A stretch of DNA of 64,000 bases from contig CBDEFM010000002.1 of the NCBI GenBank assembly GCA_965237415.1, positions 3,712,001 through 3,776,000 on the forward strand, read 5' to 3'. The notes beneath the pieces were generated by a model. The model saw nothing but the letters and a program-made list of their open reading frames with translations, had not been told where the DNA came from and ran no database searches. Made by a program: the position numbers and the translations under genes. Origin of the DNA: Alphaproteobacteria bacterium (lineage in GTDB: Bacteria > Pseudomonadota > Alphaproteobacteria > UBA828). This document shows positions 1-64,000 of this stretch, piece by piece (position 1 is the stretch's first letter; the number at the start of each line of letters is the position of its first letter).

Positions 1-777
1 TGCGGCGCGCCTCTTCTCGTCGTCGCGCGCCTCTTCTCGTCGGTTGCGGAAGACGAGCCGGCCCATCATCTGGCCGCCGATGCAGCGCAGCGCAGCGGCG
101 GCCAGCACGCCCTCGGGCGCGCCGCCGATCCCCATGTAGATGTCGACGGTGCGGTTGAGCCGGGTGGTCGCGATCACGCCGGCGACGTCGCCGTCCCGGA
201 TCAGCTGGATGCGGGCCTGCGTCTCGCGCACCTTGGCGATCAGCTCCTCGTGCCGGGGCCGGTCCAGGATCAATACGGTGAGCTCGTTGACATCGCAGGC
301 CTTGGCCTTGGCAAGCTTGGCGAGCGTCGTGGCGGGCGGATCGTCGAGATCGACCAACTCGTCCGGCAGCCCGTCGCCGACTGCGATCTTGTCCATGTAG
401 GTGTCGGGCGCGGCGAGGAAGCCGCCTTTCTCCGCCATGGCGAGCACGGCGAGCGCGTTGGGGCCGCCGGTCGCGCAGATGGTGGTGCCTTCGAGCGGGT
501 CGAGCGCGACATCGAGGCTCGGCCCCTTGCCGGTGCCGACGGTCTCGCCGATGTAGAGCATCGGCGCCTCGTCCCGCTCACCCTCGCCGATCACCACCGT
601 GCCGGCGATGTCGAGCGCATTGAGGCCGCGTCGCATGGCGTCGACGGCGGCCTGATCGGCGGCCATCTCGTCGCCCCGGCCGATCAGCCGGGCTGCGGCG
701 CGGGCCGCGGCCTCGGTCACGCGCACCGCATCCAGCGCCAGGTTCCGGTCGAGGGAGATGATCTCCTCTGTTGCCAT
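1..777 (-). CDS. glpX: Class II fructose-1,6-bisphosphatase (3' end outside window)
   Basis: Manual translation from ATG 777: MATEEIISLDRNLALDAVRVTEAAA...GEGERDEAPMLYIGE...DPLEGT; adjacent to hom as usual in Alphaproteobacteria. Confidence 0.93.
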   Translation of the reverse strand, partial: MATEEIISLDRNLALDAVRVTEAAARAAARLIGRGDEMAADQAAVDAMRRGLNALDIAGTVVIGEGERDEAPMLYIGETVGTGKGPSLDVALDPLEGTTICATGGPNALAVLAMAEKGGFLAAPDTYMDKIAVGDGLPDELVDLDDPPATTLAKLAKAKACDVNELTVLILDRPRHEELIAKVRETQARIQLIRDGDVAGVIATTRLNRTVDIYMGIGGAPEGVLAAAALRCIGGQMMGRLVFRNRREEARDDEKRRAA

Positions 778-786
778 GCGCTCCTC

Positions 787-2094
787 CTAGAACGCTTCGA
801 TCCGGATCATGCGCGGCGGCTCCAGCACCGTGTCGAGCCGGTCGATCGCGTCAAGCGCGCGCACCACGGCTGCCTCATCCGACTCGTGCGTGGTGAGTAC
901 CACCGGGACCAGCTCGCCGGGGTTCCGCCCGCGCTGCAGCATGGCTTCGACGGAGACCTGCTCGTCCCGCAGGCAGGCGGCGATGCCGGCAATGACGCCC
1001 GGCCGGTCCACCACCATCAGGCGAATGTAATAGGCGCCGACATGGTGGTCCATGGGTCTCGCCGCCGCCCGCTGCGCGCCCTCGGAGGCAGCGGGGAAGG
1101 CCGGCATGATCTGGCCGCGGGCGATATCGACGAGGTCGGCGACCACGGCCGATGCGGTCGGGCCGGCGCCGGCGCCGGGTCCCTCGAAGAGCGCGCTCCC
1201 GATCCGATCGCCTTCCGCCACCACGGCGTTGAAGACGCCATCGACGCGGGCGATGGGCGCCGCCTCGCGGATCATGCAGGGATGCACGCGCTGGGTGATG
1301 CCGTCCTCGCCGGCGCGGGCAATGCCCAAGAGCTTGACGCGGTAGCCGAGCTCGATGGCGAAGCCGATGTCCAGCGCGCTGACGTGACGAATGCCCTCGA
1401 CATGCACGGCATCGAAATCGACCGGGCATCCGAACACGACGCTGGCGAGGATCGCGAGCTTGTGGGCGGCGTCGATCCCGTCGATGTCAGTCGAGGGATC
1501 GGCCTCCGCATAACCCAGCTCCTGCGCCTCATGGAGCACGGACTCGAATTCCCGCGCCTGGCCGGCCTGCACGGACTCGTGCATCGCCGTCATGATGTAG
1601 TTGCAGGTGCCGTTCAGGATCCCGTAGACGCCGCCGAGCCGGTTGCCCGCGAGGCCCTCGCGGAGCGCCTTGACGATGGGGATGCCGCCGGCGACGGCTG
1701 CCTCGTAACCGAGATGACGATGCGCCCGCTGCGCGGCCTCTGCGAGCGCCGCGCCGTGATGGGCAAGCAGGGCCTTGTTGGCCGTCACCAGATGCTTGCC
1801 GTGGGCGAGAGCCGCCTCCGAGAGCGCCCGCGCGGTGCCCTCCGACCCGCCGATCAGCTCGACGACGACACCGACGGCGGGGTGGGTGGCGAGCGCTCGG
1901 GCGTCATCCCGCCACTCGAGCCCGTCGAGCGCGACCCCGCGATCCTTGCCCTTGTCGCGCGCCGAGACCGCGACCACCTCGATCGACCGGCCCGTCCGTT
2001 GCTCGAGCAGCGCTGCGTTGTCGCGCAGGAGCGCGAGCACGCCGCAGCCGACCGTGCCCAGTCCGGCAATGGCGATACGCAGCGGCTCAGGCAT
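787..2094 (-). CDS. hom: Homoserine dehydrogenase
   Basis: GLGTVG Rossmann motif, VTANKA, GILNGTCNY, GYAEADP, GPGAG, C-terminal ACT domain; start set at MPEPLRIAIAG. Confidence 0.95.
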   Translation of the reverse strand: MPEPLRIAIAGLGTVGCGVLALLRDNAALLEQRTGRSIEVVAVSARDKGKDRGVALDGLEWRDDARALATHPAVGVVVELIGGSEGTARALSEAALAHGKHLVTANKALLAHHGAALAEAAQRAHRHLGYEAAVAGGIPIVKALREGLAGNRLGGVYGILNGTCNYIMTAMHESVQAGQAREFESVLHEAQELGYAEADPSTDIDGIDAAHKLAILASVVFGCPVDFDAVHVEGIRHVSALDIGFAIELGYRVKLLGIARAGEDGITQRVHPCMIREAAPIARVDGVFNAVVAEGDRIGSALFEGPGAGAGPTASAVVADLVDIARGQIMPAFPAASEGAQRAAARPMDHHVGAYYIRLMVVDRPGVIAGIAACLRDEQVSVEAMLQRGRNPGELVPVVLTTHESDEAAVVRALDAIDRLDTVLEPPRMIRIEAF

Positions 2095-2291
2095 GGGGGA
2101 GGGCTTCTTCCGGCATCGGTTGCGGCACGGGTGGAGGGCGCCCGGCCGATCCCTGGCCGCCCGGCGCAGCAAGGGAACAATCGGTCACGATGGGGCGGGG
2201 GTCTCAGCGAGCCGGTTGAGTGACGGGTTGCGGGGCACGCCGGCGGTGGCTGGCACGCCCTTGGTTCCGACGAGAGGGACGTCCGGCGCGA

Positions 2292-2735
2292 TCATCCGCC
2301 GTTCGCCGGAGCGGGCTCCGTTGCCTCTTCCGCCGGCTGATAGACCGCCCGAACCTGCGTCATCGGTTCTTCCGGGCCCACGCGCGCGCGAAGCGTCTCC
2401 GCCGTGTGCTGCGCGTTCTCGCGATCCGCCACCAGTCCGGCGGTCAATGCGGCGCGCTCTTCCGTGCTCGACATGGCGGGCGCTTCGCCCGGCACCTCGC
2501 TGAGCGAGCGATAAGGCTCGTCGCCGCCCGGGATAGCGTTGTCGCCGAAGATCTCGTCGTCGTCCTCGACGTAGCTGAACAGGTCGCCGATGTAATCGGT
2601 CGTATCCTCGACCGCCGTGCAACCGCCGACGAGGAGCCCGAGGGCGAGGGGCCCGATTGCGAGGAGCGTCAGCGGGCGCATGGAGCGCCGCCTTCGAGCC
2701 TGCGCAGTCGTCTGGGTGGCCTGGGGTTGGGGCAT
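2292..2735 (-). CDS. Hypothetical lipoprotein
   Basis: Basic N-terminus, hydrophobic stretch, lipobox-like LVGGC, acidic mature part; start may be 2681. Confidence 0.6.
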   Translation of the reverse strand: MPQPQATQTTAQARRRRSMRPLTLLAIGPLALGLLVGGCTAVEDTTDYIGDLFSYVEDDDEIFGDNAIPGGDEPYRSLSEVPGEAPAMSSTEERAALTAGLVADRENAQHTAETLRARVGPEEPMTQVRAVYQPAEEATEPAPANGG

Positions 2736-2888
2736 GGCGCATTCTCCTGGATTGTTGGCGGCGTCCGGCGTCCGCAAGTATTGAGAACGGTGCGACTCGT
2801 TAGTAGCATATACGGAATTCCCATCAATCGCATACGCGGGCACCGGCCGGCAGGCGCGCTCGCCAAACTCACATGGATCCGGCTTGCA

Positions 2889-4682
2889 ATGACCGATGAA
2901 CCGACCGCCGCGGACGGGACGGAAAGCGATATGGCTGAGCATCTCGCCGCCATTGCGGCGCAGAGCCAGCGGATGGCCGCGCGCTTGCTGAGCGGGCAGG
3001 GCGCGGCGGGCGCCGGGTCGAGCGCCGACCCGCTCAACCTGAGCGACGCCTTCATGGCGATGGCACGGAGCCTTGCCGCCGACCCCTCGCCGCTGATCGA
3101 CGCTCAGATGAAGTGGTGGGACGGCTATCTCAGGCTGTGGCAGCAGGGCGCCCAACGCCTGCAGGGCGAGGCGCCGCCGGAGCCGATCGTTGAGCCCGAG
3201 CCCGACGACCGGCGTTTTCGCGATCCGGCCTGGACCGAGAACTGGGTCTTCGATCATCTGAAGCAGTCCTACCTGCTGACCGCCGCCTGCGTTCAGTCGG
3301 CGGTGGGAGGCATTCAAGGGCTGGAGGAAAGGGACGCCGCGAAGCTCGTCTTCTACAGCCGCCAATTCGTCGACGCGCTGGCGCCCACCAATTTTCTCGC
3401 CACCAATCCGGCGGCCCTGCGGGAGACAGTCGAGACCAAGGGCGAGAACCTGCTGCGGGGCCTCCGCAACGTGCTCGACGATCTCGAGCGCAACGACGGC
3501 CGGTTCGCGCCGCGGATGTCGGACGAAGGCCATTTCACCCTGGGCGAGACCGTCGCGACGACGCCCGGAACGGTCGTCTTCCAGAACGACCTCATGCAGC
3601 TGATCCAGTATGCGCCTGGCACGGAGACGGTGTATCGCCGGCCGCTCCTCATCGTGCCGCCCTGGATCAACAAGTACTACGTGCTCGATCTGAGGCCGAA
3701 AAACTCGTTCGTCAGGTGGGCGGTGTCGAAGGGCTACACGGTCTTCATGATCTCCTGGGTCAACCCGGACGAGCGGCTCGCGGAGAAGACCTTCGAGGAC
3801 TACATGCTGGAAGGCCCGCTGGCTGCGCTCGATGCGATTGCGGAGGCCACGGGCGAGCGCGATGCGGCGCCGATCGGCTACTGCCTGGGCGGCACGCTCA
3901 CGGCGGCGACGCTGGCGTATCTCGCGGCGCGGGGTGACGAGCGCATCAAGAGCGCGACCTTCTTCGCCTCCCTCGTCGATTTTGCGGAGCCCGGCGAGAT
4001 CGGCGTCTTCATCGACGATGCCCAGATCGAGTCCCTCGACGCCATGATGGCGGAGAAGGGCTACCTCGACGGCCGCCACATGGCGACGACCTTCAACATG
4101 CTTCGCTCTAACGACCTGATCTGGTCATTCGTCGTCAACAACTACCTCCTCGGCCGGGAGCCGATGCCCTTCGACCTGCTATTCTGGAACTCGGACTCGA
4201 CCCGGATGCCGGCGGCGATGCACGGCTACTACCTGCGCAAGATGTATCGGGAGAACCTGCTCGCCCAGCCAGGGGGCCTGAGCCTCGCTGGCGTTCCCAT
4301 CGACCTCCGCCGCGTCGACATTCCGACCTATATCGTGGCGACGCGGGAGGATCACATCGCGCCGTGGCAGTCCTGCTTCGCCGCGTGCGGGCTCTATCGG
4401 GGGCAGCGCCGCTTCGTCCTCGGCGCCTCCGGCCATATCGCCGGCATCATCAATCCGCCCGCGGCCGGAAAATACGGCTACTGGACCGGGCCGATCGTGG
4501 AGTCGCAGGGTGCCGACGCCTGGCTCGCCGCCGCCGAGCGCCACGAGGGTTCCTGGTGGAACGACTGGCACGCATGGCAGCGCCGCCGTGCCGGCGGCAA
4601 CAAGGTGCCGGCGCGTGTTCCCGGCGCAGGAGCGCTCAAGCCGATCGAGGACGCGCCGGGCTCCTACGTGCTGGCCGCATGA
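2889..4682 (+). CDS. phaC: Class I polyhydroxyalkanoate synthase
   Basis: DRRF, PPWINKYY, lipase box GYCLGG, DLLFWNSD, EDHIAPW, SGHIAG, GSWW. Confidence 0.95.
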   Translation: MTDEPTAADGTESDMAEHLAAIAAQSQRMAARLLSGQGAAGAGSSADPLNLSDAFMAMARSLAADPSPLIDAQMKWWDGYLRLWQQGAQRLQGEAPPEPIVEPEPDDRRFRDPAWTENWVFDHLKQSYLLTAACVQSAVGGIQGLEERDAAKLVFYSRQFVDALAPTNFLATNPAALRETVETKGENLLRGLRNVLDDLERNDGRFAPRMSDEGHFTLGETVATTPGTVVFQNDLMQLIQYAPGTETVYRRPLLIVPPWINKYYVLDLRPKNSFVRWAVSKGYTVFMISWVNPDERLAEKTFEDYMLEGPLAALDAIAEATGERDAAPIGYCLGGTLTAATLAYLAARGDERIKSATFFASLVDFAEPGEIGVFIDDAQIESLDAMMAEKGYLDGRHMATTFNMLRSNDLIWSFVVNNYLLGREPMPFDLLFWNSDSTRMPAAMHGYYLRKMYRENLLAQPGGLSLAGVPIDLRRVDIPTYIVATREDHIAPWQSCFAACGLYRGQRRFVLGASGHIAGIINPPAAGKYGYWTGPIVESQGADAWLAAAERHEGSWWNDWHAWQRRRAGGNKVPARVPGAGALKPIEDAPGSYVLAA

Positions 4683-5229
4683 TAGCGGGGGCCCGCTGCG
4701 GCGGGCCCGACGAGGCACGGTACTCGCCGGCTCTGTTCGCGTAGCGTCGGGCGATGCTCACGATGGTTTCGCGCTCAGCGTTGCTCACCATCCGCGTAGG
4801 CCGTGCCGGCCGGCCCATCCACATCTCGCCGCTCTTGACCCGCTTGCCGGGCGTCACCAGCGCACCGGCGGCGACCCAGGCGCCGGTCTCCACCACCGCG
4901 TAGTCCATCACCGTGGCGCCCATGCCGATCATGCAGCCGTCCTCCAGCACGCAGGCATGGAGCAGGCACATGTGGCCCACCACCACGTCCTCGCCGATGA
5001 GCGTGGGGCCGTCGGCGGTGGCGGTGTGGATGATCGTGCCGTCCTGGACGTTGCTGCGCGCGCCGACGCGGATGTAGTTCACGTCGCCGCGCAGGACGCA
5101 GTTGAACCAGACGCTCGACTGCGCCCCGAGCACGACATCGCCGATCACGCTGCTGCCGGCCGCGACGAAGGCGTTCGGCGCCACCTTGGGCCAGCGGTGG
5201 TGGTAGGGCAGGAGCAGGCCGGCCGACAT
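4636..5229 (-). CDS. Gamma carbonic anhydrase family protein
   Basis: Hexapeptide repeats, LRGDVN, NVQDG..IH, GH..LH metal ligands. Confidence 0.9.
   Translation of the reverse strand: MSAGLLLPYHHRWPKVAPNAFVAAGSSVIGDVVLGAQSSVWFNCVLRGDVNYIRVGARSNVQDGTIIHTATADGPTLIGEDVVVGHMCLLHACVLEDGCMIGMGATVMDYAVVETGAWVAAGALVTPGKRVKSGEMWMGRPARPTRMVSNAERETIVSIARRYANRAGEYRASSGPPQRAPAIMRPARRSPARPRSA
4689..4708. terminator. GC hairpin just after the phaC stop
   Basis: GGGCCCGC-TGCG-GCGGGCCC perfect 8-bp stem; no U-tract. Confidence 0.3.
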
Positions 5230-5243
5230 ATGCTCCCGACCCT

Positions 5244-6302
5244 CTAAGGGAAGAGCGGCGCCTGCCCGAGCCCGGTCGTCTCCGGCAGGGCGTGCATCAG
5301 GTTCATGTTCTGGATCGCCTGGCCGGAGGCGCCCTTTACCAGATTGTCGATGGCCGAGATCAGGATGGCGCGCCCCTCGATCCGGTCGTCGAAGACCCCG
5401 ATGAGGCAGTGGTTCGAACCCCGCACGTGACGGGTCGCGGGTGCTGCGCCCGTTGGCAGGACGCGCACGAACGGCTCGTCCGCATAGCGCCGGGAGAGCG
5501 CATCGCGCAGGGCGTCGGCGCCCGCGCGGCTGCGGACGTAGATCGTCGCCAGAATGCCCCGGTTCATCGGAATCAGATGGGGCGTGAAGTTGACGCGAAT
5601 GGGCGTCCCCGCCGCCGCCGAGAGCCCCTGTTCGATCTCCGGCGCGTGGCGGTGATGGGCGATACCGTAGGCGTGCACGCCCTCGCCGACCTCGGCGAAA
5701 AGGCTCGCCTGCTTGGCCTCGCGCCCCGCGCCCGAGACTCCCGACTTGGCGTCGATGATGATGTCCTCGCTCTCGATCAGCCCGTCTTCGAGCAGCGGCG
5801 CCAGCGGCAGTTGCGACGCGGTCGGGTAGCAGCCCGGGTTCGCCACGAGGCGGGCGCTGCGCACCTCATCGCGTGCGAGCTCGGTCAGGCCGTAGACCGC
5901 CTCTGCCTGGAGCGCCACGGCGCCGTGCGCCCGCCCGTACCATTCCGCGTAGACTCCCGGGTCCGCGAGACGGAAGTCGGCCGAGAGGTCCACCACCTTG
6001 AGATGGCCCGGCAGGGCGGCAACGACCTCCTGCGTGGTGCCGTGGGGCAGGCAGCAGAAGACCGCGTCGAGGGCGTCCCAGGCGGCGTCCTCGATCTTGA
6101 CGAGGTCGGGGAAGCCGGCGCCGCCCAGATGGGGAAAGACCGCTTCCAGGCTCTGGCCCGCGCGCCGCTCGGCGGTGAGCAGGCCGACCGAGAAGCCGTC
6201 GTGGCTCGCCAGCAGGCGCAGCAACTCGCCGCCGGTATAACCGCTCGCACCGAGCACGCCGACGCGGGCGGTGTTGCCCGTGCCGGATGAGGAGGGGCTC
6301 AT
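5244..6302 (-). CDS. argC: N-acetyl-gamma-glutamyl-phosphate reductase
   Basis: GASGYTG, DLSADFR, ANPGCYPT, SGVSGAG, DNLVKGASGQA. Confidence 0.96.
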   Translation of the reverse strand: MSPSSSGTGNTARVGVLGASGYTGGELLRLLASHDGFSVGLLTAERRAGQSLEAVFPHLGGAGFPDLVKIEDAAWDALDAVFCCLPHGTTQEVVAALPGHLKVVDLSADFRLADPGVYAEWYGRAHGAVALQAEAVYGLTELARDEVRSARLVANPGCYPTASQLPLAPLLEDGLIESEDIIIDAKSGVSGAGREAKQASLFAEVGEGVHAYGIAHHRHAPEIEQGLSAAAGTPIRVNFTPHLIPMNRGILATIYVRSRAGADALRDALSRRYADEPFVRVLPTGAAPATRHVRGSNHCLIGVFDDRIEGRAILISAIDNLVKGASGQAIQNMNLMHALPETTGLGQAPLFP

Positions 6303-6374
6303 TGTGGGTCTGCCGTGATCGCTGGAGCCGGAGCGGGGAAGCACATCAGTGCAGCCGCGCCGGCGACGCCTTGG

Positions 6375-6857
6375 TTAGCGCTTCGAGAACTGGAAGCTCC
6401 GGCGGGCCTTGCGCTTGCCGTACTTCTTGCGCTCCACGACGCGGCTGTCGCGGGTGAGGAAGCCGCCGGACTTGAGCATCTTGCGGAGCTCCGGCTCGCG
6501 CGCCACCAGCGCCCGGCTGATGCCGTGCCGAACCGCGCCGGCCTGGCCGGAGAGGCCGCCGCCCTTGACGGTGCAGATGACGTCGTACTGGGAGAGGCGC
6601 GCGACCAGCTCCGCTGGCTGGTTGATGATCATTCTGAGCGCCGGGCGGGCGAAGTAAACCTCCACCGCGCGCTTGTTGACCGTGATCGTGCCGACGCCAG
6701 GCCGCAGCCAAACGCGCGCGACCGCGTCCTTGCGTTTGCCGGTCGCGTAGGTGCGGCCCAGGCGGTCGATCTGCGGCTCGGGCTCGATTTCAACGTCGGG
6801 CAGGGCGACCTCGCCGAGCTCGGCAAGGCTGGTCAGGGTCTTCGACTCGTCAGCCAC
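6375..6857 (-). CDS. rpsI: 30S ribosomal protein S9
   Basis: [22 protein letters not shown]...QFSKR. Confidence 0.97.
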
Positions 6858-7332
6858 GCAGCGTGCTCCTCGCGTTCTTCGGATTCATCGCGGCGATGTC
6901 GAGGGGTTCGGGTTGCTGCGCCTCGTGCGGATGGTCCGCGCCGGCATAGACCTTGAGGTTCGCCATCTGCTGGCGGCCCAAGGGGCCTTTGGGGATCATC
7001 CGCTGCACCGCTTTGATTACCACCGTCTCCGGCCGCTTGCCGCCAAGGATGCGGGCGGCGGTGCGGGTCTTGAGCCCGCCGGGATACCCGGTGTGGTGAT
7101 GGTAGAGCTTGTCTTCCCGCTTGCGCCCGGTGAGCCGTACTTTCTCGGCATTGACGATGATGATGTTGTCGCCGCAGTCCATGTGCGGCGTGTAGCTTGG
7201 CTTGTGCTTGCCGCGCAGGCGGGTGGCGACGATGGTGGCGAGCCTGCCGAGGACGAGGTCCTCGGCATCCACCAGCATCCACTTCTTATCGATGTTGGCA
7301 GGCGTTGCCGAGAAGGTTTTCATTGCGCTCAC
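6850..7332 (-). CDS. rplM: 50S ribosomal protein L13
   Basis: [36 protein letters not shown]. Confidence 0.97.
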
Positions 7333-7487
7333 GACGGTGGGATAAGATGCAACAGCGCGCGGGCCTACCCGGCGAACGCCGGCCCGCGCGTCATGGGCAG
7401 TATGCCACAGGATCGGGCCCAGTCAACGGCGCCTTTGCAGGGCGCGTGCCTTGACCGCGACGTCCCGCCGCTCCCGACGGGCTGGCG

Positions 7488-10253
7488 TCAGTGAGCGTCG
7501 GCCCAGCTTGCGCCTGTGCCGACATCGACGGTGAGCGGCACGTCCAGATGGGCGGCGCCTTCCATCACCTGCTTGACCACCGCGCCGGTTTCGTCGACTT
7601 CGGCCTCGGGCACCTCGAACACCAGCTCGTCGTGCACCTGGAGCAACATCCGGGCGTGTAGGCCTCGCGCCTCCAGTGCGCCCTGCATGGGGATCATCGC
7701 GCGCTTGATGACGTCGGCTGCGGCCCCCTGGATCGGCGCGTTGATCGCCGCCCGCTCCTGAAACGCGCGGCGCGCCGGATTGCGGTCGTTGATGCCCGGC
7801 AGCCGGCACTTGCGGCCGAAGAGCGTGGTCACGAAGCCTTCCGCATGCGCCGCCTTCTTGGTGCGCTCCATATAGTCCTTGATGCCGGGATAGCGCGCGA
7901 AATAGGCCTCGATATAGCCCTTGGCCTCGGCCTGGGGGACGCCGATCTGGCGGGCGAGCCCGAAGGGGCTGATGCCGTAGATGATCCCGAAATTGATCGC
8001 CTTGGCCGAGCGGCGGACCATCGGGTCCATGCCCTCGAGCGGCAAGCCGAACACCTGGCTCGCGGTCAGCGCGTGGATGTCGATCCCCTCGCGGAAGGCG
8101 TCCTTGAGCGAGTCTACGTCGGCGACGTGGGCGAGGATGCGAAGCTCGATCTGCGAATAGTCGGCGGACAGCAGCACATGACCCGGAGCGGCGACGAAGG
8201 CGCGGCGGATGCGGCGGCCCTCCTCGGTGCGGATCGGGATGTTCTGCAGGTTGGGGTCGTTGGAGGAGAGCCGCCCGGTGTTCGCGGCGGTCATGGTAAA
8301 GGTCGTGTGCACGCGCCGGGTTGCGGGGTCGATGTGCCCGATCAGCGCGTCCGTGTAGGTGCTCTTGAGCTTGGTGAGCTGGCGCCAGTCGAGCACCCGC
8401 GCCGGCAGGTCGTGGCCTTGGGCCGCGAACTCCTCCAGAATGTCCGCGCCGGTGCTGTAGGCGCCCGACTTGCCCTTGCGCCCGCTCCGGAGCCCCATCT
8501 CGTCGAACAGCACCTCGCCAAGCTGCTTGGGCGAGCCGATGGTGAAGGGATGGCCGGCAAGGGCGTGGATCTCGCTCTCCAGCGTCTCGATCCGGCCGGC
8601 GAAGTCCGCCGACAGCGCGACGAGTTCGCCCTGGTCCACGAGGATGCCGGCGGCTTCCATCCGGGCCAGCACCGCGATCAGCGGGCGTTCGATCCGCTCG
8701 AACACCGTGGTGAGACGATCCGCGACGAGGCGCGGCCGAATGACGCTGTGGAGGCGGAGCGCGAGATCGGCGTGCGCCGCGGCGGTATCCCGCAGCGCCT
8801 CGGGCGAGACAGCGTCGATGGAAACCTTGTTGCGCCCGCTGCCGAGCACGGCGGCAAGCGCCGGCGCAGCGCGGTCGAGATGGAGCTGCGTCAGGTCCTC
8901 GAGGGCATGGCCGTGCAGGCTGCCGTCGAGCACCCAGGAGGCCAGCATGGGATCGTCGACCGGGGCGAGCGTTCGCCCGTGCGTGGATAGCATGCGCAGG
9001 GTCTGCTTGATGTCGAGGCCGAGCTTAAGCACGCCGGGGTCGGTCAGCACCGGATCGAGGACCGCCAGCGCCTCGGCGAGGTCGAGTTGCCGGCTCGCCT
9101 GTGCCGCCTCCATCAGGTCGGGGCTGGCGTGGCCGAGGGGGACATAGCAGGCCTCGCCCGGCGCCGTGGCGAGCGCGAGGCCCGTGAGGCCGGCGCCCTC
9201 GGGAGACCCCGCCGCCCTGAATGGCTCCAGCGCCAGCACGCCGCTCTCGCGCGCCTTCTCTACCCAGCCCGCGAGCGCGCCCGCATCCGTCACCAGCGGG
9301 TAGGCGGCGGGGAGGGGGGCCGTCTCGTCCGGCTCCGCCTCCTCCTCGGCCAGCGTTGCCTCTCCGCCATCGGTCCCGAGCCGCGCGGCGATCGACCTGA
9401 AGCCGTTCTCCTGGAAGAAGGCGCGAAGCGCGCCCGGCTCCGGCTGACGGCGCACAAGCGCCTCCAGCGGCATCGGCAAGGGCGCATCCCGCCGCAGCGT
9501 CACGAGATCGCGGGAAAGGCGCGCCATTTCGGCATGCTCGATCAGGTTCTGGCGCCGCTTGGGTTGCTTGATCTCTTCGGCACGTTCGAGCAGGCAATCG
9601 AGGTCGCCATAGTCGTTGATGAGCTGCGCTGCCGTCTTGACCCCGATGCCGGGCACGCCCGGCACGTTGTCGGTGCTGTCGCCGGCGAGCGCCTGCACGT
9701 CGATCACCCGCTCAGGCCCCACGCCGAAACGCTCATGCACCTGGTCGGGGCCGATCTCCCGATTCTTGAAGTAGTCGTACATGACCACCGAGTCGCCTTC
9801 GACGAGCTGCATCAGGTCCTTGTCGGCGGAGACGATGGTGACCCGCGCACCCCGCGCCCGCGCGGCCTCGACATAAGCCGCGATCAGGTCGTCGGCTTCG
9901 AAGCCGACGAGCTCGATCGACGCCAGGTTGAAGGCGCCGGCGGCCTCGCGGACGAGGGGGAACTGCGGAATCAGCTCCTCCGGCGTCTCGCCCCGGTTCG
10001 CCTTGTAGAGCTCGTAGATCTCATTGCGAAAGGTGAGCCGCGCCGTGTCGAAGATCACCGCGGCATGGTCCGCATCGGTTTCGCGCAGGATCTTCCACAG
10101 CATGTTGGTGAAGCCGAGCACCGCATTGACCGGGGTGCCGTCAGGGCGGGTCAGCGGCGGGAGCGCATGGAAGGCGCGGAAGACGAAGCCCGAGCCGTCG
10201 ATGAGGTAGAGGTGGCGCAGGGCGCCCGCGTCGTCGGGGGCTTCGTGGCTCAC
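7488..10253 (-). CDS. polA: DNA polymerase I
   Basis: 5'-3' exonuclease (LIDGS, EADD, GVPGIG), LSSNDPNLQNIP, DYSQIELR, KAINFGIIYG, LQVHDEL. Confidence 0.97.
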   Translation of the reverse strand: MSHEAPDDAGALRHLYLIDGSGFVFRAFHALPPLTRPDGTPVNAVLGFTNMLWKILRETDADHAAVIFDTARLTFRNEIYELYKANRGETPEELIPQFPLVREAAGAFNLASIELVGFEADDLIAAYVEAARARGARVTIVSADKDLMQLVEGDSVVMYDYFKNREIGPDQVHERFGVGPERVIDVQALAGDSTDNVPGVPGIGVKTAAQLINDYGDLDCLLERAEEIKQPKRRQNLIEHAEMARLSRDLVTLRRDAPLPMPLEALVRRQPEPGALRAFFQENGFRSIAARLGTDGGEATLAEEEAEPDETAPLPAAYPLVTDAGALAGWVEKARESGVLALEPFRAAGSPEGAGLTGLALATAPGEACYVPLGHASPDLMEAAQASRQLDLAEALAVLDPVLTDPGVLKLGLDIKQTLRMLSTHGRTLAPVDDPMLASWVLDGSLHGHALEDLTQLHLDRAAPALAAVLGSGRNKVSIDAVSPEALRDTAAAHADLALRLHSVIRPRLVADRLTTVFERIERPLIAVLARMEAAGILVDQGELVALSADFAGRIETLESEIHALAGHPFTIGSPKQLGEVLFDEMGLRSGRKGKSGAYSTGADILEEFAAQGHDLPARVLDWRQLTKLKSTYTDALIGHIDPATRRVHTTFTMTAANTGRLSSNDPNLQNIPIRTEEGRRIRRAFVAAPGHVLLSADYSQIELRILAHVADVDSLKDAFREGIDIHALTASQVFGLPLEGMDPMVRRSAKAINFGIIYGISPFGLARQIGVPQAEAKGYIEAYFARYPGIKDYMERTKKAAHAEGFVTTLFGRKCRLPGINDRNPARRAFQERAAINAPIQGAAADVIKRAMIPMQGALEARGLHARMLLQVHDELVFEVPEAEVDETGAVVKQVMEGAAHLDVPLTVDVGTGASWADAH

Positions 10254-10392
10254 GATGGGCGCTCCGGCTTCAGGGTCTCGTCGGCGGGCACTTGCTCTCG
10301 GCGATGCGCGCCACTATGCCACGCAGGCCGGCCCCCGCACAGCGGGCGCCGCGCGGCCGCCGTCAACCGTCGTCAACCGCGAGCTGCCCCCC

Positions 10393-11550
10393 GTGTCTGC
10401 CCGCAGCGCTTCCATCCCCTATGCGGCACCCCGCATCTCCGCCTTCTACGCGGCTTATTTTCTGGTGGCGGGGGTGGCGCTGCCGTTCTGGCCGCTCTTC
10501 CTGCAGGCGCGCGGCCTCTCGGTGACCGAGATCGGGCTGATGCTCGGGCTCACGCTCATGCTGCGCGCCGCCGCCGGCCCCTTCATCGGACGCTTCGCCG
10601 ATCGCCGCGACAGCACGCGGGGGCCGCTGGTCGCCTGCGCGCTCACCGTGCTTCTGATCGCCGCCGCCTTCTACTGGACCTGGGGCTTCTGGCCGATCTT
10701 CGCGGTGAGCACCGTCTTCACGCTGGTCTATGCCGGTGTGCTGCCGCTGGGCGAGACCATCGCGCTGCGCACGGTCTCGGCGGAGTCCGGCTATGGCCGC
10801 GTGCGGCTGTGGGGCTCGGTGTCTTACCTCGTCGCCGCGGCGGTGGGGGGCGCGGTGCTGGAGGCCGCCGCGGTGCCCTCCGCCGAGCTGATCCTCACCA
10901 TGATCCTCGTCTGCATCGCGCTGATGATCGCAGGCTCCTTCGCCATGCCGGACAAGCGAGGCGGCGATGCGCCGCCTTCGGCGCCGATCCTGAGCGTGCT
11001 GGGCGATCGGCAGTTCCGCCTCATGGTGATCGCGACCACGGCGATTCACGGCGCGCATGCGGTGTTCTACGGGTTCTCGACGCTCCACTGGCTCAGCGTC
11101 GGGCTCACGGAATGGGTGATCGGCATGCTCTGGGCGGGCGGTGTCGTCGCCGAGGTGATCCTCTTCGCGTGCAACGCGCCGCTGCTCCGTCGCATCGGGC
11201 CGGTCGGGCTCCTGGGGGCGGCAGCGTTAGCCGGGGTGGTGCGCTGGGCGGTGCTGGCGCTGACGACGGAGGTTTGGGCTCTGGCGCTTGCCCAATGCCT
11301 GCACGCGCTCACCTTCGGTGCGATGCATCTCGGCGCGATGGTGTTCATCGCCCGCACGGTGCCCGCCGGGTCGTCGAACACGGCGCAGGCGCTGTTCGCT
11401 GCGCTGACCAACGGCTTGGGGCTGGGCGCCGGGCTCCTGATCGCGGGCCTGCTCTATGCAGCGTGGGGCTCGGGAGCCTACTGGGTGTGTGCTGCGGTTT
11501 CGGGGCTGGGCTTCATCGCCGTGCTGGCGATGCGGACCGGCGCTCGATGA
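10393..11550 (+). CDS. MFS transporter (HcaT/MFS_1-like)
   Basis: About 12 TM segments, GRFADRR, YGRVRLWGS, Q.LHALTFG; GTG start uncertain. Confidence 0.85.
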   Translation: MSARSASIPYAAPRISAFYAAYFLVAGVALPFWPLFLQARGLSVTEIGLMLGLTLMLRAAAGPFIGRFADRRDSTRGPLVACALTVLLIAAAFYWTWGFWPIFAVSTVFTLVYAGVLPLGETIALRTVSAESGYGRVRLWGSVSYLVAAAVGGAVLEAAAVPSAELILTMILVCIALMIAGSFAMPDKRGGDAPPSAPILSVLGDRQFRLMVIATTAIHGAHAVFYGFSTLHWLSVGLTEWVIGMLWAGGVVAEVILFACNAPLLRRIGPVGLLGAAALAGVVRWAVLALTTEVWALALAQCLHALTFGAMHLGAMVFIARTVPAGSSNTAQALFAALTNGLGLGAGLLIAGLLYAAWGSGAYWVCAAVSGLGFIAVLAMRTGAR

Positions 11551-11558
11551 GAGATGGC

Positions 11559-11744
11559 TCAGTGACCGCCGGACTTGGCGGCGCCTGCCTTCAGGACGAA
11601 GCGCCGGTCGCAATAGGGGCAGTCGATGGCGCCGCCCGTCTCCAGATTGAGGAAGACGCGCGGATGACCGAGCGCGCCGCCGCCGCCGTTGCACGCAACG
11701 ACCGTCTCGCTGACCTCGATGATCTCTGGCGGATCGATGGTCAC
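11559..11744 (-). CDS. zf-CHCC zinc-finger protein
   Basis: CNGGGGALGHPRVFL...CPYC. Confidence 0.88.
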   Translation of the reverse strand: MTIDPPEIIEVSETVVACNGGGGALGHPRVFLNLETGGAIDCPYCDRRFVLKAGAAKSGGH

Positions 11745-11932
11745 GGGCCGTCCCTCATCCTCTCTGGTCTCTCCGCGCCGGCATTTGACCCCGGCGGCGG
11801 AGCGATGATACCCATTGCCCGCCGCCATTCAACCGGGCGCTGCCGTCCATATCGGCGCCATCCACTCCGTCACGAGCCGAGCCTGGAGGGCATTGTCCTG
11901 CACCCGACAGACGTCCACGACGGGTTCGCGCC

Positions 11933-12826
11933 ATGAGCGAGCCGCTCCCCTACGTCCGCGAGCTCGACTTCAGCTACGGCGCGGTGGCGCAGGTCTCGCC
12001 GCTGATCCGCCGCGTCATCGCGCACAACCCGAGCGTCTTCACCTTCCACGGCACCGGCACCTACATCGTGGGCCACGGCGAGGTGGCGATCATCGATGCC
12101 GGCCCCGACTTGGCCCAGCACGTCGATGCAGTCCTCGCTGCCGTGCGCGGCGAGACCGTGACTCACCTCGTCGTGACCCACACCCATATCGACCACTCGC
12201 CGGCGACCCGCCACATCAAGGCCGCAACCGGAGCTGAGACCTACGGCTTCGGCCCGCACGGGGGCGGTGAGGGGCCGGCGGTGGAGGAAGGCGCGGACCG
12301 CGACTTCGTGCCGGATCACCGGCTTGCAGACGGCGCGGTCGTCGCCGGGGACGGCTGGACGCTCGAGGCCGTGCACACCCCCGGCCACACCTCGAACCAT
12401 CTCTGCTTCGCGCTGGTGGAGGAGCGGGCGCTCTTCTCCGGCGATCACGTGATGGGCTGGTCGACCACGGTGGTCTCGCCGCCGGATGGCGACATGGGCG
12501 CCTACATGGTTTCGCTGGAGAAGCTCAAGGGGCGCGACGAGGAGACCTACTGGCCCACGCACGGGCCGCCGATTCCCAAGCCGCAACGCTTCGTCGGCAA
12601 GCTGCTCAGCCATCGGCGCCGGCGGGAGGCGGAGATCCTGTCCGCCGTGGCGGAGGGTGCTGCGACCATTCCCGAGATCGTGACCCTGCGCTACCGGGGG
12701 CTCGACCCGCGCCTCCGCCCCGCCGCCGCCCGCACCGTGCTCGCCCACCTGATCAATCTGGTCGAGAGCGGACGTGCCACCTGCCCCGGCAAGCCGGACG
12801 AGGAGGCCCACTACCGGGCGACTTGA
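11933..12826 (+). CDS. MBL-fold metallo-hydrolase (LACTB2-like)
   Basis: THTHIDH, HTPGHT, FSGDHVM, PTHG. Confidence 0.92.
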   Translation: MSEPLPYVRELDFSYGAVAQVSPLIRRVIAHNPSVFTFHGTGTYIVGHGEVAIIDAGPDLAQHVDAVLAAVRGETVTHLVVTHTHIDHSPATRHIKAATGAETYGFGPHGGGEGPAVEEGADRDFVPDHRLADGAVVAGDGWTLEAVHTPGHTSNHLCFALVEERALFSGDHVMGWSTTVVSPPDGDMGAYMVSLEKLKGRDEETYWPTHGPPIPKPQRFVGKLLSHRRRREAEILSAVAEGAATIPEIVTLRYRGLDPRLRPAAARTVLAHLINLVESGRATCPGKPDEEAHYRAT

Positions 12827-12845
12827 GCGAGCGCCCGGTTGAGTT

Positions 12846-13637
12846 CTAACGGGCGCGCTTCTTCGGCGGCGAGTCGCGGAACTCCTTGACCTGGGCGAGG
12901 GCGGCACCCTGGAGCAGCTTCGCGTCCTGGCCGCAGACGACCAGGTCGTAGCCGCGCTCGAAGGTCCATTTGACGGACTTGCCGGGGCGCGTGACCGTGG
13001 CGAGCAGCTTCCCCGTCGCGCGCAATTTGCGCTCCGCCTTCTGGAGCAGCTGGATCACCTTCGGCTCTTCCATGTCGAGCATGTGGCCGATGCTCGCCGA
13101 GACGTCGCTCGGCCCGAGGAACAGCATGTCGACGCCGTCGACCGCCGCGATCTCCTCGATATTGTCGATCGCTTCCTCGGTCTCGATCTGGCAGGCGACA
13201 AGGATCTCCTGCGGCATTGCCGCGAGATAGTCCTTGATCTGCGAGCCCCAGCGCGAGCAGCGTGCTGCGTGGGGCGCAACCCCGCGCACGCCCACGGTCG
13301 GATAGCGGCAGGCGGCGACCGCCGCCGCGGCCTCGGCGGCGTTCTGCACATAGGGCACGACGATGCCCATCACGCCGATGTCGAGCGCCCGCTTGATGTA
13401 GACCATGTCGTTCCACGGCACGCGCATCATCGGCGTCGCGCCGGACGAGGCCGCGGCCTGCATCAGGCCGATGGCGTTGAGCAGGTCGCCGGGTCCGTGC
13501 TCGTGATCCATGATGACCGTGTCGTAGCCGGCGTTGGCCACGATCTCGGCAGCGATGGGGCTGCCCATCGCGAGCCAGGCCCCGAGCGCGGGCTCGCCCG
13601 CGAGCATCTTTCTCTTGCAGCGGTTCTCGACGGTCAT
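12846..13637 (-). CDS. HpcH/HpaI aldolase family protein
   Basis: DHEHG, KRALDIG, QIET, FLGPSD. Confidence 0.9.
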   Translation of the reverse strand: MTVENRCKRKMLAGEPALGAWLAMGSPIAAEIVANAGYDTVIMDHEHGPGDLLNAIGLMQAAASSGATPMMRVPWNDMVYIKRALDIGVMGIVVPYVQNAAEAAAAVAACRYPTVGVRGVAPHAARCSRWGSQIKDYLAAMPQEILVACQIETEEAIDNIEEIAAVDGVDMLFLGPSDVSASIGHMLDMEEPKVIQLLQKAERKLRATGKLLATVTRPGKSVKWTFERGYDLVVCGQDAKLLQGAALAQVKEFRDSPPKKRAR

Positions 13638-13857
13638 GCGCGGCGCCTCCAGATGATGCGAAGATTTGTTGTGAGGGGACGCCCATCGGCCCAGGACACG
13701 CGGGCGAGGGGCGCGGCCGGTTCTAGCCCGGATTTCTCACCAATGTCACGGCCTGCGTAGCCAGCAAATGTCTCTCATCGAAAGGCGGGAACGCTTTTCC
13801 TATTCCTGCACTCTCCCTAACATGGCCGTGTCGATCACTCGATTAGCCGGAGCGCCC

Positions 13858-14742
13858 ATGCCCGAGCTTCGCCCCGACCAGTGCGCGTTCTTCCACGAAC
13901 ACGGCTATCTGATGGTCGAGAATGCGGTGGATGGCGCCCTGCTGTCGCGGTTGAAGCAGGACTTCGCCGCGTGGGTGGAGGAGAGCCGGTCTCACGACGC
14001 CGCTTGGGGCGACACCGTGGATGGCCGGCCGCGCTTCGACCTCGAGCCGGGTCACAGCGCGGAAAAGCCGAGCCTTCGCCGGGTCAATGCGCCGGTGGAG
14101 GTGTCCGAGGCCTATCTGGCGGCCACGCTGGAGAGCCGCATGGCCGACTGCGTTGCCGAGTTGATCGGACCCGACGTGAAGCTGCACCACACCAAGATCA
14201 ACTCCAAGCTCCCCGGCGGACACACCGAGGTCAAATGGCACCAGGACTTCTCGTTCACACCGCACAGCAACGACGATGTCGTCACGGCGCTGCTGATGGT
14301 GGACGAGGTCACCGAGGAGAACGGGCCGCTACAGGTTCTCGCCGGCTCGCACCGCGGCCCCATCCACAGCCTCTGGCACGAGGGCGTGTTCACGGGCGCG
14401 GTCGCAGACGCGGTGGCCGACGCGGCCGTGGCATCCGCCGAGATTTGCGTGGGGCCGGCAGGTGCGGCGTGCCTGATGCACACGCGCCTCCTGCACGGTT
14501 CCACTGCCAACCGTTCGGAGCGGCCCCGGACGCTTCACATCTCGGTGTACAGCGCTGAAGACGCGGTCGCCATTTCTCCGAATCCGGTGCCGAGCCGCTA
14601 CGAGGGGCGGCTCGTTCGTGGGCAGCGCACCGGGCGCGTGCGCTCGATGGACTACGAACTCGATCTGCCGCAGTTGCCGACCGGTGCCTCGTTTTTCGAC
14701 CAGCAGGCGCACCACGGGGCGCCGGGCGACGCAACCTCGTGA
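13858..14742 (+). CDS. Phytanoyl-CoA dioxygenase (PhyH) family 2OG-Fe(II) oxygenase
   Basis: F.EHGYL, WHQD, ENGPL..L.GSH, HGS..N.S..PR. Confidence 0.9.
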   Translation: MPELRPDQCAFFHEHGYLMVENAVDGALLSRLKQDFAAWVEESRSHDAAWGDTVDGRPRFDLEPGHSAEKPSLRRVNAPVEVSEAYLAATLESRMADCVAELIGPDVKLHHTKINSKLPGGHTEVKWHQDFSFTPHSNDDVVTALLMVDEVTEENGPLQVLAGSHRGPIHSLWHEGVFTGAVADAVADAAVASAEICVGPAGAACLMHTRLLHGSTANRSERPRTLHISVYSAEDAVAISPNPVPSRYEGRLVRGQRTGRVRSMDYELDLPQLPTGASFFDQQAHHGAPGDATS

Positions 14743-14845
14743 GCCGATGCGGCGTTGCACCTGCCTGCTGTAGCCGCCGACGAGCCGCCGCGCCTCCTCA
14801 AGGAAGCCCGCTCGGTCCCCGGAAAGACCCTTGCCGCCTTCGACG

Positions 14846-16126
14846 TCAGTGCTGAGGCAGGTGCGAGTCCCGAGCACCCTTGTACACGATGGGCAGGAGT
14901 GACGGGTCCGTGACGCTGGAGTCATCGTGCCGATGGATCACGCTGCGGCCCTTACCGCAGTCCCCGAAGTCATCGCAGGTAAACGTGCCGATGATGCCCT
15001 GAAAGTCTGCGGTTCTATCCAACGCATCACGGAGTGCCGCGCGGTCGATGTGCAGTGTATGCAGTGTATCGCCATCGACGACCGAAACCTGCTCGATAGC
15101 CGAGAGCAACAGCGTCGTGGCGTCATACCCGTGCCCCCAGTAAGGCGACGTTGGCGGCCCCCCGAAGGCGACCTCGAACGCGGCCAGTACATCGGCAGCG
15201 CTTCTGCCCGTCGCCTGGTTCGTGTTGCCGCTGTCTCCGAGATCGGGTGCGGTGAAATAGAGGCCTTCTGACTCCGGCAACGCAAGAACCTCCGTCGTCA
15301 ATATGGCGGCACCGCCGATCATCGTCACACCTTCCAAGGCGCCGGACTGGGCTGCCAGTTGAAGCAGAGTCGTTGCCTCCGATGGGAAGAGCGGGATGAA
15401 CACGCCATCGGGGTCGGCTTCTTCGAACTGGGCAAGAACGGTGGCCATGTCAGTCTGGCCTTTTGCCACCTGAGCGACGACCGGAACCGCACCGCCATGC
15501 TCGCGGAATGCAGCAGAAAAAGCATGCGCAATGGCGTCGGTATAGGGGTCGCCATCGTGGATCGTGACCATCGTGCGCAAGCCACGTTCGTCGTAGCTGA
15601 AATGCGCAACAATGCTCGCCTCGATGAGGTCGTTATCCGTAACACGATAATAACCCTTGTGGTAGTCCGGGCCGGCATTGCCGGCGAGATCGGACGTGAG
15701 CACAGGCGAGGTGTTGGCCGGTGAAATCATGAAGAAACCCGCCTCGCTGAGGATAGGCGATGCCTCCACCGCCGCACCGGAGCACAGGGTCCCTATGACG
15801 CCGACGACCTGCGGGTCGGCAACGACGGCCTCAGCCGCCGCGCGCCCACCTGGGCCAGAGCATGTCTCGTCGAGAGTTTCGACGGAGACGTCGTGCCCGT
15901 GTATGGGGCCGAAATCCTTTATCGCTATCTCGATGGCGGCTCGGATTAGAGGGGACACAGACGGCACGACCGAATCGGACAGGAGCGCGCGGATCTCGAT
16001 CGGCTGACCACGCTTGATCTCAACCGCACCGAGTGGTCCCGCTGTGAAACCAACGCTGCAAGCGGTAATCGCCAACACCATGAAAGCGAGTACCGAGCCT
16101 TGTCCGATGAGAAGCAGGTTACGCAT
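14846..16126 (-). CDS. Orphan branched-chain amino acid ABC substrate-binding protein
   Basis: GVIGTLCSG, ISPANTSP.LT, YDATTLL, F.GIIG; lipobox-like ITAC. Confidence 0.85.
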   Translation of the reverse strand: MRNLLLIGQGSVLAFMVLAITACSVGFTAGPLGAVEIKRGQPIEIRALLSDSVVPSVSPLIRAAIEIAIKDFGPIHGHDVSVETLDETCSGPGGRAAAEAVVADPQVVGVIGTLCSGAAVEASPILSEAGFFMISPANTSPVLTSDLAGNAGPDYHKGYYRVTDNDLIEASIVAHFSYDERGLRTMVTIHDGDPYTDAIAHAFSAAFREHGGAVPVVAQVAKGQTDMATVLAQFEEADPDGVFIPLFPSEATTLLQLAAQSGALEGVTMIGGAAILTTEVLALPESEGLYFTAPDLGDSGNTNQATGRSAADVLAAFEVAFGGPPTSPYWGHGYDATTLLLSAIEQVSVVDGDTLHTLHIDRAALRDALDRTADFQGIIGTFTCDDFGDCGKGRSVIHRHDDSSVTDPSLLPIVYKGARDSHLPQH

Positions 16127-16419
16127 TGCCAACTCCTTTCCTGCAAGTCCGTGAATGTCGTCCTGTGACAAGGATGCGACAGTTCACTGGAACAGTTGTC
16201 GCGGCACTATGGACGGAGTGCGAGAACATGGCATGGAATTGATAGCATCCGTCGCACCGCCGAGCGAAGCTGGCGAGCTGGCGTCCGGCATGGTGGGGTT
16301 GATCTTGCGATGGGCCCCGGTGATCGCTGACCGACCCCCGGTGGATGCTCCAGTCGGAATATCCGTGCATTGACGGAACATCGAGCCGCCCGACATGCCG
16401 TCGGCTTCGGATGGTGGCG

Positions 16420-16595
16420 GTCACGTCCAGGCTCGGGAATCAAAAGACATTCAGGCACTCCGTCCTGAACGATCCGTTGAACGATTCGAAGACGGCGTTG
16501 TCCGCGGGCTTCCCCGCCGGGAGACACCCTGAGTCGCCCCGTTTAACCAGGTCTAGAGGTCGAGTTCCTTGCTGATGAACTCGGGCCCGTAGCGC
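16420..16595 (-). pseudogene. IS3-family transposase OrfB remnant
   Basis: GPEFISKELDL* then frameshift to GKPADNAVFESFNGSFRTECLNVF*FPSLD. Confidence 0.8.
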
Positions 16596-16695
16596 ATTGG
16601 GAAGGGCGTGGGGACGGAGACCGCGACCGACCGTCGAGCCGATCAAGAGCTCGAGCGGGCGGTCATGGCCGAAGGGCCAGAGGCCCGGACAGCGC

Positions 16696-19146
<2,451 letters not shown>

Positions 19147-19248
19147 TGTTCCTCGTGCGCCTTACGATTGCGCTTCAGAGCGGTGGCCGGCGCCGCCGCT
19201 TTCTCCCAGGCAAGGTAAGTACGGAGACGCCGCTGTTCAAGCGGCCTC

Positions 19249-20517
19249 TCAGGATGCCGACGAACTCGCGTCCTCGAGCCGGTCGGAATAAATCAGGAGA
19301 GGATGTGCCCTGCCTTCGACCACTTCACGGTTGATGACGACCTCCTCGACCGAATCGTAGCCCGGCAAATCGAACATCGGATCGAGCAGGATGTCCTCGA
19401 GAATGGAACGCAGGCCGCGTGCGCCGGTCTTCCGCAAGATGGCCTTTTGGGCGACCGCGCGGAGCGCGTCCTCGGTGAAGGCCAGCGTCACGCTCTCCAT
19501 GTCGAACAGCCTCTCGTACTGCTTCACGAGCGCGTTCTTCGGCTTGACCAGAATCTCCACCAGCGCGTCCGCATCGAGGTCGTCGAGGGTCGCGATCACC
19601 GGCAGGCGGCCGACGAACTCGGGGATGAGCCCGAAGCCGAGCAGGTCTTCCGGCTCGACCTCGCGCAGAATCTCGCCGGTCTTCCGCTCGTCCGGTGCGC
19701 GCACATCGGCGCCGAAGCCGATCGCCATGCCGCGCCCGCGCTGGGCGATGATCTTCTCCAGACCCGAGAAGGCGCCGCCGCAGATGAACAGGATGTTGGT
19801 CGTGTCGACCTGCAGGAACTCCTGCTGCGGATGCTTGCGCCCGCCCTGGGGCGGGACCGAGGCCACGGTGCCTTCCATGATCTTGAGCAGCGCTTGCTGC
19901 ACGCCCTCGCCGGAGACATCCCGCGTGATCGACGGGTTGTCCGACTTGCGGGCGATCTTGTCCACCTCGTCCAGATAGACGATGCCGCGCTGGGCCCGCT
20001 CGACATTATAGTCGGCCGACTGGAGAAGTTTCAGGATGATGTTCTCGACATCCTCGCCGACGTAGCCGGCTTCGGTCAGCGTGGTTGCGTCGGCCATCGT
20101 GAAGGGCACGTCGAGGATGCGGGCCAATGTTTGAGCGAGCAGCGTCTTGCCGCAGCCGGTCGGCCCGACCAGCAGGATGTTGGACTTGGCGAGCTCGACC
20201 TCGTTGCCCTTGCTGCCGTGGGCGAGGCGCTTGTAGTGGTTGTGCACGGCGACGGAGAGCACCCGCTTGGCGTGGTCCTGACCGATCACGTAGTCGGACA
20301 GCACCTCGCAAATCTCGGCAGGTGTGGGTACGCCATCGCGGCTCTTCACCCGCGCGCTCTTGTGCTCCTCGCGGATGATGTCCATGCAGAGCTCGACGCA
20401 CTCGTCGCAGATGAACACCGTGGGCCCCGCGATGAGCTTGCGCACTTCGTGCTGGCTCTTTCCGCAGAAAGAGCAGTACAGCGTATTCTTCGAATCGCCG
20501 CCGCTGGACTTGTTCAT
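19249..20517 (-). CDS. clpX: Clp protease ATP-binding subunit ClpX
   Basis: CSFC zinc finger, [26 protein letters not shown] loop. Confidence 0.98.
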
Positions 20518-20740
20518 GTCCGCTCCGTACCGCCGCTTGCCGGGACTCGTCTGCTAAAGCCGCCCTTAGGCCCGCGACGCTCCTCTCCAGACAACCCGAA
20601 CCCCGTGAGGTTGGCAAACACCTCGGCCCGTGTCTAGGCCCAACATTCGGTGTTTTCGAGGCCCAATATCTAGTGCTTTCCGCGCCAATCCGCAGGCTGG
20701 AGGTACCACGCCAAAAATCGACTCCGGCGGGCCGCGATCT

Positions 20741-21400
20741 CTAGCTTCCCTTCTTGGCGCCGCCCTTGTCATCCGATTCGTCGGCAGCCTCCGGCCGCTG
20801 CGAGACCACATCGTCCACGATCCCGAACTCCTTGGCTTCGTCCGGAGTCATGAATTTGTCGCGCTCGAGACTATCCTCGATGACCGCAATATCCTGGCCG
20901 GTGTGGTTCACGTAAATCTCATTGAGGCGCTGACGCAGCGAAAGGATCTCCTTGGCGTGAATCGCGATGTCGGTCGCTTGCCCCTGAAAGCCGCCGGACG
21001 GCTGGTGCAGCATGATGCGGGCGTTGGGCAACGTGAAGCGCTGCCCCGCGGCGCCGGCCGCCAACAGCAGCGAGCCCATGGAGGCCGCCTGGCCGATGCA
21101 GAGCGTGGCCACCGCCGGCCGCACGTACTGCATCGTGTCGTAAATCGCGAGGCCCGATGTCACGAGGCCGCCGGGGCTGTTGATATAGACCGAGACGTCC
21201 TTGGTCGGATTCTCGGATTCCAAGAACAAGAGCTGAGCTGTAATCAGGCTCGCGACCTCATCGCCGATGCCGCCGGTCAGAAAGATGATCCGCTCCTTGA
21301 GCAAGCGCGAGTAAATGTCGTAGGCGCGCTCGCCCCGGTTGGTCTGCTCCACGACCATGGGCACGAGGGTATTGGCGTAGGTCTCGACGATATCCGCCAT
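20741..21400 (-). CDS. clpP: Clp protease proteolytic subunit
   Basis: DIYSRLL, YINSPGG, GQAASMG, HQP. Confidence 0.98.
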
Positions 21401-21426
21401 GACGCTCTTCCTTCCGGCGAGGGGGC

Positions 21427-22863
21427 TCAGCCCGACTTGTCCGGCGCGGTGCTCTCGCCCTCATCGGCCGCAGCACTCTCGTCCTCACCGGCCTGGGCTG
21501 TTTCGGAGTCCGACGATTCCTCGTCCTCGTCCGGGTCGCGCAGCAACGTCTCCACATCGACCACCTGATCCGAGACCGTGGCGAGCTCGCTCAAGAAGGC
21601 GATCACCTTGTCCTCGAATACCGTGGGGCGGAATCGTTCGAGCGCCTGCGGTTGGTTCCTGTAGTAATCGAGGAGACGCTGGGGCTCGGGATGCCCGCGG
21701 GCGCTCATCATGGCGGCGCGGAGCAGATCCTCCTGCTCGACCGTGATGTCGTTGGCGCCGCCGATCTCGGCGATCAGGAGGCCGAGACGCACGCGCCGCT
21801 CGGCAATCTGGCGGAACTCTTCCCGCGCCTCCTCCTCCGTTTGATCGAGGAGCGTGGCGATTTCCGTCTCGGCTCTCTTGGCGTCGTTCTCGACCTGCTG
21901 CCAGACGGCGTCGAACTCGCGCTCGACCATGCCGGGCGGCACCTCGAATTTATAGCGCTCGTCGAGGACATCGAGAAGCGAGCGCTTGAGCCGGGCCTGC
22001 GAGACCTGCTCGTACTCCGACTGAATTTGATCGCGCACCACGCCGCGCAACTCGTCCAGGTCCTTGGCGCCGCGGCGCTCGGCAAAAGCTTCGTCGACCG
22101 TCACGGGCAGCCGCTCCCGCACCTCCTTGACCGTGATCTTGAATTGGGTGGCGGAATCGGCCGCTCCGGCCTGATCCTCCGCGCCGTCTTCGGCCTCGGG
22201 CGCTGGACGGGTGATCGTCACCTCGCGTTCCTCGCCGGCCTCCGCGCCAACGAGCTGCTCGGTCATTTCGGGCATGAGCGCTTCGGCATCGAGCTCGAGC
22301 GGTACGTCCGTGCCGCTCCGCTCGGGCGCCGGTTTGCCGTCGACTTCGACGGCGATGTCGACCAGGATTTCGTCGCCTTTCCGCGCCGGCCTCGGCTCGC
22401 CGACCGGCTCGAAACGCTTCTCGGCTTCGGCGAGGCGCGCAATCGCGTCCGCCACCGATTCGTCGCTCACCTCGGCCTTGAGCCGCGTAACAGCGAGCTC
22501 GGAGAAATCGCCGAGCTCGATGTTCGGCAAGACCTCCATCCCCATGGTGAACTCGAGATCCTTGCCTTCGTCGTAAGACGTGATCTCGATCTCGGGCTGC
22601 ATGGCCGGGCGCAGCTCACGCTCCTCGGCGACCTCGCGCCAGCTCGTCTCGATCGTCTGCTGCAGGACCTCGCCCAGCACGCGCGGCTGGTATTGACGGC
22701 GCACGATCGAGAGCGGCACCTTGCCGCGCCGGAAGCCCTTCATGGTCACGGTCTTGCGCAACTCGTCGAGCCGCCCCTCGATATCGGCTTCGAGGTCGGC
22801 GGCGGGCACCGTCACCTTGAGCTCGCGCCTCAGTCCTTCCGCGAGGGTCTCCGTCACCTGCAT
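21427..22863 (-). CDS. tig: Trigger factor
   Basis: GFRRGKVP ribosome-binding motif, AERRVRLGL; tig-clpP-clpX-lon synteny. Confidence 0.95.
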
Positions 22864-22929
22864 GGTCTAGCGCTCATGTCGCACTCCGTATGTCCGGCAT
22901 GCGCCGGTTGGGGCGGGCTGCGTCGGCGA

Positions 22930-23015
22930 TGGTGCGGGCGAAGGGATTCGAACCCCCACGGCCTTAGCCACGTGGTCCTAAGCCACGCGCGTCTACCAAA
23001 TTCCGCCACGCCCGC
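22930..23015 (-). tRNA. tRNA-Leu(TAG)
   Basis: GCGGGCGTGGCGGAATTTGGTAGACG...CTTAGGA...GGTTCGAATCC...CACCA, long variable arm. Confidence 0.95.
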
Positions 23016-23074
23016 GCGCCTGCCGCGCCCCCTCACTGGTGAGCCGCCCCGGTGCGGAGCGGCGTAGGGCGCCC

Positions 23075-23103
23075 TATAGCATAGAAGGGCGGCCCTAAGT
23101 CAA
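23075..23103 (-). promoter_or_regulatory. Putative sigma70 promoter for tRNA-Leu/tig
   Basis: TTGACT...GCTATAG on the minus strand, like the alphaproteobacterial housekeeping consensus. Confidence 0.4.
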
Positions 23104-23165
23104 AAAGCCGTTGACGGGCGTTTCCGCCTTGAATGCGGGCGAGCGGGCTGATGATATCGCCGTGC

Positions 23166-23255
23166 GGATGGGTGGCCGAGCGGTTGAAGGCACCGGTCTT
23201 GAAAACCGGCAGGGGCGCGAGTCCCTCGTGGGTTCGAATCCCACCCCATCCGCCA
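23166..23255 (+). tRNA. tRNA-Ser(TGA)
   Basis: GGATGGGTGGCCGAGCGGTTGAAGGCACCGGTCTTGAAAACCGG...GGTTCGAATCCCACCCCATCCGCCA. Confidence 0.96.
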
Positions 23256-23300
23256 CCAAGTGGGCCGGTGCCTCGCCGGCCGGCCGGAGCTTGCCGGCGC

Positions 23301-23558
23301 TCAAAGGTCCATATCCAGTTGGCCGGCCGCCGCATCCGGTGACAGCCCAGCTTCGGTCAACGCCTTGTAGGACCGCGCCACGCCCGCGAAGTCCGACGCG
23401 CGGAGCGAGTCGAACGACAGCGCCAGGTCCGGCGCATCGAGCTTCACCGCAAGCTCGGCTTCCGCGATCCGGGCCAGCGGCTGCAGGGTCAGCCGCTCAA
23501 AGCGGCGGTAGGCTTCCCGCGCCAGGGTGCCGTCGCCTTTCACCAGTCCGGCCAGCAC
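23301..23558 (-). pseudogene. C-terminal fragment resembling a phage portal protein
   Basis: AREAYRRF..LTLQPLARIAEAELAVKL...LSFDSLRASDFAG; similarity recalled, not searched. Confidence 0.55.
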
Positions 23559-23559
23559 T

Positions 23560-23690
23560 GGATCAACACCGCCCGCGGGCAGTGCGGATGGTAGCAGCAG
23601 CCGGAGGGCGGGTCGGCGACGTCACCGCCCCAGTCGGGGGCCGCCTCGCCCCGCACGCGGTGCACCTTGTCATAGCCGGTCAGATGTGCC
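23560..23690 (-). pseudogene. Oligopeptide ABC ATPase C-terminal remnant
   Basis: GDVADPPSGCCYHPHCPRA matches the P.GC.FHPRCP tail. Confidence 0.6.
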
Positions 23691-23765
23691 TGGAACCTTT
23701 GCCGGGCTTCGGCTCCGCCTCGCCTCGATTCCAGGCAATCTCCACGGCCAATCCGCTGTTTGCAC

Positions 23766-24632
23766 TCACGCGTCCTTGGCGCCGATGCGGGCGGCGATGG
23801 CCACGATCCGGTGCATCTCGCGAAGAACCGGCTTCTCGATGAGCTTGCCGTCGATGACCACCAGCCCGGTATCGGCTGCCTCGAACTCGGCGATGATGCG
23901 CCGTGCCCGGGCAATCCGGTCGGCCGAAGGTGTGAACACCGCGTTGAGCGCTTCGATTTGCTTGGGGTGCACCGCGCCCTTCCCGGAAAAGCCCAGATCC
24001 CGCGCCTGGATCGCGGCGCGCTTCATGCCGTCCAGGTCCTGAAGATCGAGATAAGGCACGTCGATCACATCCAGCCCGGCGCTGGCCGCGGCGTGGACCA
24101 CGCGCGAGCGGGCATAGAGCAGCGGCTCCCATTCGTTCCGGCAGCGCAGCTCGGCGGCCATGTCGACGCCGCCGAAGAACATCGCGTCGATGCGCGGGCT
24201 GCAATGGGCGATGTCATAGGCAGCCTCGAGCCCGGCATTGGTCTCGATGATCACGTGCAGGCGGGTGTCGTGGCCACGCTCGGTCAGCAGGTTGTCGAGC
24301 ATCGCCACCTCGTCCGGCGTGCGCACCTTGGGCATCATCAGCGCGGGCGGGGGCGTGTCCGTGGCCAGGACCGCCTGCACATCCGCAATGCCGAAGCCTT
24401 CACGCAGCGAGTTGATGCGGACGATCCGCTCGACCCCGTCATCGGCCTGCGGGCTCTCGAAGAGCTTCATCGCATTGGCCCGCGCCGCCGCTTTGTCTTT
24501 GGGCGCGATCCCGTCCTCGAGCTCGACACAGACGATATCCGCCCCGGTCGCCAGGGCTTTCGGAAACATCTCGGGCCGCAAGCCCGGCGTGAAGATGAAC
24601 GACCGGCGGGGGCGAATGCTGGGTGCAGGCAT
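23766..24632 (-). CDS. CitE-like CoA ester lyase
   Basis: RSFIFTPG, ELEDG, VRIN, IET..G, GK.AVHP.Q, GKLIE. Confidence 0.9.
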   Translation of the reverse strand: MPAPSIRPRRSFIFTPGLRPEMFPKALATGADIVCVELEDGIAPKDKAAARANAMKLFESPQADDGVERIVRINSLREGFGIADVQAVLATDTPPPALMMPKVRTPDEVAMLDNLLTERGHDTRLHVIIETNAGLEAAYDIAHCSPRIDAMFFGGVDMAAELRCRNEWEPLLYARSRVVHAAASAGLDVIDVPYLDLQDLDGMKRAAIQARDLGFSGKGAVHPKQIEALNAVFTPSADRIARARRIIAEFEAADTGLVVIDGKLIEKPVLREMHRIVAIAARIGAKDA

Positions 24633-24854
24633 GCGGGGATCTTCTCTGTCGTGCGGTCCGATGGATCAGTCGCCTCACCGGGCGGGGTTGTCAATCGATC
24701 GCTTCAACACATGGCCATTGCTGACCATCTGGATCTCGCAGAGTCGACACGCTGCGCTAAGCCGGGGATCCGCGCGTCGCCCCCGCTGCCGAGCTCGATA
24801 CACCACTCCCGGGACACAACTACCCCAACCAAACAGGCGGCTCTCGGCGGATGG

Positions 24855-25079
24855 CTACGAACAACATCCATTGCTGGCTTGTACCGGCGGACAGGGCACG
24901 GTCGCGTATGAACAATAAACGCAGCAGTCGCCTGGTTCGGGCTTCAAGAGCATCCCGCAATGACTGCAATCGTAGAACCACTGACAGGCGTCGGTCGGCA
25001 TCGTCTCCGTCTTGGAGTGACCGCACGCGGGGCAGGTGATGGTGCTCTCGAGTATCACTGCTGCCTGTTGCGCCACCAT
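24855..25079 (-). CDS. GDCCVxC domain-containing small Cys-rich protein
   Basis: STITCPACG...MPTDACQWFYDC..C...GDCCVYCSYATVPCPP. Confidence 0.88.
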   Translation of the reverse strand: MVAQQAAVILESTITCPACGHSKTETMPTDACQWFYDCSHCGMLLKPEPGDCCVYCSYATVPCPPVQASNGCCS

Positions 25080-25219
25080 ATCGCGCACCCCGTGATTGCA
25101 AGTTAGACCAGAAGCGTCGGGAGCAGGACCCGATCGGGATTTCCGCCATAGGCCGAAAGACCTGAGGCCGCGCGGGTCCTTCCCATGGACTACGGAGACA
25201 AGCTCACGCCGGAGGTTGA

Positions 25220-26215
25220 TCAGAGAGCGAAGGGGAGGTCCGCGCGGAAGCCGGCTGCGGCGTTCCTGGCCTGCGTCGCCGCGTCGTCGCCGTCCGGGAG
25301 AAGCGCGCAGAACGCATCGATCGCGGCATCGCCGAGCGGCACCCATTTCGCGAGCCAAGTCCGCGCCGCCTCGGCATTGGCGTCCTCGGCTGCGGCGAAG
25401 CGCGAGAGAGCCACCGACCAGCGCCTGGAGCGGTCGCTGTCGCGAAGCTGGGCGCCCATCAGAAGGCTCAGCAGGGTGTCGTCGCGACGTCGCGCGGCGG
25501 CGGCGAACTGACGGAGATAGGCCTCGTCGATCGCGGGCTTGGCGACCAGGTTGAGGGCCACGAACGCCTCCGCCCAGTCGAAGGTGACGAGGACGCGCTC
25601 CATCAGCTCGCGAAAGCCTTGCCACGCCGCATGACCCTCCCAATGGGCCCGTTCGTCACTCGCGAAACCGAGCGATGGATGACTGTTGGCGAGCTCTCGG
25701 GTGCGATAGGCGATGCGCGAAACCCAGCGGAGCGCGTCACCGGCCTGAAACATGAAGCAGTTCGCAATGGTGCTCGCCGGCGCCATGTGGACGTTGTAGG
25801 CCGAGGCCATCTGGACCGTGTGCATCAGATAGCGGCCGGGCGTGTAGAGCGTCGCGAGCGTCGGCAGCCAGTCTTCGGCAAGCCCCTCGTCATGGCGGAG
25901 CTCGTCATGCTCGTCCAAGAGCCCCTCGACATGCGCCTCCTGCCCGTCCTGCAGGATGTTGTAGGTTCGGTACACGAGTTCATCGGGATCGCGAAACGTA
26001 TCCCACGCCTCGTGCGTCCAGGGGCTCCCGGTACGATGCTTGCGGTACCAGTCGCTCATGAAGCCCTCGGGCGCGACTTCCCAAGGCATCTGGGGATGGT
26101 CCGTGCTCCACAGGAGATGGGTCGAGACGATCTCGTACTCGCTCGGCCGGCGCCGACGGTCGGCGAGATGACTCCATGTCCGCTGCGGTCCGAGTGCGTC
26201 CTGCTGATCGCTCAT
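25220..26215 (-). CDS. Soluble diiron monooxygenase hydroxylase beta subunit (TmoE/TouE-like)
   Basis: TWSHL..RRRPSEYEIVS, FRDPDELVYRTY...QDGQE, WQGFRELME. Confidence 0.92.
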   Translation of the reverse strand: MSDQQDALGPQRTWSHLADRRRRPSEYEIVSTHLLWSTDHPQMPWEVAPEGFMSDWYRKHRTGSPWTHEAWDTFRDPDELVYRTYNILQDGQEAHVEGLLDEHDELRHDEGLAEDWLPTLATLYTPGRYLMHTVQMASAYNVHMAPASTIANCFMFQAGDALRWVSRIAYRTRELANSHPSLGFASDERAHWEGHAAWQGFRELMERVLVTFDWAEAFVALNLVAKPAIDEAYLRQFAAAARRRDDTLLSLLMGAQLRDSDRSRRWSVALSRFAAAEDANAEAARTWLAKWVPLGDAAIDAFCALLPDGDDAATQARNAAAGFRADLPFAL

Positions 26216-26269
26216 CCTTCGCCCTCTCCCGCTGCCCTGCGGGCGCGGCCGCGTCGCCGACTGGCGGCC

Positions 26270-26587
26270 CTATAGAATCCTCTCGCGATAGAACCTGACA
26301 TGATCGGTGCTGGTCTCGATCTGGCCGGCGAACGCGCTCATGTCGATCTCGAGCTCCTGCATCTTGAACGGTCGGCCCAGCATGTCAGCGACCGTCTCGC
26401 GCCGGATGACGCACTCGCCTTCGATCTGCACGCGCACATAGGAGGCGCGCCGCTCGATCAGCACCTCCTTGTCCGGATTGTCCTCGCGGATCGCTTCGAT
26501 CACGGCTTCGGCGAGTTCGCCGGTCTGCAGCACCGGACCGACCAGGTTGTGCCGTGCGTCCGTACGGCCAACGATTTCGGCACTCAT
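26270..26587 (-). CDS. Monooxygenase effector protein (MmoB/DmpM family, TmoD-like)
   Basis: VGPVL, DNPDKEV, YVRV, LGRPF.MQELE, FAGQIE. Confidence 0.92.
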   Translation of the reverse strand: MSAEIVGRTDARHNLVGPVLQTGELAEAVIEAIREDNPDKEVLIERRASYVRVQIEGECVIRRETVADMLGRPFKMQELEIDMSAFAGQIETSTDHVRFYRERIL

Positions 26588-26624
26588 GGCTATCCCCGGC
26601 TCTTCGCGGCGGCACGTCCGCCGA

Positions 26625-26879
26625 TCATTCGAAATAGACCTCGACGGAGTTCATCGGCTCGAGCCCCGCCTCGGACGCCGTCATGTCGGCCGGAAAGGGC
26701 TCGTCATTGCCATGCAGGCGCACCCGCATGGCCTTGCCTGGCTGCGCTGCGATATGGACCCCGACGCAATTCTGGGCGGCGGCTTGGGCGACCTCCGCCA
26801 TGGTGCTCTCGGTGTCGGTCATGAAGAGCTTGAGGACGAAATCGCCCTCGAAGTTCGAGATGAGAGGCAAGTCCGCCAC
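26625..26879 (-). CDS. Hydroxylase gamma subunit (TmoB-like)
   Basis: P....FEGDFVLKL...TM.EVA.....VGVH...MT.SEAGL.PM; GTG start after AGAGGA. Confidence 0.88.
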   Translation of the reverse strand: MADLPLISNFEGDFVLKLFMTDTESTMAEVAQAAAQNCVGVHIAAQPGKAMRVRLHGNDEPFPADMTASEAGLEPMNSVEVYFE

Positions 26880-26908
26880 GGCCGTTCCTCTCTGACGCTT
26901 TGCCCGGG

Positions 26909-28402
26909 TCACGCCGTCTTGCGTTGGTCCCGATAGTGCTCGACCCACTTATATTGATGAGCGTCGTCGCCGCCCGGGCTCACCACGCCGATGCCCATGT
27001 AGTTCAGGACGCCTTCGAGCGAGGGCGGGTCGATCAGACCGCCGAGCAGGCGGTCGACGATGGTCATGTGGCTCTTGTAGCGCGCCGGATCCTGCTCGAA
27101 GACCCATTTGTCCACATGCGAACCGAAATGGTAGGTGCGCCCGTCCAGCGTGAGCGTCGTGTCTCCAAATCCCCCAAAGGGGCGGCCGACGATCGGCAGG
27201 TTGGACAGGTTGCACAGGATCGGCAGGGTGCCCGGAACGGTCTTTTCGGGCCGTCCGTTGAGCAGGTTGTCGATAATGACGTCCCAGACCTTGCCGAAGG
27301 AATCGTTCCAGCCCGGATACTTCTCCTCGAGCCATTCGCGCTCGTCCGGGCTCACCCCTGCGGCCGGCGACCACCAGATTGTCGGCCGCCATGACCAGGT
27401 GCCGAGCTGCTGCGCATGGTGATGCACGTCGAGCTCGCTGACGAAGAAATCCCAATACCACGGCTTCTCCAGACCGAGGTCCGTCAGGGCGCGCAGGAAC
27501 TGGGTGATGATCCACTCCTCCATGAACTCCTTGAAGGAGCCCTCACGCTGATCCAGCGGCAAGTAGTAGTCCATCGGCAGCCCGGTCAGGATCGCGAACA
27601 GCTTCCACGAGCGCCAGAAGGCGATGTCGATCAGCTTCTGCGCTTCTTCCTTCTTGCCGTTCTCGACCATGATCCGGAGCAGCGGCGTGCCGATCTGCGC
27701 GTGACGCGCCTCGTCGGACTGAATGCTCTGGATCAGCTTGGCGAAGCTGTAGTCGCCGGCCTTGGCCGCATCCGCCGCGAGGCCGATGAATTGCAGGTTG
27801 GTGTAGCCGGTCTCGAAGGCGAAGTTGAGCAGGATCGAGGTGGAGACCACGTCGCGCGTCATCATGGTGTCGTCGAAGAAATGCCGCGCGGCGATGACAC
27901 CCCAGTTGTTGGTGTGGAACGCCTGAACCGCCCAGTCGAACTGCCGGTCCTTGCTGATGTATTCGTGCGGGAAGTAAAGCTGGAGCTGCGTGTGTCTGAG
28001 CTCGTCGAGCATGCCAAAGGTCGCCATGTTGCGCATGCTCGGCGCCTTCGCGAAACGTACGAAACGGGCTTCCATCAGAGCGGCCGCGTATTCGACCAGC
28101 GCTATTGCGCCGTAGTGCTCCTTCAGGGTGTTGATCCAGCCCGGGTCGCCGTTCTCGTAGAGCTGCATCCGCTCGAGCGCGGCGCGCACCGAGTAGGCGC
28201 CGGCATCCTTCTGGCGCTGGATCTCGACATACTCGCGGAACGAGACCTTGTAGGGTTCGTCATAGCCTTCCCATGCTTCGTCCGGGATCCCCTCGCCGCC
28301 GCTCAGCGCGGTCGGGTAGAGCTCCTCCTGCGTGACGAATGACGGGGTCCAGTTGGTATCGCGGGCGAGGTCGTACCACTCGGAGCGGTCGAGTAGGGCC
28401 AT
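26909..28402 (-). CDS. Soluble diiron monooxygenase hydroxylase alpha subunit (TmoA/TouA-like)
   Basis: Two diiron motifs DELRH and DEARH, FETG.TN, WLEEKYPGW, YHS-like tail. Confidence 0.95.
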   Translation of the reverse strand: MALLDRSEWYDLARDTNWTPSFVTQEELYPTALSGGEGIPDEAWEGYDEPYKVSFREYVEIQRQKDAGAYSVRAALERMQLYENGDPGWINTLKEHYGAIALVEYAAALMEARFVRFAKAPSMRNMATFGMLDELRHTQLQLYFPHEYISKDRQFDWAVQAFHTNNWGVIAARHFFDDTMMTRDVVSTSILLNFAFETGYTNLQFIGLAADAAKAGDYSFAKLIQSIQSDEARHAQIGTPLLRIMVENGKKEEAQKLIDIAFWRSWKLFAILTGLPMDYYLPLDQREGSFKEFMEEWIITQFLRALTDLGLEKPWYWDFFVSELDVHHHAQQLGTWSWRPTIWWSPAAGVSPDEREWLEEKYPGWNDSFGKVWDVIIDNLLNGRPEKTVPGTLPILCNLSNLPIVGRPFGGFGDTTLTLDGRTYHFGSHVDKWVFEQDPARYKSHMTIVDRLLGGLIDPPSLEGVLNYMGIGVVSPGGDDAHQYKWVEHYRDQRKTA

Positions 28403-28702
28403 TCGTTCCTCCCTTCCCAGCGAAGTCGCCTTCGCTGCCTGCCGCTAGCTTCTCAATCCGATGGTGCGGTATGAGCGTGGCCCTTGCAAGCGCCAAATGG
28501 GTGCTGCTGGACCCCGGCGCCGGGCCGCGCCTCCTCGGTCGGCAACCCGAAACCGTCGCGCGCCCGCCGTGTCTTTCGATGCACTCCCCGGTTAGAGACA
28601 CCAGCAGGCGCGCAGGCCCTGCTAGGCAAGCCACGCGGATCCGGGGCGGAAGTCCGTGCCGTCGCGCCCTTTGATTGCGAGCAATGTTGGTCTCAGTGGT
28701 TG

Positions 28703-28758
28703 CCTGCCCCCGCAACCGATCAAGTCCCTGGAAATGACGGTATTTCCGGGGGCTTTCG
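28703..28758 (+). other. tRNA-fMet 3'-end fragment followed by a hairpin (relic att site)
   Basis: CCTGCCCCCGCAACC, then AAGTCCCTGGAAAT/ATTTCCGGGGGCTT stem. Confidence 0.5.
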
Positions 28759-29037
28759 AATTTGGGTCCGAATCTCAATCCGAGAAACGTAAGCGCTCCG
28801 TAAGCGGATTCAATCCAAGCCGTGCGCAGTTCCGCGTGGCTTTGTCGGTAGTGACCTGCCCCCATGGGGTGGTCCGCTTTGAATGTTAGTTGAGCGCTGT
28901 CGATCCGATGTCCGCGCCGCAGCGCCCAACGTCAGTCAGGCTTTGTATGTGAAACTCCTGCCGCAAGCTGGTGCCGGCCTTGGGTTGGAGATTTCAGGCG
29001 GCTAGGACCGGAGCCTCGTTTCCGCCAGGCAGTTTCG

Positions 29038-30198
29038 TCACTTCATCCACGAGAGCCCGCCGGCACGCCGATAGGGCCTGCCTCCGATCTGCGTGCCTGC
29101 GCCAACAGGGCCTGGTCGCTCGCGCCCGTCATCGGGTGCATCCGCCGCCAACCGGTTCGCACGAACGAAGGTCGCAAGCGAGGTCTCGAGCTCGCCGCGC
29201 GTCATGTCCCGTGCGATGAAGACGATGCGCGAACGCCGGTCATCGTCCGGCCACCGCTCGAGGTGAATTGGGGGGTGGATGATGTGCTGGACCCCGTTTA
29301 TGACGACCGGGCCATCGAGCCCCGGCACGTCGACGATCCCCTTCACGCGCAGTACGTCCTCGCCGCGACCGTGTAGCAGCATGGTGAGCCATACGCAGAA
29401 CGCCGCCCAGTCGATCGGCTCGTCGAACACCAGGCACGAGGCGGCGATATGCTCGTCGTGCCGGTTGACGTCGAGAGGGCGGTGATGGAGATGGGACGCC
29501 GAGTCCGCCGCGTCGTATGCCTCCTCATCCAGCCACGCACGGATATCTTTCGGCCTCTCGTCGGGGCTGTCGTCCTCACCGCCGAGCAACGCGTCGGGCC
29601 GAAACGCCGGCGACGGCGCGGTGACGATCGGGGCGGAGGGGTTGATGCGTCGGAGCCGCTCGGTCAGCCGGCTAACCGCAGCGGATGGCGCGAGATCGCA
29701 CTTGGTAATGACGATGCAGTCGGCCACGGCCGCCTGCTTGGCCGCTTCCGGCTGGCGGGCCAAGTGCGTCTCGCCGTTTACGGCGTCCATAGTGGTAATG
29801 ATCCGGACCAACCTGAACGCATTGTCGACGACGGGCTCCGTCATCAGCGTGTGGAGAATGGGAACCGGATCCGCAAGGCCCGTCGTCTCGATGAACAGGC
29901 GCGCAAAGGGCGGAATTGTGCCACCTGCTCGCCGATCCAGTAGATCGCGCATGGCCTTTCCGAGGTCGTCGCGAATGGTGCAACAGATGCATCCGTTCGC
30001 CAGCATGACGAGATCCTCGTCGGCGTATTCAACGAGATGGTGATCGATCCCGATCTCGCCGAACTCGTTAACGAGAACCGCGGCGTCGGAAAGCTCGGGG
30101 AAGGTGAGGAGCCGCTGAAGGAGCGTGGTCTTCCCGCTGCCGAGAAAGCCGGTGAGCACGACCACCGGAATTGGGCCTGGCAGGGGGCGGCCGCTCAT
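29038..30198 (-). CDS. CobW/COG0523 metallochaperone GTPase
   Basis: TGFLGSGKTT, NEFG, GCICC, ETTGLADP, RVKG. Confidence 0.93.
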   Translation of the reverse strand: MSGRPLPGPIPVVVLTGFLGSGKTTLLQRLLTFPELSDAAVLVNEFGEIGIDHHLVEYADEDLVMLANGCICCTIRDDLGKAMRDLLDRRAGGTIPPFARLFIETTGLADPVPILHTLMTEPVVDNAFRLVRIITTMDAVNGETHLARQPEAAKQAAVADCIVITKCDLAPSAAVSRLTERLRRINPSAPIVTAPSPAFRPDALLGGEDDSPDERPKDIRAWLDEEAYDAADSASHLHHRPLDVNRHDEHIAASCLVFDEPIDWAAFCVWLTMLLHGRGEDVLRVKGIVDVPGLDGPVVINGVQHIIHPPIHLERWPDDDRRSRIVFIARDMTRGELETSLATFVRANRLAADAPDDGRERPGPVGAGTQIGGRPYRRAGGLSWMK

Positions 30199-30494
30199 GG
30201 TGCAGCGAGCTCGGCCAGCAGTGCTCGATCCAACGGGGTGCAGCGCGCACCACGCGCCTCCTCGACCTTCGCCCAGAGCGCAGAAAGGTTCTCGGCCAGT
30301 AGCGACGGCATGCCCTTTCCGGTGAGTAGGTAACCGTCGCTACCCCAGGCCCTCACTTCCATCTCGTAGTGGCGCAGGACTCTGTTGAGCAACCTGATCC
30401 GGGCGCCGCGCTCGCGCTGCCCGGATCGGGTGGCGTCCCCGCCAGTGTCAGCCCAATGCCGTCCGCCAATCAGGCCGCCGCACAACGCGCACAT
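30195..30494 (-). CDS. Small CxxC protein overlapping the CobW-family gene start
   Basis: MCALCG...HWAD; ATGA overlap. Confidence 0.7.
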   Translation of the reverse strand: MCALCGGLIGGRHWADTGGDATRSGQRERGARIRLLNRVLRHYEMEVRAWGSDGYLLTGKGMPSLLAENLSALWAKVEEARGARCTPLDRALLAELAAP

Positions 30495-30560
30495 GGCTTC
30501 TCCCTACCGGTACCGCGCAAGCCGGGCCTCACGATAACCGCTCGGCGCGCAGGTAGACAG

Positions 30561-31496
30561 CTAGTCGGCTGCACCGGGCACCGGAATATCCGGGATGCGG
30601 CCGTCCTTGATTGGCAAGGTGTGCACCCGCGGCGCATAGGAGTCCTCGTCGATCAGCTTGCGGGTGTGAGTGGCGACCTCTTCCAGTGTCGCGAACCACA
30701 CCTCGCCCTTGTCCTGCATGTCCTCGATGATGGTCGCGATCGAGTCCAGGCGTGCGATGCGGCCCGAGACGAAGGGATGCCAAATGCACTGCCAGAAGGC
30801 CTTGTACTTCCACGCCGCCTCGAACTCGGACATGAAGACTTCCTTGGCCCGGTGGGGCGCCGAGATCGGCATCATGTAGTCGAGATCGCCACTGTGTTCG
30901 TAGTGCGGCCAATCGTCGAGCGACCACTTGACGGGAATCTCGATCAGCTCGCGCCCCGAGCGGTCCTTGATGACGTAAGGCACGTCGTCGCCGAGGAGCG
31001 AGGAATCGTAGAGGAAGCCGGCTTCCGTCAGGATATCGGTGGTGTGCTTCGAATAGGCTCCCCAAGGTGCCCGATAGCCGGCCGGCTTCTTGCCCGTCGC
31101 GCGCTCGATGATGTCGGTGGAGCGCTGGGTCCAATAAGTTTCCCGCTCCTTCGTGAACGTGTTCGGCAGTTCGTGCATGTAGCCGTGATGGGCGATCTCG
31201 TGCCCTCCTTCGAGCATCCGCTCGACCGCAGCGGGATGTTCCTCGATGCACCAGGCCGGGACGAAGAAGGAGACCTTGAGGCCATAGCTTTCGAAGACCC
31301 GGCAGATCCGCGGCATGGCGACCTCGGCGCCGAACCTGAGATCGGTCATTGTCGCCACGCGGGTGTCCGCATCGTCGGGGTGGGCCAGGTGCAGGATGCT
31401 GTCGGCATCCATGTCCCACGTGAAGCTCACTGCGCAGCGCGCGCCGTTGGGCCAGGGGACGGGGTTTTCGACCATCGTAAAGTTGCCACGTGCCAT
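30561..31496 (-). CDS. Polysaccharide deacetylase family (CE4, PuuE/PgdA-like)
   Basis: WPNGARCAV, HEIAHHGYMH, GYRAP, YDSS, LDDW, HPFVSG. Confidence 0.9.
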   Translation of the reverse strand: MARGNFTMVENPVPWPNGARCAVSFTWDMDADSILHLAHPDDADTRVATMTDLRFGAEVAMPRICRVFESYGLKVSFFVPAWCIEEHPAAVERMLEGGHEIAHHGYMHELPNTFTKERETYWTQRSTDIIERATGKKPAGYRAPWGAYSKHTTDILTEAGFLYDSSLLGDDVPYVIKDRSGRELIEIPVKWSLDDWPHYEHSGDLDYMMPISAPHRAKEVFMSEFEAAWKYKAFWQCIWHPFVSGRIARLDSIATIIEDMQDKGEVWFATLEEVATHTRKLIDEDSYAPRVHTLPIKDGRIPDIPVPGAAD

Positions 31497-31529
31497 CGTT
31501 GGATCCTCCCTTCGTATTCTTGACTTGCC

Positions 31530-32306
31530 CTACCCGCGGTAGCGGGATGCGCGGAACGCGATCAGGCTTGCGCCGATCGTCATCGTGATAAGGACGATCG
31601 CCGCGACGTTGATCTGCGGATTGACTCCCTTGCGCATGAGCCCCCACATATAAACCGGCAACGTGCTGCCGCCGCCGATGGTGAAGAAGGTGAGCACGAA
31701 GTCGTCGATCGAGAGCGCCATAGCGACCAGCGCACCACCGATGATGGACGGGCGCACGATCGGAAGCGTCACGGTGAGGAACGCCTTTAGCGGCGAGGCG
31801 CCGAGGTCGCGCGCACTGTCTACGGCCGAATGGTCGAAGGCTGCCATGCGTGCGTGCACGATGAGGATCACGAACGGCTGGGTGAAGACCAGGTGGCCTG
31901 CGGTCACAGTCGGCAGGCCGAACTTGAGACCCAGCATCGAGTAGTAGTTCGCGAGCGCGATCGCGAGCACCAGCGGTGGCAGCATCACTGGGAGCGTCAG
32001 CGCCGACATTACCACCGTCGCAGTCTGCGCCTGCATGCGGGAGAGCGCCGCGGCCGCCATGGTGCCGACCACCGTGGAGACCAGGCCCACGGTGCCGGTG
32101 ACGATCATGCTTTTCTCGAAGGCAATCCAAAATTTCGGATTCTCGTAGACCTTGACGAACCACTCGGTGGTGAGCCCGGTGATCGGGAAGGTGAGCAGCG
32201 ACTTGTCGCTGAATGCGAAGAGCACGAGCAGGACCAGCGGCGACAGCATGAAGATGACCGTGAGCGCCGCGATGATCCGCCACGTGAGCGTTCGGGCATC
32301 GGTCAT
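31530..32306 (-). CDS. ABC permease (PotC-like)
   Basis: DSARDLGA EAA-like loop, SIDDF, TLP. Confidence 0.9.
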   Translation of the reverse strand: MTDARTLTWRIIAALTVIFMLSPLVLLVLFAFSDKSLLTFPITGLTTEWFVKVYENPKFWIAFEKSMIVTGTVGLVSTVVGTMAAAALSRMQAQTATVVMSALTLPVMLPPLVLAIALANYYSMLGLKFGLPTVTAGHLVFTQPFVILIVHARMAAFDHSAVDSARDLGASPLKAFLTVTLPIVRPSIIGGALVAMALSIDDFVLTFFTIGGGSTLPVYMWGLMRKGVNPQINVAAIVLITMTIGASLIAFRASRYRG

Positions 32307-33148
32307 CGTGGCCGCAACGCTCCGCGCAGGATCAACGCCACGAATCCGACGATGACAACGCAGATGGCGATGACCGTGAACGCCATCGCCGAGCCCATCG
32401 CCGGGTTCGTGCGGCTTCCGTATTGGTATTCGATGAACGTGCCGATCATCGAGGTGTGCGGTCCGCCTACCAGCTTCGGTGTCACCCAGTCGCCCGCGGC
32501 GAACAGGAAGGTGAGGGCGAAGGCGACGACGAGGCCAATCCGGCACTGCGGCAGGATGATGTCCCAGAAGACGCGGAAGGGGCCCGCGCCCAGATCGCGG
32601 GCGCCGCGCAGCGGATCGTCGTCGACCGTCCGCAGCGCGCCGTAGATCGGCAGCACCGCGAGCGGCAGCGTGTAGTGCGTGAGCGTGATGACGACGGCGA
32701 TCGGACTGTAGAGGAGGGCGGTGATCGGCTCGTCAATCAGCCCGAGCGACATCAAGGCCGTGTTGAGGAGGCCGCTCTGACCGAGGATCGTCTTCCAGAC
32801 GTAGATCTTCGCGAGATAGCCGCCGAACAGGGTGACAAGGGCCACGAACAGGAGCGGCAGCCCGAAGCGCCCGGCCTTGAAGCGGATCACATAGGCGAAC
32901 GCGAAGGCTATGGCGGTGGTGACGGCCGCGATCAGCGTCGCCTGGCCGAACGTGAAGATGAGCGATATCGAGTATTCGTCGAAGACACGGATGTAATTGT
33001 CGGGGATGAAGTCGGGGACGACGGAGAAGGCCTTCTTGCGCCAGAAGCTGACCGCGAAGAAGTAGACCAGCGGCGCGGCGAAGATCAGCATGAACACCGC
33101 GACCGACGGCAGCAGCAGCCAATTCCTCGATACGTTCCCCCTTATCAT
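32303..33148 (-). CDS. ABC permease (PotB-like)
   Basis: GLLN.AL..LGLI, ARDLGA, P.LVGG. Confidence 0.9.
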   Translation of the reverse strand: MIRGNVSRNWLLLPSVAVFMLIFAAPLVYFFAVSFWRKKAFSVVPDFIPDNYIRVFDEYSISLIFTFGQATLIAAVTTAIAFAFAYVIRFKAGRFGLPLLFVALVTLFGGYLAKIYVWKTILGQSGLLNTALMSLGLIDEPITALLYSPIAVVITLTHYTLPLAVLPIYGALRTVDDDPLRGARDLGAGPFRVFWDIILPQCRIGLVVAFALTFLFAAGDWVTPKLVGGPHTSMIGTFIEYQYGSRTNPAMGSAMAFTVIAICVVIVGFVALILRGALRPR

Positions 33149-34218
33149 TCGTCCGCCAAGATGCGCTGGTCGTCGTAACGCCATGCCACGAAGGCCTCGC
33201 TGCCGACTGGCAGACGCTCGCCCTCCTCGGCGCTCGAATCCTCCACGATCACCGTGACCGGTCCCACTGCGATCTTGTATTTGACTCGACCGCCGAGGAA
33301 GACGGCGTCCTCCACCTGCCCGGGGAGACAGATATCGAGGTCGGGGGGCCGTCCCTCCGATCCCGGCAACAGCCGGATAACCTCCAGCCGGACGACGCTG
33401 ACGACCGGCCCGTCGGGGCCGTCATGGGGAAAGCGCGGGCCGATATCGAGCACAACCTCACCGGCGGCGCGCCGTCCGGGAAAGACATTCGCTTCGCCGA
33501 TAAAGGTGGAGACGAAGCGTGTCCTGGGGCGGGCGTAGACCTCCTCGGCGGAGCCTTCCTGCACCAGCCGTCCGTTGTTCATCACCGCGATCCGGTTGGC
33601 GAGGGCCATCGCCTCGCCCTGGTCGTGCGTGACGAACACGAACGTCCCGCCGATCGAGTGGTGAATACGCCTAAGCTCCTCCTGCATGGCCTTGCGAAGC
33701 TGCAGGTCAAGCGCAGCCAGGGGCTCGTCGAGCAGCAGCACCGTGGGATGCATGATCAGCGCGCGGGCGAGCGCGACTCGCTGCGCCTGCCCGCCCGAGA
33801 GCTGGTTGATTCGCCGTTCCTCCAGACCCTCGAGATGGACGAGGTCGACGGTCTCCGCCACCTGCCGATCGATCTCGGCCTTCGCCGCGCGACGGATCTT
33901 CAGGCCATAGGCGATGTTCTGGCGCACGGTCATGTGGGGGAACAGGCCGTAGCTCTGGAAGACCATGTTGGTCGGCCGACGCTCGGGCCCGAGCCGGGTC
34001 ACATCGGTGCCTGCGATCTCGATCCGCCCGGAATCCGGCCGCAGGAAGCCGGCGATCATGTTGAGGATCGTGGTCTTGCCGCAGCCGGACGGGCCGAGGA
34101 TCGCCAGAAAATCGCCTGCGTAGATCGCGAGGTCGAGCGCTTGCACCGCGACGGTGCTGCCGAAGGACTTGGAAACTCCTGTGAGCTGAACCAACGGTTG
34201 GTTGGAACGTTGGTGCAC
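33145..34218 (-). CDS. ABC ATPase (PotA-like)
   Basis: [29 protein letters not shown] tail. Confidence 0.93.
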
Positions 34219-34318
34219 TCACGCTCTCCCACCCGACGAGGGGGCGGCTCCGGTATGCCCGCAGAGCGACGCCAGGCCGCCCCCTCGTGATGCTACTCCA
34301 CGTTGCCGCGACCGGTCC

Positions 34319-35491
34319 TTAGGCTTTCAGGAACTCTTCCCAGCCGTCGAGGACCTGATCGTAGGTCAGGAACTCGCCGCGCTCGCCCTCCTCGAGCGGG
34401 AACATGCGGGTGTGACCGCCCGCTCTCTCGAAGAAGCTCCCGACGTCGTCGTAGGGATAGAACCCCCGCGCAGTATCGCTGAGAAGCGGCAGGGCCTCCT
34501 TGTTGGCGACCGCGGTCGCGTTGACCTCCGCATTGCCGGCCTGCGCCTCCTTGGACATCACGTGATTGAGGATCGCGTGATCCAACTCGATGTTGGGCGC
34601 GTCCTTGAAGATCGCATAGGTGTCGACGAAGTTGACCGTCCCCTCCTTGGGATAGGCCCACTTGATCGTGGGCGAGCCCTCGCCGGTCCAGGTGCTCACC
34701 GGCTCCCAGCTTATCGACATCAACACCTCGCCGCTGCCGAGCGAGGCGGCCAGCTCGCCGTAGCCGGGCGTGATCCTGAGCGCATGCTCCTTCTTGAACT
34801 TGATCATGAGATCGGTGGTTTCCCGCCATTTCTCCCGGGTGAGGTTCCAGGGCTCCCTGACGCCGAGCATCATGGCAAAGGTCATGAAGACACCGGTCGA
34901 GTCCTCGACAATGGTCACCTTGCCCTTGTATTCGGGATTGAACAGTTCCCACCACGAATCCGGCGGCTCCTTGATGACGTCGGCGTTGTACATGAGCGGG
35001 AGCGAGCCCCAGGTGAAGGGCACGGCATAGGCCTGCCCGTCGGGGTTGAGGTCGGGGACGCTCGCAAACTCGGGGAAGACCTGCTGCATGTTCGGCAGCT
35101 TGCTCATGTCGAGCGGCTCCAGCCATCCCTGGCGCGCTGCATGCGGGATGTGGAAGCTGACCGGCGTGCCGAGGTCCATGTTGCCGCGCCCGCCGCCCTG
35201 AATCGCCGACTGCCACTGTTCCGCCGATTCCATGTAGGTCGCCTGCAGGACAGCGTCGTTCTGGTCGAGGAAGCCGCCGACATTGGCAGCCTCGTCATAG
35301 CCGAGCCAGCCCATGTAGGCGACTTCCGTTGCGGCGAGTGCCTTGCGCGGCGAGAATCCGCCCGCGAGGCCGACGCCGGCAGTCGCCGCACTGAGGCCGA
35401 GAAAGCGCCGACGCGACATCGGTAGAAACTGACGCGCACGCACGATGCCCGACTGGCCGGGCTGCAAACGCTTGTTCTTCCAGTCCATCAT
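34319..35491 (-). CDS. PotD/PotF-like substrate-binding protein with Tat signal
   Basis: SRRRFLG twin-arginine motif, VPFTWG, YN, PKEG. Confidence 0.88.
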   Translation of the reverse strand: MMDWKNKRLQPGQSGIVRARQFLPMSRRRFLGLSAATAGVGLAGGFSPRKALAATEVAYMGWLGYDEAANVGGFLDQNDAVLQATYMESAEQWQSAIQGGGRGNMDLGTPVSFHIPHAARQGWLEPLDMSKLPNMQQVFPEFASVPDLNPDGQAYAVPFTWGSLPLMYNADVIKEPPDSWWELFNPEYKGKVTIVEDSTGVFMTFAMMLGVREPWNLTREKWRETTDLMIKFKKEHALRITPGYGELAASLGSGEVLMSISWEPVSTWTGEGSPTIKWAYPKEGTVNFVDTYAIFKDAPNIELDHAILNHVMSKEAQAGNAEVNATAVANKEALPLLSDTARGFYPYDDVGSFFERAGGHTRMFPLEEGERGEFLTYDQVLDGWEEFLKA

Positions 35492-35791
35492 GATTTCCTC
35501 CCTTGAAAAATTCGCTTTGTTCTTCCTGCTTATCCATGAAGCTCAGCAAGGCTGCCGAGACGCAACGTATGAGCCATCGCGGTTTCCAGTCGCTGTGCCA
35601 TATCCGAGTCCGCACCGTGCAACTCCCGCCTACGTCGTTGTGACCTCGTCGGACTTAGACACGAGCAGGAACAAGGCATCGGTGAGCGGACTTTCATGGA
35701 TAAGCAGGTTGTTCTTTGTCGTTTCGTTACGCCCGATTCTCCGGAGTGTATAGGCACCGCGCGGGACCGGCCAGCCCTCGCCTCTCCCCTT

Positions 35792-37288
35792 TCAGCGTGC
35801 TCGTTCGGTCGTAATTCCGGCATAGTCGCGAATGAACTCGCACACGTCGCCGCCGTTCCAGCTGCGATAAACCGCCTCCCTTATCACCGAGGGCGGGGTC
35901 GCGTTGTTGTGTTCGAACATGGCGACTCGGGCCGCATGGCCGCTGCAGCAGATGTCCCACACCAGATTGAAGAACCGGTTCTTCTCCCGCGCATCTACGC
36001 CGATGCCGGGGAGCCACTCGTCGAGCGTCTTGCCGAGCTCCGGGTTCTCCCACACCGCCTTCGGCCAGCGGCTGATGATGCCCTGGCCGCTCAAGTCCCT
36101 AAGCAGGTGGAGCACGCGGGGATAGGCTTCGGTCGAGTAGAGGCGCCCCGGAATGAGATACTCGTTGTTGGGAATCAGCACATCGTTGCGCATGTAGGAC
36201 TCGGCCTCGGAGGCGACCACCGACGCCTTCAGGAGCTGAGCGTACATGATCATCTCGGACACCGAGTGCCGAACCGACTGCACCGGCTCCGTGCCCAGGA
36301 TGTCGACCACGGTCTGCGCGACGGCGGCGAAGATCTCCCCGCGATAGGCGAGCCGGGAGAGGATGTGCCAGAAGGCGAGGACGCTGAACTCGGAATAGAG
36401 TCCCAGCAAGACCTTGTTGTTGAACCCGAATAAGTACTCGTTGGGAACGAACACGTGATCGAAGATCAACAGGTTGTCCATCTCCTCGCCGCGGGCATCG
36501 AGGGGGTGGTCCTCCAGTTCCGAGTCAGTGTTCACGGTAGGCTCCCGCAATAGCAGGGTGAGGCCATCCGCGTTCATCGGAAACGTGCAGAAAATCGCAT
36601 CGACGTCGTCGAGGTCCGGCGTGAAGACCGTGGCGCACGTGCTGAAGTGAGCGATGGCGCCGATGCTGGCGCAGGACTTGGCCCCACAGAGCACCAGGCC
36701 ATCCGGCCTCTGCTCGACGACGTGCAGGCGGGAGGATCGTTGGCCTCTAGGAACGCGCCGGTCGGACTGAACATCGACGCCGACATCGGCGCTGATCACG
36801 TTGTGCGCGCGACTCCGTGCGACGAAATTCTTCACGTTCTCGGCGTAAGCCGGATTGTCCGCCTCGATCTTGTCGGCAATGGAAAGGAAACCCATGGCCC
36901 AGGTCGAGCCATAGTCCGGCGGGCGGCCGAACACGCCGAGCGTCTTCAGGGTGCTGAGCCTGAGGGTCTCCCGCCGTCGGTGCAGGTGTTCGACCTTGGT
37001 CGGCACTTGCCAGCCCGTGGCATAGCGCTGCCCGTCGGCCTCATCGATATAGGTGGTCACGTCCCGCGAATCTGGCGCGAACTGCAGGTCGAAGATTTCC
37101 GCGACGGTGTCGACCGAGCGCGTGAGATGCGGATGGCTCGTCACGTCCTCGATCAGCTCGCCATTGCTGTCGAAGATGCGTCGGCCGTCGCGCAGGCTTT
37201 CCTTGTACTGCGCACCCGTCATCAGGTGCGGTTCGCTGCCGCTTGCCAGGACCTCCCGCAGCTTGGCCAACCCCCAGTCAGTCGTCAT
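35792..37288 (-). CDS. 4-hydroxyphenylacetate 3-hydroxylase (HpaB) family flavin-dependent oxygenase
   Basis: MTGAQYKESLRDGR, DVTSHP, GRPPDY, G.K, DHPL...EE.D..LIFDHVFVP. Confidence 0.9.
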   Translation of the reverse strand: MTTDWGLAKLREVLASGSEPHLMTGAQYKESLRDGRRIFDSNGELIEDVTSHPHLTRSVDTVAEIFDLQFAPDSRDVTTYIDEADGQRYATGWQVPTKVEHLHRRRETLRLSTLKTLGVFGRPPDYGSTWAMGFLSIADKIEADNPAYAENVKNFVARSRAHNVISADVGVDVQSDRRVPRGQRSSRLHVVEQRPDGLVLCGAKSCASIGAIAHFSTCATVFTPDLDDVDAIFCTFPMNADGLTLLLREPTVNTDSELEDHPLDARGEEMDNLLIFDHVFVPNEYLFGFNNKVLLGLYSEFSVLAFWHILSRLAYRGEIFAAVAQTVVDILGTEPVQSVRHSVSEMIMYAQLLKASVVASEAESYMRNDVLIPNNEYLIPGRLYSTEAYPRVLHLLRDLSGQGIISRWPKAVWENPELGKTLDEWLPGIGVDAREKNRFFNLVWDICCSGHAARVAMFEHNNATPPSVIREAVYRSWNGGDVCEFIRDYAGITTERAR

Positions 37289-37617
37289 GACGGCCTCTCT
37301 CCGAGCTTGGCTTGCGACGGGCACCAGACGTTAGGGGGCGCCTCGGGCGCGGTGAGCCCCACCGCGCTCAAGCCAATGTTCCCTCGATGGGTTGCCCGTT
37401 GCGCGGATTGTTTCTCGCGGCAACGGCGCATCGAGGGTCGATCACTGTCTCTTGCGAATTGAGTTGCAATAAACCAGCATCGAAGCGCATCCCGTATCTG
37501 ATAGCGGCAATAGTCTACGGAATATTAGATCATGCTGCCAGTTGGCCACGCAATCGCTTCGTGCGGTCGACCCTCATCAGAACCCGGACCCCGCGCGGCG
37601 GGGGTGGAGGTTGACAG

Positions 37618-38220
37618 GTGACGAACCGGAGCACGCGTGACGCAACCGGACGACGGGGCAAAAACGCGAAGCGGGAGGATCGTCCCGCCTTCTCGCAGGC
37701 GGTCGACGTCGACGGCCCCAGCTCCTTCGACGATGCCCACGCCGCGAGTCCGCTATCGAACCTTGACGGACTGAACCGCGAGATCGTCTCCATGCTTCAG
37801 CTCGACGGGCGCCGATCGTTCGCCTCGATCGCACGCAAGCTCGACATCTCGGAAGGCGCGGTGCGCGCGCGGGTCAACCAGCTCCGGCGCGACGGCCAGC
37901 TTCGCTTCATCGCGGTCGTCGATCCAGTCCAGCTCGGCTACTCATCATGGTGCATGCTTGGGATCACCGTCAGTGCCGGGAACAGCCCGCACGAGCTCGC
38001 CCGCTACTTCGCCGCGCTCCCCGAAGTCACTTATGTCATGGTGGTTGCTGCCAAGTACGATCTGCTGGTCGAGATTTGCTGCCAGACGACCGCCGCGCTC
38101 GGCGAATTCCTTGAGCGCCATTGCTATGCCTCGGGCAAGATCGCTGCCGCCGAGGCCATGGTCGGTGTGAAGCTATACAAGTGGTTCGCGCCGATCCCGG
38201 GGGCGGAACCCGCGGCGTGA
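37618..38220 (+). CDS. Lrp/AsnC family regulator, divergent from the HpaB-like gene
   Basis: LQLDGRRSFASIARKLDISEGAVRARV HTH, YDLLVE; start uncertain. Confidence 0.88.
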   Translation: MTNRSTRDATGRRGKNAKREDRPAFSQAVDVDGPSSFDDAHAASPLSNLDGLNREIVSMLQLDGRRSFASIARKLDISEGAVRARVNQLRRDGQLRFIAVVDPVQLGYSSWCMLGITVSAGNSPHELARYFAALPEVTYVMVVAAKYDLLVEICCQTTAALGEFLERHCYASGKIAAAEAMVGVKLYKWFAPIPGAEPAA

Positions 38221-38266
38221 GCCGGCAGAGGTGGATGCCCGGAGCCATGTCAAGGGAGGCTGAAGC

Positions 38267-39496
38267 GTGAAGACGCAACGAATTGCGCTCCGCGACCATC
38301 GCGGCGGAGCCTCGCCCGGCGCGACGCAAGCCGTCAGGGCAGGCGACCTCGTGTTCGTCGGCGGCCAGATGTCGGTCGACGAAAGTGGGCGCGTGATCGG
38401 CGACGACATCGCGACTCAGGCCGCGAACGCGTTCGATGCACTGGCGCGTGTGCTGGCGGAGGCTGGCGCCAGTATGGCCGACGTCGTCAAGCACAACGTC
38501 TACTTCGACTGCGAGGACGACGACGAGGCGATTGCCGCGTTCATGGCACAGATTGACCGGGTTCGTCTCGCGCATTTCTCCGATCCGGGACCGACGGCGA
38601 CCGAGACCCGGGTCGGTCTCGACCGCGAGGGCGCGCTGATCCAGGTTGAAGCCGTGGCCGCGCTCGATACGGCGCGCCGACGGCTGATGCCCGCCGAGCA
38701 TTGGGGTTGGAGCCAGGCGTTGCCGTTCTCGCACGGCTGGCGCGTGGGCGATGTGGTCTTCATCGGCGGACAGCGCTCGCTCGACCAAGCCGGCAGACTA
38801 CGTGGTGTGGGCGACATCGGCGCGCAGACCCACAATGTGTTCTCGAGCATGGAGCGGGTCCTCGAAATAGCCGGCGGCGACATCGCCAACCTTCTACGGC
38901 AGAACACTTATTACCGCTTCATCGGCGAAGGCTCCGATGTGACCGACTATTGGGAGCGGATGACGCGGGTGCGCATGGAGCACATGGTCAATCCGGGCAC
39001 CTGCGGCACCGGCGTGCGCGTCGGCGGCTTCGGGCGCACGGACGAGCTGATCCAGGTCGAGGGGATGGGCGTGATCGGCCACACGAAGCATCGCCTCATG
39101 CCGGCCGATCACTGGGACTGGTCCCTCCACAACCCCATGTTTACCCAGGGATGGCGCGCCGGCGACCTCGTCTTCGTCGGTGGCCAGATCTCCGCCGACG
39201 CCGAGGCGCGCGCTGTTGGCGCCGACATGGCTGCGCAGACCCGAAACGTTTACCGCTTCATCCGTAAGGTGCTTGACGAGGCGGGCGTCGATGAGAGCGA
39301 TGTCGTCAAGGTCAACAGCTACTACTATGCCGACGGCGATTGGAACGACATCTCGGCGGCAGCGGCAACCATCGCCGGCATCCACGAGGAGTTCTATCCC
39401 GAGCCGGGGCCGTCCTATACGGGCTGTCGTGTCACGGGCTTTGCCTTCGAGGACCTCCTCATCGAAATCGAAGCCATCGCCGTCACCCGCGACTGA
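38267..39496 (+). CDS. Rid (RidA/YjgF) family protein with three tandem domains
   Basis: Three repeats of (A/V)GD.VF.GGQ...Q...LI(Q/E)(V/I)E. Confidence 0.88.
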   Translation: MKTQRIALRDHRGGASPGATQAVRAGDLVFVGGQMSVDESGRVIGDDIATQAANAFDALARVLAEAGASMADVVKHNVYFDCEDDDEAIAAFMAQIDRVRLAHFSDPGPTATETRVGLDREGALIQVEAVAALDTARRRLMPAEHWGWSQALPFSHGWRVGDVVFIGGQRSLDQAGRLRGVGDIGAQTHNVFSSMERVLEIAGGDIANLLRQNTYYRFIGEGSDVTDYWERMTRVRMEHMVNPGTCGTGVRVGGFGRTDELIQVEGMGVIGHTKHRLMPADHWDWSLHNPMFTQGWRAGDLVFVGGQISADAEARAVGADMAAQTRNVYRFIRKVLDEAGVDESDVVKVNSYYYADGDWNDISAAAATIAGIHEEFYPEPGPSYTGCRVTGFAFEDLLIEIEAIAVTRD

Positions 39497-39502
39497 GCTC
39501 GT

Positions 39503-40306
39503 TCAGATCCCGGCGGTGTAGCCCTCGTCGACCACCATGATCGCCCCGTGCATTGCGCGGCTATCGTCGCACGCCAGGAAGACTGCGACGCGGGCCATGT
39601 CGTCAGGCTCGGACCAGGCGCGGCGGCTCGGGGTTCGCGCAGTGATGGAGTCGATGTGAGCGGCGAACGCCGGATCGGCCCGCAAGTGCTCGTTGCCGGG
39701 CGTCGCAGTATGCCCGGGAGCAATGGCATTGACGTGGATTCCGTAAGGTGCCAGCTCGCAGGCAAGCGCCTTGGTGAGGGCGATCACGCCGGCCTTGGAG
39801 GCGCAGTAGACCGAGTGCGTGGCGATGCCCCCTAGGCCCCCGATCGACGAGATGTTGATGATCCGGCCCGAGCCGCGCGCCTTCATGTGCGGAACCAGGG
39901 CGTTCACGCAAAAGAATGTTCCCTTCACGTTGATGTCCATGATGCGATCGTAGGTGGCCTCGTCGGTCTTGCCGGCGGGCGTCGTATCGACGATGCCGGC
40001 GCAGTTGACGAGGATGTCGACACGCTCGAAGGCATCGAGCACCTCGCCCACCATTCGCCGAACCTCGCCGGACCGTGCAATGTCGGCGCAGAAGGCCTTG
40101 GCCGTGCCGCCCGTCCGTTCGATCGCGCTCACCACCGCCTGCGCCTTGCCGGGATCGGCGCTCGCGATCACCGCGACCGCCGCGCCCTCGGCGGCGAAGC
40201 GGCGCGCGATCGCCTCGCCGATGCCGGCGCTGCCGCCGGTCACGAGGGCGACCTTGTTCTCCAGCTTCACAGTCGCTCCCGTCGTGGGCACGGGGGATCC
40301 CCCCAC
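39503..40306 (-). CDS. SDR family oxidoreductase
   Basis: TGGSAGIG, NCAG, YCASK, VNAIAPG; start uncertain. Confidence 0.92.
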   Translation of the reverse strand: MGGSPVPTTGATVKLENKVALVTGGSAGIGEAIARRFAAEGAAVAVIASADPGKAQAVVSAIERTGGTAKAFCADIARSGEVRRMVGEVLDAFERVDILVNCAGIVDTTPAGKTDEATYDRIMDINVKGTFFCVNALVPHMKARGSGRIINISSIGGLGGIATHSVYCASKAGVIALTKALACELAPYGIHVNAIAPGHTATPGNEHLRADPAFAAHIDSITARTPSRRAWSEPDDMARVAVFLACDDSRAMHGAIMVVDEGYTAGI

Positions 40307-40396
40307 GGGACCGGACTCTAGCAGGCCCGCGCCTCTCCGGTCTCGAACGCCAGCGGGGCTTTGCGGCCTGGTCTTGCGCGTGCCAAGGTGGATCGG

Positions 40397-41710
40397 ATGG
40401 CTGAACGTCTCTTGTTCGACGGTGCGCAGCTGATCGACGGGACTGGTGGGTCGGTCATCGGGGACTCAATGGTCCTGATCGACGGCAGCCGTATCGTTTA
40501 CGCGGGTCCGCGCACGGCGCGCTTCGACGACGATGCCGCGGTTCGCGTCCCGCTCGCCGGCAAGACTTTGATCCCGGGTCTCATCGAGGCACACACCCAT
40601 GCCTGCTTCGATGCCGACATGCTCGCCTATGTGAAGAACGGGATCACGACGATCCGCTTCGCGGGCCTCGACCAGGGAGACGTGGTCAAGCTGCGCGACC
40701 GGGTTGAGCGGGGCGCGCTGATCGGTCCTCGCATCCTCTCCTGTGGACCGATGATCGACCTGCCGCCGATGGCGTATCCGGAATGGAGCGTCCCGGTCGA
40801 GACGCCGCGTGAGGCAGCGGAGACGGCGGAGCGGCTGATCGTCGAAGATGCCGTCGAGTACCTCATCCTCACTCAACGAGTCACCGCGCCGGTGATGCGG
40901 GCTGTCGTCGAGGCCGCTCACGCCCATGGCCGCACGGTGGTGACTCAGAGCTGGGCGCTCGACGGCCGTGAGGTCGCCGAGCTCGGCATCGACGAGGTGC
41001 ACAACACCTCGCGCATCTTCATCAGCAAGGAGTACCCCGCGGCGCAGCTTACGGACTATGCGACCATCGCGGAGCGGCTCGCGCTGACCGGACGCGGCTG
41101 GGCAACGATCGATTGGGACGCCACGACGCCGCTGATGGAAGCCATGATCCAACACGGCGTCCCCTACTGCGGCATGCACGTGATCGCCCAATTTCTGGTG
41201 GGGGAGGGAGTCCCCGAGCTCGAAGCCGATGCCAATTTCGCGGACATCTTCGGCCAAGCCGAGCGCACCGCCTTTCGCGACTTCGTGAAGCGGGTGAGCG
41301 GTATATGGACGGCCGAAGACTTGAATTATTGGGAGCGCGCCAACGACGCGCGCATGGAATGGATGCGGCGCTTCCGCGCCATGGGCGGCGAGCTCCTGGT
41401 CGGTACGGACACCCAATTCAGCGGCATCATGTTGCATCGGGAGCTTGCCAACATCGCCGCGTTGGGTGCTTCGCCGCTCGAGGTCATCGCCATGGCGAGC
41501 GGTGGCAACGCCCGTGCGATGCGCCTCGACGAGCTCGGCACGATCGGCGCGGGCAAGCACGCGGACATCGTCGTGCTCAACAGAGACCCGCTGGCGGACA
41601 TCGGCGCGCTGCGCGACATCGAGACGGTAATCAAGGACGGGGCGGTGCTCTGGAGAAGGCCGAAAGACGAATCAAGCGCCGAAGCGCGGCACTTCCCGTC
41701 CCCGCTTTAA
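40397..41710 (+). CDS. Amidohydrolase family protein
   Basis: PGLIEAHTH, GITTIR, VGTD, GTIGAGKHADIVVL. Confidence 0.9.
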   Translation: MAERLLFDGAQLIDGTGGSVIGDSMVLIDGSRIVYAGPRTARFDDDAAVRVPLAGKTLIPGLIEAHTHACFDADMLAYVKNGITTIRFAGLDQGDVVKLRDRVERGALIGPRILSCGPMIDLPPMAYPEWSVPVETPREAAETAERLIVEDAVEYLILTQRVTAPVMRAVVEAAHAHGRTVVTQSWALDGREVAELGIDEVHNTSRIFISKEYPAAQLTDYATIAERLALTGRGWATIDWDATTPLMEAMIQHGVPYCGMHVIAQFLVGEGVPELEADANFADIFGQAERTAFRDFVKRVSGIWTAEDLNYWERANDARMEWMRRFRAMGGELLVGTDTQFSGIMLHRELANIAALGASPLEVIAMASGGNARAMRLDELGTIGAGKHADIVVLNRDPLADIGALRDIETVIKDGAVLWRRPKDESSAEARHFPSPL

Positions 41711-41849
41711 AACACAATCTTATCTGATGGTCTTCCAGTGCCCGCGGGGGACTGGACCCCGACAACGATGCCCGCGCGCAGTCCGGCCTTAGAGCCGCGT
41801 CACTGACGTCAAAGGCCACCATCATAGGATCGGCGTATCGGCGAGGAAG

Positions 41850-42149
41850 GTGCCGCCGGCGGTGCTGGTGTTTCTCGATACCGCCTGCCCGGTCGCCACG
41901 CGGTATGTGCCCACGCTCAACGAACTCCATGCCGAGGCGCAGGCGAATGGTGTTGCACTCTACGGAGTCCTGTCGAACCCCACCGTCACCTGGCAGGAGA
42001 GCGCGGACTTCGTGGACGATTTCGGTATCAAGTTCCCGGTCATCCTGGACAGCACTGGTGATCTGGCCCTGCGTCTCGGCCCCCGCGTGACATCGGAATT
42101 CTTCGTGATCTCCACCGGCGACCGGCTCGTCTACCGGGCGCCGCAGTGA
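41850..42149 (+). pseudogene. Redoxin-domain fragment
   Basis: VLVFLDTACPVATRY...FPVILD...LVYR; lacks N-terminus and stops abruptly. Confidence 0.6.
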
Positions 42150-43040
42150 TCGGCTCCGGCAGGCTGTCGCACGAGGAGGTCCAGCGGATGCGGCACGAAA
42201 TGCGCGACCGGCGAGGCGGAAACCGCCCGCTCCGCGTTCGGTGCCTTGCCGGCCGCGAGGGCGAGGCGATGGTCTGGGAGCTGCTGACCTGGCTGGCGCC
42301 GAGGTCACGGCACCTGCAAAGGCGCAGGCCTGCGGCGGTCCTTACCGGCGGAGCACGAACCACAGCGCGATCCCGTGATCGGGCGTCGCGTCATTGTCGG
42401 CAAGTTGGCGGCGGGTCCCGGCAAACGCCGAACCACGCCATTGCGCTTTTCGAACATCGAGCCGCCCTCCGATTTTCAGGGATCAACTGCATGCTCTTCC
42501 TGCATGGATGCGGCCGCGTTCCCGAACAGCTCCCAGGACCGAGTGCTGATGACACGAGTAAGATTTCCCTATGGCATCGCGGCTCCTTTCCGCGGGGCAA
42601 CTCTGTCACGAAGTGACGGCAGGAGACGTCATGGCTCTCGATGCGCGATGTCTTCCGAGCCCGGTGAGTGGATGTCCATCGGACGCGGACGAGAGATCGT
42701 CGGTTCGTTGAGTTGGTCCGCCTTCCCGCCACCTGAGATCGGCCTGTTCGTCGGCCGGAACGGACCGCGACGCGGTGGTCTCAGAATATTGAAACACCGG
42801 ATCGGGGCCGACGCCCGGCAGTCGGCGATATCTTCATCCTGGATGAGACCGGTGTGCGGAGTCCGACGTGTGTGACTGCCGATTCCGATAGCACCTGTTA
42901 CGGTAGCCAAAGCGGTGAAGGTTGGCGGCCGAAATTCGATAAGCTTCCGGTGGAGGCCGCAAGCTATTGGACGTCGCAACGCCTCGTTCGGATTGTGTTT
43001 CTTGGTATCAGATCGCAGGGGTGTCAAACGGTGGACAATC

Positions 43041-43140
43041 TTACGGCCATCGCCGCCTTGTCGCCTTGAGGAGGGCGCGCGCCCGCCGCTTGGCGGTGGT
43101 GAGCGCGGAGCGAGTGCCGTGGATCAGCAGCGCGCGTACT
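43041..43140 (-). pseudogene. Possible IS110 transposase C-terminal remnant
   Basis: VRALLIHGTRSAL, and in another frame DKAAMAV, resembling LR.LLIHGAR.../NKAAVA. Confidence 0.45.
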
Positions 43141-43565
43141 ACCGCACCGGAGGCCGCAAGCCAGCGGTGCCCCGGCGCGGTGTGCAAATTTGGGTTACCG
43201 ATGACAGTGTGAGACGGACGGCCCAATTGGGGGTATTGCAGCGCAGCGCCCGCCGATCGCTCAAATGCGAGTGCCCGGGCGAGGCTGACGCGCGTTCCGG
43301 GCTGAGCCTGGGAAGTTATCTATGATCGTGTTGGTCGTGTTGGGCAGAGTGTGGGGCTGGCGGGAAATCAGGCCGAAAAGTCAATCGAATACGATGGGTT
43401 GCAGGAGAGCCCGAATCCCACCCCCTTACGCCGCCCGCATAGGACGAAGTCTGAGGTAAGGCCGAGTATGCCGAATAAGGTTTGAACCGTGCCTATCCGG
43501 TTAATGCAGACACACACTATATGTAGGATGCTTTGATTCGCCATTTCACGCACACAATCTACCCC

Positions 43566-44752
43566 TAGTCACCTGAATCTAAAGTTCGTGGCATAAGTTT
43601 TGATCGACGCGGAGGCAGAAGCGTTTGACGGCGGCGAGGATGTCGTCGGCCGATTTGGTCCACCTGAAGGGCTTGGGGTCTTGGTTGTGCTTTTCGATGA
43701 AGGCCCGGATATCGGCTTCGAGCTGGCGGGTGGAGGTGTGCACGCCGCGCTGCAACTGCTTTCGCGTCAACTCGGCGAACCAGCGTTCGACCTGATTGAT
43801 CCAGGACGCCGACGTCGGCGTGAAGTGGACATGCCAGTGCGCTCGCCGCGCCAGCCAAGCCTTGACCGCCGCGGTCTTGTGAGTGGCGTAATTGTCCATG
43901 ACGATGTGGACGTCCAGCCCCTCGGGGACCGAGCGGTCGATCTCTTTCAGGAAGTCGAGAAACTCCCTGGCCCGGTGGCGCCTGTAGCACTTGCCGATGA
44001 CGCGGCCCGTGGCGACATCGAGGGCTGCGAACAGCGAGGTGGTGCCGTGACGCTTGTAATCGTGCGTGCGCCGCTCAGGCATGCCCGGCAACATCGGCAG
44101 GACCGGCTGTGTACGGTCGAGCGCCTGGATCTGGCTCTTCTCGTCGACGCAGAGCACCAGCGCGCGGTCCGGCGGCGAGAGATAGAGCCCAACGATGTCG
44201 CGGACCTTGTCCACGAAGTGCGGATCGCCCGACAGCTTGAAGGTCTCCGAGCGGTGCGGCTGCAAGCCGAAGGCGCCCCGGATGCGCCAGATCGTCGTGT
44301 GCGAAAGGCCGCTTTCCCTGGCCATCGAGCGCAACGACCAATGGGTGGCGTCCGCCGGCGTCGCGCTGAGCGTCCGCTCGACAACCTTGGCCACCTGATC
44401 GTCCGTGAGCGTTCGCGGCCGTCCCGGCCGAGGCTCATCCGACAGCCCCTCGATGCGCTCCTTCAGGAAGCGGCGGCGCCACTTGCCGACCGTGTGCTCG
44501 TGCACGCCGATCTCGGCGGCCACCGCCTTGTTGGTCAGGCCGTCTGCGCAGCGCAGGATCATGCGGCAGCGATCGGAGATCGAGCGCGCGACCCGGCGCC
44601 GTCGAGCCTGACGCTCAAGATACGACCGCTCTTCATCGCTCAGAACCAAGACCGCCATCGGCCGGCCAGTACCACGCGCCATCGCAATGACCTCCACAGC
44701 CACACCACGATGAACAGCCTACACTGAGCCTTACTTCAGTGCCAGATGACTA
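43566..44752 (-). mobile_element. IS630-family insertion sequence, TA at both ends
   Basis: Ends TAGTCACCTGAATCT and TAGTCATCTGGCACT; full transposase inside. Confidence 0.92.
43579..44703 (-). CDS. IS630 transposase
   Basis: [35 protein letters not shown]. Confidence 0.95.
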
Positions 44753-44881
44753 GTCATCTGGCACTGAAGTTGAGATCATTATAGATTAGCAGTGCTGCCA
44801 CACTAAGTCGCTCTATTGTCGAAGAATTTAGTCGTTCAACATAGTTAGCTTTATGTGGCGAACTTCAGATTCAGGTGACTA
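44751..44881 (+). mobile_element. 127-bp IS630-type MITE with the same ends as the adjacent IS630
   Basis: Begins TA-GTCATCTGGCACTGAAGT, ends GAACTTCAGATTCAGGTGAC-TA; AT-rich non-coding interior. Confidence 0.85.
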
Positions 44882-44969
44882 GTGTGTGTATGCGTAAAGC
44901 GGATAGACACGGTTTGAACTACATGGGCGGCTCACATCACTCGACCCACGCTATTCGGTCTTCGCGGCT

Positions 44970-45420
44970 TTGGCCGAACCGTTGCGCTATCGTCGTCTGT
45001 GTGCGGAGCACCAAGTGGCCGACCGCGTCCGTGAGCTGCTCGACACGATGGAGCTGTCGCCGGACTTGATGCTGAGGCGGCCCAATCAGCTCTCAGGCGG
45101 TCAGCGGCAGCGGGTCGGTATCGCCCAAGCCCTCACGCTCGACCCCGAGATCATTATCGCAGACGAGGTGACATCGGCCCTCGACGTCACGATCCAGGCA
45201 TAGATACTCGAGCTCTTCAAGCGGCTGCGAAGAGAGATCAGGTTGACGCTGATTCTCATTTCCCACGATCTTGGTGTCGTCGGTCACCTCAGCGATACAG
45301 TGAAGGTGCTACGGCACGGACGGCTCGTGGAATACGGCGCAGCGGACGATGCGTTCACGCGGCCACGCGACCCTTATACGAAGACCCTACTCGACTCGAT
45401 TCCAAGGCTGACTCGCCGCC
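44970..45420 (+). pseudogene. Dipeptide/oligopeptide ABC ATPase C-terminal remnant
   Basis: LSGGQRQR...[19 protein letters not shown]...ISHDL...DPYTKTLL with in-frame TAG at 45201. Confidence 0.85.
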
Positions 45421-45510
45421 TCGCGGCAACCGGTCGACTGGGAAAGCCGTCGCGACAAGGCTGGGAGAGATCGGTTCCATTGCCCAGCCGATCCATTCCC
45501 GCTGCCGCGC

Positions 45511-47331
45511 GCGATAGACGGCAATGCCATGGCCGTTGCGGAAGCTGCGTACCCGCGCTTCCGTCCAGGAGTTGCCTCGCCCGGTCTTCTTGCCGAGGCG
45601 GTTGAGCGTGGCCGCGATCCCGCCATCGGGCAGCTGCCTCGCCAGGCCACGAACCAGGTCGACCACCTCGGCGCTCGCCGCCCATCGATGCTGTCCCCTA
45701 CGGTTGCGTGGCACGCTCAGGCGCGTGTGGTCGCCGCCACGCCAGTGGAGAAGAAGGTCGATGCGGCCATCGGCCAGCGTGACGACGATCTCCGCGAGCA
45801 CCGACCGGAGGATGCCCTTGCGCGTCTCGGCGGTTGCATCGGGGTGCGTCCACGCCGTCGCAAGATCGTTACCCAGCGCCATCAGCCGCCCCTTCTCCTT
45901 GCACGACGGGACCTCGGGACGGGCGGCCGCGTTGGTGGCGAGCCGCTCCTCCTGCCGGCGCACCTCCGCCAGCCGGTCGTTCCACCGTCGCTCCAGCTCG
46001 GCCGCCACCAGGCGGTTGGCGGGATCGACGGTATCGTATTGGCGCTGTGCGAGTTCGGCCTCGTAGCGCGCCTGTGTCAGCGCCAGCTCCGCCTGCCGCC
46101 GGGTCTCGGTGTTGTCGCTCTCTCGCATCTCGATAGCGGCCAGCGCCGCCTCGACCCCGAGCGGGCACAGCAGTCGCAGCACGGCGTCGCCGACGGCGGC
46201 ATCCACCCGCAGGCCGCCGAAGCCGATGCAGCGCCCGGTTCCGTGGTTGACGTGTGCACCGTGGCAGCCGTAGCGGACGCAGTACCCCTTGGTCCCGCTG
46301 TAGTGGACATGCACGCGTCGGCCGCAGTGTCCGCAGCGCAGCAGGCCCGCAAGCAGCGCATCGCCTCGGCGGACGGCGCCCCTTGCCATCAGGCCCCGGC
46401 AGTTGGCGTTGTCGGCGATCAGCCGCTGGTTCCTCTCGAACTCGTCCCAGGAAACGTAGCCGTCGTGGTGATCCCGGATCAATACGTCCCACTCCGAGCG
46501 GTCGCGGCGGAAGCCGCGGGTCACGCGCTTGCGCCCGTTCTCGACGGTCACCCGGCTTTCCGTCCGGCCGAACGCGTACGCGCCGCCGTATACCGGGTTG
46601 GTCAACAGCTTGTGGACGGTGCCGTAGACCGGCGGCTTCCAGACAATGCGGCGCTCCTCGCCAACGATACTCACGGCCGGCAGCGGCACGTCCTCCTGCC
46701 TCAGCCACAGGTGAACCTGGCGGATGCTCCGGAACTCCGCGAACTTGCGGAACACGAGATCGATCGCCTCTCGCACGCGCCGATCGGGATCCTTGGCGAT
46801 CCGGTCGCGCCGGACCTTCACGTAGCCCACCGCGACGGTGAGGAACAGCTCGCCGCGGGACGCCTTCAGGCGAAGCGCTTCGAGCGAGCGCTGGCGCAGC
46901 GTCGAGAGCTCCATCTCCGACAGCGTCCCCTTCATACCGAGCAACAGCCGGTCGTTCGGCAGGCGAGGATCGTACAAGCCGTCATCGTCGCCCAGCAGAC
47001 AGCCCACAAGCGCGCAGAACTCCAGCAACGTGTGCCAGTCACGGCCGTTTCGAGCGAGCCTCGAAGCCTCCAGCGACAGCACGATGCCGACACGCCCTTC
47101 GCAGATCGACACCAGCAGCCGTTCGAAGCCCGGCCGCGACGTCCCGCCGCCGGAGCGGCCGAGATCCTCGTCGATCACCACGGGCTCGTCCCAGCCCAGG
47201 CCGCGGGCCCGATCCGCAAGTCCATACTGACGGCGGCGGCTCTCGTGATTGTTCCGCAGCTGATCCGGCGTCGACTGCCGGATGTAGACGACCGCGTCGC
47301 GCGCCAGGTGGTCAGGCGCGATCTTGTTCAT
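45511..47331 (-). pseudogene. Large serine recombinase, C-terminally truncated
   Basis: YIRQST, DEDLGRSG, SRLARN, CGHC zinc ribbon, coiled coil; diverges from copy 2 after GIAVYR. Confidence 0.88.
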
Positions 47332-47497
47332 CGCCTGCCTCCTTCTCCGTGGCCGTCCCGTCCGCCATGTCCTCGGTCGGGTTCGTCGCCGCTTCGAGCA
47401 GCAGCGCCGCAAGCATCGGGATCACCGCCCCGCGCATCGCCGGCGTCAGTGTCGGACCCGGCTCCAGCTGGTCCAGAAGGTCCCCCTGTCTTCCCAT
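47312..47497 (-). CDS. Small ORF2 of recombinase element copy 1
   Basis: MGRQGDLLDQLEPGP...AALLLEAA...EAGDEQDRA, conserved in both copies, GGAG upstream. Confidence 0.6.
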   Translation of the reverse strand: MGRQGDLLDQLEPGPTLTPAMRGAVIPMLAALLLEAATNPTEDMADGTATEKEAGDEQDRA

Positions 47498-47798
47498 GTC
47501 GCTCTCCCAAGTCCATGTGGGAGGGCAATGGTAGAACGGCGTCAAGCACCGAACGGAGGTCGCGCAAAGCGACCAGCGCGACGCGCGGCCGATCCGTCAC
47601 CGTCATCGCCGACGCGTCCGGGGAACACATCCAGGTCGGTATCTGCGCCAATGTGCCGTCCGGCTGGCGGACGACGTAGATCATGATCCCTTTGAAGCGG
47701 TGGCGCCGAACCACCTCCACGCGCTGGCCCGTCCGCGGGTGGAAGGGGTAGTGGATCTTGACCGGATCGCCCTGATAGCGGGCAGTATGTGGCTGTTC
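47328..47798 (-). CDS. ORF1 of element copy 1 (YPFHP-motif protein), open to the att junction with no start
   Basis: EQPHTARYQGDPVKIHYPFHPRTGQ...IPTWM; stop overlaps the recombinase ATG. Confidence 0.7.
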   Translation of the reverse strand, partial: EQPHTARYQGDPVKIHYPFHPRTGQRVEVVRRHRFKGIMIYVVRQPDGTLAQIPTWMCSPDASAMTVTDRPRVALVALRDLRSVLDAVLPLPSHMDLGERHGKTGGPSGPAGAGSDTDAGDARGGDPDACGAAARSGDEPDRGHGGRDGHGEGGRR

Positions 47799-48235
47799 CG
47801 ACCGGCACGGGCAAGACCCATGTCGCCCTGGGGCTCGGGCTGGCCGCCTGCCAGAGGGGCCTCTCTACGGGCTTCACCACGGCCGCCGCGCTCGTGCACG
47901 AGTTGATGGAAGCCCGCGACGAGCGCCGCCTCCTGCGGCTCCAGAAGCAGATGGTCGCCTGCACGCTGCTAATCATCGACGAGTTGGGCTTCGTGCCGCT
48001 GAGCAAGACCGGCGCCGAGCTTCTGTTCGAGCTGATCTCGCAGCGCTACGAGCGGGGCGCCACGCTCATCACCTCCAACCTCCCCTTCGACGAATGGACC
48101 GGGACCTTCGGCTCCGAGCGCCTGACCGGGGCGCTGCTCGACCGTCTCACCCATCACGTCAACATCCTCGAGATGAACGGCGACAGCTACCGCCTCAGCC
48201 AGAGCCGCGCCCGCAGAAACAGCGCCGATAGCTGA
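47798..48235 (+). pseudogene. istB: IS21 istB C-terminal half (Walker A onward)
   Basis: PTGTGKTH, LLIIDELG, RYERG, TSNLPF, LLDRLTHH, GDSYR. Confidence 0.92.
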
Positions 48236-48449
48236 ACTCCGGCGCGCCACCGATCGGCCCCGGCCGGCAACGCGCCTCTAAGGCCCGGGTGGCGAGACTG
48301 ACCCCAACCCGACAAACCATGCCGCCCTGCGGGCGGGCGGCGGGCGCGGACCGCTTGAGCTCTGCATGGCTCCGCTGCCCGCTCCCGCCGAAAAACCCTC
48401 GCACCGCGTCTCCGAATCCCAGTCTCACGCCAAGCTCAGCCCACCAGCC

Positions 48450-48503
48450 CAGGTGGCAGTCTTTTGCGCCGCCCCTTGGCCGAATCTTCAACCGGCGTTG
48501 ACA
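48450..48503 (+). repeat. IS21 right end
   Basis: Ends ...CCGGCGTTGACA with subterminal TGG...TTTTGCGCCGCC repeats. Confidence 0.75.
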
Positions 48504-48889
48504 AACGAGACGAATAAGGACCCCCCGATTTCATCTCGTGGGACGGCTATGGCCGGTTGTGGTAGCAGTGCCTGTCGTGGCTGACACACGCGGCGAGTTT
48601 CTGATTCTGATCCATCACGTTGCCTGCTACAGGATCGCGTGCGGCAAGTCGGGCCACGCGTAGGCCAAGGCGGCCATAGCCAGGCACACGGTAAGCGCTG
48701 CGAGCACACCATCTTTCATTCATTGACGGGCTGCTGTTGAACGATCCTCTTGGAGGGGAGGATGAGGTAGTGCGCCACGATTTCTCGCTCTATTCCAACG
48801 TCGCCGCTCGATGCAGCGCTTCTTGCGCCTGTGCTTGTCAGCGGCGAAAGCGGCGGCCGGGCCTCGTGTAAAGCGGCCGGTACCGAGAG

Positions 48890-49624
48890 TCAGAAGTGCG
48901 ATTGATCGTCGACCACGGCCTCGTCGAAACCGAAATAGGCCTTTTCGAGCTGCTCGTCCGTGAGGTCGCTGCTCTTGCCCTCCAGTTCGATCTGGCCTCG
49001 GCGCATGATGTATATCCGATCACTGTTTTCCAACGCGCGGTGCGTGCTTTGTTCGACCACGAGCAACGTCATGCGCTCATCGCACAAGGCCCTCAGGGTC
49101 TCGTAGACCGTGTCCACAATCATGGGCCCAAGGCCGAGCGAGGGCTCGTCGAGCAGGATCAGGCGCGGACCCGTCATCAACGCCCGTGCGATCACCAGCT
49201 GCTGCTGCTCACCGCCAGACAGCTTGCCGCCGGGCGTCGACAGCTTGTCCCGTAAGAACGGAAAGATGCTCAGCATGCGTTGGAAATCCTCCTCGATACG
49301 GGAGCGATCGCGACGCATCTGGCTACCGAGCCGGATATTCTCCTCAACGGTCAACTGTGTGAACACGTTCCGGCCCTCCGGCACGAGCGAGAGGCCCATG
49401 CGGGCAATATTTTCCGGCGCGTGGCCCGTGATCGAGCGGCCCAGCAGCTTGATGGTTCCTTCCGTAGGAGTGAGTGAGCCCGCGATACTGCGTAACGTGG
49501 TTGACTTGCCCGCACCGTTGGGGCCGACGATGCAGACCATCTCGCCTTCGTCCACCCGAACCGAGACTCCACGTACGGCCCGCACGCGGCCGTAGCGGAC
49601 ATGGATGTTTTCAACTTCGAGCAT
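48890..49624 (-). CDS. LivF-like ABC ATPase
   Basis: GPNGAGKST, VPEGR, LSGGEQQ, LDEPSLGL, VEQ. Confidence 0.92.
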   Translation of the reverse strand: MLEVENIHVRYGRVRAVRGVSVRVDEGEMVCIVGPNGAGKSTTLRSIAGSLTPTEGTIKLLGRSITGHAPENIARMGLSLVPEGRNVFTQLTVEENIRLGSQMRRDRSRIEEDFQRMLSIFPFLRDKLSTPGGKLSGGEQQQLVIARALMTGPRLILLDEPSLGLGPMIVDTVYETLRALCDERMTLLVVEQSTHRALENSDRIYIMRRGQIELEGKSSDLTDEQLEKAYFGFDEAVVDDQSHF

Positions 49625-50375
49625 CTTGCGGTTTTGACCCCAGGTAGGCCCGGATCACGTCGGGATTGGTTTGGATCTCCCCCGGTGGGCCCTCAGCTAC
49701 CGAGTGCCCGCTCTCAATCACATGAATGCGCTCGCATACCCCCATGATCACGCGCATGTTGTGTTCGATCAACAGCACGCCGCAGCTGAAATCCGTCGGG
49801 ATACGGGCAATAAGCTGCATGACGTCGTCGCACTCGGCGTCGGTCAGGCCAGCAGCAGGCTCGTCTAGAAGCACGAATTGAGGCGCGCTTGCGAGTGCGC
49901 GGCCAATACCGACACGTCGCTCGTCGCCATACGGCAAGCTATCAGCGAGGTCGTACGCTTTGTGCTCAAAATGCATCCACTCCAGGATGTCCATGGCCCG
50001 TTTTTCCGCTGCCCGGCGCGTGAGCCCGTTTCCCACTGCGGCGATTTCGAGATTCTCTAGCACTGATAGGTCGCGGAACAAGCGGACCGCCTGGAAGGTG
50101 CGCGCGAGCCCCGCGCGACCGATCCTGTAGGGCGGCCAGTCTGTGATGTCACGACCGCCGAGAGTGACTGTTCCGGCTGTCGCCTTTTGAAAGCCGGTGA
50201 GCACGTTGACCAGCGTCGTCTTGCCCGAACCGTTGGGGCCGATGAGACCGAAGATCTCCGTCCGGCCGAGGGAAATGCTCAGACCGTTAAGAGCTGCCAA
50301 ACCCTCGAATTGCACCGAGATATCAAGTGCCTCAAGGAGCTCGGCATCCGAGCTGTCTGTCGAGGTCTCGCTCAT
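49611..50375 (-). CDS. LivG-like ABC ATPase
   Basis: GPNGSGKTT, ARTFQ, LPYG, LDEPAAG, IEHNM, AYLG. Confidence 0.92.
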   Translation of the reverse strand: MSETSTDSSDAELLEALDISVQFEGLAALNGLSISLGRTEIFGLIGPNGSGKTTLVNVLTGFQKATAGTVTLGGRDITDWPPYRIGRAGLARTFQAVRLFRDLSVLENLEIAAVGNGLTRRAAEKRAMDILEWMHFEHKAYDLADSLPYGDERRVGIGRALASAPQFVLLDEPAAGLTDAECDDVMQLIARIPTDFSCGVLLIEHNMRVIMGVCERIHVIESGHSVAEGPPGEIQTNPDVIRAYLGSKPQDARS

Positions 50376-50433
50376 GTGCCGTTGCACGTCCTCCATTCGC
50401 CTCTGGGGCATGGTTTCAGTCTCCCGTCCGCGC

Positions 50434-51513
50434 CTACTCGGCACCTGCCTCGAGGGCTCGCGGCGGGACACTCCGGGCAGGCTTAGGCGGTCCGAAGGGC
50501 CAGGGTATCTCGCGTCCGCCCATGATGCCTGCCGGTCTGAAGATCATGATCGCCAGCATTACGCCGCCAAGAATAATCTCCTGCAAGCCCAGCGGTAACT
50601 GAATGAGCGCCGAGCCGATCTCCGCGCCCTTCTCTAGTTGGCGGAAGACTTCCGTCACCGCGGTGATGACGATAACCCCCACGACCGCGCCTGCCAGCGA
50701 GTTCTGGCCCCCCACGACGAGCATGGCGAGCGTGATGAAGGTGAGCTGAATCCAGAAAGCGTTGACGGTGAGTATCCCGAGGAAGTGACCGTGCAGCACG
50801 CCCCCAATGCCGACGACGAAGCCGCTTAGCGTGAAGGCGATGACGCGCTGCATGTAGACGTTGACGCCAAAGGCGCGCGCTGCCACCTCGTCCTCGCGCG
50901 AGGCACGCAGCGCCAAGCCCAAACGGGATATCTGGTAAAGGTAGGCGATGGCCAAGACGACCAACGCCCAATAGAACACGACCCACATATCGACATACAT
51001 TGGCAGCCCAATGATCGAGCTCGTACCCAGCGTGACCCTCTCCCAGTTGTTGTAGATGGTGTAGCCCATGGCCATCGCCGCAAACGTAGCTATGCTGATG
51101 GCGATAGGATTCGTGCGCATGATGGCCAGCGCGAGGACGAAGGAGACAGCAGCGGCGAGCAGCCCGGCGAGAATGAGTGCCGGCAGAGGATCGAGTTGTG
51201 CCGCGATCAGAAAGTCGGGCAAACCCGGCAACGTGAACCTCTTCAAGCTAGGCAGAAGGGTCAACCACGCCGCGGCGTAGGCGCCGATCATCATGTAGAC
51301 GATGCTGCCGAAGGAAAGAACGCCCGAATTACCCATGAAGATATAAATTCCGACGACGACGATCAGCTTGATAAGCCCGTCGGCGACCGTGCGCTGCATG
51401 AGGATACCTCCCGAAGCATCCACGGCAACGACGATGATCAGCAAGATGACGGCTAAGGACGCAAAGGGCCAAATCCGGCGCAGCTGCCTCTCAACCGGCC
51501 CCATTCCTCGCAT
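50434..51513 (-). CDS. LivM-like permease
   Basis: G.SGVLSFG, GAY, REDEVAARAFG, VVGG. Confidence 0.9.
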   Translation of the reverse strand: MRGMGPVERQLRRIWPFASLAVILLIIVVAVDASGGILMQRTVADGLIKLIVVVGIYIFMGNSGVLSFGSIVYMMIGAYAAAWLTLLPSLKRFTLPGLPDFLIAAQLDPLPALILAGLLAAAVSFVLALAIMRTNPIAISIATFAAMAMGYTIYNNWERVTLGTSSIIGLPMYVDMWVVFYWALVVLAIAYLYQISRLGLALRASREDEVAARAFGVNVYMQRVIAFTLSGFVVGIGGVLHGHFLGILTVNAFWIQLTFITLAMLVVGGQNSLAGAVVGVIVITAVTEVFRQLEKGAEIGSALIQLPLGLQEIILGGVMLAIMIFRPAGIMGGREIPWPFGPPKPARSVPPRALEAGAE

Positions 51514-52428
51514 CTAGACGCGTTCCCTAACGGCTTTGGTCACGATCAGACCCTGCGGCCGGAAAATCAACACCAGGATAACGAAGCCGAAGACAAACGC
51601 GTCGCGTGTCAACTTGTAGTCATCCGGAAGTACGGTCTGAAGGGTAGTGCTCATCACGCCCACCAGGAAGCCCCCGGCCGCAGCCCCAAATAGACTTCCC
51701 ATGCCTCCGATTACCGTCGAGATGAAGGCAATAATCACCAGATTGAGGCTCATCCGAAAGCTCAGCACACCAGTTTGTGTGATGAAGATGAGCGAGACCA
51801 CAGCAGCCAACATGCCGCTTATGGCGAATGCCAATGCGATCACCGTGTTAGCCCGCACGCCCAGGAGGCGCGCCGTCTCGAAGTCCTCGGCTGCCGCGCG
51901 CATCTGGACGCCGTAAGCAGTGCGCTTCAAAAATAGTGCAAGGCCCCCCAGCAGCGTGATCGCCGCACCGATTGCTACGAGTTGGATGGCGGGAACGCGC
52001 AGTCCCACAAACTCGATGTGCCTGGCAAGCGAGATACCGACATTTACGGCTTTGGGGCGGCCGGTGTAGATCAAGATAATAATATGCTGAAACACGTAGC
52101 TGACCGCAAAAGATGCGATCAGTAAGCTCGCCATGTTCGCGCCCCTCAGCGGGCGAAACGCGATGACCTCGGTCAGGAGTGCGATGACGATAACGATCGA
52201 TATAATAGCTGGAATCAGAAAAATTGCAGGCCAAGTACCAATAAATGGGGTCGCTACCACGGCAGCAGCCGGCACGATAAGCGCATAGGCGCCTATGGTT
52301 ATGAAGTCGCCATGCGCAAAATTGATCAGTCTCAGGATGCCGAATATGAGACCGATCCCGAGTGCCGTTAGGGAATACATACTGCCGAGACTTATGGCAT
52401 CGATGGCAATCTGTACAACGAACGTCAT
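51514..52428 (-). CDS. LivH-like permease
   Basis: INFAHGD, G.QMRA...D...ARLLGV, VIGGMGS, RPQG. Confidence 0.92.
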   Translation of the reverse strand: MTFVVQIAIDAISLGSMYSLTALGIGLIFGILRLINFAHGDFITIGAYALIVPAAAVVATPFIGTWPAIFLIPAIISIVIVIALLTEVIAFRPLRGANMASLLIASFAVSYVFQHIIILIYTGRPKAVNVGISLARHIEFVGLRVPAIQLVAIGAAITLLGGLALFLKRTAYGVQMRAAAEDFETARLLGVRANTVIALAFAISGMLAAVVSLIFITQTGVLSFRMSLNLVIIAFISTVIGGMGSLFGAAAGGFLVGVMSTTLQTVLPDDYKLTRDAFVFGFVILVLIFRPQGLIVTKAVRERV

Positions 52429-52478
52429 GACGGATAATCTGCCATTCTCACGGGTGCATTCACACTCGTGTTAGCTCG

Positions 52479-52528
52479 GACATTGAATGTTGGATTAGGT
52501 TTTGACACTGAATGTTGGATTAGGCTTT
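52479..52528. repeat. 25-bp tandem repeat, two copies
   Basis: GACATTGAATGTTGGATTAGGTTTT / GACACTGAATGTTGGATTAGGCTTT. Confidence 0.85.
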
Positions 52529-52697
52529 AAGGGCGTAGGTGAACGCACGCATCTCCGGGCCGCCGCCGGTTGGGAAGGGAAGCTGCCACTCTCCCCGCCT
52601 AGAATCCCCGACAGGGCCGCGGAAAGAGACGAGGACGAGGCTCGGTCCGACGGCTCCGGAATGAGCCCCGTCCCCTTCAATTTAAGACGCTATACAA

Positions 52698-53969
52698 TCA
52701 GTCCCACGCCTTTAGCTTGCTGATATCCCAAGCTTTCTCTGCCCGGTACTTCTCAAGAAACTCCAGCTTACCTTTACCCTGCACCTCGAAGAAGGTGAAC
52801 GGCCTGCGGTTCTGGATGTGCGTGTCCGCTGTCCATGTGGTGACACCGATCAGGAGTGGTGCGTCCGTGAAGGTCTCCATCGCCTCGACGACCGCCATCG
52901 GCTCGTCTGTGCCCGCCTGCTCAAGTGCTTTGACGTAAGCTTGCACCATACTGTAGCCGAGGTAAACGTGCGAGGATGGCGGCATTTCACCGTACTTCGC
53001 CTGATAGCGCTCCAGGAACACCTTTTCCTGCGGCGTGAAGTTCTCGGGCGAGAAGACATTGCCATGCGTACCATGGTAATAGTTCTTGAGCCCCGGCACA
53101 GAGTCCATCCAGAACTGGCCCGCATAGGACTCTGAGGTTAGCACTGGTGTCTCGATTCCCGCAGCCCTGATTTGTCGCAGCGCGGAGGCGCCACCTGGGA
53201 TGTAGGAACAGATCATCATGACGTCGGGCTCGGGATCAATCGCCTTATACTGGGTAATCTGAGCGGCGATCGACGGATCGTCCTGCTTGAAGACATCCTG
53301 GCCGACAAGCTCGGCGCCCTCCAGTTCTTGCCAGCGCTCATTGAAGCCAACGCAAAGCGACTTGTCATACTCGATTGAGTTATCGAGGAGCGAATACGCT
53401 CGGCGCCAGCCCTTTCGATTATAGCCCCACTCGGCGAGCACATAGCCCTGGGCGTTGGCCGCGGTCGACATGGTAAAGATCGTCGGACCGATGCCCTGAA
53501 CGCCGATCTTGGGATCGGAACCGCATACGGAGACACCGACAATTCCCGCCGCCGCATATTGCAGGGCGGCAGGACCACCCATGTCGTAGTCGCACGAGAA
53601 GGCGGCAAATTTTGCGCCGCCTTGAACCATTTCAGCGCCGCATTTGGCGCCCTGTTCGCGGTCCGCTTTTGTATCGCACTTGATGATTTCCAGTTTGCGC
53701 CCACCAAGCACGCCGTTGTTCGTGTTAACCTGCGGAACGCCCAAAATGTCCGCGTCGATGAGCTGACCGGCGTTTACGTCGTCGACGGCGATCTCCATGG
53801 CTCTCTGTGGTTGGCCGTCATAGGTCAGCATCCAGTTCGAGAAATCCAGAGCCTGGCCGATGATGATCGGGTCGCTCTCGGCGCTCGCTTTCTGCGGCCC
53901 GACGAGAGCGCTCAGCGAAAGCACGAGGGCCAGCGCCGAGGTCAGAAGGGCAATCTTTGGCATTGACAT
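52698..53969 (-). CDS. LivK-like substrate-binding protein
   Basis: Signal peptide ending ASA, AVDDVNAG..GVLGGRKL...D, RQIRAAG. Confidence 0.88.
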   Translation of the reverse strand: MSMPKIALLTSALALVLSLSALVGPQKASAESDPIIIGQALDFSNWMLTYDGQPQRAMEIAVDDVNAGQLIDADILGVPQVNTNNGVLGGRKLEIIKCDTKADREQGAKCGAEMVQGGAKFAAFSCDYDMGGPAALQYAAAGIVGVSVCGSDPKIGVQGIGPTIFTMSTAANAQGYVLAEWGYNRKGWRRAYSLLDNSIEYDKSLCVGFNERWQELEGAELVGQDVFKQDDPSIAAQITQYKAIDPEPDVMMICSYIPGGASALRQIRAAGIETPVLTSESYAGQFWMDSVPGLKNYYHGTHGNVFSPENFTPQEKVFLERYQAKYGEMPPSSHVYLGYSMVQAYVKALEQAGTDEPMAVVEAMETFTDAPLLIGVTTWTADTHIQNRRPFTFFEVQGKGKLEFLEKYRAEKAWDISKLKAWD

Positions 53970-54117
53970 CTCCCTAGGTGGCCGCGCCTCCCGGGTTTGT
54001 GCTTCTTGATTTTCCCCTGTCTTCGTCGCGCCACCGACACCCGCCGGGACGCAACGACGAGGCGGGTGCCACGTCTGTTGCCCCCCATTCTGACGGTTGT
54101 CGACCATGGTCGGCAAG

Positions 54118-54150
54118 GAGAATCCATCAGAAAAGAGAATCCATCAGAAA
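54118..54150. promoter_or_regulatory. 16-bp direct repeat upstream of the LIV operon
   Basis: GAGAATCCATCAGAAA at 54118 and 54135. Confidence 0.55.
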
Positions 54151-54295
54151 CCTGCCTATTCTTGATGATCCACCGTGGTCCGCACGTGTTCCTAACGTGT
54201 TCTGGAACATGAAGGTCATGATCATCGGGCTCAAGGTTGCGTTGCGCGTGCCCGGTCTTGAGTGACGAGGCGTGTCGCGAAGCGTTGGCCCAGAA
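54150..54295 (+). pseudogene. Degenerate IS1595 5' fragment (copy a)
   Basis: GGGCTCAAGGTTGCGTTGCGCGTG...TTGAGTGACGAGGCG aligns with 54760-54820. Confidence 0.65.
54188..54202 (+). promoter_or_regulatory. Alphaproteobacterial LexA box
   Basis: GTTC-CTAACGT-GTTC. Confidence 0.6.
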
Positions 54296-54349
54296 GAGCT
54301 CAAGCGGTCCGCGCGCGCCGGCCGCCCGCAGAGAGGCCATGGCATGGAC

Positions 54350-54684
54350 TGGTTTGCCGGGTTGAAGTTTGTGCTGTCGACCGAGATTGGGAGGAGGAGG
54401 CGGTGGCAGCCCAGGTGCCGCCGCTGCCGCTGGGAATCTCACCCAGATTGACGCGCGGCTCTCACCCTGATCGCCGCGCCATAGGCGCGTGTGATTGCGG
54501 CTCTGGAGCGGCGATGATCCCGGTTCCGAGCGGTGTGCGGGTGTGGCTCGCGACAGGTGCGACGGACATGCGTCGCGGCATGAACACGCTGGCGCTTCAG
54601 GTTCAGCAGGACCTGGGACGCGATCCCCATGCGGGGGATTTGTATGTGTTCCGCGGTCGCAGAGGCGACCTGATCAAGATCCTA
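54350..54684 (+). pseudogene. IS66 tnpA remnant and truncated accessory tnpB (from 54514)
   Basis: GRRRRW remnant; MIPVPSGVRVWLATGATDMRRG...FRGRRGDLIKIL. Confidence 0.85.
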
Positions 54685-54883
54685 CCTGCTTATCCGTGTC
54701 ACTCCGCCTGTGGGGATGTATGTTCTCAATATGTTCTGTATGAGGGGGTCACGGTTATGGGGTTCAAGGTTGCATCGCGCGTGCGTGGTTTGAGCGACGA
54801 GGCGTTTCGCGAGGCCTTCGGTACCGAGGAGCAGTGCCGCGCGGCGCTGCTCCGGCTGCGCTGGCCGGACGGCTTCCTCTGCC
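54685..54883 (+). pseudogene. IS1595-family 5' fragment (copy b), cut by IS21
   Basis: MGFKV...LSDEAFREAFGTEEQCRAALLRLRWPDGFLC. Confidence 0.8.
54722..54736 (+). promoter_or_regulatory. Alphaproteobacterial LexA box
   Basis: GTTC-TCAATAT-GTTC, 20 nt upstream of the transposase ATG. Confidence 0.65.
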
Positions 54884-55908
54884 TGTTAACGGCGGAGGAA
54901 TAATGCTCCACGCGGAGCGATCGGACGGTCCGGTCGCGGCGGCGCAAAAATGCGCCAACCATGGTCCTTTGTCGGTTGCGACGAGGGGCGGGGGATGTAC
55001 GGCGTGGAGCTCTATGCGGCGGTTCGACTGGCGGTTGTCGACGAGGGTTTGAGCCATCACGAGGCGGGCCGTCGGTTCGGCATCGACCGTCGCACGGTGA
55101 AGAAGATGCTGAGCTACTCGGCGCCGCCGGGCTACCGCCGGACGAAGCCGGTCAGGCGGCCCAAGCTGGACGGGTTCACCGGCATCGTCGACGCGATCCT
55201 GGAGGCGGACACGGATCCGGATGTGCCGCGCAAGCAGCGCCACACGGCGCACCGGATCTTCGAGCGGCTGCGGGACGAGTACGGGTTCACCGGCGGCTAT
55301 ACCATCCAGACCGTGTGAAAACGTCATTGAATTCAGATTTTCGAGTAAGTCTGCTTGATTTCTGAAAAGTGCAGCCTGCTAAGTCATTGATTTCATTAAC
55401 ACTGAAAATTCAACCAATGGGCTGAAATCACATTTCGAGCGATTCTCCGACGTTTTGACACAGTCTGCATCGTGAAGGACTATGTGCGTTCCCGGCGGCA
55501 ATCGACGCGCGAGGCCTTCGTTCCACTGCATCACCCGCCGGGCCATGCCCAGGTCGACTTCGGCGAGGCGGTGGTGGAGCTGCGGGGGCAGCGGGAGAAG
55601 GTCGCCTTCTTCTGCCTGATCCTGCCCCATTCCAACGTCTGGTTCGTCAAGGCCTATCCGAGGGAGACGACCGAGGCCTTCCTCGACGGCCATGTCAGCG
55701 CCTTCGCCTTCCTCGGCGGGGTTCCGCGCTCGATCCTCTACGACAACACCACCCTTGCGGTGGCGCGGATCCTGGGCGACGGCACGCGCCGCAGGACGCA
55801 GGCGTTCTCACATCTTCAGTCGCACTACCTGTTCCGCGACCGCTTCGGCCGGCCCGGCAAAGGCAACGACAAGGGGAAGGTGGAGGCCCTGGTGAAGACG
55901 GCGCGGCG
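54884..55908 (+). mobile_element. IS21 copy A: left end plus truncated, MITE-interrupted istA
   Basis: TGTTAACGGCGG end; istA from 54995 nearly identical to copy B, cut at KTARR. Confidence 0.9.
55307..55467. mobile_element. 161-bp MITE with IS1182-like ends and 4-bp TSD CATC
   Basis: CAGACCGTGTGAAAACGTC...GACGTTTTGACACAGTCTG; CATC at 55303 and 55468; empty site seen in istA copy B. Confidence 0.9.
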
Positions 55909-56090
55909 TGTCAACGGCGGCGAGATTATGTACCGGCGCGGCGGCGTAAAAATGTACCACGGGCTCGGTGGTAGCTTGTCCGCGTAGTCCACGGGAGGGA
56001 CCCGCGCGCGCGGGTCGACGCGCCCTGTGCGCGGCTGGCGGCGGCCCGCGCGTGGGTGGGGCCTATGGGCCCACGGGGACAAGCGGGGGG

Positions 56091-56528
56091 TTATTCGGAC
56101 GGGCGCTGGCGTCGCGATCGGCTCTGCCTGAGCCGGTAGCTGTCTGCGTTCATCTCCAGGATATGGACATGGTGGGTGATGCGGTCGAGCAGCGCGCCGG
56201 TGAGGCGCTCGCTGGCGAAGACCGTTGTCCATTCCTGGAAGGGCAGGTTTGAGGTCACGATTGTGGCGCCGTTTTCGTAGCGCCGGCTGAAGACGTCGAA
56301 CAGCAGTTCGCTTCCGGTCTGCGAGAGGGGCACGTAGCCGAGCTCGTCGACGATCAGGAGATTGACCCTGGCGAGCTGGTCCTGGAGGCGGAGGAGCCTC
56401 TTCTCGTCGCGCGCCTCGATCATCTCGTGGACCAGGTGAGAGGCGGTGGTGAAGCGCACGGAGAGGCCCTTCTGGCAGGCGGCAAGCCCGAGGGCGAGCG
56501 CGACATGCGTCTTGCCGACGCCTGACGG
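56091..56528 (-). pseudogene. istB: istB C-terminal half
   Basis: PSGVGKTH, LLIVDELG, TSNLPF, LLDRITHH, DSYR. Confidence 0.92.
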
Positions 56529-56998
56529 AACAGCCACACACTGCCCGATACCAGGGCGGTCCGACGAAGATCCACTACCCCTTCCACCCCCGCACGGGCC
56601 AGCGCGTGGAAGTGGTTCGGCGCCACCGCTTCAAGGGGACCATGATCTACGTCGTCCGCCAGCCGGATGGCACGCTGGCGCAGATACCGACCTGGATGTG
56701 CTTTCCAGACGCGGCGGCGATGACGGTGACGGATCAGCCGCGGATCGCGCTGGACGCCCTGCGCGACCTCCGTTCGGACATCGACGCTGTTCTACCATCG
56801 CCCTCCCGCATGGATTTGGGAGGGCGACATGGGAAGACAGGGAGAGCTGTTGGAACTACTGGAGCCGGGTCCGGCACTCACGCCGGCGATGCGAGGGGCG
56901 GTAATCCCGATACTGGCGGCGCTGCTGCTCGAAGCGGCAGCGAACCCGACGGAGGACATGGCGGACGGGACGGCCACGGAGAAGGAGGCGGGCGATGA
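56528..56998 (+). CDS. ORF1 of element copy 2 (YPFHP-motif protein); start codon located at 59073
   Basis: EQPHTARYQGGPTKIHYPFHPRTGQ...; TGA overlaps the recombinase ATG. Confidence 0.72.
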   Translation, partial: EQPHTARYQGGPTKIHYPFHPRTGQRVEVVRRHRFKGTMIYVVRQPDGTLAQIPTWMCFPDAAAMTVTDQPRIALDALRDLRSDIDAVLPSPSRMDLGGRHGKTGRAVGTTGAGSGTHAGDARGGNPDTGGAAARSGSEPDGGHGGRDGHGEGGGR

Positions 56999-57014
56999 AC
57001 AAGATCGCGCCTGA
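56829..57014 (+). CDS. Small ORF2 of element copy 2
   Basis: GGAGG RBS; MGRQGELLELLEPGP...EAGDEQDRA. Confidence 0.6.
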   Translation: MGRQGELLELLEPGPALTPAMRGAVIPILAALLLEAAANPTEDMADGTATEKEAGDEQDRA

Positions 57015-59054
57015 CCATCTGGCGCGCGAGGCGGTCGTCTACATTCGGCAGTCGACGCCGGACCAGCTGCGGCACAACCACGAGAGCCGCCGTCGTCAGT
57101 ACGGCCTTGCGGATCGGGCTCGCGGTCTGGGCTGGGACGAGCCCGTGATTATCGACGAGGATCTCGGCCGCTCTGGAGGCGGAACGTCGCGGCCGGGCTT
57201 CGATCGGCTGCTGCTGGCGATCTGCGAAGGGCGCGTCGGCATCGTGCTGTCGCTGGAGGCTTCGAGGCTCGCTCGAAACGGCCGCGACTGGCACACGCTG
57301 CTGGAGTTCTGCGCGCTTGTGGGCTGCCTGCTGGGCGACGAGGACGGCTTGTATGATCCTCGCCTGCCGAACGACCGTCTATTGCTGGGTATGAAGGGGA
57401 CGCTGTCGGAGATGGAGCTCTCGACGCTGCGCCAGCGCTCGCTCGAGGCGCTGCGCCTGAAGGCGTCCCGTGGCGAGCTATTCCTCAGCGTCGCGGTGGG
57501 CTACGTGAAGGTCCGATGCGACCGGATCGCCAAGGATCCCGACCGGCGCGTGCGTGAGGCAATCGATCTCGTGTTCCGCAAGTTCGCGGAGTTCCGGAGC
57601 ATCCGCCAGGTCCACCTCTGGCTGCGGCAGGAGGAAGTGCTGCTGCCGGCCGTCAGGATCGTTGGCAAGGAGCGCCATATTGTCTGGAAGCCGCCGGTCT
57701 ACGGCACCGTCCACAAGCTGATGACCAACCCCGTCTACGCCGGCGCGTACGCGTTTGGCCGGACGGAGAGCCGCGTGACCGTCGAGAACGGACGCAAGCG
57801 CGTCACGCGCGGCTTTCGCCGCGATCGCGCGGACTGGGACGTGTTGATCCGCGATCACCACGAAGGCTACGTTTCCTGGGACGAGTACGAGAGGAACCAG
57901 CGTCTGATCGCCGACAACGCCAACTGCGGGGCTTGATGGCAAGGGGCGCCGTGCGCCGCGGCGATGCGCTGCTCGCGGGCCTGCTGCGCTGCGGACACTG
58001 CGGCCGGCGTGTGCACGTCCACTACAGCGGCACCAAGGGGTACTGCGTCCGTTACGGCTGCCAAGGCGCGCATGTCAACCACGGCACCAGGCCGTGCATC
58101 GCCTTCGGCGGCTTGCGCGTGGATACTGCGGTCGGCGATGCAGTGCTGCGACTGCTATCTCCGCTCGGCGTCGAAGCGGCGCTGGCCGCCATCGAGACCC
58201 GTGAGAGCGACAACGCCGAGATCCGACGGCAGGCGGAGCTGGCGCTGACGCAGGCGCGCTACGAGGCCGATCTGGCACAGCGCCAATACGATGCCGTCGA
58301 TCCAGCTAACCGCCTTGTCGCGGCCGAGCTGGAGCGACGGTGGAACGACCGGCTGGCGGATGTGCGCCGGCAGGAGGAGCGGCTCGCCGCCACTGCGGCC
58401 GCCCGTCCGGAGGCACCGTCATGCGCGGAGAAACAGCGCTTGATGGCGCTGGGCGATGATCTCTCGACGGCGTGGTCGCGCCCCGATGCCACCGCCGAGA
58501 CGCGCAAGGCCATCCTGCGCGCGGTTCTGGAGGAGATCGTCGTCACGCTGGCCGATGGCTGCGTTGACCTTCTTCTCCACTGGCGTGGCGGCGACCACAC
58601 GCGTCTGAGCGTGCCGCGCAACCGTAGGGGACAGCATCGCTGGGCGGCGAGCGCCGAGGTGGTCGACCTGGTTCGCGGACTGGCGAGGCAGCTGCCGGAC
58701 GGCGCGATCGCGGCCACGCTCAACCGCCTCGGCAAGAAGACCGGGCGAGGCAACTCGTGGACGGAAGCGCGGGTGCGCACCTTCCGCAATAGCCGTGGCG
58801 TTGCCGTCTTCCGATCAGGCGAGATGGCGGAGCGGGGCGAGCTGACGCTGACCGATGCCGCCGCACGGCTCGGCATCAGCAAGATGACGGTGCTGCGGTT
58901 GATTGCGGGCGGCACAATCGACGCCACGCAGGTGTGCAAGGGAGGGCCATGGGCCATCCCGGAGGCGCTGATAGACGCCCTGTACGGCACTGACCTGCGC
59001 CAATCGCGCCCGCTAACAGCCGATCCGAACCAGGAACAGCTGGATTTTCAATAA
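56995..59054 (+). pseudogene. Large serine recombinase with a 1-bp frameshift near 57927
   Basis: YIRQST catalytic Ser, CGHC zinc ribbon, coiled coil, C-terminal HTH LTLTDAAARLGISKMTVLRLI; TGCGGGGCTTGA versus TGCCGGGGCCTGA in copy 1. Confidence 0.9.
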
Positions 59055-59089
59055 CGTAGCGAGGTGTGCATTATGCACTCGGACTCGAG

Positions 59090-59418
59090 GGCCCGAGCAG
59101 GATCGCGTTCTCGCGCCGCTCGATCCACTCGCAGCGCGCCAACTCCAGCACCTGCGCCTTGTTCAGCGCGGGGATGGCCTTGAAGTCGAAGCTGTCGAGG
59201 CTCTTGGCGACCGGGAACTTCGCCGCCTTGATGCGCCGCTCGACCATGCGCCGTTCGCGATCGATCAGTTCCAGCTCCACCAGCCGGGCCAGGAACTGAA
59301 CATGATCCAGGGCCTCGGCCGCGCACTGGCGCGCCAGTTTCTCGTACTCGCGCAGAAAGGTCGGCAGCTTCAGCTTCTTCAGATGATGCTCGAGCAGGAT
59401 GCGCGGCGCCTCAGCCAT
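59090..59418 (-). pseudogene. istB: istB N-terminal half
   Basis: LKKLKLP, RRIKAAKFP..KSLDSFDF, ENAILLGP then element sequence. Confidence 0.92.
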
Positions 59419-60907
59419 GGCCGGCGGCCAGCAGGGTGGCGTAATCGGCGCTACGGGTGGCGGCGACGAAGGGCTGGGGGAGGTGCGGATAGCGTGTCAG
59501 GTCGAGACGGGCCGGCCGCTTCTCGATGCGCGCCAGCAGCAGGTGCTTGACCGCATCGAAGCCGATCACGCGCCGCTTCACCGCGTCCTGCACCGCGGCC
59601 GTCACCTGGCGCTCCGGAAAGTCCTCCAGCAGGCGCAGCACCTGGATGTATTCGCGCTTGCCGCGCGGCCCGAAGCGGGCTTCGAGGAGGCGGCGCAGCG
59701 TGTCGAAGGCCGGATCGAGCTTCCACCCCCGCAGCGGCGCCGCCTGGTCCAGGGCGCCCGGCTTCCTCTCCAGCAACGACAGATAGTGCAGCGGGTCGTA
59801 GACGACGTCGCCGCGGACATAGGAGCGCCTATGGCGGGCGACGATCTCGGCGCCGAGCGCGATCTCGACCCGGTCGACATAGCCCTTGATCGTCACCTTC
59901 TTGTGGGCGTGCACCGCCGGCGCCGAGTAGTCCACCAACCGGTAGCGCACCAGGGCCGTCGAGGAGACCTGGCCCGGCACATGCTCGCAGGCCTCGAAGG
60001 GAGAAGCCGGCAGATCGCGCAGGGCGTCGAGATCGGCGAGCAGCGCCGCCGCCTGCTCCCCTGCCTCCAGCGCGTCGAGCCGCTCCAGGCACCGAGCCAT
60101 CAGCCGCTCGTTCAGGACCGACAGGTCATGCACCTTCGGGATCGGAACCATGAACCGGCGCCGCGCCGTCTTCACCAGGGCCTCGACCTTGCCCTTGTCG
60201 TTGCCCTTGCCGGGCCGGCCGAAGCGGTCGCGGAACAGGTAGTGCGACTGAAGATGTGAGAACGCCTGCGTCCTGCGGCGCGTGCCGTCCCCCAGGATCC
60301 GCGCCACCGCAAGGGTGGTGTTGTCGTAGAGGATCGAGCGCGGAACCCCGCCGAGGAAGGCGAAGGCGCTGACATGGCCGTCGAGGAAGGCCTCGGTCGT
60401 CTCCCTCGGATAGGCCTTGACGAACCAGACGTTGGAATGGGGCAGGATCAGGCAGAAGAAGGCAACCTTCTCCCGCCTGCCTCCGACCTCGACCGTCGCC
60501 TCGCCGAAGTCGACCTGGGCATGGCCCGGCGGGTGATGCAGTGGAACGAAGGCCTCGCGCGTCGATTGCCGCCGGGAACGCACATAGTCCTTCACGATGG
60601 TGTAGCCGCCGGTGAACCCGTGCTCGTCCCGTAGCCGCTCGAAGATCCGATGCGCCGTGTGACGCTGCTTGCGCGGCACGTCCGGATCCGTGTCCGCCTC
60701 CAGGATCGCGTCGACGATGCCGGTGAACCCGTCCAGCTTGGGCCGCCTGACCGGCTTCGTCCGGCGGTAGCCCGGCGGTGCCGAGTAGCTCAGCATCTTC
60801 TTCACCGTCCGGCGGTCGATGCCGAACCGCCGGCCCGCCTCGTGATGGCTCAGACCCTCGTCGACAACCGCCAGTCGAACCGCCGCATAGAGCTCCACGC
60901 CGTACAT
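59411..60907 (-). CDS. istA: IS21 transposase IstA, intact
   Basis: HTAHRIFERL, PG..QVDFG, YDN, KGKVE. Confidence 0.95.
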   Translation of the reverse strand: MYGVELYAAVRLAVVDEGLSHHEAGRRFGIDRRTVKKMLSYSAPPGYRRTKPVRRPKLDGFTGIVDAILEADTDPDVPRKQRHTAHRIFERLRDEHGFTGGYTIVKDYVRSRRQSTREAFVPLHHPPGHAQVDFGEATVEVGGRREKVAFFCLILPHSNVWFVKAYPRETTEAFLDGHVSAFAFLGGVPRSILYDNTTLAVARILGDGTRRRTQAFSHLQSHYLFRDRFGRPGKGNDKGKVEALVKTARRRFMVPIPKVHDLSVLNERLMARCLERLDALEAGEQAAALLADLDALRDLPASPFEACEHVPGQVSSTALVRYRLVDYSAPAVHAHKKVTIKGYVDRVEIALGAEIVARHRRSYVRGDVVYDPLHYLSLLERKPGALDQAAPLRGWKLDPAFDTLRRLLEARFGPRGKREYIQVLRLLEDFPERQVTAAVQDAVKRRVIGFDAVKHLLLARIEKRPARLDLTRYPHLPQPFVAATRSADYATLLAAGHG

Positions 60908-61024
60908 CTCCTGCCCCTCGTCGCAACCGACAAGGGACCATGAGTGGCACAATTTTGCGCCGCCGCGACCGGACCGTCCGGTCGCTCCGCGTGGAGCATT
61001 ATTCCTCCGCCGTTAACAGGGGAG

Positions 61025-61100
<76 letters not shown>

Positions 61101-61144
61101 GGTGCTGCGGCCGGCGATCCTCGCGCCGGCCGAAAAGCGCGCGG

Positions 61145-61174
61145 ATCATGCGGCGGTGTGCGCCGCCCTGTCAA
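61145..61174 (-). promoter_or_regulatory. Putative sigma70 promoter of tRNA-Ala
   Basis: TTGACA-N18-CATGAT on the minus strand. Confidence 0.5.
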
Positions 61175-61248
61175 GCGGCGGTGCCGGTTCCGGGTATAGT
61201 CAGGGACGCAATGCGGCTGCACCGTCGGGGACGGCCCGGCGCCGCTTC

Positions 61249-61593
61249 TCAATCGCTCTCTAATCTTTCCGCGGGAGGGACGGTGTCGGTCACCAGGTCG
61301 CGGATCACCCGCTTGTTGCGCAAGGGCTCGAGCGTCATGGCGCCGGGCCTGAGGCGGGCCGTGCAGGCGTAAGCGGTCTCGCCGTCGATCCGCATCGTGC
61401 ATTCCTTGCAGACGTTCGCGTTCGTGCAGCTGTAGCGGAAGGCGAGCGACGGGTCGCGGTTCTCGCGCAGCCAGATCAAGCCGTCGAGCACCGAGGCACC
61501 CGTCTCGTAGGGCACCGTGAAGGTCTCGATATCCTGAGCGAGGCCGGGCCCGCTGCGGGCGATGCGCAAGGTGGCGGTGGCGGTGTTGCTCAC
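61249..61593 (-). CDS. 2Fe-2S protein (SdhB/FrdB N-terminal domain only)
   Basis: VLDGL, DPSLAFRYSC....C..C...C, EPL....IRDLV. Confidence 0.85.
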   Translation of the reverse strand: MSNTATATLRIARSGPGLAQDIETFTVPYETGASVLDGLIWLRENRDPSLAFRYSCTNANVCKECTMRIDGETAYACTARLRPGAMTLEPLRNKRVIRDLVTDTVPPAERLESD

Positions 61594-61597
61594 GGGC

Positions 61598-63217
61598 TCA
61601 GGCCGCCGCCGGGAAGGCCGGTGCAAGCACGCCGCCCGTGCGGGTCACCTGCTGGCTCATTGCGAGCGCGGGGTCCATGTCGGAAAAATCTTCTCGCTGA
61701 TGGGCGCCCCGGCTTTCGCGCCGCGCGAGTGCGGTTGCGGCGATCGCCTCCGCCACCTCGAGGCCCGCGCGGAGCGTGTACCAGTCGGCGAGCCCGGTGT
61801 CGTAGGCGCCGCAGGCGGGCACCGCGAGGCCGAGAAGCGCCTCGGAACGCATGCGGCGGATCCTCTCCACCGCCCCGTCGAGCCCCGCACCATCGCGGAG
61901 CGGGCCGACCTGCTCCCACATCAGTTGGCGCAGCTCGCGCGAGAGCGCCAGCGCCGACGGCCCCTCGCCCCGTGCCTCTTTCCGCTCCGCAAGCGTGTCG
62001 AGCGCCGGGCGCGCGGCGCCTGCGCGCCCGGCATCGGGTGTGCGCGCGGCGTCGGCCGCGGCATTCCGCCCGGCCCGGTGGCCGAACACGAGGGCCTCGC
62101 CGGCGGCGTAGAGCCCGGGCACGCGTGTCGCGAGCCGCGCATCCACCCCGATGCCGCCCATGTGGTAGTGGGCGATCGGCGCGACCTCCACCGGCGCATC
62201 GGTCAGGTCGATGCCGTTCGCGGCCAAGCGGTCGATCACCGGCCCGAAGGCAGCGCGCAGCGCGGCCTCGCCGACATGGGCGAACGAGAGGTAGGCGCCG
62301 CCGTGGGGCGAGCCCCGCCCGGCCCGGACCTCGTGCCAGATGGCGTGGGTGGCCGTGTAGCGGCCGGCATCGCTGCCGCCATAGCGCGGCAGGAACTCCT
62401 CCATCTCCCCATTCAGCAGCCGCCCGCCCAGCTTGTAGCGGAACGGGTCCCACATGATCGGGTCCATGCCGACGAGGCGGGGGAAGAGATGGCCGATGGG
62501 GAAGAACTGCACGAACTCCATGTCGATCAGCGCAGCACCTGCGGCGAGCGCGAAGGCATGGCCCTCGCCCGCCGTGTTGGCCGAGGCGCTGGAGCGCGCG
62601 TAGAGCCCCGTCAGCCCGCCGGTCGCGACCACCGTCGCCCGCGCCGCCAGCGTGACGGCGCGGCCGGTCTCCATGTCGAAGCCCACCGCGCCTGCGAGCC
62701 GCCCGTCGGCCATCGCCGGGTCGGTGACGACGAGGCCGGAGACGCGCCTGATCGCGTCTGCGCGCGCCACCCGGCGGCGGAGCGTGGCGGCAACCGCCGG
62801 GCCGGTGTTGAGGATGTCCACATAGCAGCAGCGCCGGCGCCGGTGGCCGGGGGCGGTGACCTGGGCAATCCGCCCGCCCTCCCGCGCCCAGCCGACCCTC
62901 CAGGAGTCCATCTCCCGGATCCGCACCGGCCCCTCCTCGCAGAGCAGCGCGGCGAGCCCCGGATCGCAGAGCCCGCGCCCGGCCTCCAGCGTGTCCTCCA
63001 GGTGGTCTTCGGCGCTGTCGGGCTCGGCCTCGCCGAGGGCGGCGGCGACGGTCATCTGCGCCATCACCGTGGCGCCGCCCCGGCCGACCATGTTGCGATC
63101 GGCGAGGACGATCCGGCCTGCCCCCGCCTCGGCCGCGGCGAGCGCCGCATACATGCCGGCGCCACCCGCGCCGATGACGAGCACGTCGGCCGCGATATGG
63201 GCGGGCGCTTGCGTCAT
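61598..63217 (-). CDS. SdhA/FrdA/NadB-like FAD-binding protein, apparently with internal in-frame deletions
   Basis: IGAGGAG, ATGG, DMEFVQF.P, HYHMGG, R.ESRGAH. Confidence 0.85.
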   Translation of the reverse strand: MTQAPAHIAADVLVIGAGGAGMYAALAAAEAGAGRIVLADRNMVGRGGATVMAQMTVAAALGEAEPDSAEDHLEDTLEAGRGLCDPGLAALLCEEGPVRIREMDSWRVGWAREGGRIAQVTAPGHRRRRCCYVDILNTGPAVAATLRRRVARADAIRRVSGLVVTDPAMADGRLAGAVGFDMETGRAVTLAARATVVATGGLTGLYARSSASANTAGEGHAFALAAGAALIDMEFVQFFPIGHLFPRLVGMDPIMWDPFRYKLGGRLLNGEMEEFLPRYGGSDAGRYTATHAIWHEVRAGRGSPHGGAYLSFAHVGEAALRAAFGPVIDRLAANGIDLTDAPVEVAPIAHYHMGGIGVDARLATRVPGLYAAGEALVFGHRAGRNAAADAARTPDAGRAGAARPALDTLAERKEARGEGPSALALSRELRQLMWEQVGPLRDGAGLDGAVERIRRMRSEALLGLAVPACGAYDTGLADWYTLRAGLEVAEAIAATALARRESRGAHQREDFSDMDPALAMSQQVTRTGGVLAPAFPAAA

Positions 63218-63257
63218 CGCTGCCTTCTGCACCGCTCCTTGGGCCGCCGCGGCCCGA

Positions 63258-64000
63258 TCAGAGCGGCGGGCGGCGCTCGTCCCAGGGGCGGGCGCGCTCA
63301 TAGTCGGCGGCGGCGCGGAACACGCGCACGTCGTCGTAGGTGCGGCCCACGATCTGAATGCCCGTGGGCACGCCCGAGGACGCATAGCCGCTCGGTACCG
63401 CGGCGATGGGGCACTCCGGCACCAGATTGAACGGGTAGCAGAGCTGCCATTGCACGTAGATGTCGCCCGGCCAGTTGGCGACGCTCAGCGTCTTGCCGTT
63501 GATCCGAAAATCCGTGTTCTCGAGGTCGTGGTCGGCCGGCAGCGCCGGTATCGCGTTGGTCGGGCAGACGAGGATGTCGAACTCGTCGAGGATCGGCGCC
63601 AGCGTCTCGTACATTCTGCCGCGCACGGCATTGCACTGATAGAAGCGGCTCAGGCTGTGCTGGGAACCGCGCTCCAGGAGCCGGCGGACGAAGCCCTCCA
63701 TCTCGAATTTCCAGCGGGGATAGAGGTGGCCGGCGGCCGCCCAGAACAGGCCCTCCCAATGGGTGGTCCAGGCGTCGAGCACGGACATGTCCCAGCCGAG
63801 CTCGACCTCCTCGACCGTGCAGCCGAGGCTCCTGAACGCCCCGAGGGCTTCGCGGGTGTTCGCCTGCACCTCCTCGTCGATCTCGTAGTAGCCGAGGTCC
63901 ATGGAGAAGGCGACCTTCCACCCCTCGATGGGTTCGAGCTCGTCCGGGATCTCCAGCTTGGGGCGGATCGAGCAGATGTCGTCCGGGTGCGGCCCCGCCA
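63258..64000 (-). CDS. Amidase signature family protein (C-terminal part)
   Basis: PFNL...P..AVPSG...GVPTGIQIVG...D..VF. Confidence 0.85.
   Translation of the reverse strand, partial: AGPHPDDICSIRPKLEIPDELEPIEGWKVAFSMDLGYYEIDEEVQANTREALGAFRSLGCTVEEVELGWDMSVLDAWTTHWEGLFWAAAGHLYPRWKFEMEGFVRRLLERGSQHSLSRFYQCNAVRGRMYETLAPILDEFDILVCPTNAIPALPADHDLENTDFRINGKTLSVANWPGDIYVQWQLCYPFNLVPECPIAAVPSGYASSGVPTGIQIVGRTYDDVRVFRAAADYERARPWDERRPPL

Follow-up and report, generated by a model that had tools for sequence, protein, structure and literature searches.

State-dependent expression of mobile elements is already known, either through promoters that form at the joint of a circle or, in archaea, through integrase genes that are cut by their own attachment site. 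In Tn4451 and Tn4453, which are moved by the large resolvase TnpX, the circle joint reportedly forms a promoter for the recombinase gene. Junction promoters also form at the tandem junctions of IS911, IS30, IS2 and IS21, which encode DDE transposases and carry the -35 box in one end and the -10 box in the other. Among serine enzymes, the transposases of the IS607 family are small enzymes with their domains in inverted order and little specificity for the target, and the large serine recombinases (LSRs) are used as genome-integration tools, with directionality factors known for only a few of them. Among ICEs, state-dependent promoters are represented by Pcir of ICEclc and P3'end of ICEKp1 (PMC13023037), and viruses and plasmids of archaea have "suicidal" integrases of the SSV type, an arrangement which a review calls exclusively archaeal (PMC8371274). 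Neither the element family nor the split gene described below appeared in the literature that we searched, which did not include supplementary files, and nothing was found there on DUF5372.

At positions 56527-59091 of the window (by which we mean the whole stretch of 64,000 nucleotides of DNA analysed) lies a 2563-bp (~2.56-kb) serine-recombinase mini-element with the gene order DUF5372 ORF1, small ORF2 and LSR (Table 1). The best explanation overall, to which we assign a probability of roughly 0.8, is an LSR element whose ORF1 is split by the attachment site and is completed on circularisation. The narrower inference that ORF1 straddles the element's own attachment site, and would be complete only in the excised 2563-bp circle, is drawn from sequence and comparison and seems to us very likely, more secure than the reading as a whole. 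Since the integrated gene has no usable start and the circle would hold the whole gene, full-length ORF1 would be a read-out of the excised state.

Table 1. Features of the element, its flanks and the second copy, in window coordinates.
Feature	Position	Strand	Remarks
Second copy (L004)	45516..47799	-	90% identity, diverged; left junction in Walker A (PTGTGKT) of a different istB; right side truncated, no right end
IS21 istB, 3' part	56091..56526	-	Left flank; SGVGKTH onward; from ORF list, reading of the Walker A half and comparison with intact paralogues
attL copy of crossover core GG	56527..56528		2 nt; sole stretch common to attL and attR; 2 nt fit either side in empty-site contigs
ORF1 as integrated	56528..56998	+	156 codons; lacks a start codon ahead of GTG 56606; ends at the TGA within the ATGA where the recombinase starts
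DUF5372 (PF17342) match in ORF1	56570..56698	+	Residues 15-57; Pfam 26.4 bits, 27.3 bits in whole-genome search
ORF2	56829..57014	+	61 aa; own GGGAGGG Shine-Dalgarno; +1 frame inside ORF1 tail; 20-nt overlap with recombinase start
LSR, N-terminal 313 codons	56995..57936	+	Resolvase and Recombinase domains; ends at a frameshift-caused stop
1-nt deficit (one C missing)	57926..57927	+	Breaks the recombinase frame in the assembly; extra C in copy 2 and in contigs
LSR, C-terminal part	57933..59054	+	Zinc ribbon, coiled-coil region, C-terminal HTH_17/excisionase-type domain
Right-end block	59043..59072	+	CAATRACRTAGCGAGGTGNGCATY; highly conserved; Shine-Dalgarno GAGGTG at 59061-59066
ORF1 right arm	59073..59089	+	ATG and first 5 2/3 codons; detached from the gene body in the integrated form
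attR copy of core GG	59090..59091		From junction reading and empty-site contigs
IS21 istB, 5' part	59092..59418	-	Right flank; up to ...ENAILLGP; from ORF list and intact paralogue

The insertion point of the element is in the Walker A codons of an IS21 istB gene, which it enters through the 2-nt GG core; attL reads ...ctgacGG/aacagcc and attR ...ctcgagGG/cccgag. In intact istB paralogues elsewhere in the genome Walker A is uninterrupted (LGPSGTGKT), and contigs of three sequencing runs (X1, X2 and X4) hold the empty site, with 56523 joined to 59087, 2563 nt skipped and 2 nt fitting either side, so that a single GG is common to both ends and the predicted circle measures 2563 bp. An LSR element should insert conservatively at a 2-nt core, without target duplication beyond it, and should encode the LSR domains; both held, the domains being recognised on the two halves of the interrupted gene (PF00239, 80.6 bits; PF07508, 46.9; PF13408, 36.6). 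The intact relatives L015, L028 and L044 have the same Pfam domain set, and the point of the frameshift is read through in copy 2 and in relatives. A consensus scan of the stored sequence, which did not cover the rejoined circle joint, gave no sigma-70-like sites and no terminators inside the element.

In the integrated element the ORF1 frame, which follows a stop near 56450, runs open across the left junction, GAA 56528 being its first codon within the element. The first-pass annotation had described ORF1 as open to this junction without a start codon upstream of YPFHP, and this was indeed so: the first ATG, GTG or TTG is GTG 56606, downstream of the IHYPFHP motif. The likeness to DUF5372 that it had suggested was borne out by PF17342, with a score above the gathering cut-off of 25 bits over profile positions 1-43 of 78 only; the whole-genome search also found the domain at two other loci of this genome (82.1 and 75.5 bits). 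The suggested likeness to Y4bD (Y4bD/Y4pK) proteins found no support, in that no NCBIfam family matched ORF1 at E<=0.01 and no y4bD paper was present in the literature searched. NCBIfam models gave no match for ORF2 either, and searches for remote similarity returned only E=7 among PDB sequences and nothing below E=0.03 in PHROGs. The DUF5372 family itself comprises 1494 clusters at E<=1e-3, with invariant residues. Gene-caller starts are inconsistent, the conserved H standing at residue index 4 to 154 (in the best 150 of the 1494 clusters), and in RefSeq ORF1 is either unannotated or started at flank and core codons; the split gene explains why annotation pipelines miss or mis-start it.

At the opposite end of the element stands GAGGTG-N6-ATG, with ATG 59073 at 17 nt from the right core and in the same frame as the recombinase stop TAA 59052-59054. 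A Shine-Dalgarno and ATG had been claimed at this place, as had their consequences in both states, and all of this agreed with our analysis: when the ends are rejoined through one GG, as in conservative excision, ATG 59073 falls in frame with GAA 56528, and in the integrated state the same ATG opens 36 codons and then meets a TGA. The right-end block with its GAGGTG is nearly invariant, even among elements whose ORF1 is only 44-56% identical.

A comparative test had been named beforehand, namely whether right-end RBS-ATG and left-end ORF1 stay in frame across homologues. For each related element we set attB independently of ORF1, by restoring the conserved protein motif of the target, and took as informative those with both ends present and a recognisable target (n=15: the window element, L013, L015, L016, L019, L020, L021, L022, L024, L025, L026, L027, L028, L044 and L049). 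Their targets are istB, istA, IS66, IS110, a tyrosine recombinase and a PAPS-reductase-like gene. In istB the context N-L-L-x-G-x-x-G-x-G-K-[ST] arises with offset 0 alone, and this offset restored Walker A in 10 of 10 istB insertions; attB was restored by hand for the tyrosine recombinase (LLLG/H), IS66 tnpC, istA (DKA/KVE), the PAPS-reductase-like gene and the IS110 transposase (PGIG/P). The right-end ATG was in frame with ORF1 in all 15 elements, across ORF1 identities from 89% to below 45% and two gene architectures, and the spacing was constant throughout, with an ATG and nine codons followed by [T/N/S]-A at codons 11-12. All elements share ancestry, so these are not 15 independent trials. 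In L022 the ends have only 1 nt in common, the core being probably mutated. Elements without a right end in the stretch examined were left out of the count (L014, L017, L018, L023, L043, L046, L047, window copy 2 and the partial copies L005-L007). L045 (G178) was excluded as well because attB cannot be rebuilt from its unlike flanks, an rve transposase on the right (YYPQSK/) and unrelated DNA on the left; its in-frame reading shares TT at nt 15-16 and its out-of-frame reading TTG. An automatic test for the longest ORF across rejoined flanks was abandoned, since many frames are open in G+C-rich DNA and the offsets could not be told apart; conserved target motifs were used instead.

ORF1 might nevertheless be expressed when integrated, from a codon that is internal or non-canonical (GTG 56606, the ATC/ATT conserved ahead of the motif, a nearby GTG or TTG) or from a codon of the flank, the right-end GAGGTG-ATG then being part of the recombinase site or the start of a short outward peptide. 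Two close homologues (P0001 and P0003) do have an ATG directly before the motif, L028, L044, L026 and L027 have an ATG or GTG close to it, the target flank supplies an in-frame ATG in 8 clusters, and for the canonical DUF5372-X-LSR subfamily annotators place the start at a GTG close to the motif. The Pfam model also starts at the motif, the N-terminal 14 residues not being needed for domain recognition, and the right-arm residues vary. No internal start is conserved, however: between the core and ten codons past the motif an ATG, GTG or TTG with a Shine-Dalgarno occurs in 0 of 15 elements, such a codon of any sort is missing from 6 of them, and GTG 56606 falls inside the conserved domain. Upstream of the motif the protein sequence is conserved ([QR]-x-H-[TNS]-A...), with substitutions mainly at third positions, and the joint remains in frame in spite of different targets and a crossover that shifts by as much as 6 nt. 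Right-end block and core stand 14 or 17 nt apart depending on the element, a variation unexpected for a pure recombinase-binding motif. Moreover, three representative database proteins (P0065, P0051 and P0115) have right-arm-type N-termini at exactly the predicted distance, the first five residues of P0065 being those of the right-arm peptide of L024, which implies that the joined DNA has been assembled somewhere; a tblastn search of P0065 against plasmids gave no record with a junction-type N-terminus, the best match having 66% identity. Expression from the integrated gene as the whole explanation appears very improbable to us, and neither outcome that was to refute the split, a random frame or an internal start behind an unconserved upstream segment, was met with. 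The claim that full ORF1 is made only from the circle stood in its first part, a split gene in frame in every informative element, and needs qualification in the word "only": given the ATG of P0001 and P0003, the near-motif GTG and the flank ATGs, some expression of ORF1 in the integrated state cannot be excluded, and protein production from circles is an inference.

The in-frame layout could also be an inherited accident of attP geometry, with a spacing set by recombinase binding that is a multiple of three by chance and an N-terminal extension free of coding selection. All the elements go back to one common ancestor, both arms have the further task of binding the recombinase, and the DNA pattern ATG-NNN-CGG-GNN-CGG recurs in right arms, where protein constraint is loose (4 synonymous and 5 non-synonymous codon changes among close pairs). 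Such an accident does not sit well with a core that can lie anywhere at nt 13-19 after the A of the ATG (nt 13-16, 15-16, 17-18, 18-19), and so moves relative to both conserved motifs, while the length from ATG to codon 11 stays fixed at 30 nt; nor with downstream length differences in the joined ORF1 that are whole codons, and the absence of any in-frame stop between the right-end ATG and ORF1 in the 15 elements. Over joined codons 1-32, the differences within six close pairs number 12/16/45 nt at codon positions 1/2/3, which places 45 of 73 at third positions, and the right arms of L015 and L016 are distinguished by two synonymous changes only. The two window copies, which the first-pass annotation held to differ mostly synonymously near the left junction, follow the same tendency, with 5 synonymous and 2 non-synonymous codons (1/2/6 nt at positions 1/2/3, joined codons 7-32). 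Chance geometry is in our judgement very improbable. Finally, ORF1 could be a relic of decaying elements whose missing start reflects loss of function and not design. The broken or truncated recombinases of the window copies and the decayed relatives L014, L017, L018, L023, L027 and L043 would fit this, but the same split occurs in elements with intact recombinases of 685-690 aa (L015, L016, L019, L020, L024, L025, L026 and L049), and a relic would hardly belong to a family of this number of clusters with invariant residues, which leaves decay with almost no weight as an explanation. Hosts of intact elements include Skermanella sp. TT6 (pTT6-1), Azospirillum oryzae KACC 14407, Mesorhizobium huakuii 583 (p_2 and p_3) and Bradyrhizobium sp. 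27S5 and sp. 186.

All three full copies in this genome carry the recombinase frameshift and copy 2 is truncated, so the state switch may not operate here. Public read data comprised 24 runs, all found as Logan contigs, of which four (X1, X2, X4 and X18) were aligned to 56300-59300. The C behind 57926 is present in the contigs of X2 and X4 (all depth) and in part of those of X1 (78.5 of 680.9). The aligned contigs contained the empty site and the occupied element and no back-joint; such contigs drop rare forms and are silent on absence. A degenerate joint pattern of the ORF1-ORF2-LSR subfamily had 0 matches in JGI metagenome contigs, IMG/VR and the genome itself. A 529-nt contig from the RNA library X18 spans the left junction (56461-56989), shows 13 differences and comes from a related copy; it lacks strand information, may derive from DNA and was not counted as evidence.

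ORF2 is conserved as protein in 15 of 16 loci (none was found in L018) and is annotated in RefSeq plasmids as a hypothetical protein. The ORF1 frame is open across it in 16 of 16 loci and stops in an RTGA that overlaps the recombinase start, whereas in control LSR genes a 58-codon window in that alternative frame was open only 36% of the time. The recombinase has a strong GGAGG of its own, and coupling is therefore not required for its translation.

On the evidence of sequence and comparison, this is a minimal site-specific element whose LSR brings it, by conservative recombination at a core of 2 nt, into the part of IS21 istB that encodes Walker A. Its right end keeps, just after the recombinase stop, the Shine-Dalgarno, the ATG and the first 5-6 codons of ORF1, whose remainder begins at the left end. 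Beyond this a mechanism can be proposed. Transcripts leaving the recombinase gene would cross the joint only in the circle. On these, ORF1 translation would begin at the right-end ATG, which follows the LSR stop by 0-21 nt; ribosomes would continue in the frame kept free of stops over the embedded ORF2 and terminate in the RTGA at the recombinase start, so that ORF1 translation might feed that of the recombinase in a non-replicating circle and favour re-integration. This joint proposal of transcription across the joint, ORF1 translation, feeding of the recombinase and re-integration is inferred, with no transcript start, strand data or peptide behind it, and we hold it at somewhat less than even odds. 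The ORF1 protein itself probably works together with the recombinase to favour integration, but this is a guess about function without binding data, and ORF2 is a candidate small directionality factor, equally by inference. A broader reading, which we find doubtful and put forward as speculation, is that division by the attP of a small LSR element is the normal condition of DUF5372 genes, which would form a promoter-independent topological sensor of the integration state: ORF2 would be the directionality factor made when integrated, and in the circle ORF1 translation from the joint would silence it and hand over to the recombinase, giving excision when integrated and integration when circular. 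The same doubtful reading would make the elements hyperparasites of the catalytic-motif codons of other mobile elements, its supposed targets being IS21 istA and istB, IS66, IS110, IS3/IS481-type transposases and tyrosine recombinases.

Here a bacterial LSR element family would reach state-dependent expression by splitting the coding sequence of an accessory gene, whose start codon and gene body come together in the circle alone. DUF5372, a domain without an assigned function, thereby gains a concrete and testable context, and the compact module of three genes (ORF1, ORF2 and LSR) lends itself to dissecting the control of LSR directionality. The family appears specialised for conserved motif-coding DNA in the genes of other mobile elements; if so, these are mobile elements that parasitise mobile elements.

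What the joint promoters of Tn4451 and some ICEs do for transcription, this arrangement would do for translation. Like Tn4451 and Tn4453, the element is small and LSR-moved, with a non-replicating circle whose joint would create an expression signal absent when integrated; unlike theirs, the present joint would complete a coding sequence (Shine-Dalgarno, ATG and 5-6 codons), that of an accessory gene upstream of the recombinase. The circle or tandem junctions of IS911, IS30, IS2 and IS21 likewise switch on expression needed for the integration step, but in these no coding sequence is shared between the ends. With IS607 it has in common a minimal element with a serine recombinase as its only enzyme, and differs in having LSRs of 685-790 aa with a zinc ribbon and a C-terminal HTH_17, and defined motif-coding targets. 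In ICEclc and ICEKp1 too, a signal at one end acts on a gene at the opposite end once the element has been excised and circularised, and not before; there the signal is transcriptional, the ICEs are moved by tyrosine recombinases and measure tens of kb, and the gene driven is that of the integrase itself (PMC13023037); here it would be translational, in a 2.5-kb LSR element, and would act on a DUF5372 gene. The SSV-type integrases share an attachment site inside an element gene that is whole only in the circular form (PMC8371274). In that case the split gene is the tyrosine integrase itself, whereas in the present bacterial hosts the recombinase ORF (56995-59054) is contained entirely in the element, the att site cuts ORF1, and it is an accessory gene that is split while the serine recombinase stays whole.

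The segment 56527-59091 of the window is a discrete insertion within istB, the minus-strand gene for the IS21 helper ATPase. Its right flank encodes ...ENAILLGP and its left flank SGVGKTH..., and istB is therefore cut inside the Walker A codons; in two intact istB paralogues of the same genome LGPSGTGK[TS] runs unbroken at the homologous place. The junctions (attL, ...ctgacGG/aacagcc; attR, ...ctcgagGG/cccgag) have only GG in common. Contigs of three public sequencing runs carry the empty-site joint (56523 to 59087), with 2563 nt skipped and 2 nt fitting either side. Such a joint is the mark of conservative insertion by a serine recombinase through a 2-nt core, and the excised circle would measure 2563 bp.

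Within this insertion the first-pass annotation had proposed that ORF1, the first gene, is split across the attachment site, and its statements on the sequence were all borne out. ORF1 is open through the left junction, and its first ATG, GTG or TTG is the GTG at 56606, downstream of the IHYPFHP motif at which the Pfam DUF5372 model begins. The Shine-Dalgarno sequence and start codon claimed for the right end are present (GAGGTG at 59061-59066, ATG at 59073), and in the integrated state this ATG opens 36 codons of antisense istB. Joining the ends through a single GG is in frame: counting from the ATG through the core gives 19 nt, which puts the ATG in frame with GAA 56528. Over the left arm (the ORF1 codons at the left end), where coding selection had been suggested, this copy and copy 2, a second copy in the window, differ by five synonymous and two non-synonymous codons, and the suggested link to DUF5372 is confirmed by Pfam (see table).

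Features of the window and loci of related elements (slash, cut in the target protein; common nt, position of the nucleotides shared by attL and attR)
Feature	Position	Strand	Target and cut	Common nt	Remarks
ORF1	frame of 56528	+			Pfam DUF5372 match, residues 15-57, 26.4 bits (cut-off 25)
ORF2	56829-57014 (61 aa)	+			own GGGAGGG; wholly within ORF1 tail (56528-56998), +1 frame
Large serine recombinase (LSR)	56995-59054	+			Resolvase, Recombinase, zinc-ribbon and C-terminal HTH_17/excisionase-type domains
istA fragment	55472-55987	+			adjoins istB 3' part
istA, full	59411-60952	-			right of the element
Window element, L013				18-19
L015, L020, L024				15-16
L016				15-17
L019				17-19
L021				13-16
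L025			tyrosine recombinase, LLLG/H	15-19
L026				17-18
L027			IS66 tnpC, RPQA/LNRKN	15-17
L028			IS21 istA, RDKA/KVE	12-19
L043	G000:C2:3085500-3093500				looks decayed
L044	G000:C2:2281000-2289000		PAPS-reductase-like gene (this genome), ...ALADW/WIEQE	14-18	intact, same split start
L045			flank rve-type transposase, YYPQSK/
L049			IS110 transposase, VPGIG/P	15-16

The homologue frame test put forward in the same annotation was carried out on relatives from species-representative genomes (L013, L014), from PLSDB plasmids by tblastn (114 records, 40-56% identity, 15 stretches taken) and from whole-genome scans with the Pfam model (7/401 sampled genomes of the phylum), which also gave two further loci in this genome. 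For elements with both ends, attB was set without recourse to ORF1, the criterion being that the disrupted target protein regain its conserved motif. This was done for ten istB insertions by a script that tried offsets -9 to +9 against N-[LI]-[LI]-x-x-G-x-x-G-x-G-K-[ST], and by hand for the other targets (L025, L027, L028, L044, L049). Offset 0 restored the Walker A context in 10/10 istB insertions; other offsets did so only through a spurious element-derived glycine in a garbled frame or, at -3 in L015, with the frame unchanged. The right-end ATG is in frame with ORF1 in all 15 informative elements, and in all of them the joined distance is constant (nine codons separate the ATG from [T/N/S]-A at codons 11-12), although the nucleotides common to attL and attR vary in position. 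L022 has one common nucleotide only, its core being probably mutated. Sorted by target, core position or ORF1 identity <60%, the 15 make up some 11 lineages, but all are related and this result therefore does not amount to 15 independent trials. We left L045 out of the count, as its two flanks do not belong together; copy 2, the partial copies and L014, L017, L018, L023, L043, L046 and L047 are also uncounted, having no right end in the available stretch.

ORF1 might instead start inside the integrated copy or in the flank. From the core to ten codons past the motif, an ATG, GTG or TTG preceded by a Shine-Dalgarno sequence was found in 0/15 elements; in six of the 15 these codons are absent altogether, and where they do occur their position is not conserved. 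Codons 1-32 of the joined frame differ at 12/16/45 sites (positions 1/2/3) in six close pairs. Changes in the right arm (the ATG and first codons) amount to four synonymous and five non-synonymous codons over all pairs, with two synonymous changes only between L015 and L016. Among elements with 44-56% identity in ORF1 the right-end block CAATRACRTAGCGAGGTGNGCATYATG hardly varies, and a related block, GAGGTGYAGTATG, ends the canonical DUF5372-X-LSR elements. This second architecture has DUF5372, then an ORF of ~300-385 aa without a Pfam match, then an LSR of ~784 aa; two canonical DUF5372 loci, L044 (75.5 bits) and L043 (82.1 bits), occur in the same genome.

Database entries bear on the same question. 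A profile search of 1.84 billion representatives placed 1494 clusters in the ORF1 family at E<=1e-3 (424 at E<=1e-10). Among the best 150 of the 1494, the called N-termini are scattered, the conserved H falling anywhere from residue index 4 to 154; many start within the flank, and 8 clusters use an ATG supplied by certain target alleles. Three representative proteins in this set (P0065, P0051, P0115) have N-terminal peptides of the right-arm type, spaced exactly as predicted, and the first five residues of P0065 are the right-arm peptide of L024, 2.5 kb away when integrated; public data therefore include assembled DNA in the joined state, circular or tandem. RefSeq leaves ORF1 unannotated in L015, L016, L019 and L020, starts it in L018 and L049 at a GTG/TTG formed jointly by flank and core, and at an internal GTG in L028. 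The conserved [QR]-x-H-[TNS]-A segment at the N-terminus is missing from the Pfam model, in accord with pipelines omitting or mis-starting ORF1. A metatranscriptome contig (run X18, 529 nt; 56461-56989) crosses the left junction in a related copy with 13 differences; its strand is undetermined and it may be DNA carry-over.

The three genes of the element overlap, all on the plus strand. Past the domain, the ORF1 frame continues without a stop for 50-60 codons in 16/16 loci, across ORF2 in another frame, and ends at the TGA of the ATGA/GTGA (RTGA) that forms the recombinase start; in the control, taken from recombinase genes in nine relatives, 36% of 58-codon windows read in the equivalent frame contain no stop. 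ORF2, found in 15/16 loci compared (not in L018), has 52-84 aa and its own GGAGG, and is conserved as a protein (...DLF... motif, hydrophobic helix, acidic end); it is fused to ORF1 in one frame in two close homologues (P0002, P0009). All recombinases tested have the C-terminal HTH_17 domain, and their stop lies 0-21 nt upstream of the right-end ATG, with an in-frame spacing of 18 nt in the window element, L013, L015, L016, L019, L022, L024, L026 and L049 and an ATGA overlap in L044. This proximity suggests termination-reinitiation from recombinase to ORF1 on transcripts that would cross the joint. No sigma-70-like promoters or intrinsic terminators were found within the element.

Full copies number three in the assembly, all 100% identical; the element is also present as two left-end fragments, a right-end fragment and copy 2 (90%). 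A missing C at 57926 breaks the window recombinase into pieces of 313 and 373 codons. This deficit is common to all three full copies, and the C is present in copy 2 and in contigs of three public runs (all depth in X2 and X4, 78.5 of 680.9 in X1); either the deficit is genuine and was spread by the host IS21, or it is a systematic assembly error. Given this frameshift and the truncation of copy 2, the local copies may be inactive. The left-end fragment L005 and copy 2 occupy the same Walker A place in other istB variants (PPGAGKS and PTGTGKT, respectively). One copy in the source genome (L003) is flanked on the left by one IS21 type and on the right by a different one, and there is a lone right end (L007) with the second of these flanks and a lone left end (L006) with the first, which suggests that copies in different IS21s recombined, rearranging the genome. 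The istA pieces around the element indicate nested or rearranged IS21 copies.

Our survey of targets (window; L015, L016, L019-L022, L024-L028, L044, L045, L049) places family members in the motif-coding parts of genes that belong to other mobile elements: ten insertions in the Walker A of IS21 istB, others in IS21 istA, IS66 tnpC, an IS110 transposase, a tyrosine recombinase and an rve-type transposase. The one target named outside such genes is the PAPS-reductase-like gene of L044. The family looks like a group of parasites of other mobile elements.

These comparisons show, at the level of DNA sequence, that the start and body of ORF1 lie on opposite ends of the element, with their common frame preserved through the attachment site; the complete gene therefore exists only in the excised circle or a tandem. 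We infer that recombinase transcripts leaving the right end would reach ORF1 only in the circle, where ribosomes coming from the recombinase stop, or bound at GAGGTG, would initiate ORF1, continue through its tail and stop at the start of the recombinase gene. Recombinase synthesis would then be raised in the non-replicating circle, favouring re-integration. On a bolder reading, ORF1 translation would also occlude the ORF2 start, ORF2 being by inference a possible small directionality factor, so that integrated copies would make ORF2 and recombinase (excision) and circles ORF1 and recombinase (integration). Without direct circle, transcript or protein evidence, we conclude from sequence alone that the split start is real and conserved across a large uncharacterised family.

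In the literature searched, which did not cover subscription journals and supplements, we found no description of this family, whether under DUF5372 or y4bD or under serine recombinases in connection with istB/IS21, a circular form/start codon or transposase-gene targets. The closest concepts are the joint promoters known in IS elements and that of Tn4451, which reportedly raises recombinase expression in the circle and favours re-integration; the signal here is translational instead (Shine-Dalgarno, ATG and 5-6 codons). Pcir/P3'end of ICEclc and ICEKp1 are state-dependent promoters with the same job (PMC13023037), whereas our element has a translational signal and a large serine recombinase. 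SSV-type 'suicidal' integrases, called exclusively archaeal in a review (PMC8371274), have the att site in the integrase gene; here the split gene is an accessory one, not the recombinase, and the hosts are bacteria. Compared with all these systems, the element joins a split accessory gene, a translational signal, a large serine recombinase and bacterial hosts, and represents a known principle, state-dependent expression, in a new form.

Follow-up and report, generated by a model that had tools for sequence, protein, structure and literature searches.

A small serine-recombinase element in istB and a first gene whose start may be supplied by the joining of the element's own ends

Introduction

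Serine integrases need to tell the chromosome from a free circle, and the known controls of their direction are separate directionality factors and promoters formed at the joint. The locus studied here raises the question of how a small element is to be read when its first open reading frame (ORF1) has no start codon of its own, overlaps a second frame (ORF2) and ends on the start of a recombinase gene. The window, by which we mean the whole stretch of 64,000 nucleotides that was analysed, had been proposed to hold an element whose circular form is almost wholly coding and translationally linked, with the recombinase coupled to ORF1 and boosted in the circle. Taken as a whole, the observations are in our judgement probably best explained by an ORF1 that is completed by circularisation and a recombinase that is coupled to it. 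The features on which this reading is built are collected in Table 1.

Table 1. Coordinates of the element, its genes, its ends and its target in the window
Feature	Position	Strand	Remark
Element	56526..59088	+	Right GA copy (59087-59088) counted once
Left copy of the 2-nt crossover (GA), attL	56524..56525	+	Joint with 2 shared letters; empty istB sites
Left att arm	56526..56546	+	Reverse complement of G-N-GCA-N-TATG-like motif; also ORF1 codons
ORF1 body (DUF5372)	56526..56998	+	Stop TGA 56996-56998 overlaps recombinase ATG
DUF5372 match	56570..56698	+	Pfam profile positions 1-43 of 78
ORF2, 61 aa	56829..57014	+	Own SD and ATG; frame one nt downstream of that of ORF1
Recombinase, N-terminal part (Resolvase and Recombinase domains)	56995..57936	+	Ends TGA 57934-57936, frameshift
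Frameshift site	57926..57927	+	One C absent relative to second copy, runs X2 and X7 and part of X1
Recombinase, C-terminal part (Zn ribbon, coiled-coil region, extension, HTH_17)	57927..59054	+	Other frame; TAA 59052-59054
HTH_17/excisionase-family DNA-binding domain	58842..58979	+	Recombinase C-terminus
SD-like GAGG	59061..59064	+	8 nt 5' of ATG
Right att arm	59066..59086	+	Contains ATG and palindrome 59066-59078
Proposed ORF1 start, ATG 59073-59075 and codons to the joint	59073..59088	+	In frame with 56526 onward only once ends are joined
istB C-terminal piece	56091..56525	-	Begins Ser-Gly-Val-Gly-Lys-Thr-His
istB N-terminal piece	59089..59418	-	Ends at first Gly-Pro-Ser of Walker A
Second window copy	45516..47800	-	88-90% identical; recombinase frame intact

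Results and Discussion

Boundaries and target of the element

The element is 2,563 bp long and lies at about 56526-59088, as defined by contig joints of three runs and by empty istB sites. In all three DNA-type runs (3/3), contigs join position 56523 to 59087, skipping 2,563 nt and sharing two letters (GA); the sides of this joint are only 19-29 nt with the likeness set at 90, which alone makes it modest evidence, and the ends that it gives agree with the reconstruction of the Walker-A motif and with empty istB sites of the same genome. Ends at 56528 and 59075, as originally predicted for the circle, are corrected accordingly. The size fits the repeat contigs of about 2.55 kb in relatives. ORF1 and the recombinase gene together take up all of the joined form except 18 of its 2,563 nt (59055-59072), which bears out the description of an almost wholly coding loop.

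The element lies antisense in an IS21 istB gene, whose Walker-A codons form its target. When the element is removed the Walker-A reading frame is exactly restored, with no target duplication, and a 2-bp crossover without duplication, as read from the empty-site joint in three runs, is as for large serine recombinases. The IstB_IS21 (PF01695) pieces in the flanks of 18 relatives also break at Walker A, one running from profile position 2 to about 91 and the other from 103 to 230. Rebuilding of the target by the longest open frame or by unrestricted enumeration gave no discrimination in this G+C-rich DNA. In the broad sense the element can be regarded as an insertion sequence, being small, multi-copy, composed of three genes and coding only for its own movement.

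This layout is common to about 70 related loci and to a second, distant DUF5372 family (family B; the element described here belongs to family A), which likewise has three genes and whose recombinase is 35% identical. Several relatives carry many copies per genome. Sister lineages are inserted in genes for tyrosine recombinases, IS66 transposases and other serine recombinases, and the family is often met in soil and marine bacteria as well as on plasmids of rhizobia.

The recombinase and the copies in the source genome

The recombinase is a large serine recombinase of about 686 aa, in which Resolvase, Recombinase, Zn ribbon and C-terminal HTH_17 domains follow in that order. The N-terminal Resolvase catalytic domain (PF00239) scored 80.6 bits against a cut-off of 23.3, the Recombinase domain (PF07508) 46.9 bits and the Zn ribbon (PF13408) 36.6 bits. 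The excisionase-like HTH that had been predicted for the C-terminus was recovered by two profiles above their cut-offs, HTH_17 (31.9 bits, cut-off 27) and TIGR01764 (32.2 bits, cut-off 28.8). PF07508 and PF13408 are contiguous in the second window copy and lie on opposite sides of a frameshift in the 56526-59088 copy, which therefore has no intact recombinase ORF: the frame is broken at about 57927, where 1 nt fewer than in the second copy leads to a premature TGA. The second window copy has its left end in a related istB, and its 3' part, comprising HTH_17 and the right end, is gone beyond about 45516.

The genome holds three full copies and, as a fourth, the truncated second window copy without its right end, besides three fragments elsewhere, and such a census is compatible with a dead passenger whose copies were carried along by their IS21 hosts or multiplied through homologous recombination rather than by the recombinase of the element, with no circle being formed. 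We hold this to be a serious possibility, with a chance somewhat short of even. The 1-nt deletion is common to all three full copies of this assembly (3/3); moreover, the copy on C1 is identical throughout the element and differs at two of the last seven flank bases compared, and the remaining full copy has 2 differences within the element. As against this, a frame-restoring extra C is carried by the element in runs X2 and X7 and in part of run X1 (78.5 of a summed depth of 680.9), so that the missing C may reflect variation between strains or a mistake in the consensus. The right flank of the copy at C2:3638126-3640925 diverges from 59116 on, which would agree with recombination or with an independent insertion. 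Further recombinases of the same family are present in this cell and could act in trans; the three full copies may thus be inactive here, or reliant on recombinase supplied in trans.

A first gene without a start of its own

ORF1 gives a partial-profile match to DUF5372 (PF17342) of 26.5 bits against a gathering cut-off of 25, and its conserved domain extends to about 56815; two other DUF5372 genes in this genome give full-length matches (E 1e-22 and 1e-20). Among 21 close pairs, changes at codon positions 1/2/3 number 202/138/431, and from this pattern ORF1 is taken to be a real coding gene under purifying selection. There is no ATG, GTG or TTG ahead of its conserved motif, and the first in-frame start, a GTG at 56606, lies past the motif. 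The same holds across the family, as 36 of 40 dereplicated representatives have none of these codons between the left arm and the ORF1 motif, and ATG is found there in none of the 40. Public gene calls reflect the difficulty: a mere 14 ORF1 proteins were found among 5.8 billion clusters, called from four different kinds of start place, and the RefSeq annotation of an Azospirillum plasmid copy comprises ORF2 and the recombinase with ORF1 absent. Standard annotation misses ORF1 because it has no start in the integrated form. The predicted structure is an SH3-like barrel with a helix; there was no sequence relative in the PDB (best E 0.087), and Foldseek returned no match at E <= 0.001, with weak rows to SH3, KOW and Tudor-like barrels only, which offer no functional lead.

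What ORF1 lacks at the left is found at the right end of the element, in the form of a ribosome-binding site, an ATG and five further codons up to the joint. The 18 nt noted originally between the recombinase stop (TAA 59052-59054) and this ATG are correct, and the ATG lies exactly 18 nt past the recombinase stop in 30 of 41 representatives, with GTG in its place in 1 of 41; an SD-like AGG or GAGG stands 7-9 nt upstream among the representatives. The proposal that ORF1 receives its start from the right end after joining agrees with the reading frame in 25 of the 26 loci for which the istB target was rebuilt (18 of 19 after dereplication), a count that amounts to about one evolutionary event rather than 25, given the constant geometry between ATG and joint, and it agrees also with two family-B elements. 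The right-end ATG is kept in family B, where the recombinase stop is placed differently relative to it: the copy in the source genome reads on from it in frame without a stop, and it is likewise in frame in all three copies of another genome (G481), two of them unambiguously. One family-B locus (L108, in G183) was left out of the frame test since the sequence flanking it at the left has no relation to the transposase gene at its right.

The same stretch also has a role in DNA recognition to be considered. Arms of 19 nt lie on both sides of GA, each with a GCA-N-TATG-like motif. The conserved part around the right-end ATG belongs to this symmetric att site, of which it forms one arm. It could accordingly be argued that the SD-like stretch and ATG are nothing other than a recombinase-binding arm, with ORF1 starting otherwise, by a non-canonical codon, read-through from the flank or rare chance starts. 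Recombinase binding alone could conserve the ATG, a purine-rich stretch is mirrored in the left arm of family B too, no third-position pattern is seen in the four codons that follow the ATG (entropies 0.97/1.39/1.31), and the geometry between ATG and joint is fixed. We nevertheless find this account unlikely, because ORF1 is selected as a protein and yet 36 of 40 representatives offer it no canonical start; public calls of ORF1 are few and begin at differing places; the SD-like stretch is unmirrored in the family-A left arm; the family-B left arm has no ATG, while the right-end ATG of that family is kept and in frame; and one lineage has replaced the ATG by GTG, another start codon.

The ATG had further been noted to lie inside a palindrome that might bind the recombinase. 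A perfect 6-1-6 palindrome, GTGCATTATGCAC, does occupy 59066-59078, and palindromes of this kind are not rare (42 in the window vs a mean of 26.9 in shuffles). It is lineage-specific, being present in 1 of 28 aligned right ends, and its part as a binding site was not upheld; the recombinase is expected to bind the DNA around the ATG owing to the att arm and not to the palindrome.

ORF2 and the overlapping frames

ORF2 ends 17 nt inside the recombinase gene and was originally predicted with a GGAGG ribosome-binding site of its own, which is indeed contained in GGGAGGG at 5-11 nt upstream. The conservation of its frame in homologues, on which the earlier proposal had been made to depend, was observed across the family, with an SD in 50 of 51 representatives, and comparison with the second window copy gave 13/3/1 changes at ORF2 positions 3/1/2. 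By these sequence criteria ORF2 is a genuine gene that has been conserved. Pfam and NCBIfam gave no match to it, and the ESM Atlas only unnamed clusters (0.84-0.85). Kinship with an HTH protein at the same place in family B was considered and rejected (hhalign probability 0.2).

When ORF2 was modelled with the C-terminal part of the recombinase, the complex scored 0.74, compared with 0.00 for the best of three controls; this mark is reached by 116 of 157 solved complexes and by 2 of 215 mismatched pairs. Contacts agree between the runs to 96% or more, the partner has a pLDDT of 63 or higher, and the modelled contacts fall on residues 73-89, 165-197 and 216-222 of the recombinase C-terminal part. 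The model, as a prediction, supports binding of ORF2 at the foot of the coiled coil. Directionality factors bind their recombinases at the zinc domain or the coiled-coil base, and ORF2 is a candidate recombinase partner or directionality factor.

The overlap of the ORF1 stop with the recombinase start (ATGA, 56995-56998) was read as predicted and is kept in 45 of 54 representatives, and the ORF1 and ORF2 frames are, as also claimed, both open in the second copy (47312-47720, minus strand). Over the last 55 ORF2 codons the ORF1 frame is free of stops in 48 of 51 representatives against 19.0 expected from synonymous shuffles made with each element's own codon usage (Poisson-binomial P ~1e-23, with lineages taken as independent), whereas for the third frame 6 open cases compare with an expectation of 14.8, and the ORF1 frame over ORF2 is held open by selection. 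Its tail is not conserved in sequence, the fewest changes being at third positions (161 vs 229 and 207), and entropy by phase among the 54 representatives is flat in the overlap, probably owing to misalignment. That the open tail and the ATGA are by-products of high G+C and of ORF2 coding, with no translational coupling, is very improbable, for although the tail is unconserved with its third positions least variable, and the recombinase has its own SD and an ordinary fold at its start, the excess of open frames is confined to the ORF1 frame, the third frame behaving as expected, and the ATGA is widely kept.

The circular form and a possible mechanism

The go-back (attP) joint was absent from the contigs of four runs, in which skip-type joints only were seen, and a joined-form pattern had 0 matches in viral contigs and 0 in five multi-copy genomes. 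Since contigs drop rare forms, failure to see the joint does not speak against a circle. A metagenome scan with a gap of 25-29 nt, where the joined form should have 24 nt, is uninformative, and its single match (L093) was rejected as a joined form, as it belongs to an unrelated membrane-protein gene. A contig of the RNA run X15, which covers 17 of 30 bins, starts exactly at 56526; a repeat boundary would give just this, and it is no evidence of transcription or of a joint. Consensus scans found no sigma-70-like promoter in 56300-59300, as judged on linear sequence only and crudely for such an organism, and no terminator. The recombinase has a strong SD of its own, so coupling is not required for its translation, and a hairpin at its ribosome-binding site is no more stable than shuffles (z -0.61).

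The reading that we favour, in which ORF1 is completed by circularisation, may be set out as follows. The element would be an IS-like mobile element whose large serine recombinase inserts it, through a 2-nt crossover, into the Walker-A codons of istB, with the att site embedded in the 5' part of ORF1. In the integrated state the right end holds the SD, the ATG and five codons of ORF1, and the left end holds the remainder of that gene; parted from its SD and ATG, ORF1 would not be translatable, while ORF2 and the recombinase each retain an SD and a start of their own. A 2,563-bp circle with ORF1 whole would be released by excision (attL x attR), in which ribosomes from the joined start would cross ORF2 in another frame to the ATGA and pass to the recombinase gene. 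The circle would hence be a distinct state of expression, with ORF1 made, the recombinase coupled to it and probably less ORF2, such that insertion is favoured. Of this reading, the layout, its conservation, the target and the selection on the open frame stem from observation; the circle, translation from the right-end ATG, the coupling and the parts played by ORF1 and ORF2 are inferred.

As a tentative extension, DUF5372 elements might generally have an att site that separates the start codon of the first gene from its body, and so use DNA topology as a switch at the level of translation, needing neither a regulator protein nor a promoter change. In the chromosome only ORF2, as directionality factor, and the recombinase would be made and excision would be possible; in the circle, ribosomes would pass in another frame over the ORF2 initiation site and reach the recombinase start, ORF2 would be suppressed, and the same enzyme would then run insertion. 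We consider this wider form less likely than not.

Comparison with known systems

In the circles and tandems of IS911, IS2, IS30 and IS21, which are moved by DDE transposases, the joined ends form a junction promoter from -35 and -10 halves. The istB element resembles them in being small and without cargo and, as proposed here, in that the joining of its ends supplies a signal for the expression of its recombination genes. It differs in that a coding sequence is split and not the halves of a promoter, the crude scan of the linear sequence (above) having shown no sigma-70-like site.

The circle joint of Tn4451/Tn4453 is said to have been described by Lyras and Rood in 2000 as making a promoter for tnpX, so that the recombinase is expressed from the circle. 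Unlike this assembly of a promoter, the istB element parts a ribosome-binding site and start codon from the body of an accessory gene, and it is 2.6 kb, multi-copy, without cargo and targeted to istB. The two have in common a large serine recombinase with a 2-bp crossover, TnpX being described as such an enzyme with a circular excision product (PMC3158075). End-joining also alters integrase expression in ICEKp1, ICEclc and ICEEc1 and biases them towards integration (PMC13023037); these act with tyrosine integrases and on transcription, whereas here a serine recombinase and the translation initiation of an upstream, coupled gene are proposed. The att site of SSV1-type 'suicidal' archaeal integrases lies inside their own gene, which is split on integration and whole in the circle (PMC8371274); there the tyrosine integrase gene itself is split, whereas the istB element keeps its recombinase whole and parts no more than the RBS and first seven codons from an accessory gene.

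Two other serine-recombinase systems bear on ORF2 and on the enzyme. The gin element of Bacillus cereus is described as a non-phage element with the serine recombinase GirC and a small factor, GirX, needed for excision (PMC5595907). ORF2 is like GirX and other small directionality factors in size and in its modelled position on the recombinase; unlike the istB element, gin disrupts a gene for sporulation and is excised in the course of development. The IS607 family comprises serine-recombinase insertion sequences that lack terminal inverted repeats and do not duplicate their target (PMC6188088); its TnpA is small with an N-terminal DNA-binding helix-turn-helix, in contrast to the large enzyme with C-terminal HTH_17 found here. 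In the part of the matching literature that was covered, no pairing of a large serine recombinase with IS21 or istB was found, DUF5372 was found in no paper, and we could not find an earlier description of a circle-completed gene start for such elements. The split of a ribosome-binding site and start codon from a gene body would thus represent a new variant of circle-dependent expression.

Conclusions

The family behaves as a parasite of other mobile elements and strikes the most conserved codons of IstB. Its interest would lie in a joint that completes a coding sequence, with overlapping frames that could choose between two small proteins, and, if true, this would be a very compact form of directionality control. 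Serine integrases with short, well-defined sites are, moreover, sought as tools for genome engineering.

Organisation and boundaries of the element

On reading the open frames of 56000-59600, an IS21-type unit was recognised on the minus strand, comprising istA (59411-60952) and an istB split in two, and on the plus strand between the istB pieces lie three genes, namely ORF1, ORF2 and a large serine recombinase (see table). The original prediction had placed the ends at 56528 and 59075; these are corrected to 56526-59088 by empty istB genes and contigs from sequencing runs. Two uninterrupted istB genes in the same genome help set the boundaries, and contigs of three runs connect 56523 to 59087, skipping 2,563 nt, with GA fitting either side. 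The sides of this joint are only 19-29 nt (likeness set at 90); it is counted because it matches an exact restoration of the Walker-A codons and because the 19-nt arms are symmetric around the GA. The element is 2,563 bp long (one GA counted), with a 2-nt crossover and no target duplication.

Features of the element in the window and of two related copies in the same genome (G000)
Feature	Position	Strand	Remarks
istB N-terminal piece	59071-59418	minus	ORF; ends ...LLGPS
istB C-terminal piece	56091-56537	minus	ORF; carries ...SGVGKTH...
ORF1	56606-56998	plus	as called by the ORF listing; first in-frame start GTG 56606
ORF2	56829-57014	plus	ORF reading
Large serine recombinase	56995 to 59054	plus	ORF reading
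Family B, intact copy L106	G000:C2:2282640-2286023		DUF5372 full length
Family B, copy L107	G000:C2:3089700-3092100		decayed; inside IS21 istA gene

The details of gene arrangement predicted earlier were found in place: the ATGA at 56995-56998 where the ORF1 stop overlaps the recombinase start, a Shine-Dalgarno (SD) motif of ORF2's own, the recombinase stop at 59052-59054, an ATG at 59073 and a palindrome at 59066-59078. The description of an almost wholly coding loop also holds: ORF1 and the recombinase would together cover all of the 2,563-bp circle except 59055-59072, making it 99.3% coding. In Pfam, ORF1 matches DUF5372 at 26.5 bits (cut-off 25) over profile positions 1-43 of 78, and the recombinase carries Resolvase, Recombinase, Zn_ribbon_recom and C-terminal HTH_17 domains; an excisionase-family DNA-binding domain is also matched in NCBIfam. 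ORF1 is modelled as a small four- to five-stranded barrel followed by a C-terminal helix (pLDDT 80, core above 90). Foldseek returned only weak rows for it (SH3, KOW and Tudor-like), none at E <= 0.001, and no sequence relatives of ORF1 were found in the PDB.

In the neighbourhood, the IS21 istA gene recurs as a partial, inverted second copy (54882-55908 and 60159-61020, arms 96-97% complementary), a tRNA-Ala(CGC) gene at 61025-61100 abuts the outer end of the IS21 unit, and a 374-aa ORF (43579-44703, minus) looks by eye like an IS630-type transposase.

Distribution and insertion targets of the family

A scan of one genome per species, made with the C-terminal part of the recombinase, gave 137 relatives, the best 80 of which were retained. 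Their hosts include Alpha-, Beta- and Gammaproteobacteria, Vicinamibacterales, Binatia and others, often with several relatives per genome, and many relatives are contigs of ~2.55 kb, as a collapsed repeat would give. Matches were also present in 217 records of a plasmid collection. ORF1 and the recombinase start occur in the same order at 73 loci, dereplicated to 54 representatives.

Pfam IstB_IS21 pieces stopping or beginning at Walker A flank 18 representatives, of which 17 have the N-terminal part (profile 2 to about 91) to their right and 3 the C-terminal part (103-230) to their left; misses are expected among the 76 flank pieces scanned, since each was chosen as the longest open frame. 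Targets of sister lineages are a tyrosine-recombinase gene (L080), an IS66 transposase gene (L065) and another serine-recombinase gene (L047). Insertion by the family is always antisense in the Walker-A codons, and the target IstB proteins are mutually only 25-38% identical (window, L013-L092). The family appears to parasitise mobile elements by targeting the codons that are best conserved in them.

ORF1 is coding and lacks a start of its own

ORF1 evolves as a protein, with 202, 138 and 431 changes at codon positions 1, 2 and 3 in 21 close pairs; for comparison, the recombinase shows 450 third-position changes versus 52 and 75. Its conserved domain opens with an HY-x-FHP motif ~15 codons past the left end, and the codons before this motif hold no ATG, GTG or TTG in 36 of 40 parsable representatives (GTG in 4, ATG in 0). 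The first in-frame start of the window ORF1 lies downstream of the motif.

Only 14 ORF1 proteins were returned from 5.8 billion protein clusters, searched by shared words and length class, and their N-termini lie in flank sequence (5), at the att arm of the element end (2), one or two residues before the motif (3) or after it (4). In RefSeq, an Azospirillum plasmid copy is annotated with ORF2 and the recombinase but without ORF1; as the table leaves out pseudogenes, ORF1 may be marked as one there. In two ORF1 proteins (P0003, P0013) and at locus L062, ORF1 and ORF2 stand in one frame as a DUF5372-ORF2 fusion; such cases may be frameshift mutants favoured by gene callers, or hint at an occasional fused product.

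A conserved candidate start codon at the right end

Nearly all right ends show the recombinase stop, 18 nt and an ATG, with a purine-rich AGG or GAGG 7-9 nt before the ATG. Among 41 representatives with placeable stops, ATG lies exactly 18 nt past the stop in 30 and GTG in one, and most of the remainder carry the same motif with the stop position shifted. The corrected ends place five further codons between the ATG and the joint. A frame test was made using the reading frame of the target only (the G of the Walker A, taken from the match to the N-terminal part of istB, and the GK[ST] codons of the left flank). In the joined form, where the right end is fused to the left, the distance from the ATG to the ORF1 codons is divisible by three in 25 of 26 loci, or 18 of 19 after dereplication; L019 is the exception and is one base short. 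Because ATG-joint distances are identical in all loci, the in-frame ATG is one conserved design and not 25 independent events.

The joined (attP) form was not seen in contigs of four runs, in viral contigs or in five multi-copy genomes. The codons after the right-end ATG show no coding periodicity, and no sigma-70-like site was found in the linear sequence of 56300-59300, the consensus being crude for such an organism. The original prediction had also suggested that the palindrome around the ATG may bind the recombinase. The palindrome is not conserved, a single one of the 28 right ends aligned having it, and palindromes of its kind are frequent; the recombinase would still be expected to bind DNA there, because the ATG lies in the att arm.

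While the element is integrated, a 36-codon frame (59073-59183) running antisense into istB would open at the right-end SD and ATG. A promoter in the 3' end of the recombinase gene, if present, would also send antisense RNA into the IS21 genes.

The double-coded stretch and possible translational coupling

The ORF1 stop overlaps the recombinase ATG at 62 of 73 loci (45 of 54 representatives). ORF2 was identified in 51 representatives; it starts with ATG in 48, and a regular expression finds an SD-like motif in 50. Its conserved features are RQ-x-D-L-F/L at the start, a hydrophobic helix and, at the end, acidic D-E-Q-D-H/R, bearing out the predicted conservation of its frame in homologues; its stop is always 17 nt into the recombinase gene (5-20 nt in a few cases). 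Changes in the overlap at ORF2 positions 3, 1 and 2 number 229, 207 and 161 in 21 pairs, and 13, 3 and 1 between the two window copies. It is thus the amino acids of ORF2 that matter in the overlap, if weakly, and the tail of ORF1 shows no conservation at the protein level.

The ORF1 frame is stop-free over the last 55 ORF2 codons at 65 of 70 loci. When ORF2 codons were redrawn synonymously from the codon usage of each element's own recombinase, 19.0 open frames were expected versus 48 observed in 51 representatives (Poisson-binomial tail about 1e-23, an overstatement given the relatedness of the lineages); for the third frame, 6 are open versus 14.8 expected. The ORF1 frame is thus held open over ORF2, and selection keeps a ribosome path from ORF1 to the ATGA. 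Such a path is what translational coupling needs.

ORF2 as a candidate directionality factor

A complex model of ORF2 with the C-terminal part of the recombinase (cognate pair from locus L013, own alignments) passes with a score of 0.74, the best of three controls reaching 0.00; 116 of 157 solved complexes reach the mark used, as do 2 of 215 mismatched pairs. At least 96% of contacts are shared between runs, and the partner pLDDT is 63 or more. The model supports binding of ORF2 to this part of the recombinase. The predicted contacts join ORF2 residues 14-41 to C-part residues 73-89, 165-197 and 216-222, which by reading of the sequence lie on both sides of a coiled-coil segment, at the foot of it. 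Binding in this region is reported for the phiC31 factor gp3 (excerpt of PMC5814800). The complex model, together with a contact site like that of gp3, makes ORF2 a candidate directionality factor.

A second DUF5372 lineage

Of 301 genomes sampled across the phylum, five carry PF17342, the present genome among them. This genome has two further DUF5372 genes, each adjoining a recombinase only 35-44% identical to that of the element. Elements of this distant family B have three genes: one for full-length DUF5372, one for a 154-aa HTH_32/HTH_28 protein and one for the recombinase. The intact copy, L106, sits in sense within an ORF that continues in frame beyond it (five shared letters counted once). 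Its right end reads GGAGG, seven bases and ATG, the recombinase stop overlapping the ATG as ATGA, and on joining the ends the ATG is in frame with DUF5372, without a stop. Another genome, G481, has three family B copies (recombinase 77% identical), with the recombinase stop 10 nt past the ATG and six letters common to both junctions in two copies; on joining, the ATG is again in frame without a stop. Family B is independent support for the right-end start layout. No ATG stands at the mirrored position in its left arm, so symmetry of the site does not by itself account for the ATG in this family; the purine-rich stretch is mirrored, and may therefore double as recombinase site and SD.

A frameshift in the recombinase of this assembly

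The inverted-repeat arms linking the two window copies are offset by one base at ~57927; a TGA at 57934-57936 follows this frameshift, and the second, partial copy (45516-47800, minus) reads through the same point. The genome has two further full copies, both with the same 1-nt deletion, one identical within the element and with two differences, both in the final seven bases of the right flank that was compared, the other with two substitutions inside and a right flank diverging from 59116 on. The frame is restored by an extra C behind 57926 in the whole contig depth of runs X2 (18 of 18) and X7 (10.2 of 10.2), and in part of that of X1 (78.5 of a summed 680.9); the deletion is therefore a strain variant or consensus error, not a family trait.

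The likeness of the partial copy is lost beyond ~45516, its right end and HTH_17 domain being gone, and its edge (45300-45520, minus) enters sequence overlapping an ABC-transporter-like ATPase frame on the other strand (44970-45605). A joint from 57918 to 59048 in runs X1 and X7 (side 28 nt) skips 1,129 nt of the recombinase gene, and at L110 and L111, in two other genomes, DUF5372 lies immediately upstream of the recombinase's C-terminal half; all are possibly internal-deletion derivatives.

Proposed circle-dependent expression and its relation to known systems

When integrated, ORF1 would be headless, with ORF2 and the recombinase translatable from their own sites. Excision would yield the 2,563-bp circle, in which ORF1 could initiate at the rejoined SD and ATG, its ribosomes crossing the ORF2 start in another frame and finishing at the recombinase start. 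The circle would then make more recombinase and less ORF2, so that insertion would be favoured. This mechanism retains the core idea of the original prediction, a recombinase coupled to ORF1 and boosted in the circle, and adds a reason for the double-coded stretch. The recombinase's own SD and the frameshifted copies in this assembly weigh against it.

End joining switches expression at the promoter level in IS circles and Tn4451, whereas here a translation start would be split instead. ICEKp1 and other ICEs, from which the element differs likewise, are also described, in an excerpt of PMC13023037, as switching at the promoter level. SSV1-type archaeal elements have their own integrase gene split at the att site (excerpt of PMC8371274), and gin is a small non-phage element with a serine recombinase and a small helper (excerpt of PMC5595907). 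The term DUF5372 was not found in the literature searched, which largely leaves out subscription journals, and 'large serine recombinase' combined with IS21 or istB gave no paper among the matches listed. Within these searches, circle-dependent expression by splitting a translation start would be a new variation on known end-joining switches, and the element belongs to an undescribed family of IS-like elements preying on other mobile elements.
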